Shown: positions 1-64,000 of the stretch, piece after piece | Layout of the letters: each line of letters opens with the position of its first letter | Numbering within the stretch: the first letter of the stretch is position 1 | Made by a program: the position numbers and the translations under genes | The notes under the pieces: generated by a model | What the model was told of the DNA's origin: nothing | Databases searched by the model: none | What the model saw: the letters and a program-made list of their open reading frames with translations, nothing else | NCBI RefSeq assembly: GCF_963676685.1 | Contig: NC_092348.1 | Coordinates: 67,394,001-67,458,000 of the forward strand | Length of the DNA stretch: 64,000 bases | Reading direction: 5' to 3' | DNA from: Mytilus edulis | Taxonomy: Eukaryota

Positions 1-481
1 CTTTAACCACAGAGTGAATGTAATGTTTCCTCGCAGAAAAACTAAGTCCATTTATAAGTAAAATACGGAAAAGTGGAAATTTATTTTTACAAAATTTTCT
101 TCTTGATACTATCTTATGATCATAAACAAGCTTCTGTCCAAGTTTGGTACAAATCAAGGATAGTTTATGAAAGTTATTAAAATTTTAAAAACTTTAACCA
201 CAGAGTGAATGTAATGTTTCCTCGCAGAAAAACTAAGTCCATTTATAAGTAAAATACGGAAAAAATGGAATTTTATTTTTACAAAACTTACTTCTGGATA
301 CTTTCTTATGATCATAAACAAGCTTCTGTCCAAGTTTGGTAGAAATTCAGTATAGTTTAAGAAAGTTATTAAAATTTCAAAAACTTTAACCACAGAGTGA
401 ATATTTGTGGACGCCGCCAACGACGACGGAATGTAGGATCGCTTAGTCTCGTTTTTTTCGACTAAAGTCGAAGGCTCGACA
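1..481. mobile_element. Helentron/HINE-like non-autonomous element, truncated by window edge
   Basis: ~191-bp core repeat (CTTTAACCACAGAGTGAAT at 1, 192, 384), then a GAC/GCC-rich tract and a terminal hairpin TTCGAC-TAAA-GTCGAA before an A-run. Confidence 0.55.
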
Positions 482-973
482 AAAAATGAGTATTATGGTT
501 TGTTGTAGAATGACAGATTAAGGGTTAACTTATAAAACCCCAAAAACTTTGTTGCAAGGCCATAAAAAAATTAGTGAACTACTGGTATTTTTTATACAAA
601 TATCACATTTATTTCTGTGTTTTTACAACTTTGATTAACAAAGAAAATCACAATTACATATAATGTTTCAAAAAATAAAACTTCTTACACCCAATAAATA
701 TTTAAATACATGAATGTGTACAGTAATACTTTTGTCTTTGCTGTTCGTTATATGCATAGTCCTAAATTCATCACATCTAAAAAGTCTTTAAAACTTGGTC
801 CAACAAACACTGACGACCTAATAAATAGTACACTATCTACAGAGGCAAGACAAAAACACAAAGAAGCTATCGTAAAATTTGTGAAAAATATGAGCTGCGA
901 TTTTTGAAATTAATTAATAATGGCTGTGACACGCAAAGGCACACAAGATGCGTCATCTAAGGTCTGAGGAATG

Positions 974-3900
974 TTATGCCCGTCCATCATCAACTCCTGC
1001 CTGTGTCATCAGATCGGCAATGTTCTTTTCAAGGTCATCAATCCGACTGCCCATATCATCTAGTAAGAATGGTTAAGGAAATAATTCCAATACAGAAATA
1101 GTTTAATAAATTGAATACATGTAAATAAATATTGATAAAACCCAATAAATTATTATTACTATATGACCATGATCAAAGTATAAATATAGGCATACATCCA
1201 AATTTTCTTGTTTGTGCAGAATGACACAAGACATTTAAAATCAAAGAAATTATCTAAATAGAAATAGGATTCAATGGTAAGAATTGTTTATTAGAAGATA
1301 TACTTCTGAAAAGTTCTCCTTGTGTTGCCCTGACATGTGTGATCATAGCACATGTTAAGCGTTGTTTCCAAACTATCAATGAAACCCTTCCATATATGGT
1401 AATCATCGTTAATCATTGTACAAAGTATATTGTTATTTTTATAACTTTTTAATGAAGTCAGACAGCAATTGAAGAAATGGGTTCCTGATTAAAAGAAAGA
1501 TTGATAAGAGAAACTTTTCGGTCTCCAAATGATGTATATTTATGGCTTTTATAAGCAAAGTTCATAAGATATTTGCCCAAGAAAGTTTTCCTTCACTGAA
1601 GCTTAATTTGGACTCCCATTGACCCGAAACATAAGTTTATTGATTTTCTGATTTTATCTAATAATAATCTGGATTGGATTTCCATGTATATTGTAAAACT
1701 CAATTTATATTCCCCTTGATGAGGTTAATGTTTTGACCATAAAGTAATAGGAATAATAAACTACTTGTTATAGAAATTCAGTAATGTCCTGCAACAGTAA
1801 TTTACTTAAACCTTAAAAGAATTGAACATTTTAGGGATTTGTCTATCACAGCTTTTTGATTTTGATTGACATTAAGTACCCTTGATTGATGATAACTGTA
1901 TTTAATGTTGTTAAATCTCCTTATCTATTAAGAAGTTATTAACAGACCATAAATGGTTTTTCACACCTGATATTAAATATCATTGATTTATGGTCAACAC
2001 AAACATTGACATGTTAGATATGTCTTGTCATGAAATTAACTTGTATCCTAATTTTATCAATTTGATTGCTGGTAAATTTCAACTTTCTTTAATAATAAAC
2101 TCATTTGATATATATGTTCCGGACCATATGAGTATTTGGACCATACACATATGCTTTTAAGAAGCTCTAGATCTCAAATATCGAAACATGATTGCAATAC
2201 ACTATATTCACAAGACAACTTAAATAAACTATGTTACTTCCAGTGCCTTCATTAAGAAAATTTTCGAATTTATTTTTTTAAGTCGACATATTGCCATTCG
2301 CTCGTTATAACAAATCGGTAATGACCATCGGTATAAAATGTGTTTATTATAGTTTTGACAAGTAAGTAAAATTAACTATGTGAAATTTCTAATTGTTATT
2401 TAGTTAATCTTTTTATTATAATATAATAATAAAATTACCTATATGATAGGTCTTTGTAATGAACGGTCATACCATATGAAGAGTTTAGAAGTATTAAAAG
2501 TAAACTGTAACAGAGTGTTAATTACCCCGACCATACGCGTACGGTCGGACCATATGAGTATATACCCATAAGGTCATGACCATATGCGTATGGTCCAAAT
2601 ACTCATATGGTCCCGAACATATACATCAGTCAGGGGACTTACTTAAATGAGTGATTTTCTAAATCACTGGTTTAAGTAACATTATTTCCATAAAAGTTGA
2701 GAGTGAGAGTTGTCTTTCTTTAATAATCACCTATTTAAGTAGTACAAATTAATCACTAGAAGAAGTGATTTAATCTTATTGTAGCTTTAAATATAGAATA
2801 CAAATGATCCAGGGTAATTATGTTTCTAAACTTATCAGAACCAACATCTGTGTTGTCTAGGATGACCAGGTCATTTCAGGTGATGACCTTGTACTGAATC
2901 TAGGATAATGACATTAAAATCACTCAATTTCCTTCCCAAAAATCACTTATTTAAGTATCATTATTTTAATAACCCCCACTAATTTCCACAACCCGAACAG
3001 TGAAATGTTTATCCTGAACAGTAGAATTTTATTACATAATCTGAAAGATGAAACCTTGAACTTTACAGGAAAAATACTCCCACTGCTGGGAAAAATCTGT
3101 TAAGAAAGTATCAGTTCATTATGTAAAGCCATTATTATAGCATTTTTTCAAATAAAATAGAATTTTCAGATAAATGATAAAATCTAAGGCATAAACCTTG
3201 CTACTTAAAAGAAGCAAAAAGTTCATGTTTTTCAATTTTACTAATTAAAAGATATTACTTAAACCTATGTGTTTAAAATTTTGAAAAAAACTACAAAATC
3301 CCAATTTGTGACAAAACTTTGAATTTGCTACTCAAATAAGTGATTTAAAAATCACTTATTTCAGTAAGTACCCTGACTGTACATTAAGTCATTACCCTTA
3401 GTTTAATATAATATATAGTATACATGTTATATAGTATATATAGCTAAAATCTGAAAAAAATATTATATGCATATAGAAAAGGTTTGTCATGGTAATGAAT
3501 AATTTCTTTTTAATTTTTTATAAACATGATGGTCATCCTGTGTTTTAACAATTTCAAAGACTATCTTGTAAGAGGTAAACTAATAAAAAGGATATTTCTA
3601 TTGATGATCTGGTCTGACATTCCCTGGAATTTGTCCTGCATATTTTGTAGAAGATTTTGTACCTGAAATGAAAAAAAAAATTATGATTACACTTGCAGTC
3701 AATCATCATCAACTAACTTTGATCTAAAACATTTTATTTCAGTGGTTAAGTTAACTTGTATTGAGTTGAATATCTCAAAAGAGTTGAATATCTCAACAAA
3801 AATTACACATCTCTTTTCTGCATCATGTTCAGTGTGGTTTTGTTCAATCTCGTAAGAGTAACACATGTCTTCTACCATCTACTCGGTTAATTTGTGTGCT

Positions 3901-6900
3901 ATTTTAGTGTTTATTTACTACAGATTTGTAGGCATCAAATTAAAAAAAAAACAAGTGCTTATATTTTGCATCCCTAAGAAATGAACTCACTGAAATCAAG
4001 ATTAAATAAGGTATATTTTTTTTATAAATGCCTCATTGAAAAGGCCTATTTTTTGTACATCCAAAACATCTGATACACATCCAACTTTTTGTGAGACCCA
4101 AAGCTTTAGCTTATGTTTTTGTGAACATTCTTTGTTTGTATGCATTGTTTGATCTTGGAGAGAACCCTGCCCCCCCCCCTCCCCCTTTTGTGGGAAAATA
4201 TTTTTTTTTGTTAATTATATAGGGAAACACTGAAACATGACTGAAGCGGACCCCTCTAATGACAGTCAGTGTCTCCCCCCTTTTTACAAAAAGTTCTGGA
4301 TCCACCACCGGTCTGTATTACTGCGGAGTGTTAAATTTACATGTATGTACCGGTATGTTATGTACATGTACTCTAGAATTTGATTGTTAACCCTCCACAT
4401 AATAAGTGAGTTCAGAATCACTTGTTATTTTTTTCTGTTACTTAATTCATGCAATGTATATATACATTCTAAAGTCAAGGGAATGTACATGTACAAATGT
4501 ATCTGGGATAATTACTTTTGATCAAATTAATATAATACTCCTGACCTACATGTACCATGAAGCCTACAGACTACAGCAATTAAAGTCAAGTGAAATATAC
4601 TGTTTTATATCAGACTGAGTATAAATCAATTCTTTTCTGAGTTATATTTGCTAATAAATAAATCATCAACGTATGTAAACTTAAATTAACAAAATCAATT
4701 ATTACTTTAAAATTTACAAAAATGTACAGATCTATAGAATACTTTCCATTTTTGCTGTTTAGCAATTGTGCTTTAAAATTGTAGGTACATGTACATGTAT
4801 AGAAGCTTAGTAGTGGTGGATCCAGGGGCGTCTGAGAGGGGCGTAGACCTCCATTTGGTTGCCCCAAAATTAATTATATATATATATCATGTTTTTCTCA
4901 ATACTTTTATTATTTTTATCAGCATAAAATCAATAGTCTAGCATGTCTAGAACAAAAATTAATATCTGTACAATAATAAACCAACCAATACTTATTAATC
5001 TGTCTAATTTTGACATGTGAAGTGTTTTAAATAAACCATGCTTTCAACAAGTAGATTAAATCTAAATTTGATATCTCAGTTTTCATCTATTAAATACATG
5101 CCAAGACAAGAACTGTGAACAATGTCTATGTTTTCACATTATAAATATTTAATTACATAGTTTACAATTTCTTATTTCATGTATTTATTTATTAAAATCA
5201 ATATAGTTTTGCAAGTACAATGTAAAGGACTTCATTGTTTGGAACTGATCAGTTGTTTATTACACAGTGTTATGCATGATTAGTTTCATATCAATAATTT
5301 AGTCATGTTACACGGAAATTTTGGCTTACTCTGCAAAAAATATGCATTTACATTAAATTACAATGCACTGAGTTAAGAATTTTCTATATCAAATCTATGA
5401 GGGTCTAAATCAGAAGTCATTCATTTACAAATGTAGCTTTTCTCTAATTATAAAGCCATTTCTCTCTATTCTTCATAGATTGGGTCAGATTTTTCTCTAT
5501 TCCTTGATTTTTGGCCTATTTTTCTCTATTATTTGTTTTTTTACCCATTTTTTCCATAGTCTATGTTCCATTATTCTCTATAATTGTAATCCCCACCATG
5601 AACCTCATAAAAGCATTGAATTAAATTGGATACATAAACTTGTGCATGTTGATTCTATTGACAAAGTAAATGGTGGTATTACTATGTATTATGTGAACTG
5701 AAATAAATTGCAACAACAAAAGCTTGCCATTGTCAAATAAAAGTTAAAAGGTGCTTTATTTTCATTTCTGAGTTCAAAATTTAATGAATTTTTTGTTTGA
5801 CTTTTAAAGATCAATAATCTTTACATACAATCCACTTATGTTACATTTAAATGGAATATTTCAACAGGGTTTAGGTTCTCTACAATAGTATTTCGTACAC
5901 ACAATCTAATAAGTGTATTGTAACATTAGACTTAATTTTTTTCATGAATTTAAAATAAGAAGTAACAGGTATTCAGGGGTAAAAAACAATCTTTTCTAGT
6001 GTTATTTTTGTTTTTCTAGAAAATTGAATTATCTACTGACATGACAGATAAAGAAGTGTCTTTTTAGATATTGCTACAGGTCTGTTTTCAATATAAAAAT
6101 CTAGAATGGCTTTAATGTTTACTAGTTGTAAAGTAAAATCAACTCTACTCATTATTATCATGATTATTCCATAATTTTATTAACATAAAACATGTACCAT
6201 GTGATCATTTCAAAAAGACACAATGTATATTTTTTTGTACATACAATTTATATGTTACATTGTACCTTTATGAACAGGATAAATTTATTAATAACTTTTT
6301 ATCAAATGATGACATCATTAATTTTACCTTTTGAACTTGAAGGGATATTAATGTAAATTAAACAAGTTGTACATGTATGACAAAATACATTGTACAAATG
6401 AAATGTATGCAAAATTCAAGTCACAATTGAGTCACCAGAACTTCAAAACAGCATAAATGAGTCATACATGTACATGTATTCTAAATTCTGCATAAAGCCA
6501 AAGAAAAATAAAGTTGTGTTGAAATGCCACTGTACCTAAGCTTAATGTTCATGCTTAGTGATCTATATTGTACATGTAACAGCAGTGTATCCAGAACTTT
6601 TTATAAGGGGGAGGGGGCACTGACTGCTAAAAGAGGGGGCCGACTACAGTCATGCTCCAGTGATTATATGTAATCAACCAAACTTTTTCTACGAAAGTTG
6701 AGAGGGCACCCCAGCCTCCATGGATCAGCCTTTCTGCAAACATATACATGTAAGTGAATAAGAATTTACTTACAATGTATGAGCCTAACTGGTGCTGAGG
6801 CTACTGCTTTTATCAAGATCAAATGTGCAATATTGAGTCAATGAATTATTTTAAACATTAAAATATATCAACATAATCAAATGACTTTGAATGCAAAAAG

Positions 6901-8337
6901 TACAAATGTTTAGCTTATGGTAAAAGGGGTGATGTTCTATTATAGATTCTTAGCAGAATGCCTTAATCCCCTTTTAAGTCATTTTGGAAGACTATTAATT
7001 AGGCCATAAAATATAATAAATAATAGGTTTGTTTGCCCAAACGCTACCTACCCAGAAAAAAGCTGCCTACTCAAATTCTTATATTGTCCTGATTTGAAGA
7101 AGTTTTTTTTTTAATCAAATAGGCATGAAGACTAATAAACATCTGATACATTAATTTGTACTTCAATTTCTTTTTAAAAAAAAATTAAAAATTCCTACCT
7201 ACATTTTGTCTCAACCTTTGGATAGGGTTTGGGCAAACCAAAATATTTTTTAAGTGTGGCCTTATTGCTAGGGAAAAGACATTCTTTAAGTGATGCTCTA
7301 GGTAGAAATTGAAAGGAACAAGAGGATATGACATGTAGTACATGTATGACGTAGAGGTAGAAATCCTGATCATGAAAGCTTTTAAAATAGGCAGTGGCTT
7401 TTTTACCATCTCTGATTTAAATATCCTTATTCAAACCGGCAAAATAGCCACTACCTTTCATGCCTTTAAAATAATTGTGATATCTTGAAATGCCATAGTT
7501 AAGGATAGGAATAGGCCATAGGGGGTACCTTCATGATGAAAAACGGTCAAAATTTTTGTCAATAGACGTTAACAGTCATTTTTGGTGAATGATGATTTAT
7601 ATGTATACATAAAATGTACACATTCTTTTAGACGATAACATAATTGACTGATTTTAATGCATGAGGTCTTCCAAAAATGACACTTATGATAATTATTTGA
7701 GACCTCTGACGAAACAGGATAAGGATATTTTGACGAATCACAGTAAAATTTTAATCAATTTGAAGCTAACAGTTACTGAAAATGACCGTTTGACGTGTCC
7801 GACTGTAAAAGGCATTTATCATGTTTATACCATGTATACTACCCTCATAAACTTGAGTTCATGCACTTTCCTGTAAATCTCATATGTTACAATGCTTAAA
7901 CAAATGTTACTACATCAGTTTTACTGTTTAAGAGGCTATTGGTTGATGACTTAGTTTACACCAATTGACATAATGATTGACCTCATGTGTAAATTATTAA
8001 TAAAAAAACTACTTGAGATTGGTGAATTTTTATAATGGTTATTATCTTGAACAAGGGCAAAATCTTCAAGAAACATATATCTATTTGGACTAGCCATTCA
8101 AATTGCTGTCAATGATAAGGGGAAATCATTAATATTATCAGGATTTTGTTGTAGAAAAAATGTAGTTGTCACAAGTTCAAGTTGAAACATGAATTGAATG
8201 ATTTGAATATGCAAAATTGCAAAATCACAACCCACTCAAATCGATCTTGTTAATGAAAATATACTTACAAAAGCTGTTAGATCTTGAACATTTTTAGGAT
8301 CAGAACCACTGGACATATAATCTTTGCCTGTTTCCAT
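974..8337 (-). CDS. HSBP1: Heat shock factor binding protein 1, 74 aa, 3 coding exons
   Basis: Exons 8337-8269, 3662-3596, 1062-974 join in frame to [74 protein letters not shown], the HSBP1 coiled-coil signature; intron 1 GT-AG, intron 2 AT-AC. Confidence 0.95.
2115..2619. mobile_element. MITE with TGT...ACA termini (Ginger-like)
   Basis: TIR TGTTCCGGACCATATGAGTATTTGGACCATA / TATGGTCCAAATACTCATATGGTCCCGAACA; TATA on both sides. Confidence 0.7.
2627..3379. mobile_element. MITE with CAG termini and 5-bp TSD (hAT5-like)
   Basis: TIR CAGTCAGGG(G/T)ACTTACT; TACAT duplicated at 2622-2626 and 3380-3384; internal AATCACT/AGTGATT repeats. Confidence 0.7.
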
Positions 8338-8475
8338 TTTAGTGTTATTCTTTCAAAGGAAAATATAAACAGGAAGACGGAAATTGTTGACAATCAAGCT
8401 TTATAGTGTATTTTCGGAACACTTCGGAAAGTATCATTAGACTGACGAGTACTGTCCCCTTGAGTTACAAGTAAT

Positions 8476-8486
8476 TTTGGCGGGAA
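8476..8486. promoter_or_regulatory. E2F-like site in the putative HSBP1 promoter
   Basis: TTTGGCGGGAA about 140 bp upstream of the HSBP1 ATG, near several CGGAA (ETS-like) words; motif match only. Confidence 0.25.
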
Positions 8487-8802
8487 TTTATAAAATTCAT
8501 CAAGCATGCAAAGTTGCGACCCGCCTCAGACCACACGTGTATATGTGTGTGTGTGGGGGGGGGGGGGGGGGGGGGGGCTTATCCCGAAATCCCGGGCTTA
8601 TAAACAGGTCCCGAATTTAAAGAAATTTAAATCCTGACATCCTGACGAAATTCGAAAAAAAAGAATCCAGGATCCATCCCGAAATCCCGAGCTTAATTAA
8701 AAACACCCGATCCGGAGTACCGATGAAGGTCCACCCCACCCCCTCTGCCACGTGTGGCAGAGGCGGATTTTTTGGTGGGGCATTGACTCCCATTTGTGAA
8801 GA

Positions 8803-9240
8803 AAGGAGTAGGTCCGGTAAGACCCCTTTTTGGCCCAAAAATATAGCAGTTTTACAAAATTGTTAAAATGTAAACGTTTAGTTATTTATTGGACAGTAGA
8901 ATGCTTCTGCTACATAAATATGGGCTGTTTTTTACAATACAATGCACATATATCGGGTACTAGCCCCATTAAGTCATGCTAAATTACTGAAATCTTCACA
9001 ATTCTAGCATTTTAGTTAAATTTTAGACGGTTTTCGTGTAAAACGAAAGTGGCCGCATTCGTGTTCATCCTTAATATTGAAATGTAAGTCGTATTTTATG
9101 ATAATTACATAACATATATAAAGGTTGAGGATGAACACGGATGCGGCCACTTTCATTTTTGACAAAAATCATCTGAAAAGTGACATTTTTCGGCATATTT
9201 GGTAGATTTTTCATATATAAGCTTGAATCTGAGCGTTTGG
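8803..9240. repeat. Partial copy of a dispersed DNA-element family (also nested copies at ~24130-24893)
   Basis: AAGGAGTAGGTCCGGTAAG start, near-identical to 24315-24740; internal inverted pair AAAGTGGCCGCATTCGTGTTCATCCT / AGGATGAACACGGATGCGGCCACTTT. Confidence 0.6.
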
Positions 9241-9422
9241 GGAGGTTGTATCATGGTTTGAACTACTTTGTTGCTAAGTTTGGAGCCTCATATATAAAAC
9301 AAAGTCAATTAAATCTCACACAGAAATATAATACATCGCTCGACAATTTTTTAAAAGAAAACGTCAAGTTATTCTCATAATATAAAATAAAAAGGTAATT
9401 GAAGCTTTAGAACACAGATTAA

Positions 9423-9813
9423 TATGGTGGCCGGTTAAGGCCATTTCGCGTTTTCGCGTTTTCGCCCATCATATTATATAGGGCGAAAACGCGAAAACGC
9501 GAAATCGCGAAGTCGAAAACGCGAAAACGCGAAGTCGAAAACGCGAAAACGCGAAGTCGAAAACGCGAAAACGCGAAATATTTTTTCTTTCCGATTTCGC
9601 GTTTTCGACTTCGCGTTTTCGACTTCGCGTTTTCGCGTTTTCGCGTTTTCGACTTCGCGATTTCGCGTTTTCGCCTTTTCGCGTTTTCGCCTTTTCGCGT
9701 TTTCGCGATTTCGCGTTTTCGCCTTTTCGCGATTTCGCCTTTTCGCGTTTTCGCGATTTCGCGATTTCGCCTTTTCGCGTTTTCGCGATTTCGCGTTTTC
9801 GCCTTTTCGCCTT
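9423..9813 (-). repeat. CGCGAAAA-family fold-back terminal module, copy 1
   Basis: 8-mer variants CGCGAAAA/CGCGAAAT/GGCGAAAA and CGCGAAGTCGAAAA in alternating-orientation blocks. Confidence 0.9.
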
Positions 9814-9868
9814 AAATTATAGGTATATTGATCCAATATCCACCCGTTTATAGTATGGATCACATTTC

Positions 9869-10367
9869 TATGGTGGCCGGTTAAGGCCATTTCGCGTTTT
9901 CGCGTTTTCGCGTTTTCGCCCATCATATTATATAGGGCGAAAACGCGAAAACGCGAAATCGCGAAGTCGAAAACGCGAAAACGCGAAGTCGAAAACGCGA
10001 AAACGCGAAAACGCGAAGTCGAAAACGCGAAAACGCGAAGTCGAAAACGCGAAAACGCGAAATTTTTTTTCTTTCCGATTTCGCGTTTTCGACTTCGCGT
10101 TTTCGCGTTTTCGACTTCGCGTTTTCGCGTTTTCGCGTTTTCGACTTCGCGATTTCGCGTTTTCGCCTTTTCGCGTTTTCGCCTTTTCGCCTTTTCGCGT
10201 TTTCGCGATTTCGCGTTTTCGCGTTTTCGCGTTTTCGCGATTTCGCGATTTCGCGATTTCGCGTTTTCGCGTTTTCGCGATTTCGCGTTTTCGCGTTTTC
10301 GCGATTTCGCGTTTTCGCGTTTTCGCGTTTTCGCGATTTCGCGTTTTCGCCTTTTCGCGATTTCGTG
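9869..10367 (-). repeat. CGCGAAAA-family fold-back terminal module, copy 2
   Basis: Same layout as copy 1, more units. Confidence 0.9.
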
Positions 10368-10462
10368 TTTTATATACCAATACATATTCTTAGTATTTGA
10401 CTTTATTTCATAATCTATTTTGTTCAATTAAATATTTTATCATAAATATTTGTTGTTTTTTA

Positions 10463-10610
10463 AGGTGTTTCGGTTAAGGTTTAACTACCAAGGCTTTTCC
10501 TCATCAGGTATCCCAAGCCTCTAACTAATAAAATAATCAGTTTCAAAGTAAAGTTCAAAGCATCCATACGCATAGAATTTAAAAATTCTGCATACCGGGA
10601 TACGACACCT
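10463..10610 (-). ncRNA. Type III hammerhead ribozyme (predicted)
   Basis: Minus strand: AGGUGU-C cut GUAUCCC ...long loop I... GGGAUAC-CUGAUGA-GG...CC-GAAACACCU; stem III AGGUGU/ACACCU, stem I GUAUCCC/GGGAUAC, GUC triplet; possible loop-loop pairing AGGCUU/AAGCCU; stem II is short. Confidence 0.78.
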
Positions 10611-10712
10611 GGTAACTTTGTATTGATGTATTGTATTCTAAATTAAATCAGTTTATGATTTGATATAACCATTGTCTTTTATGTTGTGATTTATCCTATA
10701 ACTTGGTTTATC

Positions 10713-11345
10713 CTATAACTTGGAGGATGTAAGTAGATCCTTCAAGTTTTTGTGTCTTTTATATGCTATGATCGGAGGTTTTGGAAACATGGTTTTTGTG
10801 CTATCATTTTGTTCAATTAGGTGCCAATGTTTTTTAATTGCTTTATTTAGTCCATTGAAGGAAGGATTAAATTTGGTGGCTAAAACAAATGGAGGCATTG
10901 CTCTTTTGTTTTTAAGCTTGTACCTTAGACAATCTTTTCTTTCCTTATGAAGTGCATTTGTTATAATGGGGTTGATATCTTTTTCCGAGTATCCCCTTTG
11001 GAGAAGTTTTGTTTTAAAAGTTTCAATTTCTTTTAGTGTATCTTTTATGCATTTTTCTACCTAGTTCGGCAAAATCTCGTAAGAGATTTTGTTTTGTTTA
11101 ATGTATTTTACATCAGGACTGGGAATAAATTTTAATCCCTTTGCAAGAACTAATATTTCATAGTTTGTGAGATTCTCACGTGAAAACACTTCTATATAGT
11201 TTAAAGCTTTTTTTACATTTTCATGAAAGTGTTTTGTGCGTTTAAGATGGCCTTTGTTATTATTATGTATACGGAGTTTACTTTTGTATTTTATTAATCG
11301 TTTTTTCTTATCCCTTTTTCTGAGAGATCTTTTTCTATTACTCAT
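10713..11345 (-). pseudogene. Internally deleted Penelope-like reverse transcriptase ORF (N-terminus fused to thumb/C-terminus)
   Basis: N-terminal NLTNYEILVLAKGLKFIPSP and (after a CAAAA duplication frameshift) LLRDFAELGRKM joined near 11049 to FKTKLLQRGY...KKHWHLI...PPIIAYKRHKNLKDLLTSSKL*; RT core absent. Confidence 0.8.
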
Positions 11346-11583
11346 AGTAATTTATTTGTATAAATTTGTTTTGTGACAAAACTATTTTGTTTGTTTGTAT
11401 AATTATTTCAACTCTAATTGAGAGATGAAATGAATATATATGAACTTCAACTCTATTTGAGAGATGAAATGTATTTTATTAATTCTACTCTATTTGAGAG
11501 ATGAATTGATTTGTATTTTGTTTAAATCTATTTCAAAAATTATACATTGTATATGTAAACTCTGTTGAAGTGTTTGTTCACTT

Positions 11584-11724
11584 GTATCCCGGTATGCAGA
11601 ATTTTTAAATTCTGTGCGTATGGATGCTTTGAACTTTACTTTGAAACTGATTATTTTATTAGTTAGAGGCTTGGGATACCTGATGAGGAAAAGCCTTGGT
11701 AGTTAAACCTTAACCGAAACACCT
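11584..11724 (+). ncRNA. 3' cleavage-product copy of the type III hammerhead (lacks 5' strand of stem III and GUC)
   Basis: Homology to 10603-10463 begins at GTATCCC (11584), preceded by unrelated TTCACTT instead of AGGTGTC. Confidence 0.75.
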
Positions 11725-11816
11725 TAAAAAACAACAAATATTTATGATAAAATATTGAATTGAACAAAATAGATTATGAAATAAAGTCAAATACTAAGAA
11801 TATGTATTGGTATATA

Positions 11817-12374
11817 AAACACGAAATCGCGAAAAGGCGAAAACGCGAAATCGCGAAAACGCGAAAACGCGAAAACGCGAAATCGCGAAAACGCGAAAAC
11901 GCGAAATCGCGAAAACGCGAAAACGCGAAATCGCGAAAACGCGAAATCGCGAAAACGCGAAAACGCGAAATCGCGAAAACGCGAAATCGCGAAATCGCGA
12001 AAACGCGAAATCGCGAAAACGCGAAATCGCGAAAACGCGAAATCGCGAAAACGCGAAAAGGCGAAAACGCGAAAAGGCGAAAACGCGAAATCGCGAAGTC
12101 GAAAACGCGAAAACGCGAAAACGCGAAGTCGAAAACGCGAAAACGCGAAGTCGAAAACGCGAAATCGGAAAGAAAAAATATTTCGCGTTTTCGCGTTTTC
12201 GACTTCGCGTTTTCGCGTTTTCGACTTCGCGTTTTCGCGTTTTCGCGTTTTCGACTTCGCGTTTTCGCGTTTTCGACTTCGCGATTTCGCGTTTTCGCGT
12301 TTTCGCCCTATATAATATGATGGGCGAAAACGCGAAAACGCGAAAACGCGAAATGGCCTTAACCGGCCACCATA
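11817..12374 (+). repeat. CGCGAAAA-family fold-back terminal module, copy 3
   Basis: Longest of the four copies; ends GGCCTTAACCGGCCACCATA. Confidence 0.9.
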
Positions 12375-12380
12375 CATTTC

Positions 12381-12464
12381 CGACCTTACATTGATTACGT
12401 GCTACGTGTACAATGTTTCGAGTTCTTTCGGAATTATATTCCAGGTAACTCTCTTCAGAGGTCG
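12381..12464 (-). ncRNA. Type I hammerhead ribozyme (inverted copy)
   Basis: Reverse complement of 13490-13573 with all core nucleotides and stems intact. Confidence 0.85.
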
Positions 12465-12484
12465 TCCGTTTTATTTTTATTTTA

Positions 12485-13214
12485 TATAGCTATATACCAA
12501 CATATAAATAAAATTCTAAACATCTTTCCACACAAAAACAAAATATTATTTCATAAACGTATGAAGGATGATGGATATATTTTATTTCAAGGTACTACGG
12601 AAGAAGTTAAACTTCTTTTCGAAATAGCAAACACAAACCACAACCTACTGCAATTTACTTATGAAATTGACAGACAAAGTTTGAAATTTCTAGACTTAGA
12701 AACGTATAAAGGACAGAGATTTCAAAAAGAAAATATCTTAGATATTAGATGTTTCACAAAACCAACTGAAAAATTCCAATATCTACACCAAAATTCTAAC
12801 CACGCTAAAAGTTGTTTTAAATCCTTTATTAAAGGTGAAGGAATACGAATTCTTAGAAATACCTCTGATCCTGACAATTTTAATGAAAGAATAAACTTAT
12901 TTACAGAAAAATTAATACAAAGAGGTTACAAAATCGCTTTTGTAAATAAAATATTAAGAAATATTTCCCATACAGAAAGATTAAACAAATTAACAAACAA
13001 AGAAACAAGAATAAACAAAAACACAGATAACTATAATATATCTTTCATAACACAATACCACGCTAATGCGGAAAATTTACAAACCATTATAAGAAAACAT
13101 TGGCATTTAATTCAAGACAACCCACAGTTCAAAAATCTCTTTGATAAAAAACCCACAATAGCATTCAAAAGAAACAGGAACATTGGGGAAATCGTTAAGA
13201 AACACTTGAAATAA
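12485..13214 (+). CDS. 5'-truncated Penelope-like reverse transcriptase (end of motif B', motifs C-E, thumb), open frame, no GIY-YIG domain
   Basis: FHKRMKDDGYILF (motif C), LQFTYE, LKFLDL, FTKPTEKFQYLHQNSNH, FIKGEGIRILRNTS, KLIQRGY, PTIAFKRNRNIGEIV then stop; the first ~29 codons of the ORF-track call 12399-13214 are just the inverted ribozyme arm. Confidence 0.85.
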
Positions 13215-13489
13215 ATCAATGTCTCCCAATAGAAATTAATTAGACAGTTATACTAAAACCAAAGGAAGGTGCGTTGACAATGAAAAATGCATATTGAAAC
13301 GTATCTTAAACAATAACCAAAACCAGTTATCCATACGTTGATAAAACGAACAATAATAAATAAAAGGTACAATAATAAATAAAATGTACAAAATAATAAA
13401 CAAACAAACATTTAAAAATAAAAATAAAAATAAAAATAAAAAATAAAAATAATAATAATAATAAAAATAAAAAATAAAAATAAAACGGA

Positions 13490-13573
13490 CGACCTCTGAA
13501 GAGAGTTACCTGGAATATAATTCCGAAAGAACTCGAAACATTGTACACGTAGCACGTAATCAATGTAAGGTCG
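13490..13573 (+). ncRNA. Type I hammerhead ribozyme (predicted)
   Basis: CGACCU-CUGAAGA-GAGUU...AACUC-GAA-ACAUUG...CAAUGU-A cut AGGUCG; stems I (6 bp), II (5 bp), III (6 bp); GUA triplet, cleavage after 13567. Confidence 0.88.
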
Positions 13574-13628
13574 GAAATGTGATCCATACTATAAACGGGT
13601 GGATATTGGATCAATATACCTATAATTT

Positions 13629-14051
13629 AAGGCGAAAAGGCGAAAACGCGAAATCGCGAAAACGCGAAAAGGCGAAATCGCGAAATCGCGAAAACGCGAA
13701 AAGGCGAAATCGCGAAAAGGCGAAAACGCGAAATCGCGAAAACGCGAAAACGCGAAATCGCGAAAACGCGAAAAGGCGAAAACGCGAAATCGCGAAGTCG
13801 AAAACGCGAAAACGCGAAAACTCGAAGTCGAAAACGCGAAATCGGAAAGAAAAAATATTTCGCGTTTTCGCGTTTTCGACTTCGCGTTTTCGCGTTTTCG
13901 ACTTCGCGTTTTCGCGTTTTCGCGTTTTCGACTTCGCGTTTTCGCGTTTTCGACTTCGCGATTTCGCGTTTTCGCGTTTTCGCCCTATATAATATGATGG
14001 GCGAAAACGCGAAAACGCGAAAACGCGAAATGGCCTTAACCGGCCACCATA
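13629..14051 (+). repeat. CGCGAAAA-family fold-back terminal module, copy 4
   Basis: Forward array, spacer TCGGAAAGAAAAAATAT, reverse array, loop CTATATAATATGAT, short forward array, terminal GGCC hairpin. Confidence 0.9.
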
Positions 14052-14189
14052 GATTAAAGTGTAATTTGGCATTTCTTAAGACAAGGGACGCTATAACTTC
14101 TAAAGAATAGTACTAAGTAAAAGCAGAGAGCACAAACACATTGGTTGCCCTGGGCTGCATGTTTTCTTTCCTTTGGTTGTGTTGTTGTC

Positions 14190-14632
14190 TCTTTGATACA
14201 TTCAATGGTTCTTCAAAAGAAAACTTTTGAATGTATTTCACATATGGTCCTTTGTTAAACTAAGTTCCTCGCTCGGCAGCCATCTTCGATTATTGTAACA
14301 ACACTTGGTCAGCACCTCATATAAGGAACATTCATGCCATGTTTGGTTTCATTCCATCATTCCATGCATTCAGTGGTTCTCTAAAAGAAGACATGTGTTT
14401 GTATTTTCCATAGAGTCCTCTGTTAAACGAAGTTCCCCGCTAGTGGCCATCTTGGATGATTGGTCGGCTTCAAAGAAACACCACGTGGTTAGCACCTCAT
14501 AAGGAACATTCATGCTTTGTTTAGTTTCATTCCATTCCATTCTGTGGTTCTCTAGAAGGAGTTCAAAATATAAAAAGTTAACGGCGACGATGGAACCAAG
14601 TGAATAGAAAACCTCACATGGCCCGAACTTAA
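14190..14632. mobile_element. Helentron/HINE-like element with tandem core repeats (second copy ~42360-42855)
   Basis: Repeated ATAAGGAACATTCATGC...CATTCAGTGGTTCTCTA units ending in a GACGACG tract; same family at 42360-42855. Confidence 0.55.
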
Positions 14633-15631
14633 AAAAGTCATTCATAACAACAAATAGCAGAAGAAATGAAAACGTTGACCGGTCTGTGAGTACGGAATAG
14701 TTCAACCTGTTCTGGATAAAATCCATAGGCCTGTACGAAATATGCTGACTTTTCATGAACCTCAGCAGAAATATAATCTGAGATTCTTGTATTTATTTCT
14801 TACAATAGAATTATAATAATACACGCAAGAGAATAAATTTCTTGCTTTGTTACTTTTCATGACATCTGTGTCTACGTCATAAAATCCGGATAATTTTATG
14901 TGGTGTATTAAATGTTAGTAATTATTTTCAAATTGTCATATGTTAACTTATATAAAATCAGAATAAATAAATTATAACTTATTAAACGAAATTATTCGTG
15001 AGAACCTGTGTTAAGAATATCACGTACTATATATATATATATTCCTGTGTCTCCTAAGAGGTAGAACGGCGAGGTAAGACATTTTCTAATGTAATATTCA
15101 GACCACTGTATGAGCTAAAGCTATTATTTCAATCTCATGTATATGATATTTACCGAGAGGTTGACCTTCAGTTGGCTACATGATGTAACTGAATAGTAAA
15201 ATCACAAAAATACTGAACTTAGAGGAAAATCAATTCGGAAAGTCCATAATCACATGGCAAAATCAAATAACAAAACGCATCAAAAACGAATGGACAAGAA
15301 CTGTCATGAATACCAGTTTTCCTAAGAATTAATTTGATAAAAGATCGAAGTCGAAGACGAATTGACAACAAACAGAAGAAAAATGGTAGTCTACAAAACA
15401 AAATGTAAAAAAGAAAAAACCCTCTACAAAAGATATCATGGTAGGAAATGCATGCACTGGAATATCCTATGAACTTTGAGTTGTATAGTCATATGCAGGC
15501 GTTGTTATAATGTTGCTGCATAGAAATGGAAAAATTACAATTGAGGAATCTGAAATCAAATCGTTCGCCTAAAGATTGTCATTAACTGACCCTCATTGCA
15601 TGATCATTTGCAAATTCAAGTCAAAACAACA

Positions 15632-15685
15632 ACAAATGGAAGTTTTTAACGACCTTGACTGGCTATACAGCCCTTGCACGGTCGG
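15632..15685 (-). mobile_element. 54-bp mini-retroposon, copy with (TTG)n tail
   Basis: Exact reverse complement of 26397-26450, extended by TGTTGTT. Confidence 0.65.
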
Positions 15686-15744
15686 CTAAATCAAAATATG
15701 AGTTAGACATGACTATATACCAGTTGTATCATTCACTACAAGAT

Positions 15745-15911
15745 CATACCCGTAGCCAGGGGGGTTCGGAAGAACCCCCCCCCTTGAAAACAAATAAGCA
15801 CTGTTAAAGTCAATGTTCTGTTCGCATTGTGACTGTTAAAGTCGAGTTTGTGAGTCCTACGAACCCCCCCCCCCCCCCCCCCCCTTTTTGAAATTCCTGG
15901 CTACGTGCCTG
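15745..15911. mobile_element. Short MITE with 5-bp TSD
   Basis: CATACCCGTAGCCAGG...CCTGGCTACGTGCCTG, AAGAT on both sides. Confidence 0.6.
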
Positions 15912-17179
15912 AAGATCAGTTGGTTCATGCGTTCAACATAGTCACAATTATTTCGTGAGAGGACTTCATCTATATTACGGAATGTGAGATTAAAAGATAA
16001 TTCTAGCTCGCTTTGCATTTTTCAAAAAGAAGCTCATTTGTTCAAAGTGTACCTAACACGAATAAAGGAATAAATAAAAAAGAACGAACACAGCTGGTTC
16101 CTATCTGAATGTAGGTTGTATGTCGAAAAACACGCCCTCTAAATGAAAGAGAACAACGACTTACTTCTGTTCCTATAATAGAAAGTCGTTTTTTTTTCAC
16201 TTTCAGAATTGTGTTCCCTTAAATGATTTAGTCCACTCATACATCGCTGATGTACTCAAACAGATATTTGGAAATTTTAAGTATCAATATCGTATTCAAA
16301 CCACATCTAGAGTACAAATGTACGAAGTTTCATAGTAACTCTTAAGCCCGGCATTGAATGTTGATATAGCAACTTAGCACTGTAGTTTAGAAATAGGTTA
16401 GAAGCACTTGGAAGACTCAACACTAAAACGTTAGACGCGTTTGTGATTTAGGTATCCAATAAAATAAAGCAAGTCAGTTTTTCGTCTTTTTAAATTCAAA
16501 AGGAACATGTAGAACAGAACTGTAATTAATAAGAAATGCGCGGCGTAAACGTTTAGATGCAAATATATGGTCAATGCCTTGTTATCCTTTTATCAAGCAG
16601 GTGATGTATCGTGAATGATTTACACACACAACGATGTTGTTTGGTGCTTTATCTGCGAGGACAACAGCAGTAATTGTTCTTGTAATCAGTTATTATACAT
16701 CTGAGTCATTATGCTAATAAATTATGATAAAAAAAAAAACGCTATATAGAACTGCAGCAAAATTATTCTAAAACTCCAAAAAAACAGGGGTGAATGAAGG
16801 AATTTTAAAAAGGCCGGGTCGAAAATCCATAAAGCTAACTTTATCAAACTGGATTCTGATTTCTAGATTTTTTCTTCTTTTTAACTACACAAAAAGGTAA
16901 CTATTTACAGAACTTGATAGAATTGAAATTGTCTATTGTAGCTTGCTATGGTGTATGGGTTCATTGTTGAAGAACGTAGGGGGACTTATACATTTTAAGT
17001 TGCGAACGTTTACATCATTTGTTTATGATGGAAAGTTGACCCGTTGGCAATCATATCCTATCTTCTTATTTTCAAATAATAAGACTAGAAATAACACTCT
17101 CAATTTTATAATTACAGAGAAAGGGGATCACACAGAGAGCAATATGGTCAACGACTGGTGTTGAAAGTTTCTCATCGCA

Positions 17180-20100
17180 ATGATAACAGCATGGATGGTA
17201 AGTATTATATGTAATTCTTATGAATATTGTAAATGCTTGTACTCATAATTGAAATTATAACAACTTTATACCTATAGCTTTTAATATTCCATTAATTTTA
17301 GTTTCAGAGTGTCTGCTTATTGGTGATTGTCTTCAGTCGACGGACCTTTACATCAGCGTTTGATCCATATACCAAACAAGCCCGCTTGTGCAATGGTGTT
17401 GTCATCTGGCCCGCTAGACCATTGCTACCGACAAGACAAATTGGTTCAGGCGAGAGGTTTCCAAGGTGTGTTTCTTTTAGTATACATCTGTTTTAGAAAT
17501 TAAAATCACAATTAAGGTTTGATAGGGTGAAATTATGCCATTATTTTTCCAAAAGAATTGAGAAGATTTCGCAAATATTTTCAGCCTGCTTTTTAAGTTA
17601 TTATCAATATGGCATATTTCTACAAGACGAGAGATTCAGCTTTACCTTTAGGTGTATTTTGTATTCACAGAGAAAAGGCAGTCCATGACTTTGTAGAAGA
17701 TCTGGAAGTTTTAGTTAATGAATCTAGAACAGGTATACATGCCAGAAGCATGAGTAGTGCGCATGCACGCCACAAAAGAAGTACCAATGTGCCAGCTTCA
17801 GACGTGTTGGATAAAGTGTGCAATGGCAAAAAAGACACGTAAGGACATAATTATTATAGTTGCCGATTACGCTGATACTCTCGGTTAAACATTAACAATA
17901 ACTAGCTAAAGACATGCAAAAGATACCAAATTCATTAGTCGAAAAAAAAAACTGAAGACGCTAGGGCTAAAAATGAGAAAAAGACCGGGATGATCTCATG
18001 TGTACATGGGAGGTGAATAGATCCTGCTCTACATGTAGCACATGTTGTGTTGCTAATGAAATAAATGAATCATTTCAATCGTCATCTTCATTATTTCATT
18101 AAACTTGTCTTTCTCGTTAGGGGAATTTTATTGTAATCAAATTAGATAACTGTGTTATTTCAAACTTAATTAAAAATGAAGCAAATAAATAATTATTTTA
18201 AATTGAAACGAATGAATGAAACTAGCCACAAAAAAAGTCTATAGGATTTACTAGTGGTAGTAGATTAGCATATGCTTTGATTATTTTTCACGTGTTTTCC
18301 CCCCATGGCTTAACTTACAAACCCCATTGTGTTAACTAAAGTTAAAGCCTTTCCACACTTATACCCTATAAAGGTTAAAGCTATAAGAGCTATTCGACTG
18401 TTATCTGATCTTTTGTCGGGTTGTTGTCTCTTTGACATATTCCCCATTTCCATTTTCAATTTTATAATATTAAAGTGCATGTTGCTTAAATTTTTAGAGG
18501 TAACCCATGGGCTGAAGATTTACCTAGTACAGCATTCCGGATGTTAAGAGGATTTATGTAAGTTGCAGTTTATTAGATACTTTACACTTTTTTCTTGACT
18601 GGCAAATGAAATACTTTACTTTTCTACATTGACTAGAGGAATAGGGGTGGGTTGAGATCTCATAAACATGTTTAAACCCGCCGCATTTTTGCGCCTGTCC
18701 CAAGTTAGGAGCCTCTGGCCTTTGTTAGTCTTGTATCATTTTTAATTTTAGTTTTTTGTTTACAATTTGGAGTTTAGTATGGCGTTCATTATCACTAAAC
18801 TAGTATATATATTTGTTTAGGGGCCAGCTGAAGGACGCCTCCAGGTGCGGGAATTTCTCGCTGCATTGAAGACCTGTTGGTGACCTTCTGCTGTTGTCTG
18901 TTCTATGGTCGGGTTGTTGTCTCTTTGAAACATTCCCCATTTCCATTCTCAATTTTATTTAGATACTTTTAGTATTATGCTTGTTCCTTGTGTGTTGCTA
19001 TCAAATCACTCAACTATAAACGTTCATAGCTTAATTTGAAAGTATAGAAAAAATTAGTATGATGAAATTGAGATTGGAGATGGGGAATGTGTTAAAGAGG
19101 CGAAAGGCCACCAATGACAATGCGTTTGAGCATAAACAATAAAAGACTTGTTATCAACATAATCATAGTATCGTCTCTGCAGATGAAATGACACCAACTG
19201 AACACAAACCCTTAGGGTCGTAGTGATGCTGGCTCTAACCGTTTCTGGACCAGGAAAGAGTCCAAGAGCGACAAAATATAATTTCATGTAAAGCATTTTG
19301 ATTAGGATTTCCTTGGTGTAATTATTTGCAAAGAAATCTATATTTATGTTTTATATCGAGAAATTATACGTGACATTTTTGGTCCCCAATATTCAAAGGG
19401 TCCAGAAGTGGCCAACTTTAAGAAATTTAACCTCGTTTGGTTTGAATTTTAACATTTAATCCTTGTAATCTATTTCCGTGCCAACGGTTACGGTTTTCCC
19501 AGCCCCTGCTATAATTAAGAGAGTCAGAATCTTTAAAAAATCACATTTTGGATGCATGGTTTGCCAAATTTTGAAACTTTTTTGGTGTTCTCCTTCCGAC
19601 TGCCAAAATCAAATGGGAGTTCAGCAAATAATTGTTTCCAATATTATGTTATTGTAAGAACATTGTGGGTTTTCGCTGTATGTCGTGTTATGTTAGGAAG
19701 CCCTTACTTATGCTGTCGGTTTAGATTTATAACGTTATCGTGTTCTATGCAATGGTAAATATACTTGGAGCTTTATAACATTTGGAGGTTTTTTATTTCT
19801 TTTTTATGTAGGGGTATGTGTGACGATCGGGACCAAACCAACGAAGAAACAGTAGTTCAAGAACAAGAGAAAAGAAAAAACAAACGGAGCGACACTGTTC
19901 CAGTTCACAACGGTGTAACATTTATTCCTTCACATGGTGTTAAAGGTGTTACTCCGGTGAAGAAAAAGAAAAGGAAAAGGAAGAAAAAGAAAAAGAAAAA
20001 GAAGAAAAAAGAAACATTTAAACCAGCAGAGGTGCTAACAAAATTGAAAGAAAAACCGTTTAATAAACCAGAAGCAAAAGTTTGGGATTTTGTAGAACCA

Positions 20101-22128
20101 GACAATAGTGCTAAGATGGCACCAGCAGACGACACACACCCAGACGTGAAAATTGTTAAGTGGAATGGAGGGAATTTTGTCGATCCACATTCATCCAAAG
20201 TAGTATCGTTTGGCAGACGAAAACGCAGTACAGACCAGATTTTCACTTTACGAAATGTTGACCAAACAGTATCTGGACATTCTGCGTGTACACCTCATTA
20301 TGATTTATTCTGGTTCAAGGACATTGTTGGGTACATGGGTGACATGTGTTGGGTGCTTGGAAAATTTTCTCGAAAGTTTTACTATTCTTCAAATTGTATG
20401 TAAGTAAATATATATTTTTTTCTAGGATTTCACACGAATAAACCATACAGTTACAAATCTTTGTCTGTAAAACAAAAACCGATATGGCGGCAAAATAAAT
20501 TGAATTGCAATGGCAATCGGAAACACAGACACGAATCTGCTGTACACGACAGCAAAATTAATTGTATTGCAATGACAATCGGAAACCATACAACAATCTG
20601 CTGAACACGACAGCAAAACCTTTGTATTGCAATGTCAATCGGAAACACATTTTCAGACAACAATCTACTGTACACGACAGCAAACTCCATTGTATTGCAA
20701 TGACAATCGGTAACACAGACAACAATCTGCTGAACACGACAGCAAAATCCATTGTATTGCAATGGCAATCGGTAACACAGACAACAATCTGCTGAACACG
20801 ACAGCAAAATCCATTGTATTGCAATGGCAATCGGTAACACAGACAACAATCTGCTGAACACGACAGCAAAATCCATTGTATTGCAATGACAATCGGTAAC
20901 ACAGACAACAATCTGCTGAACACGACAGCAAAATACATTGTATTGCGATGGCAATCGGTAACACAGACAACAATCTGCTGAACACGACATCAAAATCCCT
21001 AGTATTGCAATGTCAATCGGTAACACAGACAACAATCTGCTGAAGACGACAGCAAAATCAATTGCAATGGCAATCGGAAACACAGACAACAATCTTCTGA
21101 ACACGACATCAAAATGCATTGTATTGCAATGGCAATCGGTAACACAGACAACAATCTGCTGAACACGACAGAAAAATCATTTGTATTGCAATGACAATCA
21201 AACAAACACAGACTACAATCTGCTGAACATGACAGCATAATTCATTTTATTGTAATGGCTATCGGAAACACAGACAGCAATCTGCTGAACACGACATCAA
21301 AATGCATTGTATTGCAATGACAATCAAACACAGACAACAATCTGCTGAACATGACAGCAAAATTTATTGTAATTGCAAAGGCAATTGGAAACACTGCCAA
21401 CCATATGATGTACACGATAGCCAACACAATTATTTTAATAGCAATCGGGAACACAGATTCATATTGTATCTGCCGTATCGATTGCCGGTGCATTTTCAAA
21501 AATGTGCGCGAAAATGTTGAAGATACATGTGATCGTTTCATGATTTTAAGCCTTTATATTTGAATTTTTCGCAGTAATATCTGCATTTCAAAAATTAAGG
21601 CAAACGGTACACCTTTTTAACTTTACTTGAATTTCTGTTCTAAATGCATATGGCGATGCATTTGATTATATTTTTTTTGCATTTGGATCGAACATTTCTG
21701 ATTATTTCTCATTTTGTTTGAGGATGTTTTCAGTTTCGTCACATATATTCCAATGAATGACAATGTATTTCTTAAACTTCAATAAAATACTGTACTACAC
21801 ATATAATTGTCAAGATTTAGTGATTTATTGTGAAAGTATGATTGATTCAGTGAAAGGAATTTGATAAAGGGTCCTATTTCAAAGCCATGCAGTCACGGTT
21901 CTTTAAGGTAGTAGTTTTTATGAACATCTGTATAATCTTTGTTTCATTTTTTTCAGGCCTGGAGTGTGTCATGCATCAAATCCATTATTCAGGAAGCAGT
22001 CCCATTGTTATCCTGGAAAGCATTCTACACACGTTATATGGTTTTATTGTCCAAATTTAGAACCTGGTGAAAGGTATCGAAAAATGGCGTTCAATTTGGC
22101 TCACAACTGTGAATGCAGGACGTGTTGA
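17180..22128 (+). CDS. Secreted cystine-knot (spaetzle/neurotrophin-like) precursor, ~369 aa, 5 coding exons
   Basis: Exons 17180-17197, 17302-17465, 17671-17838, 19812-20399, 21957-22128 with compatible phases; signal-like MITAWMFQSVCLLVIVFS; furin-like RHKR, KNKR, RRKR; C-terminal 9-Cys domain ending HNCECRTC*; AATAAA at ~22152. Confidence 0.75.
18600..18958 (-). repeat. Dispersed repeat family (copies at 31488-32248 + and 60105-60595 -)
   Basis: Shared AAAATTGAGAATGGAAATGGGGAATG...GACAACAACCCGACC...GGCGTCCTTCAGCTGGCCCCTAAAC sequence. Confidence 0.7.
20492..21470. repeat. 62-bp minisatellite, ~15 copies, intronic
   Basis: Unit ATTGTATTGCAATGGCAATCGGTAACACAGACAACAATCTGCTGAACACGACAGCAAAATCC at 20751, 20813, 20875; edges degenerate. 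Confidence 0.9.
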
Positions 22129-22228
22129 TTCGAATTACTTTAAACATTATTAATAAAAACATTATTCGTTGATAGTTGAAATGTATTGAAATGTGGTTTT
22201 ATTTTATTTTATTTTCGAGGTTTTCTAC

Positions 22229-23197
22229 CAGAGACATATATGTTACAGGGAATTTGCAAAATCAGTGGACTAATCAGTGATTTTGTTAAATCACTAACAG
22301 TTTCAGTGGTTTTGTAAAATCCCTAAAATTGTTAGGGATTTTACAAAATCACTGAAAATAGAGCTAGGGATTTTGTAAAATCCCTGATTACAATTAAGTA
22401 TAATAACTTGCTATTAGAAATGTATTTTTTTTAATATAAAAATAAACTAATGATCACTAATGATTTTGAAATATATTTGTTTATTCTAACACTATGAGCT
22501 AGAACTAGTGTATAATGATAATGAGTAAAAGACATGTAAACGGATATTTAGACCACTGTGAATTTACTTATTTTTGGCAAGTTTGGGCGACATCTACTGT
22601 TACATAATTGCCCTGGTTTTCGATGCATGTCTGTATCAAATCAACCTGTACTCAGAAAATTGAACTCTTTGCTTATTATAGACTTCACGACAATGCCAGC
22701 TCGACGTTTTTTTTAGTTGGCATTCCTCTAAAGGTCCTTGTAAAGTTCTGAAGGTTTGTATGAAACATTTGCACACTTTCTATTTGCGTACTTTTAATAC
22801 CATTTTGTCCCTACCACCATGACCTATTGATATGTGAGTTTTATGAACTATGCTGTACATGTCTGAACCATTGTTCTACAGTATGTCAGTTGTATACTAT
22901 AGTGCATGAAAACTGCTCACTAAATATTAAAATAAAGGCTACATTAACCTCAAACTTACTGAGTGTAACTGTAGAATGCTTTTTTCACAGAAATACTTAC
23001 CAAAAATTAATGAATTTATTTTACATATTCCCTGAATTTAATCAGTGAATCTGTAAAAAAGATCTTAATTATTTCAGGGATTTTGTAAAATCACTAGTCA
23101 AAATCAGTGATTTTATAAAATCACTAATCAGTTCAGTGATTTTATGAAATCCCTGATTTCATAAATTCCCTGTAACATATACACATATATGTCTCTG
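22229..23197. mobile_element. Non-autonomous TIR element (P-element-like termini)
   Basis: CAGAGACATATATG...CATATATGTCTCTG; TTTCTAC duplicated (7 bp, possibly 8); subterminal AG(T/G)GATTTT/AAATC(A/C)CT arrays. Confidence 0.65.
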
Positions 23198-23301
23198 TTT
23201 CTACCTATAGTTGATGGCTAATCTTTTCACTTTTGAGGCAGTATTTTAAGTCCCACGTTTGCATTCTTTGTACTTATCGTTCATATATTACAGAACATTC
23301 T

Positions 23302-23337
<36 letters not shown>

Positions 23338-24129
23338 TAATTTCTACACATCATATACTGCTTTATTTCTAAATAGACTCACAAAGGGCAAATACAATTA
23401 ATATCATAATATTATTATTAGGGGGGGGGGGGGGGAGGAGGATTTGTTTTGGATCGGTTATTTATTTTTGGAAACTAAGAGGAGTGGACAGGTTATCTAT
23501 TTTCTGCACTATTGAAGCAAGATTTTTCATTTTCATTAAAGCAAGGGACTGATTATTTATTTTCACAACTATAATTATAATATTCGAAAACATACAATTT
23601 TTAAATTATTTGTTTATTATAATAATACATGTGTAGTCAAGTCATTATAATATGTATCATTTAATCAGAATTAATCATCATCCAGAATTTAATCTTCTAA
23701 ACTCCCAACTGCATATACATGTATTGCATACATACAAAGTATTAAAGTTTGGTTGTATCTAGCCTTTTTTTTAAGTTTTGGGAAACATTTTTCGTCGAGC
23801 GGAGCGAGGCAAAACATATTTTTGAAGGGTTTTGGACCCATTGAAGGCCGAGAAGCAAAAGAACAAATGATACAAAATCATGCTTTCTAGGTGTTCCCCA
23901 GACCCTTTCTTAATCTGAAAATGCAAGTTCTTTCTAAATAAATTTTTGACAATATTTTGGTCTCGAAGCAAAATGTATAAATTCAGTGGAAGATTTAAGT
24001 TTCTAGGGACCAATATGCATGATAAAGCAAAAATGTAATTGAATTCAATTGAGGGACAACAGAACTTGCTTCTTGCAAGGCACTCCCCGTGAATATAATT
24101 GGATATGGAGACGAGCATTTAGTTTTGAA

Positions 24130-24893
24130 AGGAGTAGGTTCAGTAAGACACCTTTTTGGCCCCAAATATAGCATTTTTGGAAAATTGTGAAAATGTAATC
24201 TTTAAGCGATATTTTGGAAAGTAAAATGCTTCTTCTACATAAATATGAGCTGTTTTTGACAATACAATGCACAAATATCGCGTTCTAGCATCATTAAGTC
24301 ATGCTAAATTTGGAGAAGGTCCAGTAAGATCCTTTTTTGGCCCCAAAATATAGCAGTTTTACAAAATTGTTAAAATGTAAAATTTTAGTTATTCATTGGA
24401 CAGTAGAATGCTTCTGCTACATAAATTTGGGCTGATTTTGACGATACAATGCACATATATCGGGTACTAGCACCATTAAGTCACGCTAAATTACTGAAAT
24501 CTTCACACAATTCTAGCATTTTAGTTAAATTTAGACGGTTTTCGTGTAAAACGAAAGTGGCCGCATTCGTGTTCATCCTAAATATTGAAATGTAAATTGT
24601 ATTTTTTAATAAAACATAACATATATATAAAGGTTGAGGATGAACACGGATGCGGCCACTTTCATTTTTGACAAAAACCATCTGAAAAATGACATTTTTC
24701 GGCATATTTGGTAGATTTTTCATATTTCAGCTTGAATCGTTTTTTTTTTATTACTAAATGAGTTAAAATCTTTCACATAAACTAATTGATTCAAATAAAA
24801 TAGACACTAAAGTGTTTAAAAAGGGGTCAAAATCTTACGTCAGATGAACATGAAATTTGAGGCCAAAATCGGTCCTTACCGGACCTACTCCTT
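24130..24893. mobile_element. Nested copies of the AAGGAGTAGGTCCGGTAAG TIR element
   Basis: Right terminus CCTTACCGGACCTACTCCTT at ~24874-24893; matches 8803-9240. Confidence 0.55.
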
Positions 24894-25024
24894 ACTGGAC
24901 TACTCAAAATGTTACCATTTTGGTTAATTTTTAGACGGTTTCCGTCTAAAATGAAAGTGGCCGCATTCGTGTTCATTCATAATATTGAAATGTAAGTTGT
25001 ATTTGATAATAATACAAAACATAT

Positions 25025-25503
25025 CGTCGGTGTTATGCAAAAACCTCGTATCTCAATTTTTTGCGGAAATCTTTTTATCAATTATTTAGGGTTAAATATG
25101 TATGTTCCACTGTATGCGAAAATATCTGATCTTCTAACCAATCATTAACCCCAATTCTGACATGTGACGAAAAAGTGTAGTCGGATTGATGAGACATTTT
25201 GTTGTGCGAAAATATCATATCTCTAAGAAAAACACATGGCACAGCAGCTGACATTATCACAGGTACAGTTTTAACAATTTTAGATTCTCAAAGCTATTAC
25301 ATGATGAAAAGCTTTGAAAATACATAATAGGTGCAGAAATTTTTGCTCGTCTTGGTAATTGATTGGTTAGAAGATCAGATATTTTCGCATACAGTGGAAA
25401 ATACATATTTAATTCTAAATAATCGATAAAAAGATTTCAGTTTTTTCTGTCTGGTGTAAAATTATCAAAACCTTAGATACGAGGTTTTTGCATAACAGCG
25501 ACG
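25025..25503. mobile_element. Fold-back MITE inserted in another repeat
   Basis: CGTCGGTGTTATGCAAAAACCTCGTATCT / AGATACGAGGTTTTTGCATAACAGCGACG; ATAT flanks; internal inverted homology. Confidence 0.65.
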
Positions 25504-25579
25504 ATATATAAAGTTTGAGGATGAACACAGATGCGGCCACTTTCAATTGAAATTTCTTTCAACATGTTCAAATAAAGAA

Positions 25580-27055
25580 GGCACTGGCTACGGTTACATG
25601 GAAATGTAACAATAATAAAAATATTATTGTTACATCGGAGACTAATTGTCGGAATGCAAAGTTGGGCAAGGAACCGATTAATTACGAATGTAACAATAAT
25701 TATTGAGGCTACGGTTACATTGTGTTATTGTTACATGAAAAACAGCAATGTACGCTAAATTTATTAAATTTAAATCTTCTTTAGCTGTGTTGTTTAATTC
25801 TTTCATATGTACTAATTAATACTTGTTATAATGATAATTAATAAGTATTATTATTATACAAATGATGTTTAAGTTGTTTTACACATTAATCTTAAAGGTA
25901 ATAAAAATACCTCAGATTAGCAGTGTCAAAATTAATGCGAAAAATATAGTTTGTTGTTGAGAACTGGGGCTGATAAAGTGTTCACTTTTTGAAGTATTTA
26001 ACTGCACACCTTCTCTTATTACTGTCATTATATACTTTGAACAATGGATGAAGAGATTTATTTTACCAATTTAGTTTTGGATGAAAAACTTGGGATGCGT
26101 TTGAAACGAAAATGAAACAATATCAAGACACAAATTTCATACAGCTCTATAGCTATAGCTCTATACAAAAGCAACTCCAAAAAATTGATACATCAACTGA
26201 ATCAAAGTTTGTTAACTGCTAAGTTGGATACTGAAATCTGAGGAAAACCTAACATCCGTAATGGACGGCTATGCAATCATATTGAAAGACAACATGAAAC
26301 TACACCACATGCTTTCAACCAAAAGATCGGATGAGAATATCAACATTGCGAGAGTAAAATAGTATTTCTCACCGAAAGCATGGCAAACATTAAAGACCGA
26401 CCGTGCAAGGGCTGTATAGCCAGTCAAGGTCGTTAAAAACTTCCATTTGTAACATTAAAGATTTCCTTATCTTCTAAAAGGAATATCGCAGAATTGAATT
26501 GCACGGTATGCGATACAGACGTTCACAGCGGAGGGTAGAAGGGGTCCTGATCCCGACATCCCGGGCTTAAAAACATGAAGTCCCGAGGTCCCGAATTAAA
26601 AAAAAATAAATCCCGATCAATCTCGATATCCCGAGCTTAAAAAAACACCCGATCCCGCATCCCGAAAAAGGTCCTGCCCCCTTATTACTGGTGTGTGATG
26701 GCTGCTTGGAGTGGATTCGTTAAAATGATGTGTCGGACTTAAACATGCTCCAAAAACCACGTACTGGATATTTATAAACTGTCATTGTAAAAAAAAAAAA
26801 AAAAAAGACATTGTATGTATTGTAAATATAAAATAAATGTCTTAAACTTTTATTATTTAGTACATATTACAAGTCCCCATCGTACATTGCTGTTTTTCAT
26901 GTAACAATAACGCTATGTAACCGTAGCCTCAATAGTTATTGTTACATTCGTAATTAATCAGGTCCTCACCCAACCATGCATTCCGGCATTTAGTCTCCAA
27001 TGTAACAATAATATTTTTATTATTGTTACATTTCCATGTAACCGTAGCCAGTGCC
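25580..27055. mobile_element. Mutator-like non-autonomous element
   Basis: ~175-bp TIRs starting GGCACTGGCTACGGTTACATGG; 9-bp TSD AATAAAGAA at 25571-25579 and 27056-27064. Confidence 0.8.
26397..26450 (+). mobile_element. 54-bp mini-retroposon with 11-bp TSD
   Basis: AACATTAAAGA at 26386-26396 and 26451-26461 flanks CCGACCGTGCAAGGGCTGTATAGCCAGTCAAGGTCGTTAAAAACTTCCATTTGT. Confidence 0.75.
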
Positions 27056-27518
27056 AATAAAGAAATACTTGGCATGCGTAAAGTTTTATCCTGTCCAGTT
27101 TTACAGACAAAATTTCACATAACATTTCATTGCATATAAGAAAATAATCTTCACTGGAAGTTAAGCAATCAAATTTTCACTCTTTATTTTCTGTGTACAA
27201 ACTTTAGTGATCATGTAACCTCAAGTTTCCAAAATATTCTATAGAAACACCAAATAAAAAAGAATGATGTTTTGAAACAATCAAGATATATGTTTCCGAT
27301 TTCCACTGATTCCGATAGAATTTTGCTTTACAATTACACCTTGATACGGGTAATTATCAAGCTAGTGCTCATCATTCAGATTTTTTTAGGTCTTAATATA
27401 ATACAAACCTTTGGGGACATATTTGTTCTAGATCCACTGGTCAATTTCTTGTGTTATTTCAAATAGTAGTTTTTTATTTTTTTTTATTTTATTATGTGTT
27501 TTAATAATAAGAATAAAA

Positions 27519-28805
27519 CTATTTATAAATGTCCCATAAACTAATATGGCCATCCTTAGATCCACATGCTAATATATTAGCAGATGAAAATGTGACACAC
27601 TGAACACTTTCTTTATGGTATGACAGTACAGCTAAAGGTTTTAACTTTTTCACAGAATATATTCTGATATTAGAATCCCATCCACCAGAGGCAAATATCT
27701 TTTGATCATGTCTTATTGAAACACTAGTAAATCCTGGATTTGTTACTGTAATTTCTTTCCCTTTTAGTAAAGTGTTGTTCTCACTAATTGACCACGACAT
27801 AAAATTTTCATCAGCTGATCCTGATATACCAAAGTTTGATTGTGATGAGTAATCAAGGCACATGACAGATTCTTTGTGTATTTGTGACTTGTCGGCCATC
27901 TTAAAAGTCTTAGCATCCCACGATGCAATACACCCATTTTCATATCCAATCAAAATGTTGTTTTCAACAGATTTTACAGCCATGCACATTCCATATTTTT
28001 GCCCTGAAATATCTGGTTTCAGTTCTCCTATACATTGTTTTGTACTCATGTCATATAACTGTACTGCAGAGGTACTTTCAGTTGGTATAGCAATTTTATT
28101 GTCTACTATGGAACAAGCACAGTATCCAAAACTTGTGGATTTTATGACATCTGTAATCGAAATAAATCATCCTAAAATAACATTTCTAATTATAAGTAAA
28201 TATTAAATAACAAATTTTGCTTAAGTCAATTCACATACCAACTAGTCATGCTAGTATGGATGATACTTTTCAAATTCTTCAACATGTTCAATATTAAACC
28301 AATTAATTTTTGTTTTCACTTAATTATTAAGTCTAATGTTAACAAATAAATATAACAAGATAAAAATCACAATACCAGGTACTAAGAATAATTAGCAATT
28401 TATTTTGCAAGAAAATATTCAACTAAATGTTCTAAGAAGTAGCTTTTTATTAATCTTGTATTATCATCAATTGTTCTAGTTTTCCGACCGTGGACTGCAT
28501 GCATTAAATTGAAAATTTATATTACCTGTTTTTGTCCAAACATCTCCTGTTTTATTCCAAAACTGTATAAAGCCATCTCTACCTTGTGTAACCATTGTAC
28601 AATCACTTATAAACTCTATCCATAACACAGAATGTCCAGAATGACCGATTATCTTATTGACTGGGCGCTTAGTTTCCATGTCCAAGATGTAAATATTCCC
28701 ATTCTGATCACCAGAGTAGAGAACATCATTAGACCAATACTTCAAACACGTCACAGCACTCTCACTTCCACGTAATATGTAGACTGGATCTGGTCCATGT
28801 GCCAT
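27519..28805 (-). CDS. GNB1L: G protein beta subunit-like protein 1 (WD40), 303 aa, 2 coding exons
   Basis: Exons 28805-28526 and 28150-27519; PDPVYILRG, MVTQGRDG, IRHDQKIFASGGWD, KKLKPLAVLSYH, LACGSKDGHISLWDIY match the GNB1L/ASA1 family. Confidence 0.9.
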
Positions 28806-31487
28806 TGTGTAATCAAAACTGTAAAATTATACAATATTTGTCAATCACACATACTTTTTTCTGCCAAAGAACATGAAGAATCACCACAACAAGTAGAAAA
28901 CTAACGAAAAACTGACAAGGCAGCAAGGGCCATCCATGCTTGCACATTTTTGTATAAGGCAAAGAAACAAAAACATAACCATGATAACTGGGTAGAAATG
29001 ATTTACTGGACTTAAACATGGGTGTGAATATAACTGTTTTATATGAATGAATGTATATATACAATGTATACAATTTATAATATGAGGGTAGTGACATGAC
29101 CCCCCCCCCCCCTACCCCCCCCCCCCCCTAAAAAAAACAAAATATTGACAAAACAAAAACGAAACTACAATAACATTAAAAAAACTGTTCATGAACAAAA
29201 TTTATGGTCACTTTAAAACATGCTTAAGCCAAGCTAATTCTCTGTGTTGAAGGCCATACTTTGCCCTATAATGGTTTATTTTTTTTTACAAAATGTGACT
29301 TTGATGGAGAATTGATTCATTGGCACACATACCAAATCTTATGATATCTAATTAAGGTCATACAATTCAGTTTATTGGAGTTTATATTAACAAGTTATTT
29401 TAGGGATGTTCAGTTCCACTTTAGAAAATATAACAAATTGGGAAAAGATGAATTTTAATTGTCAGCTTGATAACAAGAACATATTTGACCCTCCTCAAAT
29501 TACCTCCAGCTTAATTATGTACGAATATTATGTCTTAATTTTTTTCAAATGTGACACCCTGTTAGTTATTCTTAAAAGGATAAATATTATAAACATAATA
29601 AACATAAACCACCTAAACCACGTCCAATTGTATTTTTGTCCATCTGATAAGTTAAGCCTTTTTCAATTGATTTTTATAGTTCATACTTATGTTGTACCAC
29701 TGTCCGAGGTTTGGGGGAGGGTTTGAATCCCACTTATATTTTTGACCCCGCCACATTATGAAAGTATGTGACTGTCCCAAGTCAGGAGCCTGTAATTCAG
29801 TGGTTGTCGTTTGTTTATGTATTATATATTTTTTTTTCGTTCATTTTTTGTACATAAATAAGGCCCTTAGTTTTCTTGTTTGAATTGTTTTACATTGTTA
29901 TTTCTGGGTCTTTTGTAGCTGACTATGTGATATGGGCTTTGCTCATCATACGGTGACCTATACCATGTATACATTTTTAGTTGTTAATTTATGTGTCATT
30001 TTGTTCTCTTGTGGTGAGTTGTCTCATTGGCAATCATACCACATCTATTTTTCTTTTTAGTATATAAACTATTTTCAAAGAAATGTTACAAATGTTAAGT
30101 GCATTTTTCTGATACTTATAAATATATGTAAAAAGATATTCCAAATCTTTAATAACTATATTTGTCCGACAATAATGAGATGCCTAGTTTTATTAGAAAC
30201 AACAGAAAATGTGGGTAAATAATGGAATACTAAGTGATCTGTATATGTATAAAGAATACTTGCAAGAGTCACAATTTCTGTCTACATACAATTTTCTCTC
30301 AAGTTTTTTAACTTTCACTTTATCCATGTGTTCTATTTTCATTTTCAAAGGAAATGTGAAAGTTTGTCTAAATAATCATCAATTACGGACATGACATGAT
30401 TTTCTTTTACCGGATCAACATCTTTTCGGGTTCTTGTATGCTGTGAATTCATACGTAGCTATTAAGGTCCTTTTGATGATTTTGATATTTGATAACCATA
30501 GATGTATGGCAAAAAAAAAATATTCAAGGACAATAGAGCTATGTTTTCAATTCCAAATTTTATAAAAAAAAGTTTTCAAATTTTAGTTTTTGGATTTTTT
30601 TTATCAAAGTTTTAAAATAGCAAACTACCAAATTTAATAATACCAAAACTGGACGTACAGTTTTTATTATTTGTTTTTTTGAAAGTTTGAATGTTTTGAT
30701 TTTTTTTTTATTGAAATATGATATGAAAGAGGAAAGGACTAAAAAGTGAATACCAGTTACACGGGCGAAACGGAATGAGAAGGGAACGAAACCAAATGAA
30801 AAATCAAATCTCTTGAAATGAAAACAATGATTTCTGAAATCTAAATATAATATAAAATAAGAATTTAACTTGATTGATCTGCAGGATGAAAACGATAAAT
30901 GTGATTCTTTCAATCGAACAATTATTACTTAAAGTAGTTATAGACCTGCCAGATTTAGATACACTTTGATTCCGAGTCTAAATAAATGAACAGTAAACAG
31001 AGCTTTGAAATAATTGTCAACTGTGTGATTACTTCTCTAAATGTGGTTATTGACGATGATAACAAAGTTATTAAAAACTATTTATTGAACAGGGAAATAT
31101 TAAAAATATTAATTCACTGCGAACAGCACGTAGAACCTTTGAAACAGCGTACATAGAATTTGGCGAGGCAGTTTCAAAAATGGTTAAAATCACAAGAGAG
31201 GAAATTCTATAAAACAAATAGTTGGAACAAAGTTTATTCATCAAAAAGCCACTAAGCTAACAAAAAAACTAACGAAACGCAAACAAAGCAATACAAGGTA
31301 CGTACCTAAGAGTAATAGCTGTCACTAAAAGCTATTCCAAAGCTAAACCCGACCGTAATCTGAATTAATCAGGTCAACCCCCCACCCCCGAGACAGTCAA
31401 CACAATAATTTATTACACTGAACTTAGAGTTCGTCAAAACTTTTATTCATACATTTCATTACCGTTATGTTTTTGAAACAACTAGTG

Positions 31488-32248
31488 TAAAATTGAGAAT
31501 GGAAATGGGGAATGTGCCAAAGAGACAACAACCCGACCATAGAAAAAAACAACAGCAGAAGGTCACCAACAGGTCTTCAATGTAGCGAGAAATTCCCGCA
31601 CCCGGAGGCGTCCTTCAACTGGCCCCTAAACAAATATATACTAGTTCAGTGATAATGAACGCCATACTAATTTCCAAATTGTACACAAGAAACTAAAATT
31701 AAAATAATAAAAGACTAACAAAGGCCAGAGGCTCCTGACTTGGGACAGGCGCAAAAATGCGGCGGGGTTAAACATGTTTGTGAGATCTCAACCCCCCCCC
31801 CCCCCCTATACCTCTAGCCAATGTAGAAAAGTAAACGCATAACAATACGCACATTAAAATTCAGTTCAAGAGAAGTCCGAGTCTGATGTCAGAAGATGTA
31901 ACCAAAGAAAATAAACAAAATGACAATAATACATAAATAACAATAGACTACTAGCAGTTAACTGACATGACAGCTCCAGACTTCAATTAAACTGACTGAA
32001 AGATTACGATTTCATCATATGAACATCAGGCACAATCCTTCCCGTTAGGGGTTTAGTATCATACCATCATAACATATATGAGAAGAACATAACCCGTGTC
32101 ATGCCAACAACTGGTTTTTGAATAAATGTGTATAGTTCCGATGCAAAGACCCTATAAGTGAATCAATATTAACGCCAAAATATGCAATCTTTAATGACCT
32201 GACAACAATATCGTAACTATATACCTTCTTAATAAGTCTATTCAAAGG
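31488..32248 (+). repeat. Dispersed repeat family, longest copy
   Basis: Matches reverse complements at 18600-18958 and 60105-60595. Confidence 0.7.
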
Positions 32249-32727
32249 TACCTTTTTGTGTCGAGTTCATGATTTAAGACTGAGAGTATATTGTATTTAA
32301 AGCTTTACAGACGCCGATCGGTTGTTTTACTGTCGCAAATTGAGTTTACCTATATTCGAAGCCTTAAACTATTGCATGCATGATAATACTGTAAATACAC
32401 AAATATGAAATAAAAGAAGAAATGTATTAACTAAATTTTGAACAAGAAGTAAGCAGTAGCATTTGGGTATAACTGTCAAAAAATACAGTACAACAGACAA
32501 GCCTACACACTTGTAGATTGATGATAGTTGTGTAAAGCAAGAAAGCGTTCCTCGTATAACTTCCAATTTTATAAATTTACTACCAGGACGTTGGCTGCAA
32601 CCGAAATTTGATACATTTTGCAAGAAATATGTCTTATACTTCAGGCAAATACTACAATTCGGCGGCAATATCCACAAAGACTCGCCATGGTTGAATTGAT
32701 TGGAGTCCAATGACCACCAATCAGTTA

Positions 32728-35700
32728 TACCCCCTTCACATACACGAATGTTTCTTACGAATGCTAACGAATCACCAAAATTTACAAGATTCGTTAAACT
32801 TTAACGAATCTTTTGCGAATAAACCACTTTTACGAGTGATTTGCGAGTGCTTTACGATTGGTTACGATTTACTAAGAATGAATGCGATGCTTTTACGATA
32901 ACAGTAGACGATTCATTGCGAATAGATACGAGCAATTAACGAATGCATACGAGTGTTTTGCGAGCACAATACGAATGGTAACGATCTGATCCAAGTTTTT
33001 ACGATTGGTTAACGAATAGTTTACGATAGCCCACGAACATTTGCGATTGAGTTACGAGTGTTTTACGAATGTTTATTTTTTTTGCAATGGGAAATGCATG
33101 CACTCATATAGATAGTAGGCCATACAGTCTCATTTATTATCCATGTAAACATTCGGAGTAACAAGACATGTCTTACGAGAGAAATAAATTATTACTCTTC
33201 CATAACTTCCTTCGACTTCTTCTTCCACTGGCACAGAGGGCAGAGGAAGAAAATCAACAACTGTTTCCTCTTTGTTTTAGGAGGAGGAGGAGGCGGACTC
33301 AACGTAGATTTTGGTGCAGGCCATGGCTCATCAGAAGAACTTTGTTTGGACAATATGACCAACTCCTGCATGAGCTTAACCGGGAAGATGCGTCTGGTTA
33401 CAGAAACTTTTTAAGAGTTGATGCCGACTTGTTTGGGGAGATACTTGACAGAATTACCCCTGCAATCAGAAAAAGCTCTACCTCTTTCAGGTAAGTACTT
33501 CAATTTTCAAGCAAAATAAAACAGAAATGTACATTAAGAATAATAGTTAGTTTTATTTTGTATGCTGACTATATCATATGAATATCCGACGGTGCCGAAG
33601 GACGAGGCTTGGATTTTCCGCATGATATAGTCAGTTTAGAAAACCATACTAACTGTTTTTTCAGAAATTCATATCTAAGTAAAAAGGTCAGCAAAACAAT
33701 CTTTTAAAAAATTTTCCTTAAGCACTTTGCTTCTAAATAATTCAATTTAATACAAAGTGAACAAAGTACGTGTTAGTAACGCCCCAAATAACGTTCGTAT
33801 TCATATGGAAGTGGGTATATTAAACTGTCTTGTCTTTTGTTATTCTAATGTATGACACATTTCCAGTTTACCTTTTATGCGACAAAAAATATTCTTTTAA
33901 TTGCATTGTAAGTTTAGATAAATATTTCTCGTTACAGGGAACCACTTGAACCAGGACTGAAGTTAGCCGTTACACTCAGACATTTGGCTACCGGTTCCAC
34001 GTATGCTGATCTTATGTATGCCTTTCGTGTTGCCCGGAACTCCATATCACTCTTTGTGCCTAAAGTCTGCGAAGCAATTTACTTAGCATACAAAGATGAA
34101 GTCATGCCGGATGAGATTACGACGGAAGATTGGATGCGTATAGCATCTCACTTTGAAAGAATATGGAACCTCCCACACGCTTGTGGTGCTTTGGATGGGA
34201 AGCACATTAGAATAAGAAAACCGCCTAACTCGGGGTCGTTATTTTTTAACTACAAACATTTCTTCTCTACAGTGATGATGGCTCTAGTTGATGCAGATTA
34301 TAAGTTTATTTGGCTGAGTGTGGGATCATACGGAAGTGCATCTGATAGCCAGATATTTAGGGACTCGGAACTACGACCAATGTTAGAAGATGGAACTTTG
34401 GATCTTCCGCCTCCCTCCCCTCTTCCAAATGGTGAAACAGATATTCCTTATTTTCTTATTGGCGATGACGCATTTCCTCTCCGATCATGGATGATGAAAC
34501 CCTATTCAAGAAAACGTTTAGACCACGATGAGCGCATCTTTAACTATAGGTTGTCCCGTGCACGTAGAATTGTGGAGAATGCTTTTGGCATTCTTGCCAT
34601 GAGATTTCAGATTTTGATTGGAACTATGCAACAACTGCCAGAAACAGTAGATTTAATCGTACTGTCTTGTACTACTCTTCATAACTTACTTCGGATAAGG
34701 AAACGTGCTGATCTACAACTGTTTGCTGACGAAGAAGACAACAATCATAATTTAATAGAGGGACAATGGCGACAAGGTGCGCAACTTACCGACGGAGACC
34801 CAGGGTATCAGAGAAATTTTGGTAACGCTGCTGGAATTGATCAAAGGAACTATCTTAAAAATTACTTCAACTCGGAAGCAGGCGCCGTAGATTGGCAAGA
34901 GAACATGATTTGACTGGTTCAGAAACATTGATTGTTTTGAATGCATCAGTATTGTGTTAATTGATGTAATGTTTAAAAATAAAAATTTAGATATAGATAG
35001 GACTATAAAAAATCTCAGAATGAGGTTCTATCATAATGAATAATTCACTCCAACTTTGTTTGACATACACTTTATAATACAAATTTGTTGCAATACTAGT
35101 ACTTGGAATGGTATTTAAGGGATAGAATATGAGTGAAGAAGGGGAATGTGTCAAAGAGGCAACGACCCAACACGCGCAAAAAAGAATAGGTTGAGTTTAA
35201 ACACAAACTTTGATAAGCATCAATAAATGAGTTTCAGAATGATTTTGACATTTAAGCTAAACGACGGTTGTCACACTTGAAGCAGGAGCTGCTAACCCTT
35301 CCAGGGTACTTGAGTTCACCACATTTTGTTTTTGTTTGGGGTCCATGTTGCTTTGTTTTTAGTTTTTGTTATGTTGTTATTTGTGTTGCCTGTTGTGTAT
35401 TTGCCATGGCATTGTCTTCTTTGTGGTTTATGATTATTGATTGCTCCTTAGTGTGTTCGAATTTGATTTACAACTAAATGTACATTGAAAAGGGCACAGG
35501 CGCCAAGTAATGGCAAAAGATTCCGTTTGCATATTACACTTTTCAGCGATGTCATTTTTTATTGGTTTTGTTTAAAAATTTTGGTTCCTAAAATAAACAA
35601 CATAAACAAATGTGGATTAACCTATTTCTTTTCATTCTCAAAAAAAGCTACAAATTTTCTGCAATCTACAAATAGTTATACATTTAAAGGTTCTCTATTC

Positions 35701-36297
35701 AAGATTTTCCTAAATCTTTTAGAATAAAAACAAAACCCCAATTTTATCGTCAAATCATTTGTTAAATATTCCTATTTGTAAAACATTCGCAAAGCACTCG
35801 CAAAGCAGTCGCAAAGTATTCGTATACATTCGTAAAGCAATCGGATATATTCGTAAAGCACTCGCGTGAATTCGTATCAATTCGTTAATCCATCGCAAAG
35901 CGATCGTAAACTGCTCGCAACTATTCGTAAATGAATCGTTAAACATTCTTAAATCAAACTGTTCACGATTTCTTGCGAATGATTTACGAGTTGTTGCGAT
36001 CGGTTAACGATGCATTAACGAATTGTTGCGAGTGATTTGCGAGCTCTTTACGAATGAAATGATTCGTGGACATTCGTGTAAAATTTTTGGCATGTCCAAA
36101 AATTTCCAAATAGTTTTACGAATCGATACGATTGTCTGCGAATGTCTACGATTTGTTTAAGAGTGGTTTACGATTGCTTGCGAGTGATTTACGATTGCTT
36201 GCGAGTGGTTTACGATTGCTTGCGAATGCTTGCATTTGATAAAACAAACAACATTCGTAAGGAATCGTAAGACACATTCGTGTATGTGAAGGGGGTA
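32728..36297 (+). mobile_element. PIF/Harbinger DNA transposon
   Basis: 24-bp perfect TIR TACCCCCTTCACATACACGAATGT, TTA TSD on both sides, subterminal TTACGA/TCGTAA arrays, transposase gene inside. Confidence 0.92.
33168..34913 (+). CDS. Harbinger (HARBI1-like) DDE transposase, 432 aa, 2 exons, intact
   Basis: Exons 33168-33490 and 33938-34913; GALDGKHI, IGDDAFPL, RARRIVENAFG motifs; YRNFLRVD and LAVTLRHLATG HTH region. Confidence 0.92.
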
Positions 36298-37182
36298 TTA
36301 ACGTAAATGACCCCACATGATATCTAACGTCGAAACGTCATAAACCTCTCTGGCAACCGTGTATCAGATTAGAACGTTGCCGCCTATCTGCCTGCCGCTT
36401 TTATACTGCTGAATATCTGAAGTTGAATTTTGAAAGTTTTGCGACGATTGTTGGCATCTCATTGTGAGGTAAGACTAATTTATTTGTCTTACGCGTCATG
36501 CACCCTAATTATGCAAATCTAATGCAAAATTAGCGAAAATAATTCATGTATAATATTTATCAAGTATTTCATTTCTCCTACCTCAATTTAATGCAACTTT
36601 GCAATATTTTTTTTTCTAACTCAAAGAGAATCTACATATTATTACGTTCATCCAACTTAATAGTTGCAATGGTGTTTTGTGTACTATTGTTTTTCTGTTG
36701 GTCCTTTCTTATTCAGCCAAGGCATTGTCAGTTTATTTTCGACTTATAAGTTCGTCCTTTTGATATCTTGTGCCTCTCTTTGACAACAAAGCTGCAAAGT
36801 TAAAATAAGCGATTTATTTCAATATTGGTTATTTCATGGAACCGTTTACCCAAAAGAAATCGTATAAAAAGGCTCTTGTAATTCTAGAAAAGTAGTAGCA
36901 ATTCCACCACTGCCGTCAGCATCTATTTATTGATTTATTTATGTTTGGTTATTGTTTCTTTTTTTCTGGAATATAGAACAATGACTATTGCATGTAATTT
37001 TGTGTTAAAGTCCATCATAAACATATAAAATAATTATAAAGTAAGTTGATGATACCGTAGTCTTTTCTCTAGCAGTAGTATGCATTTAATCCAAATTTTA
37101 TAAGTTAACACAAGTAAACTAACTAACTAATTTTATTCAGTATATAATCCAGTACAAAAGGATCATCGCTGAAACACATATA

Positions 37183-37474
37183 ACAAGAATGTGTCCTCAG
37201 TACACGAATGCCCCACTCGCACTATCATTTTCCATATTCAGTGGACCGTGAAATTGGGGTAAAAACTATAATTTGGCATTAAAATTAGAAAGATCATATC
37301 ATAGGGGACATGTGTACTAAGTTTGAAGTCGATTGGACTTAAACTTCATCAAAAACTACCTTGACCAAAAACTTTAACCTGAAGCGGGACAGACGGACGG
37401 ACGGACGGACGGACGGACGGACGCACAGACCAGAAAACATAATGCCCCTCTACTATCGTAGGTGGGGCATAAAA
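37183..37474. mobile_element. HINE/pearl-like short element (second copy ~51056-51367)
   Basis: ACAAGAATGTGTCC start, (GGAC)n microsatellite, terminal hairpin ATGCCCC...GGGGCAT, A-run. Confidence 0.65.
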
Positions 37475-38242
37475 ACATATAAGTAACTCTTTATAAATAT
37501 GGTGCGCTATAAGCGAATTTATGCATGGATTTACCTTCATCAGTAACGTTCAAATGCATCATTGATGTATAAATACGTCGATATTTTGGGAACCTGCTAC
37601 TTGACCCCAAAAGGACATAACAGAACGGCATTTAAGGTAAACTTTGCCTGAAGGGAGTTTGAACCCTTGAAAAAAACTTCTATTGAATACAATTAGTTAT
37701 CAATGCACACATAGTACTCTAAGAACATGGATCCGATAGATATAAGAAAATGTGGTATGAGTGTCAATGAGACAGCTCTCCATCCATGTACAGATACAAA
37801 CTGTGTCACATGACATTAGATGGCATAACGTCATAATTACGGTATTTCTTTGGCAACGTTGCCAGTTTGTTAACCTGACTTCGACAGTGTACCCGCTTTT
37901 TGAAAATTTGGAACTTAATTAACCATTTGTCGAAGATTTAGTTATATAGAGACTTATATAATAATCTATATTGGTTTACTTTTTTCAAATTGGGACTTGG
38001 ATGGAGAGTTGTCTCGTTGGCACTCATACCACATCTTCTTTTATCTATTAAAAAACAAGAGATGGAACGAAAGAACATTTTAGTGACTGAACCAAACTAG
38101 TAATGAGTTAATTGATCACAAAAGAGTAAAACAGATATGAGAGAGAGAGAAAAAAAATAGAAAACGAGATTTAATTACACCAAAGAAGAGAAAATAAACC
38201 AGTTTTAGTGTAATATTTCCTTATATTTTTTTCAGAATTGAA

Positions 38243-41200
38243 ATGGAGATCCATAGTAGCAGTCTTGAATGGAATGTCCGTAATTTAATGTTATCGTTGC
38301 TGCACGTTGCTTTCGGGTAAGCAATCACTTCCATTTCTTATGATATATGTCGGCACTGCTGTTAAATTTGAATAGATATAAATTTTCTGGCGTTACGTTT
38401 TACTATTTTTAATCTAAGACTGAATACAATCGCTTGAATTAATTGTAAAAGTCAAATTCGCATATTTATATAACATTTTAAAACTATTCTATTCCTTTTT
38501 TTAAAGAATAACATTCAGTGTGACTTTATTACTGTCTTTGAGAATTATTTTGTTGAATGGGTGGTAATTTTGCAGGATGAACAGCGGTACATTAATTCTG
38601 ACTAGTTATTGTTTTCACTTTCAGTGAAATAGAAGCTAACGTTATGTCTGGTAATTGCAAAGAGATTGAAATACCTCAGAATAACAGAGAATCCGAAAGG
38701 GAGGGAAACGAGTATGTAAGATTCGCTTTCTTGAAGGATGTAAATAACTCAGAAAGTAACAATCTTATTGAGGCATTGGATCTTAAAGATGAAAAGGAAG
38801 CAACAAACACAGATGACAAATGTGCTGCTTTCTACACGTCCGTCAGAGATGCTGAATACAATAAACTTGTTGAAGCATATGACAAAGAAAAGATAATCAA
38901 AGAAGAAAAGGAGAGAAAGAGGATATCAAGAGACGAAGAAAAGTTAGATTCGACTGAAGTCATATCAGCCAAAGAAGTAACAGACGAAGGCGAATATGCT
39001 GATTTCTACAAATCAGTCAGAGATACTGAATACAATAAACTTGTTGAAGCATATGTCAAAGAAAGGATACTGAAAGAAGAAAAGGAGGCAAATATAAAAA
39101 CAAGAGAGCAAGAAAATGTAGATTCGTCTGAAGACATATCAGACGAAGACGAATGTGCTGCTTTCTACACGTCCGTCAGAGATGCTGAATACAACAAACT
39201 TGTTGAAGCATATGACAAAGAAAAGATAATCAAAGAAGAAAAGGAGAGAAATAAGATAACAAGAGAACAAGAAAAGATAAAAAAGCAATTTGAAGAATTC
39301 TGGAAACCAGCCGCTGACATTGATTCTCTGCGGCATGTTTCCCAAAAGGTATTTACAATCATATTTTTTTTTAATTCTATTTTTCTTCCACTTTCAAAAT
39401 CTTCTGAGTATTGGGTGTTAGGGAACGTAACGGTAGATTTTTTTAACCGCGGTGTTTATTGTTTTGTGTACAAACCCCTAGTATCAGCGTTAATATCAGA
39501 AACAATTGTACTTTTCTAGAAGCTAGCGTCCAATCAACCATCAGTTCATTGTGTTTTTTTCTTCTGCTTAAAACATTTTTTAATTGACTTGTTTTTGATA
39601 TTGTGCATTGAGAGCAAAACTGTTTACTTTTCGTAATTTTCATATCTTCTCATATTTTTTTCTTTTCGAAAGCCGAATGACAGTAAAGAGAAGGCTTGTG
39701 CTTCACAACAATATCTACATCTTAAAGTGGAACCAATAGAGAAAAGACAAACAGGACCCTTCCTATCACCGGTGAAAGAAGAAAGAGTAAAATCATTTGT
39801 GAGAGAACAGCATTACAATTATCAAAGCTTCCAAAGTACCGATGTGAGGAATGCACCTATCAACAGTAAGCATATATAGAAATTATTTTTCTAGTGAAGT
39901 GGTTTTAAAAAAGATACAGAAACACAAATGAAGAAGTAAATAAATTTCGTGACCGATTGGAAATAAAATCCCAATAAATAACACATAATAGTTATTCACT
40001 ACGGAACCCTTAACGCAAATATAAGAATACGGAAATGTGGTATGATTGCCAATGAGACAACTCTCCACACACCACGTTTTGGCTAAGATTCATCTATATG
40101 TTATAAGATAATACCAGTTTTATATACCAAATCAACAGTATAAACGGTATCAATTATACTGCACCTGATCGAGCACCTGATACGCATTTCAATAATAAAT
40201 GTCTCTTCAGGGATACTGAAAATTGTAAAACGAACTTTGAAGAGCTGAAGAAACCAAAAAGGACCTAACGTATAAAACATATCACACACAAAAAATGAAA
40301 ATTACAAGTAAGGAAGCACATGTCATTTTTTGGTGTTTCAACGGTGTGTGCTATCTACTTTCAAGTTTATAATTGAGGAACATTCTTGCTTTGCTTTTCA
40401 GGAGAACTGGACACAGCTGTAACAATTAGTGAAACTGTTCCCAATAAGAGGGGTTCTCTTCAACGGATGGTCAACAAAGTATTTAAGGTAAACGATATTG
40501 ATATTGTAATAAACAATTAAATTGCAGTTAACTTGAGAAAAAACGGAATTTTACAATATTCACATGCACTGGTGTAGTAAGTACTCTGCCTGCCTATTAG
40601 CCTCTGTCATAATGAAACAAAATATCAAAATTACACACAGGTAATCCATTTTTTAACATGACAGGCTTAAAAAGACGTAACACTTTGATTTGCTCTATTT
40701 TTCAGAGAAGCAAGCCTTCAACAAAAGACATCAATGATAACCAGCTTGTGTTAAAGGATGAACTAAAGTTAGATTTGTCGACATTGGATGATATAACTGA
40801 GGATGAAGGTAATTTATATCATATCACCTTTTTCTATCTAACATAGTTGCCATTTTATAACCTTGGTGGATTTTCAGTTCATAATGAATCTTATCAAATG
40901 TTGCATATCATCAGTAATTGTAATTCAAATTTTTCATGAAAAACTTTGAAAATTAAAACTGATTTTTTTTTTATACAATGTTTTACAAAGTATGTTCTCA
41001 ACCTCCAATTAAAGATGAGATTGCAAATAGCGAGTGTGTAAATAAATTTATCTTACTTTCACCTCTCCTATGTTAATAGTACATGTCCATTTTCTTTTAG
41101 ATATACCAGACACATCAAGAACGTCAGACAGTGAATGGTTCAGTATTAGTTTAAGTGACACAGAAGAAACGCCAAGACCACATTTAAGGCCATTCTTTTC

Positions 41201-41381
41201 ACCACTAGTGGAAGACATACATGTTTCAACGATTACTAGTAAAACTAAAGAATCTGTAAAAGAAATAGAAGTTGACTTTCCGCCCAAACCTAGCAGTGGA
41301 TTCATGGGCTTTCGACAGTGGTTCTGTCAACTATTTTGTTGTCATAGCAAACCTGATGAAGATGTTGATCATTGTATATAA
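38243..41381 (+). CDS. Uncharacterised acidic protein with three internal helical repeats, ~486 aa, 6 coding exons
   Basis: Exons 38243-38316, 38625-39348, 39673-39865, 40402-40487, 40706-40808, 41101-41381 join in frame with GT-AG sites; no family recognised. Confidence 0.7.
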
Positions 41382-44300
41382 TTCCTTTCGTTGTTTATTT
41401 ATTAAAACTTTTATTTTATTTAAATCTTTGATTTATGTTTATGATTGTTAAGCTAAGTACCTGTAATTCGTAAGTTGCTGTTTGTCATATCTGTCATAAG
41501 ATCGTACATTGACTTATAGTGTTAACATCCTCATACATTGGTCTCTGGTTGGCCATGTTCTCTTTAGCAATTCATATCTCATCCAGACAAGTGTGGACAC
41601 AGATGAGTGTGAAAAGTATTTTTGAATGTTTAACAATGTTTTCCGACAAAACAAAGTTTTCTGTGTTTTTTATTCAGTGTTCTATGTTAAAATATGTGAC
41701 ACAGTGACAACCATCCTAAATATAAGACCAGTATCCAAACACTAAACATTTGGTGTCGGTATTTCAATATTATTTTTATGTTTTATATTGTCACGGAGGA
41801 GGCACTATTTGTACATGTTGTGTGGATTACCAGATGATTCTGTTAAAACATGTTCCAATACTTTGATTTTGCATTATGTAGTCTTAATGTGCAAGAAGGT
41901 TTATGAGAACCTGTATCTTTGTTCTTTTCAATGTATGGTTCTATTAATACCATTCTGGTGGTCATTTATTTCTTGGAACCATACATTATTTAAGGATACT
42001 CCCAGTTTTAGGAGTAAAAGATTTCGTTTAAATGTTCGAAATTGTTTCGTAGAAGATTTCTAATAGTTCAAAGTGATGCATGCACATGGTGATAAATGAG
42101 TAAGAAAATACACTCCTGTTGTATTACACATGTACAAGTATTTTAATTGTTTATTTGAAAATGTATTTTTGTTTACTATTATCCAAGACCTGATTGAAGT
42201 TGAAGTGACATATAAGGATCGTAATGGTGCAACGTGGATAAATTTATCGGTTTCAAAGAGCTAAATTGGTAGCGCGTCATCCCTACAATGGCTTCCATTT
42301 CTACGATTGTAAAAATAAACTGGCGTAATGGGGAGATAATTTTTACGAAGTAGAATCCTGACTGCTTAGTCGGCACATCAAAAGGAACATTCATGCTATG
42401 TTTGATTTCCTTCCATTCAGCGGTTCTCTCAAAGAAGACATTTGTATGTAGTTCTCATAGGGTCCTATGTTAACTAAGTCCCCCGCTGGCGTCCATCTTG
42501 AATGATGGATCAGCTAAAAAAAAAAACAAGACATGGTCAACACCTCATAAGGAACATTCATGCCAAGTTTGGTTTCATTCCATTCAGTGGTTCTCTAAAA
42601 GAAGACATTTGTATGTATTTTCCCAAAGAGTCCTATGTTAAACTAAGTCCCCCGCTGTCGGCCATTTTGGATGATGGATAGTCTACAAAGTAACAACATT
42701 TGGTAAGCACCTCATAAGGAAAATTCATGCTATGTTTGGTTTTATTCAATTCAGTTGTTCTCTAGAAGAAGTTCAAAATGTAAAAAGTTAACGATGGTGA
42801 CGGAAGACGGACGCCAAGTGATGAGAATAGCTCACTTCGGGGCAGATGAGGTAAAAAGGTGTGCATATGGCCCCCACATAAGACAATGTATGGAGTTGGA
42901 CAAGCAAAAGTCTATACATATACGTAGCTCCTTAAGTGGGGCCCTGATCTCTGCCTCTGCAATACAGGTTTAATATGTGAAATAGATCCCAGATCCTACC
43001 TTACAAATTCCTGTAAATAGCTTTACAGTGTACTCCATCTTAAATTTCAACATAATTCTTGTAGTTTCAGACTATAAACAGTTTAACATAATCAGTGATT
43101 CTTATAGGTTGAAATTTGAAGTATCTTTTAGTAAAACATAGGATTGTCTCTGAGAACCATTCTGAATTTATGATAAGAAACAGAATCATGGTGATATCAT
43201 TTGTATGATCAGCTACTAGTATATAAAGTTGTCTAATTCTAAGGGAACTCAAACTTCCCAAAACATTTTTTCCATCTTAAGAAACTTGAATGATGATGAG
43301 TCATTGACATAGGTGGAAGACAATTCAATACAAGAGGTCAAATTAGTAAAACAATATTTGATGAGGACCACGTTTGCAATTCACCTTACGCTGTCAACAC
43401 GATTATTGAATAAATTAACAGTACTAGTAAAATGTTTTAATTATGACCATGCAAACTGTATGGCCCTGGATATGATGGTAAAAAGAATGAACAGTTTAAA
43501 AGAAGTCTTGATGATTTTTCAAATTTGGTGTTATTTTAAAAGCTAACTTGCAAATTTGAATTTTGAATCCAGGTGTGCTAAAAGTTACTTACCCACTTCC
43601 TCTACTCTTCGCTGTTGTTTGCTTTTCCTTAATGGAGCCCTTGGTACATCCCGTTTCCTTTAAGTCATTTTCTAGTGTGTCTCCATGTTGCTTTTTGTCT
43701 CCTTTTTTTCTTCTAATGTCCATCTAAGGGCTACCTTTGTCATGTCTTCAGATGGTTTGCGTAGAACATGACCAAGCCACCTCCATTTCTTTTGTATCAG
43801 CGAAGACTACATGTCCTTGGTATTGGTAATCTCATGTAGGTCTTTTTGGAGATTTTGTTTGGCCAGAATATTTTCATTATCTTCGTCAGACATGTGTAAT
43901 GGAAGCTGGAGAGTCTGTTGATATCTTTCTCAGTGATTAGCAGGCACTCTGGGCCATATACGACGTATATGTTTTCCAGATGTTGCAAAATCTAATGAAT
44001 GCTGATCTAGCTTTTCCTTTTCTGATCTTTATATCAATTTCTGAACTACCTTCTGTTATACAACTTCCTAGGTACTTAAAGAGTCTACTGTTTCCAGCTG
44101 TTTCCCTTCTACAAATATAACAAGCAGAATCTCTGTGTTGAGGTACATTAACTTTGTCTTTTTTGCATTGATCTCTAGTCCAATCATCTTTGCATTTTCT
44201 TCTAGCTTTTTGGTCCTGCATATGATCTTCGGTATGCGATCAAGTGCTAAATCATCAGCATAGTCTGGATCCTCAAGTAGTGTCCAACTCAGTCCGGTGT

Positions 44301-44743
44301 TACTTTCTGTTAGGGATGTTCTAATTACCAAACCAATGACAATAAGAAAAAGCACAGATGACATACGACATTCTTGCCGTAATCCTCATTTTACAAGGAA
44401 ACTGGTGTTAGCTTCAGTGTTGATGGTACACGATAAGTTTGTATATAATTGCTTGATGAGTTGCACTATCTTGCTCGGTTTTCCACAGCTTCTCAAAACG
44501 TCCCAAAGACTTTCCCAGTGTAAGCTGTCAAAGTCTTTTTCGAAGCACTCATGGCACTGTAATAAGTTGGTTCGTGGGACAAATTTGTGGTCTATGCAAC
44601 CTCAACCTTTTCTGAAACCAGCTTGTTCTTGTCGTAGTTTCTTATCCACGGCGTCTATAATTCTCGATATTAATCAAAAGACCTTACTTGGAATAGATAG
44701 TAAGGTGGTTCCTTTCCAGTTGTTGCAGCTAGATGAGTCTCAC

Positions 44744-46545
44744 ATCATCAAATTTTATTTCCTCCCAGGGCCGTAACTACATTGAGGCAAATGAGGCAAA
44801 TGCCTCATGATGGAAATTTCAAAAAAAAAAAAAAAAAAAAAACGAAACAAAATTTAAGATTGTTTTCATATCAAATTGTTTTCACGGAAATTGTCTTGCA
44901 AGACGCAAGTTCTCTTTACTCTCAGATGTCGCTCTTGCATGATTATCGTGGTCCATGCTTCTTTTTTTATTTTTAGTCTTCAGAGTTGATGGTCTGTTGT
45001 TTGTACTTCTGTGTCCCGGGTTTGTCTTTAATTTGTTCATTTATTAACCCACTTTATGACTATATAGATATAGGAAGATGTGGTGTGAGTGCCAATGAGA
45101 CAACTCTCCATCTAAATAGTCTGAGTGTTGATTTTCATTTGTAAACGTGTGGTTTTGCAATGTTGCATGTCCACCAATGTCCAGACATTGTACGAGAAAA
45201 TATTTTAAGAATATTTACGATGCTACTGGACACAGAAAAATATGGTCGTTTCGGCTTGGAGAATTGAACTTGATATCAAAGAATACAAAACTGGCTCTTT
45301 TTGTTGTAGATACAACTAGATAGCTGACATAGTTTAAATTAAAGTAAGACCACCAATTTCCCGGTATCAAATCATCTATAAAACATCAATGTATTGCCAT
45401 ATGATCTTTTACATTAAATGGTTAAGTCCGACTGTCGTGTTCAGACCCTTAGACAGAAAATAAAAGAAGATGGAGTAAATGTGCACGAGTCATTATCTCA
45501 CACAAAATTAATGCATAGAAAAAATACAAATGAACAATGGTCAAATTTTTATTCTTCATCTTGATAGTTTCTGGAGGATCTTTAACAATAAAAGAATCAT
45601 TAATACCGTAAAACAAGGTCAAGTTGATCCTTAGTGTCGACTTTTTTCGCCTCGCTACGCTCGGCGAATATATTTTTGCCTCACTATTAAAAGAGGCTAG
45701 TTACGGCCATGCCTCCTATAGGAGATTGACATAAGACAACATGCAAATATTATGTACAATTATAAAAATCTCAAAATTAGAAATGTCAATAGCTTAACAT
45801 TTTGAATGGACAAGTATTTACAGTTTACAGTATTTTAGGGAGGAAAATCCTTCGTCAATGACTTCCAAACGATGTTTTGATATTAAAATGTCATAGAGAT
45901 CTTCATGATTGCCAAGCAAAAGATCTGAGAAACCGTTGTGTACACGAAATTGAAACTAGTAAATTCAGTTAATCTGTTATATAGTGAAAGTCTTTGTAGT
46001 TCTGTGCACATACATATTTGGTGGTTCAGTATATCTAGAACAAAGTGTCCACACAGTTTGAAATTTCAGCTAGTAGGAGGAATAGTCCAAAGTTTAGCTA
46101 TATGTTTCGCGGTTAAAAGTCTGCCACTAATTTTTGCATATTGCCACAGGAAATCATAGTTATTGCTTTCAGATAATCTTAAAAAATTGACAAAATCGTT
46201 GTATCTGCGCATTCGCTCTTCCTTTTGGAGTCTTTCAATTGAGTAAACAGCACTACTGACAATGTTTTTCCATTGAAACTTGGTCGGGAATGTGCCTGTA
46301 AACATATAGTTTGTCCAAAATTTCAAAAGGGAGTACTTTGATAAAATGTTAATTGCATCTGGGATGAATCCATATTGTTTTCTACATGTATCTCCGAAAA
46401 ATTGGTATAGTCTGTAGATGAAAATTTGTTTTGTAAGATATTTCGTCTTCATTTCACAAAGTTTACATAGGAACATCAGTTTCCGTTTTTCAACTTATAC
46501 TGGTAGTCTCTCGAGGTTGATCATCGCTTCAAACATATCTGACCG
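44744..46545 (-). mobile_element. 5'-truncated second LINE inserted in the RTE element
   Basis: 23-bp duplication TGTTGCAGCTAG(A/T)TGAGTCTCAC at 44721-44743 and 46546-46568; ORF remnant 46476-46066 resembling a LINE ORF2 C-terminus; 3' end AATAAAATTTGATGAT. Confidence 0.7.
44766..45711. mobile_element. MITE with CAG/CAT termini and 5-bp TSD (hAT5-like)
   Basis: CAGGGCCGTAACTA / TAGTTACGGCCATG; CCTCC on both sides. Confidence 0.7.
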
Positions 46546-49281
46546 TGTTGCAGCTAGTTGAGTCTCACGATTTTGGGATTGTAATGATGTTACCGTCAGA
46601 ACAACTGTCAGCTTGTTCCAATATTCTCTTGAATACTGGGTGTAAAGTATATACTGCTAGCACTGGATCTATCTTGAAAGGTTTTGCATTTAGTTTTTCT
46701 ATCCCATGTGTCTTTTTTGTTTTTCAAGCTTTTAATGCCTTTACGTATTTCATGTTTTGAAGGTGGATCTGTATCTATCTCTACGTCTATGAGCGTTTCA
46801 GGAATAATTCCTAATTAGTCTGGATCTTTGCGGTTAAGAACCTCTTGAAAATGTTAGTTTCATCTTAAGTATTGATCTCGTTCTGTTGTTTGGTCTTTAA
46901 TTGGCATATCACCTAGCATTTTTACTATTTAGTTGTTTAGTTACTTGATAAATCTGTCCAATTCTCTGATTTGAAGCTGCACCTTTTGCTTCTCTTGCTA
47001 GGTCTTCTGTAAAATCTCTCTTGTTCTTTCTTGTTGCATTCTGTATACTTTCTTCTTAGTTTGTCCTTAAGTTTTGAAATATTTTGTTATTTATTTCTTT
47101 TCTTTCATCTATCAATTTCTAAGTATCAGGTGTTATCCGTTCTTTGTGTATTTGTCTTTTGAATCCTAGTACCTTTTTACAGATGCCATGAATGTGCTGC
47201 CATTCATCATTGACTGACATTGTGTTTGTATCGTCAGATGTGAGGTTATTTAATAGCTGAAACCTGTTCTTTATTTCTTGTTTAAAACTCTTGCTGGATT
47301 TTTTGGTATTATAATTTACTAACATCAAATTTCCTGTTCACGTTTACATAGGTAGACAAATTTTGAAGTTTCAGTTTGATGTTTGCAATTACTAGATGGT
47401 GGTCACTAGCAATATCTGCAACCCTTATAACACGTATATCTTGCAATGATCTTTTCCACTTTCCATTGAAGTTAATGTGGTCTATTTGGTTTTTGTCTCG
47501 TTCATTTTCAGAAATCCATGTCACCTCATGTATATCTCTGTGAGGAAAGATAGTGCCCCTATAACTAATTAAGTTATTGGCACCACATAAATTTAATTAA
47601 CGTTCTCAATTGTCGTTGATTTTGCCACACCTGTATTTTTCCATTACTACATGTAGTACTCTTTCATTCTCAACGTAACCATTTCCAACTTGGTGTTTAC
47701 ATTACCCATCAATATTGTAACATCATGTTTTTGGTACTTTTTTCTATTTCAGATTGTAGAGCTAGATAGAAATATTTTCTCTTCATCCTCTGCTTCATTT
47801 GTCATTCATAGCATTTCATGATGGCAAGTTTTCCCTGTCTTGCTTTGAAGCAAGCTCTCGTGATCATTATTCATACTTTATCATGGATTTTGTTATGTTT
47901 CTGTTCACTATAATTGTTACTCCTCATTGGTGTTTTTCGTCGTTTCTACCTGAATACACAATTGTTCACCTGTACTTCTTTTTACCAGATACTGTCCCAT
48001 CTTCATTCACTAATACCTAGCAGGTGAAGTTTGTATGCTCTCATTTCTCTGATAACTTGATCTTGTGTTCCTGTTTCGTACATTGTTCTTACATTACAGC
48101 ATCCGATTTTCAGTTTTGTTCTTGTGCTCAAAATACTTTTCATGTTGTCAGCTTCCGTTTGGCTTTCACTGACATCATTCATACTTGCAGATGTCTGCTG
48201 GTACTCTGATCTTACGAGATGAGATAAGTTTTTACTTGTCTTTGCTTCCGTAACTGCATTTTTATCATGAGACGAGATAGTTGGTCTTGAGCTCAACCCC
48301 AAACCTGGAGGGCCAGTGGATTATATATTAATTATAAGGTTCCAGTCCTCTAGATTAGTTGTCAACCAAGGCTTGCGTTTCATAATCTGAACGGATTTGT
48401 TCGAGTTGTCTTTCTTAAATAGTTTGCCTTCTGTGCTTATGACTCCTATATAGTCAAACTATTTACCCGTTGATGCGTGCCATGGTATGTCCACACATTG
48501 ATTAGCATACACACTGCATCTTTTATGCCCTTACTACTCTGAGATCCCCAAGGCAGTTCCACCTGACCTCGAAAGATCAGTTACAAGTGTTACCAACGGG
48601 GAGGATACTGCTTGAGTTTTGTTAATGTAGAGGCTGTATACTGGCAGGAAAGACTTAATAAACTCAACTCTCTTTTTACATAAAATATGTTAGCCAGCTG
48701 CGATAAGAACCATATAAATAGATCTACTGCACTGGACGTATAACATTACCATGTGGAAGGTACACCACCAAAAACGAGCTAAAAGTAAGAAAAGCACTAT
48801 GTACTGATTGCTTATCTATAAAAAGAAAAAGACACTTGTTTTTTTTAACTTTTTTTATTCATCATTTAAATTATCATATAAAACCAACAAAAAAAAATAA
48901 CAATATTTACATAAAATAACATGCTTTAAAAAGGAAATATTCATAACAAGACATTTTGTACCTGACAAAAATGTGGCACTTTTGGTACAAAAATGAACAC
49001 TACATATTTACAACTGGGTAAACATTTACATCTAGCTGAAACTTGTGAGAATATTCAATAATATCAATCCTATCTAAAGGTTTTTATATTGACACAGAAA
49101 CATTTTCTTCTCTATGCTATGAATACTATGAATAAATTCAACATTTTTTTAAAAGAAAAAATTCTTCCAAAATCAAAATCAGAATTTACATAGTCATTCT
49201 GCATGAAAAGAATATTTATAATAATCATACACATAAAATATATATGTGAACATTATGAAAATTCAAACAAAACCATATATA

Positions 49282-50641
49282 TGTCGAGTACAAGTTGCAA
49301 TTTTGTACAGGTTATAACATGTATAAAAATATTGTACATGTCATAATTTGTACAATGCTAAAATTTACAGCATGCATAAAATACTAGATTTTCATGCATT
49401 TTAGAAACAAGTTTTTTTTTACTTCTTGCTACAAGACAGAGACATTTGACACTTTGAATTATATAAAACTTTCCTTCTACATTTACACCTCCCAGTCTTT
49501 CAGTACAGCTGCCTTTCTCACATACACCTTATCGCTAATCCTGGCTGACCCGGCAGCTTGAACTTTTGACGCATACAACAATCACTTTTCCATTGTGGCA
49601 TCAGATATTTTGTTTTGTGCATTCAAAAATTTACGGGAACCTGTGTGATATCCAGTAATGGCGGACAAATAGTGATAAGGTGTATTGACAATGCACAAAA
49701 CCTTGCCCTCTACTCAATGATAACTTACTCACTATCTCATGTATTGCTCTCACAATCATATCACTCATTGACACTTCAAACACATTTAAAGTTGAATTTG
49801 CAAAAAAATGAACATGGTTTCTACTCAAGTATCCTTTTTTTTTGTCCAACATTAGTTCCAATTTTAGAGACGCCATGTTCATTCACATTCATCACCACGC
49901 CTTCAATGTTTCTCTCATATATCTACCCTGTGTTTATTTTGAATATTTTGAACCAGAAAAGCTCAAGTGCCAGAAATTTTTTTTCCATCTCAACATTTGG
50001 TTGAGATTAGATGGTTTACCAGGCATGTTCAGGATAGATTATCAATGGACGGAATAGGAACGACAACTTTATCATCTTCGGAGAGAACAGTTAATATGTT
50101 TTTTTGTCGAAGCATCAGCTTGTATCTGCTGGCCAGAAATGGCCCTCTTTCATGCATACTTGATGTCAAGTTCTCAGACAGTCTTGGTAAATGGGTCTTC
50201 ACTATCTGTATTATTGAATACAGAACTTGCTTCAAATATTGCTTTTAAGTCTTCTTCTGTTTGAATACGAGATGAGAATACTGCATAATGCTTATTGACT
50301 ACATGTGTATTTCAAAAGCATTTTTTTAGGTATTAAGTAATTATAAAAACTATTTATTTGGTCATTAACTGTGTCAAAAAGGTATCAGACTAACAGAAAT
50401 GGACAATAACAAAAAAATGATGAAAATATTATTGAAGTTAGGGTAATAAGAGAATCATATTTTAATTTTCCAATTTTGTACAAGAAAAACCATTTTTAAG
50501 CAATATTTTGTACATTTTATAACATGTATGAGGTACTTTGGTACATGTTATAACTTGTATTTTTGCATTGTACAAATTATAACATGTACAATATTTTTGT
50601 ACATGTTATAACCTGTACAAAATCACAACTTGTACACGACA
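49282..50641 (-). mobile_element. Ginger2/TDD-like (KRBA2/SCAND3-type integrase) deletion derivative
   Basis: TGT...ACA TIRs of ~60 bp, TATA TSD; decayed integrase C-terminal remnants VVVPIPSID, GVVMNVNEHG, KKGYLSRN, LSLSRGQGFVHC. Confidence 0.7.
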
Positions 50642-52613
50642 TATATATGCAAACAATATTCACCAGAATTATCAAATTAATTTTTTTACTACTTTTCAAT
50701 TCAAAACTAATATAAAGCTTTTATAAGTGGTAAAATTCAACATGATGGTCAATCCAATAATTAAAACACATTTTTTGATTTTTGCTATTACTATTTATAT
50801 TCACAATGTACATTAAATATTGATAAGCTAGAATTAATTCTTATTTTTTGGTGTTTCATAACAGATTCCATAAAAAGGCCTTGGTATCATCCATGTACTT
50901 CCATATTTGGCTTTTTGCTTTGTCATAGATGCAAAATTTATTGAGGGATAAATCCAGATCTTATCTGGAAACTGTCTTTTTTATCTAATTAAAAACAGTT
51001 TTAAATGCTATCATATATGAGAATTAATACCAGGATCTATATATTTAAAAAATAAGCAAGAATGTGCCCAACTTACATACATATGACATAGATGCCCCAC
51101 TCACACCATTATTTTCTATGTTCAGTGGACCGTGAAATAAGGATCAAAACTCTAATTTGGCATTAAAATTAGAAAGATCATATCATACAGAACATCTGTA
51201 CTAAGTTTCAAGTTGATTAGTTTCATCTTCATCAAAACTACATTGACCAAAAACTTTAATCTGAAGCAGGACAGACAGATGGACATGATGGACGAAATGA
51301 AGTACGGATGAATTAACAAAAAGTGGCACAGACTGAAAAAAATAATGGCCATAATTGAGGCATAAAAACAAAAATCAGTCTTTGGGACTGATATGGATTT
51401 TTGATGCTAATGGATTATTGTAAGGCACACACAATGTTTATTTAAATGAAAAAAAAATAATAAAATATTGTGACAGCAAGAATTGACTATATAAAAACAT
51501 TTGAAAAAGGGGATTCTTTATTGGGCATTTTGTGAAAAAAATCTTACTGGCACAAGAATACTTGAGGCATCAGCTGATGTAAAGAAACATCCATTTATCT
51601 ATTAATACTATGACCGTGGACAAACCTATGGTGTACTAGAAATATTTTGTCAAGGCAAGCATTATCATATTATCATATATGGTTTTGGGGTGGACATGAA
51701 TAAAAAGGAGAAATATAGTTATCACACTTGATGCAGTGGTAGCATTTATTTTATCTATATCCAAAATATGGAGCCTTATAAATTTTCAATATCTCTATAA
51801 AAGGAGTTAAAAAAGTAAATTGGATTTATGAGATCAACTAATCAATTATAAAATTATAAAGACATAAATACAACCATTAGAAAGATTATGTTTATAACTT
51901 AATGATAACAAATTAACACATGTTATTTATTGCAAAAATTTCATAATACATGATATTCATATATCATCATTATGGCTAATTCTAAGACATATTATAAATT
52001 AATCTCTTTCACACAAATTTGTTGAATATATGTTCAATTTTATTCAATTTAACTAAGTAACCAAATCACCCAAGGTAAATGAACAGGAATTACTTGGTGA
52101 TAAATACATAGGCCATCAACATTCAGCAGACACATACCCTATACACTGTCTTCTTTTCTTCATAAACATATTAAAAATGCTGAACATATAACTTTATACT
52201 GTACATATCTACAATACTGATTTGAATATCAAACAGGGTTTTCTTTACAAAATAAAAAAATACAAGGTTGATGTTGATGAGACAAAGTTCCCAAGTTATA
52301 CTGAGAAAAAAAACATATATGATGCAGTATATCACAAAATGAAAAGGGACAAGCTCAATACCAATACAAGTATGAAATAAAAAATAACAAATCTTTCTGT
52401 TTAATCATTTCCTAATTTATCCATACATGTAGTGTAGTTGTTGCAATCTTTTTCAGTAGTTTCAAAGAACTTCTGTTTGCAGTAATGATATCAGTCCTTG
52501 TTACACAAGGTTATTGGACAGTTTTAAACCAGAAATAAAACTGGTTTACCTGCCTAAATCTGACAGATTAAAGCATCTAATTCTCAAAAGATGATGTCCT
52601 TTTTTTAACTTCA

Positions 52614-55600
52614 TCACGTTTTATCCTTTTTTGTCTTATGTTTATGTGGTAAACGAGACTGTTCTAATGTTAATGAAGATGTTAGAATTTCCATCTGTAC
52701 ATCTCTTTCCTTTAGCATGTTTTTTAACTTCTGTATTTCTAATGCCTGATCGTCAATCTTAGTCTGCATTTCCAGTATTATCTGAAACCACAAATATTTG
52801 TATTAATAAGGAACAAAAACTTTAAAAATATTGTGGTCAAGTAGATGACGAAATAAAGTATTCTGAATCCAGATTTTCCCCATACCTTAGAGTGTTAAAT
52901 CTAGAAAATAATCACTTGATTGATAGCTTCGAGACAAAAAATATTTCTGCTTTGCGTGAAAAAATTTCTGACTCAAAGAAACTGAGTGCACATGCAAAAT
53001 TGTCTCGCCTTCTCTACTAAATATCTATTGCACATTGTCTTAATCTGACCTCTTTTTGCAAAACATTTATAATCTTAAAAGAAAAGATTTTCTTTGAAAC
53101 GGTCATAACAGAATGTTTGTATATTTTTCTTTTTTAAAAAATTTATACACATACAGAATTTTGTTATAAACATTTAATGAAGTTTAATAGTAAAAGTTAC
53201 ATATAGTACCTGATCTTTGGTCAAAAACAATTCACTTTGTAATAATTCCTTTGTTGTTGGTCTGTCTGAGTGCACACTATTGGTCATCTGTATCACAGCT
53301 TTTGCCTGGAAGTTAATATTTTAAAACATTTAGCTATACCAGCCAAATACAAACAATGTTAAAAGTTTACATGGATAAAAAAAAGGTATATACCTGAAGA
53401 ATTTAACACTTATTACCAGCACATCAATTACCATGACTGACAATGTTTTTTTTTTTCATTGTACATGTACTGTGTATTCATTATAATTCGATGAATACCA
53501 ATTTTTCGAGGATTTCCTGTGTACAGCTGAACCACAAAATAAAATGTTCAACAAATAACAAATTTTCTTAAGGCTTGAATACAGACTTTGGCAAAACAAT
53601 GAAATTAAATATTCATGAACATGTAAGTTTTCCTTAATCCACGAAAATTGGTACCCATGAAAATTAATGAATCCACTGTACTTATTTTATTTTATGAAGT
53701 TTCATTCACAAAAGACAATTTTACTGTATAAACAACGATATAAAACACATAAAAAGAAGTAGCTTGTGCATCCTATTTATATTACTATATAACATTGATC
53801 TAATTTTTTTTCTTCCAAGAAATGGTTTCTTAATTCTTTAAGTCCCCATTTGTATTTTTTTTTTTAGCAGTTACTGTTCTTTTCTGTGCTGTCCAATCTT
53901 ACTATCACTGAAAATCCAATATTGGAAAATTTACAAATTCTTTGCATTTATAACCCAAAATACACTGAACATCAAATATTAGAAAATTTACAAATTCTTT
54001 GCATTTATAGCCCAAAATACATTTTAAAAAAATTCATTCATATTGAACATGCTCAGATTTAGTTTGTTTTATAATTTCAGAAAAAACCTGATTTGAAGTG
54101 CCCGAAAAAATGCTACAAAATTTTAAAACTGCAAAATATGGAAGAATATATAAATATTCCGTTAACAGGAAGTTGTTTAGTCAATCTGTTTATGAAAACG
54201 AATTGCACAGTATAGCATGCTCATATCAAGCTTACTACAAAATATCAGGAAACTCTGATTTGTAGTTCCTGAAAAATTTGAGATAAAATTTATAGAATTG
54301 TAGATGGAAACTTGGACAGACAGATGTTGACTAGTAAACCTTCTTATTTCTAAGCAAGGTATAATTATGATATATATTGAAAATGTGATCATACTTGTTC
54401 TGGCCAATGTTGTAAGATCTGTGCATCTATTTCTCCCTGTCTAAGCAATTCTAAACTTTTATACTTTTCCATGTCAGTTTTAAACCAATGAAACAGTTCA
54501 TATAATATCACGCCCAAACTGTATATGTCACTCTGAAATAAAAATAAATAGTTACTTATGGTTATCATTGAAATGAATTATTGCTGTGATTTATTGTTAA
54601 AAAACAAGAATTTTACAATTGTCTGCCCATGTGAGTTTATTAACATTTATTCATGCATGAGTGGAGTGTGTGATGCTCTTAATCATTTTAATACATACAA
54701 CTGCAATTCCAACTGGCTATTTTTTTTTAAAATTTACTAACTATATAATTTGTTCTAGTTATAAAATTTCTCAACAGATTGTTTAATTGAGTTAGTTCAA
54801 TATCAATTATTTCATGCATATATAGAACAAGAAACAATAAGAGGGTTTTGCAAGATATGTTGACCAGGATGAACAAAAGTAGGAATAAGGCAGGTAGGAA
54901 TTTTGTACTTCCCCTGGTTGGTTCAGAGCAGGATATTCTCTTAAAACAGGCTACTTATTGACAAAAAAAAAGAGCTGAGACAGTGTTTTTTTTTCACATA
55001 CAGAGAGCTTATCACTATAACAACAAAAGGCATCAAATTTAACATCTCAACTCTGACACCCCTGTTTAGCAAGGATTTCAATGCAGACTAGGAGATCTAA
55101 AGGACTAGGTGACCATATTTCTATACCTAAGTTAGCCTAAGAGTGGCATCACAGATTAAAGTCGTTTATCAGTATAACTAAAAATATCAAAATGATCATT
55201 CATTTTACAAACGCAAGATATTGCATTACAAAGCAAGCATAGAACATGACACAGATTTTAATTCTTCTTTTTCAACCACTGTTACGATGAAAAATAAATC
55301 TATAGATAGCTCATTGATCAAAAAGGTAACCATTGAACCCATTTCAGTCTATTTTATGTACATAAACAATTTTACCTTATTTGTATAAACCGATCCTTGC
55401 AGTTGTTCAGGAGCCCCATAGGTTGATGTTCCAACACCAGTTGTATGTGTATCCCAATAAAATTTATCTGAAGAAAGAAAAAATAAATTGGTTCTTATTA
55501 TTCTATGATATGTTAGCAGAATAACTTTGTGACCTTGGTGACAGGCTGTCTTAGTAGTTTATTAACTGTATCACTTGCTTTTCAACACTGATATTTAGAA

Positions 55601-58600
55601 TTTGAACCCTGCACATGGCAGGTGTATTCAACTCCAATCTTAATTGACTAGAATTGTCAGTTTTCCTGTCAAAGGTCAGGACTCTCTGCAGGCAAGTTTG
55701 CTTCCTACTACAGTAAAAACTGACTGCAATGATGTTGCTCAAAAGTACTGGAAGTGGCATTAACCACCAACAATCAATCTATCAATCAGAATACCTTTAT
55801 CTGCCCTTACTTTCAATAATAAGTTATGATAATAAATGTTTTTATTTATACAGTCTTTTTTTTATCAGCCTTGACCATGATATTGCTACAACTTTGCAGA
55901 TTAAAATTAATATATTTCAAGGAATACATGTAACATACCTGGACATTCCAAGGGTGATGGTGTTAACAAAGCATCTTCTCGTCCAGAATTTCTCAAATCA
56001 TCTTTAGCTAATCCAAAGTCACCTATCTTTACATGAAGCAGATGACCTTGAAGAAATATATTTCTGGGCTGAAATTACAAAACACTTTGAGTATCATAAG
56101 ATTAACCCACATATCCAGGAGAAAAAAGTTAATCCATATATATCTACCCTGTAATAAAAGTATACTGTGGATTTTTATAATTCATTTGATACCATTTTTT
56201 GTTGATTTCTATAGTCGCCGTCAGCTGAAATTCGTAGCGGTTATCGGTAAAAATAATCTAAACAATCAATCACGTTCACTCGAGATATAGTTTTTCACAT
56301 TCCATTCATAAATCACAAAAAGAAAAACCACTACTGACCTACCTTTTAAGTGATTGCACTGTAATAATCCTGACCTTCACTTTTTCATAGACGATTTTGA
56401 ATGGTGGAATCAGCCATTGTTTTTACCGGAAGTGTTTCCGTGGAGTTCAATTTCATAAAATTTGCATAAAGCGCGGGAAACCTTATCACATCAATGAAAG
56501 GAACATTTCAGGAAACTGCGTACAGTGACGAATGTCAAATGTAAACAAATGATCCTCATAGAAACGAAGATGGCGGAATTACAATGGAAAATATTCTGGA
56601 AAATGTGAAGGTCAGGATTATTACAGTGTGATCACTTAAAAGGTAGGTCAGTAGTGGTTTTTCTTTTTGCGATTTATGAATGGAATGTGAAAAACTATAT
56701 CTCGAGTGAACGTGATTGATAGTTTAGATTATTTTTACCGATAACCCCTACGAATTTCAGCTGACGGCGACTATATATAAAAATTAAAGATGAATTCAAA
56801 TGTTCTACAATACATAACTGTCTTGTATGCTGACTTCAGCAAAACCATGATATCAAATGTACAAGAAAATACAATTTTCCATCAATTGACAATGATTGAT
56901 AAAAAAATGATATTCAGGAAATTTTTTAAAAAAAATTCCACAGTGTACCCTTTTCTAATTTCTAAGCATGGTTTTCTATTGTCAAGAAAGGGTATAATAA
57001 TTAGGCATATACAAATGTAAATTCTTACTCTTATTAATTTATCACCTAATTACAGCATCAGACATGTATCTTGGAACTTTTGTTTGCAGTGATAGATTCT
57101 AAGAGATATTCAATAAAATTGATAGTCTAGTTCTTTTTTGTACAATAAATAAATCGTTTTGTCATACATATCTGATCAATGTTCCCTAGTAAGGTGACAT
57201 TTCAATCAAATCCAATTACACGTTTTAAGAGGAATTATGCTTGTTTGGTAAAATAGACATGTTGAACATAACCTTTGGAGAATAAGTAAAGTACAGTCTA
57301 CTCCTTTATTTGTACTTACTTTCAGATCTCTATGTATCAGACCATTGGAATGGATAAAGTCTTCTCCTTTATTTGTACTTACTTTCATATCTCTATGTAT
57401 CAGACCATTGGAATGGATAAAGTCTTCTCCTTTATTTGTACTTACTTTCAGATCTCTATGTATCAGACCATTGGAATGGATAAAGTCTTCTCCTTTATTT
57501 GTACTTACTTTCAGATCTCTATGTATCAGACCATTGGAATGGATAAAGTCTACTCCTTTTACTAACTGTTTAAATATCCTCATGTTAGCTGCTGCATTTG
57601 TCTTAAACTCTGAAATAAAAAAGATAAAAAATATAACATTTTGATATTCATTTATTCTGAATGTTGAACAACTTTTACTAAAAAAATTGACAATGAAATG
57701 TACATGTATGTTTTCCCCAAGCAAACATATGAATGCCAATATAAAATATTAACAAAAAAATCAGTTAGTTGCTGCTTTAATTGACCAACAAGAGTATGCA
57801 TGAATATCTATTTGTTATGATGCCTAACATTGATTTTAACAATTGTCATGCATGCAATTTCTATCATACATTTGGAATTAGGTTTAAATTCATTGAAATT
57901 TGACAGGCTCTAGTGATGTACCACAGTTATCATTGACCATTAAGAAAATTAGATCCAAAGCCTTTTGTCTCAAATTAAAAATTTACTCAGTGCTGAAAGT
58001 TCAAAATTTGTTCTAATGAAACAAATTCCGTGAGTATTGAATAGTTTGATTTTTGAGTCAATAATATCATACTCAACATTTTCATAACCACAAGGCCTGG
58101 CCTCGCGGTCATAAAACTTTTGAGCATGGTTTTTGTACTCAGACTCGAAAATCAACCAATCAAATTGCTGGATTTCATGTTTCGAGCATGATCTTTGTGC
58201 TCCGAGTTTTATGCCTTCAAGGCCAGAACTTCATGAAGTTTTTGGAACACAGATATATATTAGACTGATTCTGTTATACATAATACTTACCAAGAAATGA
58301 AGAACATTGAGTATTTCTTTTCTGCATGTATTCCCTGAGTGTCACACTACATAATTCCATTTGTATAAACAATGTTACATGAATCTGAGTGAAAATAATA
58401 CAATAATGTTTTCATTAATAAATATTATTTTTGTCACACTATATGATTACCAGTACACATTATGTGGATTTATTTATTTTGTTGGTGCTATTTTATAGTA
58501 GTTTCAGACAACTTGCAATTGTGTGGCTATTTGATTTCGTGAATTTGCAAAAACTGCATGCAAGTTTATAGAAAAGTTTTTATTGGTTAAACATTCTCCT

Positions 58601-61442
58601 GTTTCTATGAAATCCACTAAATCTGGTATTCCATGAGTAATAATTATTCTACAGTAGTCCACGGGGTGTAAAAAAAATGTATATGAAATTTAAAATACTT
58701 AGGAATATTTGTTACAGAAGCTATGTCACAGTATTATCTTTTTATCTTTTTACTTAAACCATACATGTTTTAAAAGATTCTCTTTAACAAAATGTAGAAT
58801 GAATTACACTATGAAGGTACCAACAATAAAAATCTAAGTTTTTTGTCATCAGCAATTAAAAATGAAAAAAAAAACGTGATTATTTTATAGACTTGGTTCA
58901 GGTATTTTTGTTGATTGATTCAAAGAATAATCTGTAGTGGTTAGCCTATGGGACTACAAACACAAAGATTCCTGGTTCATTCATGTTCTTGGAAAAAATT
59001 TCAGGGACTGAATTTTCGTCTCTCCCTTGACACCATTTGCGAGTATGGTCTTGAGAAACAATGGTAGTCCGTCAGAGGGAGGTTATAAATGGCTGACCCA
59101 TGTTAAGAGAGAGCAATATCTCTTTCAAATAAAAGACACCCTTGTAAATTTCTAAAAAGAGCAGGATAATGCTGATACATGGCAGTACTTCGTCAGCAAA
59201 GTGTAAAGGGATTAATATAGTTGAAATAACTTGTTTCCCAATCCACTATAAATATATATGTATAAAATAAAAATAAAAATTTATGTAGATTAAACCTTAT
59301 CAGTCCTTCACTTTCACTAAAAAAAAAACAGAAAAATATATATGAAGTATATAATCAAGTGACTTACTCTGGAATGGATGTTATCTTCACTGTAATGATG
59401 ATAGCCCAACAAAACCTGTTTATCATGTGAATGGTCATGTGACTTGTTTCTACATGTTAAGCAATCACAGCTGATACTTCTCCTAATTCTACCGGGTCTA
59501 TCCCAAAAGGTATCAATATGTGATACATCGTCCCATGCTTGTCCAAAATTACTTGTCTTTTCATTAAACTCAGATTCAAAGAATTTAGAAGTACAGCTAT
59601 GTTTCGGAACAGTTTTATGAATAACTTTATCACCACTTCCACTGTTTGTGTATTTACTTTCTTTGCCTCTGAGCATTTCACATGCTTCACAGTAATCCGA
59701 CTGTGACATGATTTCAACTGGTTCCCAACCGTCAGTTAATTCAACCAGTTTAGGTAGGCTGCTGGGGTTGTTGTCCATTGAATAGTCATTGTCAAATTTA
59801 ACATGAGAATCAAATATAATGCTATCCCCCAAATCTGTAGACTTGGAATGATTTATTCTGTAAATAGAAACACATGTTATACTATCATTAAATACTTGTT
59901 TTGGTTCTTTAAAAGCAAGGCACACAAAACCTCAATTCCTATCTACAGTATTATTTTTCTCCTGCCTTATACATGTTATACATAATGATAATGTCAACAT
60001 GGACGTAATTTCATATTGCATAGATTATCTGTTTTTCTGCATGTAGAGGTTAAACATCAGCTGCATATCATAAAAATGATCATTAAATGGACATAATTTT
60101 TCAATCAGTTTAATTGAAGTCTGGAGCTGGCATGTCAGTTAACTACTAGTAGTCTGTTATTTATGTATTATTGTCATTTTGTTTATTTTCTTTGTTTACA
60201 TCTTCTGACATCGGACTCAGACTTCTCTTGAACAGAATTTTAATGTGTGTATTGTTATGCGTTTACTTTTTGGCATTAGCTAGGTATAGGGGAAGGGTTG
60301 AGATCTCACAAACATGTTTAACCCCGCCGCATTTTTGCGCCTGTCCCAAATCAGGAGCCTCTGGCCTTTGTTAGTCTTGTATTATTTTTAGTTTCTTGTG
60401 TACAATTTGGAGTTTAGTATGGTGTTCATTATCACTGAACCAGTATATATTTGTTTAGGGGCCAGCTGAAGGACGCCTCTGGGTGCGAGAATTTCTCGTT
60501 GCATTGAAGACCTGTTGGTGACCTTCTGCTGTTGTTTGCTCTATGGTAGGGTTGTTGTCTCTTTGTCACATTCCCCATTTCCATTCTAAATTTTATTGAA
60601 TCCTGTAATTCAGTGGTTGTCGTTACTTTATGTGTTACATATTTGTTTTTCGTTCATTTTTTTTGTACATAAATTAGGCCGTTAGTTTTCTCATTTGAAT
60701 TGTTTTACATTGTCATTTCGGAGCCTTTTATAACTGACTATGCGGTATGGGCTTTGCTCATTGTTGAAGGTTGTACGGTGTTAATTTATGTGTTATTTTG
60801 GTCTTTTGTGGAGAATTGTCTCATTGGTAATCATACCACATCTTCTTTTTTTATATTTAAACATACAATGATGCATTTTTGGACAAACATGATATCACCA
60901 CTGAAAATTAACCCGCTGTTATAACAATTATCGGAATGTCTGGGTGTTGTTCAGGTCTTCAAGAACAAACGTTTAGGGTTACAACAAATCAGGAACAGCA
61001 AAATTTTCAAATGAGTTAACATGATAAATGTGTTCTATCCCATCTTGGCAGTAACAACAATTCAAATCACACAATAATCAGAAACTTATGGTTATAAACT
61101 TTAGAGCGTGTTTTGAGTTCGACTTCTTCAAAATTAACATGGTCTCATCTGAATTTTTAGCAAAATGAAAAAAAAAATTTGGTTTAAATTAAAAATAACT
61201 TAAAGTTATGGATTTTTTAAAATACTGAAAAACATATCCCCTAAGAGAAAAAAAATAATAAATTATGGTCTGATCACAAAATCCATTAAAACTCTATTCA
61301 CCACAACTTTCAGACTAAATTGCAGCCCTAATTTTATTTTGTTTATAAACAATTCCACCATACTGAAAACAAACTTCTAAGTACCTGCTCTCTCTACTGG
61401 AAATACTCTCATCTGAAGATACAACTTTAGTGCCAGGAATAT
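52614..61442 (-). CDS. EIF2AK1: eIF2-alpha kinase 1 (HRI-like), 5'-partial, 9 exons in window
   Basis: Exons 61442-61385, 59857-59368 (kinase insert), 58384-58291 (LFIQMELC), 57609-57509 (IHRDLK), 56068-55939 (PRNIFL...KIGDFGLA), 55467-55376 (HTTGVGTSTYGAPEQ), 54532-54395 (SDIYSLGVILYELF), 53305-53210, 52781-52614 (coiled-coil tail); phases all compatible. Confidence 0.88.
56212..56773. mobile_element. Fold-back MITE with ~165-bp TIRs
   Basis: TAGTCGCCGTCAGCTGAAATTCGTAG / CTACGAATTTCAGCTGACGGCGACTA; TA flanks. Confidence 0.75.
57295..57559 (-). repeat. 63-bp tandem repeat (4 copies) spanning the HRDLK exon/intron boundary
   Basis: Candidate exon ends before GTAAGT at 57509, 57446, 57383, 57320. 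Confidence 0.92.
60105..60595 (-). repeat. Dispersed repeat family copy
   Basis: Reverse complement of ~31488-32000. Confidence 0.7.
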
Positions 61443-64000
61443 CTATAAATATGCAATTATATATAATAATACCAATGTACTGTAAATTTAGAAAAGATTG
61501 TGATGTTTTAATTTACGGGAACAATGAGACATTACTAGGTTTGCAATAATAAAAAGTAGCATTCATAATTTCAGTGATATTCCTTCAAAAACATTTTGTA
61601 TTTCCAATCATTATATTTCTGATTTTGTCAGTGTTCACAGGTAACTAATAACAAAATTTAATTTACACATTATTTTCAAAATTTACAGTAATATACACAG
61701 ATAAACTAGGAGAAAAAGGTCAATCATTTTGACGATTAATTTACTCGATATTACTAAAACAAAAGAAAAATTGAAGTTTGGTAAAAGTTTACCATATAGG
61801 CATAAGAATCAAAAAGTAAACAGTAAACTTAAGGTAAGGTTTGCGTACACAGGGAGATAACTCAAATTCAAATAATTGAAAAAAGGAGGGATCCGCCATT
61901 TTGAATTGCTTTGATTAACCAATGTTCGATAACTACAATATTATCGAAAATAAAACAACACCTCCCTCAAAATCGCCGTTTTGATGTAATTTTATCAAAA
62001 TTTGAATCGTACAAGTAACGTTATGACCTTCAGTTTGTTAGTTTTCATTTATATGACGTCACATTAAGCCGTAACGTCTTTGTGCAAAAACCATTCATAA
62101 AGTTTCGCGGAATTTTATTTTATTTCATTTCATAAATGTACATTTTCATGCCCCTGCCGTAGCAAGGGGCTATTGAGTTTTATCCTTGTCTGTTTGTACG
62201 TCCATCCGAATGTACGTCCTTTTCTACAAAATTGGTTTCCGTTCTCTAACTTTAGTTTGCCTCAACCAACTGATATATAAAACTTATGCATAATGCTTTT
62301 TACCACAAAAACACAGAATAAATTTGAATTTTGATGTCGTCACTTTTACAGTTCTAGATTTATGAGGGGTCGGACAGGGTACACATTTCTCCTTTCTCCC
62401 GTCCTTTTCTCTTGTCACCTGCCGTAAAACCTTTAAAAAAAACTAATGTATGGGAAGCTCATTTCAACAGAAATTGATCTAATATCTTGTGTTTTGATGG
62501 CTTGTCCCCGTCCTGTCCTTTCACAAGATAGAAGTGTTTTTTATTCTGCTTCAAGAACCCCGATAATTTTTTCACTGACTGTTAAGCTGTCTCTTTCATT
62601 GAATTTGTAAGTCTGATGCACGCCGTTTCCGATTTTTTATAAAGTATAAATACAAATTATAGAAACGCAGGATTGAGTGAAAAACGGCACATTTTTTGTG
62701 ACACTTTTAGTCAATTTCGTTTAAAATGGTTGGAATTTACATAATGCGCCACTGATGTGTTTTACTTATAGAGGATGCATATATATATTCTCAGATATTT
62801 TTATTGCATAATTTTTACGAATGACAGAATGTTGACTTGGTCTTTCAAATGTACAGTTTGCAAGGTTTATCCGCAAATACGCACACAACCCACACGTTTA
62901 CATCATTCGAAATATATGTTATTTTATCAATCACTTTTACAACTGACGGAATGTTTCTAATCGTATTTTTTTTTATGGATGCATTAAAAATGTGTCTTTC
63001 AGACACACCTATTGTATTGTGTCGTCCTGAACATACCTGAAGTATTTGCCACCGGACATTTTACAACCCCTAATCAAACAAACTTCTATGCATATCAGTC
63101 AACTTTGAATTAATTTATCTAAAAACAAGGATGGTAACTGGTGTCTCTACACATGCATGGACTCACAAATAATCCGGGAAATTGTTAGTTTTTAGTCTTT
63201 CTCCGTATATATATAAGAGATCATAATGAAGTAGTAACGACACTCGGAGTATTTTTATGAGGTCGTTTTCTGTATTTTTCGTTTCTGTTCTCTATCTTTA
63301 GTTTGCTTCAACCAAATGTTATAAAATTTATACGTAATGCTTTATAATGGTTTATATTTATGCAAGAGGGGGCATCATCAATGTCCCATGGACACATTCC
63401 TTCAAACTCAGAGTCTTGTACATGTATTAGTACACAAATATGACCAAATTTAAACACCTCCCCTTCCGACTGATAGTTGTGGGCATAAAAGTTAAGGGAC
63501 GACATCAAAAGTTCAATGTAGGATAACAAAAAACAACTTAATTCACATAGTTTGTTCACTGACCCCCTCCCCCGTCTTAACTTAATTTGGGAAAAATTTG
63601 ATTGACCAATATGGATATATGTAAAATCGATGTCAAATTAATAAAAACTTGCAGCAACTTTTATCCCCCCCCCCCCCAAACTATTTGAATTCAGTTTTTT
63701 TTATCCTACATTGATCTTTTGATGTCATCCCTAAGTTAATCACTGTTTTCTCTCATTGATTATGGTCAATCCAAAAGTGTTACAAGACAAAATGATTCTT
63801 TGTAAAAAGATGCTATTAAAGATGACTCTCTTCTTTGGAGATCAACGAACAAAATATTTTTGTGTTTTACAGAAATGACAACATGAACACATAACGCCGA
63901 TTTCCGTAAAAACGAGTTGGGGGACATACCAATTTTATTAGCTCATTGCAATGCAAATAGTTAAATCCTAAAGTTCACAGTTTTTTATTTTTATTAAATT

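What the first reader, a model, noticed from the sequence alone, without database searches (positions are those of the whole stretch)
9417..14057. Two-partner, endonuclease-less Penelope-like system with hammerhead ribozymes and one shared fold-back terminus
Seen: two different RT sequences (10713-11345 minus; 12485-13214 plus) whose alignable C-termini are clearly diverged. Each is followed in sense by a different hammerhead and a different spacer, yet both end in the same ~400-550 bp (CGCGAAAA)n module and terminus GGCCTTAACCGGCCACCATA. Each element has long inverted arms and a 6-bp target duplication, and one is nested in the other. Known: Penelope-like elements (PLEs) carry hammerheads and form inverted insertions, but interstitial ones normally encode GIY-YIG, and endonuclease-less ones (Athena/Coprina, Terminons) are mostly telomeric. 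Inference: a bipartite retroelement family whose members share a 3' cis-module recognised by common machinery and integrate interstitially with a nuclease supplied in trans.
Basis: partly seen in the sequence, partly recalled or inferred. Interest (0 to 1): 0.92.

Follow-up and report, generated by a model that had tools for sequence, protein, structure and literature searches.

The report
Fold-back transposons carrying dead Penelope elements
This stretch holds two nested copies of a small fold-back DNA transposon, each carrying a broken piece of a different endonuclease-less Penelope-like retroelement as passive cargo, so it is nested ordinary mobile elements and not a new two-partner retroelement system.

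Summary
One element (9423-14051, duplication GATTAA) contains a second (9869-12374, duplication CATTTC). Both end in the same 20-base inverted terminus and period-8 arrays. They carry two RT remnants about 39% identical, each followed by a real hammerhead.

The shared module is not a retroelement 3' end. Near-identical copies of both Penelope families elsewhere in the genome lack it; their homology stops exactly at the module border. The terminus occurs 245 times. Many occurrences are 110-410 bp solo fold-back MITEs with perfect 6-bp duplications and no retro content. Other shells carry LINE fragments or a native non-retro centre. About 20 shells share fixed internal junctions at 98-100% identity, and 10 of 10 share one arm mismatch, so each is copied whole.

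Best reading: a non-autonomous fold-back DNA transposon with TA..TA ends and 6-bp duplications (IS3EU/GingerRoot-like), moved in trans with dead cargo. No transposase was found.

The Penelope lineage does lack GIY-YIG: the ~650-aa ORF stops about 55 residues before that domain in relatives. One inverted arm begins exactly at the ribozyme cut site.

Two earlier follow-ups in this scan reached the same reading on other copies.

The parts
9417..9422 (.). Target-site duplication GATTAA, left copy, of the outer shell
14052..14057 (.). Target-site duplication GATTAA, right copy, of the outer shell
9423..9813 (-). Outer shell, left fold-back module: terminus 9423-9442, small hairpin, period-8 arrays around an asymmetric loop
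9814..9868 (-). Outer cargo: inverted 3' fragment of Penelope family A, first part. It is interrupted by the inner shell after the CATTTC at 9863-9868.
9869..10371 (-). Inner shell, left module (terminus 9869-9888). In sense orientation it lies 3' of the family B copy.
10372..11583 (-). Inner cargo: internally deleted Penelope family B copy. 5'UTR 11583-11346; ORF N-terminus 11345-11061; 1341-bp deletion junction near 11049; ORF C-terminus 10898-10713; 3'UTR with a type III hammerhead 10609-10464 (cut 10604|10603).
11584..11815 (+). Inner cargo: inverted 3' fragment of family B that starts exactly at the hammerhead cleavage site (G1.1 = 11584)
11816..12374 (+). Inner shell, right module (terminus 12355-12374)
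12375..12380 (.). Second copy of the CATTTC duplication made by the inner shell
12381..12470 (-). Outer cargo: remainder of the inverted family A 3' fragment, with an intact inverted copy of hammerhead A (12381-12464)
12484..13629 (+). Outer cargo: 5'-truncated Penelope family A copy. RT C-terminal remnant 12486-13214; 3'UTR; type I hammerhead 13490-13573 (cut after 13567); natural 3' end near 13628.
13630..14051 (+). Outer shell, right module (terminus 14032-14051)

Best explanation
Shown: the region is two copies, one inside the other, of a non-autonomous fold-back (MITE-like) transposon family. The family is defined by 20-bp-plus inverted termini that begin TA and end TA, subterminal period-8 arrays that are themselves fold-backs, and an invariable 6-bp target duplication. 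Each copy carries in its centre a dead fragment of a different endonuclease-less Penelope-like retroelement (PLE): family A is 5'-truncated and family B is internally deleted. Each PLE has its own hammerhead. Both PLE families exist independently, without the module.

Inferred: the shells are cut or copied and inserted as DNA by a transposase supplied in trans. The end and duplication signature fits IS3EU/GingerRoot. The retro cargo rides along passively. The inner shell simply landed in the PLE tail inside the outer shell's left arm.

Inferred, roughly even odds: the cargo first entered a fold-back element by reverse transcription primed from both DNA ends of a break at or near the palindrome centre. 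This would explain why retroelement 3' ends face outward at mirrored array positions, and why family B's inverted arm begins at the ribozyme cut site. The alternative is ordinary insertion followed by recruitment of internal sequence into the inverted repeats, as described for Galileo.
For: 1. The module is separable from the PLEs. Full-length family A copies (L013, L014) match the window only from 12484 to 13626-13629 and then run into unique DNA. Family B copies L034-L036 and L042 (98-99% identical) stop at the module border and have no terminus. The module-free full-length family B copy L042+L067 starts exactly at the arm boundary.

2. The terminus has 245 genomic hits at up to 1 mismatch (124 forward, 121 reverse, control 0) and 122 exact hits.

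3. Solo elements of 288-292 bp (L015, L016) have perfect 6-bp duplications and no retro content. Of 20 termini that had no exact-match partner in the listing, 13 proved to have a partner terminus 110-840 bp away, most of them 110-410 bp solos.

4. Other cargo occurs. L018 holds a LINE-like 3' fragment with mirrored arms. L022 holds a LINE fragment inside native fold-back sequence, and L056 has a native non-retro centre.

5. I tabulated 26 six-base target duplications from the copies examined, a few with one mismatch. They are A/T-rich at positions 3-5 and favour G at position 1, a weak target preference.

6. Shells of one type share the same internal junctions at 98-100% identity. One left/right arm mismatch (at 10573) is the same in 10 of 10 family B shells. 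The arms are therefore inherited, not remade at each insertion.

7. TA..TA termini and 6-bp duplications are the stated hallmarks of IS3EU/GingerRoot (PMC10045372).

8. Contigs from three other sequencing runs match the unique left flank and stop matching exactly at 9422. One of them runs on for 143 letters unlike the element. This suggests an empty-site allele.
Against: - No transposase or autonomous copy bearing these termini was found, so DNA-level mobilisation is inferred from architecture only.
- No excision footprint or verified empty site was read. The loose letters were not shown.
- Three of four retro-cargo types have retroelement 3' ends abutting the arrays on both sides in mirror image. 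Random nesting does not predict this, so RT involvement in forming the shells remains open.
- One shell (L021) still holds a nearly full-length RT with a single frameshift.
- The uninterrupted palindromic parent was not found (0 hits).
Confidence: 0.8

Rival explanations
1. The module plus terminus is a shared 3' cis-element of a retroelement family. RNAs ending in it are reverse-transcribed by PLE RT, with a nuclease supplied in trans, and the inverted arms are made anew at each insertion.
For: Two PLE families and their hammerheads lie directly upstream of the module. Family B's inverted arm starts at the ribozyme cut site, which is an RNA-level signature. PLE insertions in unique DNA also have an inverted partner copy.
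Against: Module-free PLE copies are the rule. Solo MITEs with no RT, hammerhead or PLE sequence have the same ends and duplication. LINE and non-retro cargo also occur. Arm boundaries and one arm mismatch are identical across copies. Both ends are precise inverted termini, which a 3'-anchored retrocopy would not produce.
Confidence: 0.07
2. The shells and their mobilisation are as in the best explanation, but the cargo entered by ordinary single insertion into the fold-back centre. The mirrored arms arose later, by recruitment of internal sequence into the inverted repeats through recombination or repair between arms, with no centre-break double priming.
For: TIR extension by inverted duplication of adjacent internal sequence is documented for the foldback-like transposon Galileo (PMC3573991). 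L022 shows a LINE fragment in the centre without arm extension. Family A's arm boundary (12470/13480) is not at its ribozyme cut site.
Against: Family B's arm begins exactly at the hammerhead cut site and abuts the exact natural 5' end of the PLE. Under DNA-level extension this would be a coincidence. Three independent cargoes share the geometry of two outward-facing 3' ends.
Confidence: 0.35
3. Assembly artefact: the nested inverted structure is a mis-join of repeats.
Against: Both elements have matching 6-bp duplications. Removing the inner one restores a perfect arm. More than 20 independent loci have the same architecture.
Confidence: 0.02

Closest known systems
Foldback-like DNA transposons (Drosophila FB, Galileo) and tandem-repeat-containing MITEs of bivalves
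   Same: Long, internally repetitive inverted arms; short solo derivatives; a variable centre; arms that can absorb internal sequence (PMC3573991); a fixed-length target duplication.
   Different: The duplication is 6 bp, not 7-9 bp. The ends and arrays are different. No transposase is known here. The centres are repeatedly occupied by retroelement 3' fragments in mirror image.
IS3EU/GingerRoot superfamily (non-autonomous members)
   Same: TA..TA termini and 6-bp target duplications (PMC10045372).
   Different: No IS3-like DDE transposase was linked to these termini. IS3-model hits in the genome (for example L072, 346 aa) lack similar ends.
Canonical EN+ Penelope-like elements (Penelope/Poseidon, Neptune, Nematis, Hydra)
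   Same: Collinear RT with the N-terminal conserved region (32% identity to an RVT_1 + GIY-YIG protein); a hammerhead in the 3' region; tandem and head-to-head insertions (PMC8557442).
   Different: The ORF stops before the GIY-YIG domain. Family B's hammerhead is type III with a 40-80 nt loop 1, not the minimal type I reported for PLEs (PMC4209133).
EN-minus PLEs Athena/Coprina and Terminons
   Same: No endonuclease domain.
   Different: These copies are interstitial, about 2.5 kb, with no telomeric repeats seen. In my sample they group as one clade beside C-terminal EN+ PLEs.
Non-LTR retrozymes
   Same: Hammerhead-delimited PLE-derived units; copies that begin exactly at cut sites.
   Different: The shells are not tandem hammerhead repeats, and their ends are DNA-transposon termini.

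Membership tests
Penelope-like elements | PLE-type reverse transcriptase with the conserved N-terminal region | tested here: met
   Family B has an RVT_1 hit at 34.6 bits against a cut-off of 29.6. Family A aligns collinearly at 32% identity with an RVT_1 + GIY-YIG protein. There are 496 homologues.
Penelope-like elements | Hammerhead ribozyme in the 3' region / pseudo-LTR | tested here: met
   Family A's minimum-free-energy fold is a canonical hammerhead. Family B shows covariation in helices I and III. Rfam models miss both.
Penelope-like elements | Tandem or inverted partial copies at insertions | tested here: met
   L013 has a head-to-head partner. L036 has a partial tandem.
Canonical EN+ PLE | C-terminal GIY-YIG endonuclease | tested here: not met
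   ORFs of 649-652 aa end at the linker. Pfam finds no GIY-YIG. No coding sequence follows the stop.
Naiad/Chlamys PLE | N-terminal GIY-YIG with a CxC linker | tested here: not met
   The ORF starts about 45 residues before the conserved N-terminal region. The 5'UTR is about 110-240 bp with no upstream ORF.
Athena/Coprina EN-minus PLE | Location at chromosome ends, adjacent to telomeric repeats | tested here: not met
   Copies lie interstitially on many chromosomes and are flanked by unique DNA.
Fold-back / MITE-type DNA transposon | Terminal inverted repeats with a fixed-length target duplication | tested here: met
   26 six-base duplications were tabulated, a few with one mismatch. The termini are exact.
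Fold-back / MITE-type DNA transposon | Short non-coding copies that share the ends | tested here: met
   L015, L016 and 13 further short copies.
Fold-back / MITE-type DNA transposon | Autonomous partner encoding a transposase with the same ends | tested here: inconclusive
   None was found among termini pairs up to 12 kb apart or near IS3-model hits. The search was not exhaustive.
IS3EU/GingerRoot | TA..TA termini and a 6-bp duplication | tested here: met
   The ends read TATGG...CCATA, and all duplications are 6 bp. The criterion is from PMC10045372.
IS3EU/GingerRoot | IS3-like DDE transposase | tested here: inconclusive
   IS3-model hits exist but are not linked to these ends.

The most novel reading that the evidence does not exclude
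Fold-back palindromes may act as landing pads for endonuclease-less retroelements. A break at the palindrome centre would expose two mirror-image 3' ends, and both would prime reverse transcription. For family B, one of the templates would be the ribozyme-cleaved 3' RNA fragment. The inserted spacer would stabilise the palindrome, and the fold-back's transposase would then spread the retro cargo as DNA. That would give PLEs that have lost their nuclease an indirect route to interstitial spread.
Probability: 0.3. Interest if true: 0.65.

Novelty: new member of a known kind. Interest (0 to 1): 0.35.

Why it matters
This result removes a tempting false lead, a supposed hybrid or bipartite retroelement class. 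It shows how a DNA-transposon shell can amplify dead retroelement fragments to dozens of near-identical copies, which will mislead automated repeat classification in mussel genomes.

Two side results have some value. First, there is a diverse, interstitial, endonuclease-less PLE clade in bivalves whose integration route is unexplained. Second, there is DNA-level evidence that hammerhead cleavage defines the 5' end of reverse-transcribed PLE RNA: arms and copies begin exactly at the cut site.

Tried and rejected
- Rfam with E-value thresholds, on the whole region and on each 3' region, gave only spurious microRNA and snoRNA hits on the array hairpins and no hammerhead.
- Pfam on the window's ORF fragments and on the 652-aa family A ORF gave nothing.
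- The search for an uninterrupted palindromic parent centre gave 0 hits.
- The transposase search failed. A 12-kb termini pair (L032) and a 3.4-kb pair (L055) hold no transposase. IS3-model hits have no similar ends.
- No target duplication could be identified for module-free PLE insertions.
Only the left flank was laid, so the joint test for an empty site could not be made.
- Two tree scripts returned no answer. The tree file was read afterwards. It is midpoint-rooted on a similarity-selected sample, with no reference sequences from the named PLE clades, so it does not assign the lineage to a clade.
- I considered a model in which the arms form at the DNA level by fold-back from a single element end. 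I rejected it for family B because the arm boundary coincides with the ribozyme cut site.
Full report
ANATOMY. Reading 8800-14800 and searching for the terminal 20-mer (4 hits, 0 expected) gives two elements. The outer one spans 9423-14051 and is flanked by GATTAA at 9417-9422 and 14052-14057. The inner one spans 9869-12374 and is flanked by CATTTC at 9863-9868 and 12375-12380. It sits inside the left arm of the outer element. Removing the inner element and one CATTTC makes the Penelope-derived part of the outer left arm identical to the right arm. The arms are long: 462-503 nt at 97% complementarity for the inner element and 274-281 nt at 91-96% for the outer. Each arm starts with the terminus, then a small hairpin, then period-8 arrays on both sides of an asymmetric loop, then more array.

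THE CARGO IS PENELOPE-LIKE AND HAS NO ENDONUCLEASE. A six-frame search of the window's own 1.37-Gb genome with the outer ORF remnant found seven 100%-identical copies that share the same truncation. It also found full-length copies with open frames of about 650 aa. L013 and L014 carry ORFs of 652 and 649 aa. The 652-aa protein has 496 homologues. Relatives above about 37% identity are 610-680 aa proteins from Mytilus, Pinctada and Saccostrea with no GIY-YIG annotation. More distant relatives at 27-35% identity are 740-950 aa and carry RVT_1 plus GIY-YIG.

The 652-aa ORF aligns collinearly with one such EN+ protein, P0057, from residue 172 to residue 736, and stops there. P0057's GIY-YIG domain lies at 792-874. 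The inner family's RT piece from L021 passes the RVT_1 cut-off. The two families are about 39% identical. In a FastTree of 99 proteins, the EN-less proteins of about 645 aa, including relatives of both window families, form one clade of 40 with support 0.985. That tree is midpoint-rooted on a similarity-selected sample and contains no named reference clades.

Both window copies are dead. The outer copy starts at about residue 409. The inner copy lacks 1341 bp of RT core, which is present in L021 and L023.

HAMMERHEADS. Rfam finds none. The outer 3'UTR nevertheless folds at its minimum free energy into a canonical type I hammerhead. It has a 6-bp helix I, an unpaired CUGAAGA core, an interrupted helix II, GAA, a helix III closed by the A-U pair, and an unpaired A at the cut site. 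It spans 13490-13573, with cleavage after 13567.

The inner element has a type III arrangement on the minus strand. Reading 5' to 3', it has a 4-bp helix III strand, the cut site after UC, a 7-bp helix I enclosing an 82-nt loop, CUGAUGA, helix II, GAAA, and the closing helix III strand. Across five related PLE families the core is invariant, while helix I and helix III change in a compensatory way: GUAUCCC/GGGAUAC, GUGCCC/GGGUAC and GUGCUC/GAGCAC in helix I, and GGUG/CACC against AGUG/CACU in helix III. The predicted cut lies between 10604 and 10603.

THE MODULE IS NOT PART OF EITHER PLE. Full-length family A copies match the window only from 12484 to 13626-13629. They then run into unique DNA after a short tail duplication and contain no terminus. 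Family B copies L034, L035, L036 and L042, at 98-99% identity, match up to 10371/11816, which is exactly the module border. They then continue with a 37-bp tail and variable flanks. A tail of 30-40 bp present at only some insertion ends is a described PLE feature (PMC8557442). The module-free full-length copy L042+L067 begins exactly where the inverted arm ends in the shells.

THE MODULE IS A FOLD-BACK MITE FAMILY.
- The terminus occurs 245 times at up to 1 mismatch, with a control count of 0. Exact matches number 122.
- L015 (292 bp) and L016 (288 bp) consist of terminus, hairpin, array, loop, array, hairpin and terminus. They have perfect duplications AGTAAA and CAATAC and no retro sequence.
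- I fetched 20 termini that had no exact-match partner in the listing. In 13 of them a partner terminus lies 110-840 bp away, and most of these are solos of 110-410 bp.
- L056 and L022 are older long fold-backs that share a native, non-retro internal sequence. L022 additionally holds a LINE fragment.
- L018 is a third young shell type. Its arms contain about 260 bp of a LINE-like 3'UTR. That LINE has at least 40 module-free relatives.

THE SHELLS ARE COPIED WHOLE. I examined about 20 shells. Eight are family A type and fourteen are family B type, counting deletion derivatives and two less-deleted copies. Nearly all have perfect 6-bp duplications, 98-100% identity and the same internal junctions. 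They differ mainly in array length. One position where the two arms differ (10573) has the same asymmetric state in 10 of 10 family B shells. The arms are therefore inherited and not regenerated at each insertion.

The 26 duplications I tabulated, a few with one mismatch, are A/T-rich at positions 3-5 and favour G at position 1. Precise inverted ends beginning TA and ending TA, together with a constant 6-bp duplication, match the published signature of IS3EU/GingerRoot (PMC10045372). I could not find a transposase with these ends. Mobilisation as DNA in trans is therefore an inference from architecture, though a strong one.

HOW THE CARGO GOT IN. This is inference. In three shell types, retroelement 3' ends face outward on both sides and meet the arrays at mirrored positions. 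In family B the inverted arm starts exactly at the hammerhead cut site (11584) and abuts the exact natural 5' end of the PLE. Elsewhere, unrelated PLE fragments also begin exactly at cut sites. This points to reverse transcription of ribozyme-cleaved RNA, not to a DNA-level duplication. The mirrored junctions suggest that both ends of a break at the palindrome centre primed synthesis.

The alternative is ordinary insertion followed by recruitment of internal sequence into the inverted repeats. This has a precedent in Galileo (PMC3573991), and L022 fits it. The uninterrupted palindromic parent was not found. Such palindromes are expected to be unstable or hard to assemble.

POPULATION HINT. Logan contigs from three other runs cover the unique left flank and end their match exactly at 9422. 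One contig continues for 143 letters unlike the element. This is consistent with an empty site.

COMPARISON AND VERDICT. The PLE parts are members of the PLE group that fail the endonuclease criterion. They are interstitial, unlike Athena and Coprina. The shell behaves like a foldback-type, IS3EU-like non-autonomous DNA transposon.

Two earlier follow-ups in this scan (s1-836508 and s1-832255) reached the same fold-back shell plus dead PLE reading on other copies. I tested their claims independently here. What this window adds:
- a shell nested within a shell;
- the LINE and native-centre shells;
- the inherited arm asymmetry;
- the exact match between the arm boundary and the natural PLE 5' end.

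Noticed in passing
window 8900-9240: An extremely abundant repeat, with summed contig depth of 1e5-4e6 in four runs. It includes a roughly 130-bp hairpin (9040-9160) that draws spurious microRNA hits. It is probably a very high-copy MITE unrelated to the finding.
   Followed up: no
L014 4260-4934 and 8419-9093 (minus strand): A 224-aa ORF with no Pfam match flanks a full-length family A PLE on both sides, within a 4159-bp direct repeat. It is unclear whether it belongs to the PLE array or to a host repeat.
   Followed up: partly
L035 about 2990 onward; L040 about 3090 onward (sense coordinates): PLE copies are followed directly by fragments of other PLE families that begin exactly at their hammerhead cut site. 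This pattern of 5' ends defined by the ribozyme recurs.
   Followed up: partly
L072 1201-2241: An intact 346-aa ORF matches the IS3 transposase model (about 70 bits, below the cut-off) and has D..D..E-like motifs. No inverted ends were recognisable within 1.2 kb. It may be an IS3EU/GingerRoot-type or domesticated integrase.
   Followed up: partly
window 11407-11516: Three tandem 37-bp repeats lie in the 5'UTR of PLE family B. Copy L035 starts inside them.
   Followed up: no
genome-wide: There are many tandem arrays of intact EN-less PLE ORFs (657-688 aa) with periods of about 2.6-4.3 kb, for example on C7 near 17.92-17.95 Mb and on C8 near 63.78 and 78.28 Mb. Some arrays meet head-to-head.
   Followed up: no
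L018 787-823: Between the LINE's hexamer-repeat tail and the module lie about 37 bp that are absent from the other LINE copies. This could be a transduced flank or native fold-back sequence.
   Followed up: partly

Follow-up and report, generated by a model that had tools for sequence, protein, structure and literature searches.

Two oppositely oriented copies of a hammerhead motif flank a reverse transcriptase (RT) frame in the genome of the mussel Mytilus edulis, which raises the question of what kind of element they belong to, whether they cut RNA in the cell, and how they came to lie in inverted arms. The locus was analyzed within a window of 64,000 nt (the whole stretch of DNA studied here, positions 67,394,001 to 67,458,000 of NC_092348.1). 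In our assessment, the hammerheads are likely to be the 3′-end ribozyme of an endonuclease-less, two-ORF Penelope-like element (PLE) that cuts tandem transcripts in the cell, and a truncated piece of this element, enclosed by the arms of what is probably a DNA transposon of the IS3EU type, likely spread as inert cargo.

Sequence and predicted fold of the hammerhead pair

The two motifs, located at 13490–13573 (plus strand) and 12381–12464 (minus strand), are one identical 84-nt sequence on opposite strands. In both copies, the minimum free energy and centroid folds agree on stem I (CGACCU/AGGUCG), stem II (GAGUU/AACUC) and stem III (ACAUUG/CAAUGU), which are combined with the core letters CUGAAGA and GAAA and a GUA triplet. 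Cleavage is predicted between 13567 and 13568 in the right copy and between 12387 and 12386 in the left copy. The pair has the features of a type I hammerhead, namely CUGANGA and GAAA cores, an NUH triplet, and three helices of which helix I is open-ended. The fold energy of −22.6 kcal/mol (z −3.9) was matched by none of 200 shuffles, and a strict hammerhead descriptor, applied to both strands, gave two matches in the 64-kb window (this pair) and none in 100 shuffled windows. An Rfam scan of the hammerheads returned no family at or above its gathering score. The original prediction of intact type I hammerheads in both arms is borne out by the descriptor, the fold statistics and the identity of the 84 nt. 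Its placement of the ribozymes in the arms of the outer element also holds; the element ends at 14051, however, and the right copy alone is followed by a 484-nt stretch, because a 2.5-kb inner element splits the left arm at 6 nt beyond the ribozyme.

When 1.1 kb was folded with the antisense arm left out, the probability of stem I and stem II was only 0.24–0.30, which counts against easy folding in context. In the fold of a read-through RNA with both arms, the ribozyme stem probabilities are 0.0 on either strand. Since the arms would pair in such an RNA, neither ribozyme is predicted to fold in the window, and the window's own pair is likely to be inert cargo with both ribozymes blocked by arm pairing.

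Loop II had been proposed to act in a six-base switch. The hairpin GGAAU/AUUCC and the complementarity between UUCCGA and UCGGAA (13521–26 with 13571–76) on which this idea was built are both present. The switch itself gains no support from comparison: there are no compensatory changes, two of the six pairs are broken in the sister family described below, and the conserved loop II hairpin explains the loop II bases equally well. In family A folds, the six-base helix does compete: its probability is 0.25–0.29 at intermediate 3′ ends and reaches 0.58 when the RNA ends at 13590, but it drops to about 0 as soon as the tail hairpin is formed. A contact between loop I and loop II via three outer pairs, outside stem I, is possible.

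Organization of the window element

The outer element spans 9423–14051, starts with TATGG, ends with CCATA, and has the target-site duplication GATTAA on each side (9417–9422 and 14052–14057). Its left arm (9423–9813, minus strand) is a terminal inverted repeat with CGCGAAAA blocks, followed by an inverted copy of the retroelement 3′ hairpin tail (9814–9868, minus strand). This tail is separated from its ribozyme by the inner element (9869–12374), which has arms like those of the outer element and a 6-bp duplication of its own, CATTTC (9863–9868 and 12375–12380). The cargo of the inner element is a piece of a second endonuclease-less PLE family, comprising a type III hammerhead (10464–10609, minus strand, predicted cut between 10604 and 10603), an internally deleted RT remnant (10730–11343, minus strand), and an inverted copy starting exactly at the type III cut site (11584–11820, plus strand). 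Both arms of the inner element stop 35 nt before the usual 3′ end of the type III family, possibly reflecting an optional PLE tail.

Beyond the inner element, the left hammerhead lies within an inverted stretch (12375–12487). It is followed on the plus strand by a 5′-truncated RT (12489–13214), a 3′ untranslated region with an expanded AAAAT run (13215–13489), the right hammerhead, a hairpin tail (13574–13628), and the right arm of the outer element, a "repeat module" of ~420 nt (13629–14051). The hairpin tail is the natural 3′ end of retroelement insertions and the putative RT start signal. The RT fragment is 99% identical to full-length copies and corresponds to residues 410–649 of the parental 649 aa, up to the regular stop codon behind the thumb; it lacks motifs A and B′ as well as the DKG-like motif. 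With these residues only, the window therefore provides no RT mRNA, contrary to what had been supposed. Nor does the anatomy agree with a functional RNA of ~480 nt, of which just 61 nt come from the retroelement and the remaining ~423 nt are DNA-transposon arm.

Two sets of candidate genes were rejected: a GTG frame from 12399, an artefact of the inverted ribozyme, and long frames across the CGCGAAAA blocks, artefacts of the repeat. Elsewhere in the window, tandem arrays occupy 20490–21454, 57292–57606 and 38812–39308, with units of 62, 63 and about 170 nt.

The parent retroelement

A genome search with the ribozyme gave 67 candidates, of which 40 were scored, all 97–100% identical; the exact tail pattern occurs at 42 genomic places. 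The ribozyme copies split into two groups, a parent retroelement and a fixed cassette. The ribozyme and 61-nt tail form the 3′ end of a young two-ORF PLE, referred to here as family A, whose unit of ~4.2 kb consists of ORF1, RT, 3′ untranslated region, hammerhead, and a 55-nt hairpin tail. Measured from stop to stop, ORF1 has 229 codons and the RT has 650. The copies are partial tandems, head-to-head pairs and 5′-truncated inverted copies, interstitial in the chromosomes, and the repeat module is absent after their tails. In all, the tail is followed by 25 distinct sequences, one of which is the module. Telomeric repeats were found within 150 nt of none of 83 tails, and none of 10 head-to-head insertions had a target duplication that was clear at both junctions within 45 nt. 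Sequence contigs from other runs (X1 and X6, one of which may be the assembly's own sample) contain the parent and the inverted junction. In one RNA-library contig, the tail continues into sequence ahead of ORF1. All run data were contigs, which show neither RNA ends nor strand nor circles.

The layout of ORF1 and RT is repeated in three further families, while the related L046 family consists of 2566-bp tandem units in which ORF1 is missing and the RT is accompanied by a type I hammerhead whose loop II is very long. The RT stop comes immediately after the thumb in five families of this genome. No GIY-YIG match was detected in the family RTs or in four ORF1 proteins, and structure prediction for one ORF1 sequence gave, at low confidence, long helices only (pLDDT 41).

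Several junctions and arrays involve more than one family or version. A family A RT fragment lies head-to-head with a sister-family tail at L036 (near 5140), and a sister-type tail is located upstream of ORF1 at L032; the two junctions suggest template sharing between family A and the sister family. At L160, L163 and L164, the type III family is present as tandem arrays of a version with an internal deletion (210 codons), a non-autonomous retroelement that is still being copied.

Relationship of the RT to other Penelope-like elements

Among 120 listed RT homologues, the nearest are 640–700 aa long and end at the thumb; the 44 best-matching RTs (BLASTP identity of at least 35% or in that rank) end no more than about 35 aa from the query end, or earlier. 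In a tree of 110 rows (FastTree, midpoint root), from which proteins shorter than 560 aa had been removed, one branch (SH 100) unites 48 short RTs, among them all five of this genome, and the sister side contains RTs with a C-terminal extension, many of them with GIY-YIG. Clade members with names, among the listed homologues, are from Mytilus, Saccostrea and Pinctada, and a protein named for Mytilus galloprovincialis is 98% identical to the window RT.

Pfam found no RT domain match in the query RT itself, whose identification as a PLE-type RT is based on homologues with RVT_1, the GIY-YIG-bearing next relatives, and motifs. Searches of PDB sequences with the RT and with the L081 frame, putatively LINE-like, gave nothing meaningful. 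The C-terminal GIY-YIG of the endonuclease-bearing PLE clades (Penelope/Poseidon, Neptune, Nematis, Hydra) is absent. The element also differs from Naiad/Chlamys, which combine an N-terminal GIY-YIG fused to the RT with the lack of a canonical hammerhead, a hammerhead being present here. Partial tandems, inverted 5′-truncated copies, and a hammerhead in the terminal repeat are all Penelope-like features. It is possible that an endonuclease is supplied to the parent element in trans.

Indirect evidence for a working ribozyme

The core and stems are conserved across copies, in line with the original prediction, both in family A and, with compensatory changes, in a sister family. The conservation of family A says little by itself, because its copies are 97–100% identical. 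The sister family, with an RT 58% identical, retains the core, and both sides are changed in three of six stem I pairs and one of five stem II pairs; the foot of its stem II has an A–C opposition or an extra base. In the hammerhead alignment of the two families, 96.6% of cells are paired, compared to 20–44% in slid controls; the covariation concerns 4 of 17 pairs and amounts to about four or five events in two families. Hammerheads at the corresponding place after the RT stop were also found in four more distant families (two type I, two type III), with three of the four motifs read by eye because the descriptor excluded an extra base before stem II. Read by eye, the hammerhead of the L049 family has the same type III topology as that of the inner element, with a changed stem I.

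The clearest indication comes from tail-only pieces in the genome, which exist alongside copies with the whole ribozyme. Three of the seven in family A begin at the predicted cut (0/−1), four at +5 to +9, and none within the ribozyme, in a count that excludes three complete but internally altered ribozymes as well as the insertion site in the window itself. The sister family has 25 such pieces, 19 beginning at 0 to −2 (15 at 0), one inside the ribozyme and five later, where 30 of 45 pattern matches were taken as loci and one whole ribozyme was left out. In the type III family, the second arm of the inner element and three further pieces begin at 0, and one at +48. Tail pieces that share one array are not independent, and starts at −1 or −2 may be chance matches. 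The simplest reading of the tail-only pieces is run-off cDNA synthesis that reached the 5′ end of a self-cleaved RNA template. Since genomic pieces begin at the predicted cut site, they are likely a record of cleavage in the cell, and the hammerheads are probably active in the parent element. In two type III copies, at L130 (near 1590) and L122 (near 1660), the cut site itself carries extra A's, which looks like a cleaved end that was tailed and then re-joined.

The probable carrier transposon and its cassette

The junction between tail and module has one form only, present in 17 places that represent 10 loci (seven two-armed and three internally deleted). Six other cassette loci share the identical RT truncation point and are 99–100% identical, with 0–1 substitutions and changes in A-run length; half lie in each orientation, and each has its own 6-bp duplication. 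TATGG...CCATA ends with an exact 6-bp duplication were found in nine of nine two-ended cassette loci, and a 6-bp duplication in all 10 two-ended elements of the first set. The terminal 27-mer of the carrier has 95 genomic occurrences. A further set of 18 two-ended members includes 16 with exact 6-bp duplications. By content, 12 of the 18 harbor the type III cassette, three carry other DNA, and three are empty (288–374 nt). One member contains an old host repeat (relatives 72–87% identical) together with flank, and 260 nt are duplicated in its other arm; another has a doubled stretch of 1.3 kb. As host DNA is doubled between the arms, arm doubling takes place at the DNA level and an RT is unnecessary for it.

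The TA..TA termini and 6-bp target-site duplication of the carrier are those of IS3EU/GingerRoot elements, making it a probable IS3EU-type DNA transposon. A transposase gene with the carrier's exact ends was found in none of 20 stretches read (near 17 of 151 rva_4 matches). A large rva_4 element in five copies was rejected as the autonomous partner, as the related short element sits inside it and does not form its end. A large element at L139 and L151–L159 exceeds 17 kb; its copies at five loci are about 99% identical, and it holds tandem repeats, an rva_4 frame and, inside it, a short element related to the TATGG type. L146:3510-6938 is a compact TATGG...CCATA element of a family other than the carrier's. 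It has a 390-codon rva_4/rve frame, arms rich in repeats and a duplication of 6 bp, and is a candidate autonomous IS3EU-type element. L131–L133 (C7:42.306–42.326 Mb) hold ~20-kb elements with 6-kb inverted arms that are 99.9% identical, with similar pairs on C3, C4, C5, C10 and C14; arms of this type each contain a 436-codon rva_4 frame, and their ends are unlike those of the TATGG family.

Proposed history and alternative explanations

We propose the following sequence of events. The ribozyme would cleave tandem transcripts into unit-length RNAs with the tail as their 5′ end, and the RT would begin some 60 nt beyond the cleavage position. Where the template is uncut or re-joined, it would copy the tail, the ribozyme and the RT gene; on a cut template, it would run off after about 60 nt and produce tail-only pieces starting at the cut site. 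Because regular insertions contain the ribozyme and have their end 60 nt beyond the cut, the RT would also have to use uncut or re-joined RNA, with an internal start at the hairpin. Priming of the endonuclease-less RT on existing DNA ends would account for the absence of clear target duplications. One such insertion may have been primed on a T-run of a transposon arm, and the second, inverted ribozyme could be a product of the inverted structure common in Penelope elements or of copying from one arm to the other, as the carrier family does with ordinary host DNA too. The cassette shows the pattern of a single DNA unit that moved, with new 6-bp duplications, to 10 loci, presumably through a transposase.

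The locus had previously been viewed as one retroelement, whose ribozymes would free a structured RNA or circle of ~480 nt, carrying the repeat module, from the RT mRNA. The right ribozyme is intact, it is followed, up to the element end, by 484 nt with strong self-complementarity, and one contig, from a run guessed to be RNA, passes from tail into module. However, this contig may be DNA, the RT lacks its first 409 residues, and the module is missing in full-length parents and is found empty and with other cargo. Moreover, the junction is a single one, the released RNA would have no known 3′ end, and the arms are predicted to block ribozyme folding; with the 6-bp duplications at fixed TATGG ends weakening it further, this model is very unlikely. 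The least probable explanation is a decayed or chance hammerhead, retained because the copies are young: the near identity of family A copies (97–100%) and the lack of an Rfam match would fit such a motif, but the compensatory changes relative to a family whose RT is 58% identical, the hammerheads in the corresponding position of four more distant families, and the cut-site footprints all argue against it.

A closer relationship between the two kinds of element appears rather unlikely to us, although it deserves more weight. Endonuclease-less Penelope RTs might prefer breaks, due to cruciform or transposase cuts, in the arms of this foldback transposon, attach a retroelement end to both arms simultaneously, and gain the transposon as a second vehicle. 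Consistent with this, a type I and a type III family, both young and unrelated to each other, have their 3′ ends on the same T-rich block in the same orientation, family A is joined at its usual 3′ end, and 10 (type I) and at least 14 (type III) loci resulted; the second arm of the inner element begins at the cut site, so that its inversion would have been made by the RT. Against it stand the small number of events (two), the uptake by the carrier of old host repeats with the same arm doubling, and the location of most parent copies elsewhere. Furthermore, the retroelement has no obvious gain from cargo that is unable to specify a working RT. We favor a truncated retroelement end carried as inert cargo. 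In the most far-reaching interpretation, which we regard as possible and put forward tentatively, bivalves would carry an unnamed, still active, interstitial clade of two-ORF PLEs that lack an endonuclease and prime on broken DNA ends, with full-size type I and type III hammerheads that cut in vivo and have left their record in cDNA pieces starting at the cut, and with IS3EU-type foldback arms as a preferred landing site where ribozyme-bearing ends of retroelements become mobile DNA cassettes.

Comparison with known systems

PLE hammerheads, endonuclease-less two-ORF PLEs at telomeres, occasional endonuclease loss, and mussel retrozymes are already known. Metazoan PLE hammerheads are minimal and dimer-type (PMC4209133, Cervera and de la Pena 2014). 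They resemble the present motifs in being type I within a terminal repeat, in their tandem and opposite-strand pairs, and in the role proposed for them in precursor RNA processing; an extra base 5′ of stem II occurs both in those motifs and in several relatives here. The hammerheads described here differ in having a 6-bp helix III and monomer folding, like the fungal and protist endonuclease-deficient motifs, and two related families use type III, unlike the PLE motifs of that paper. Whereas that paper reportedly gave no in vivo evidence, genomic pieces begin at the cut site here.

Athena, Coprina and Terminons (PMC8557442, PMC6431247) are alike, by description, in their two ORFs, lack of endonuclease, 3′ hammerhead, and 5′-truncated tandem arrays. 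However, Athena and Coprina are telomeric, with telomeric repeats beside the hammerhead, and the element here is interstitial (0 of 83 tails). In our tree of listed homologues, its RT is sister to GIY-YIG-bearing PLEs. Endonuclease-less families sometimes arise within endonuclease-bearing clades, as in MjPLE01 and PLE-X (PMC8557442). A two-ORF Neptune that does possess an endonuclease has been published (PMC12602865).

In Poseidon PAc of Anolis (Frangieh et al. 2024, PMC11167929), reverse transcription is initiated internally, at a stem-loop that lies downstream of the hammerhead, with uncut RNA as a template. PAc is the one PLE tested in vitro; it did not require cleavage, and reads starting at the cut site were reportedly not found. 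An internal RT start, demonstrated for PAc, is assumed for the elements here. Unlike the parent element, PAc has an endonuclease, and it is in the present genome that pieces start at the cut site.

IS3EU/GingerRoot elements are defined by TA..TA ends and 6-bp duplications (PMC10045372); the carrier differs from them in being non-autonomous, in its long, foldback-like arms that grow inward, and in its cargo of ribozyme-bearing retroelement ends. The non-LTR retrozymes of Mytilus (PMC7229834), which are non-coding repeats of 350–390 bp in about 5000 copies, have in common with the present motif the host group and a type I hammerhead, whereas the motif here has another sequence, about 40–45 copies, and an RT-coding unit of 4.2 kb. 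In the literature searched, neither this interstitial bivalve clade nor PLEs with type III hammerheads nor the capture of a ribozyme by an element with terminal inverted repeats was described; Repbase, subscription papers and supplements may already hold these families.

The role of PLE hammerheads is described as unclear in PMC8557442, and the cut-site starts in three families bear on this question. The ribozymes are monomer-type and easily assayed, so the role of PLE hammerheads is testable in a young family with open reading frames. The interstitial endonuclease-less clade would also come close to modeling how telomerase-like RTs act on broken ends. The hammerhead pair studied here suggests that a DNA transposon can multiply ribozyme cassettes together with long inverted repeats, which calls for caution in genomic ribozyme counts.
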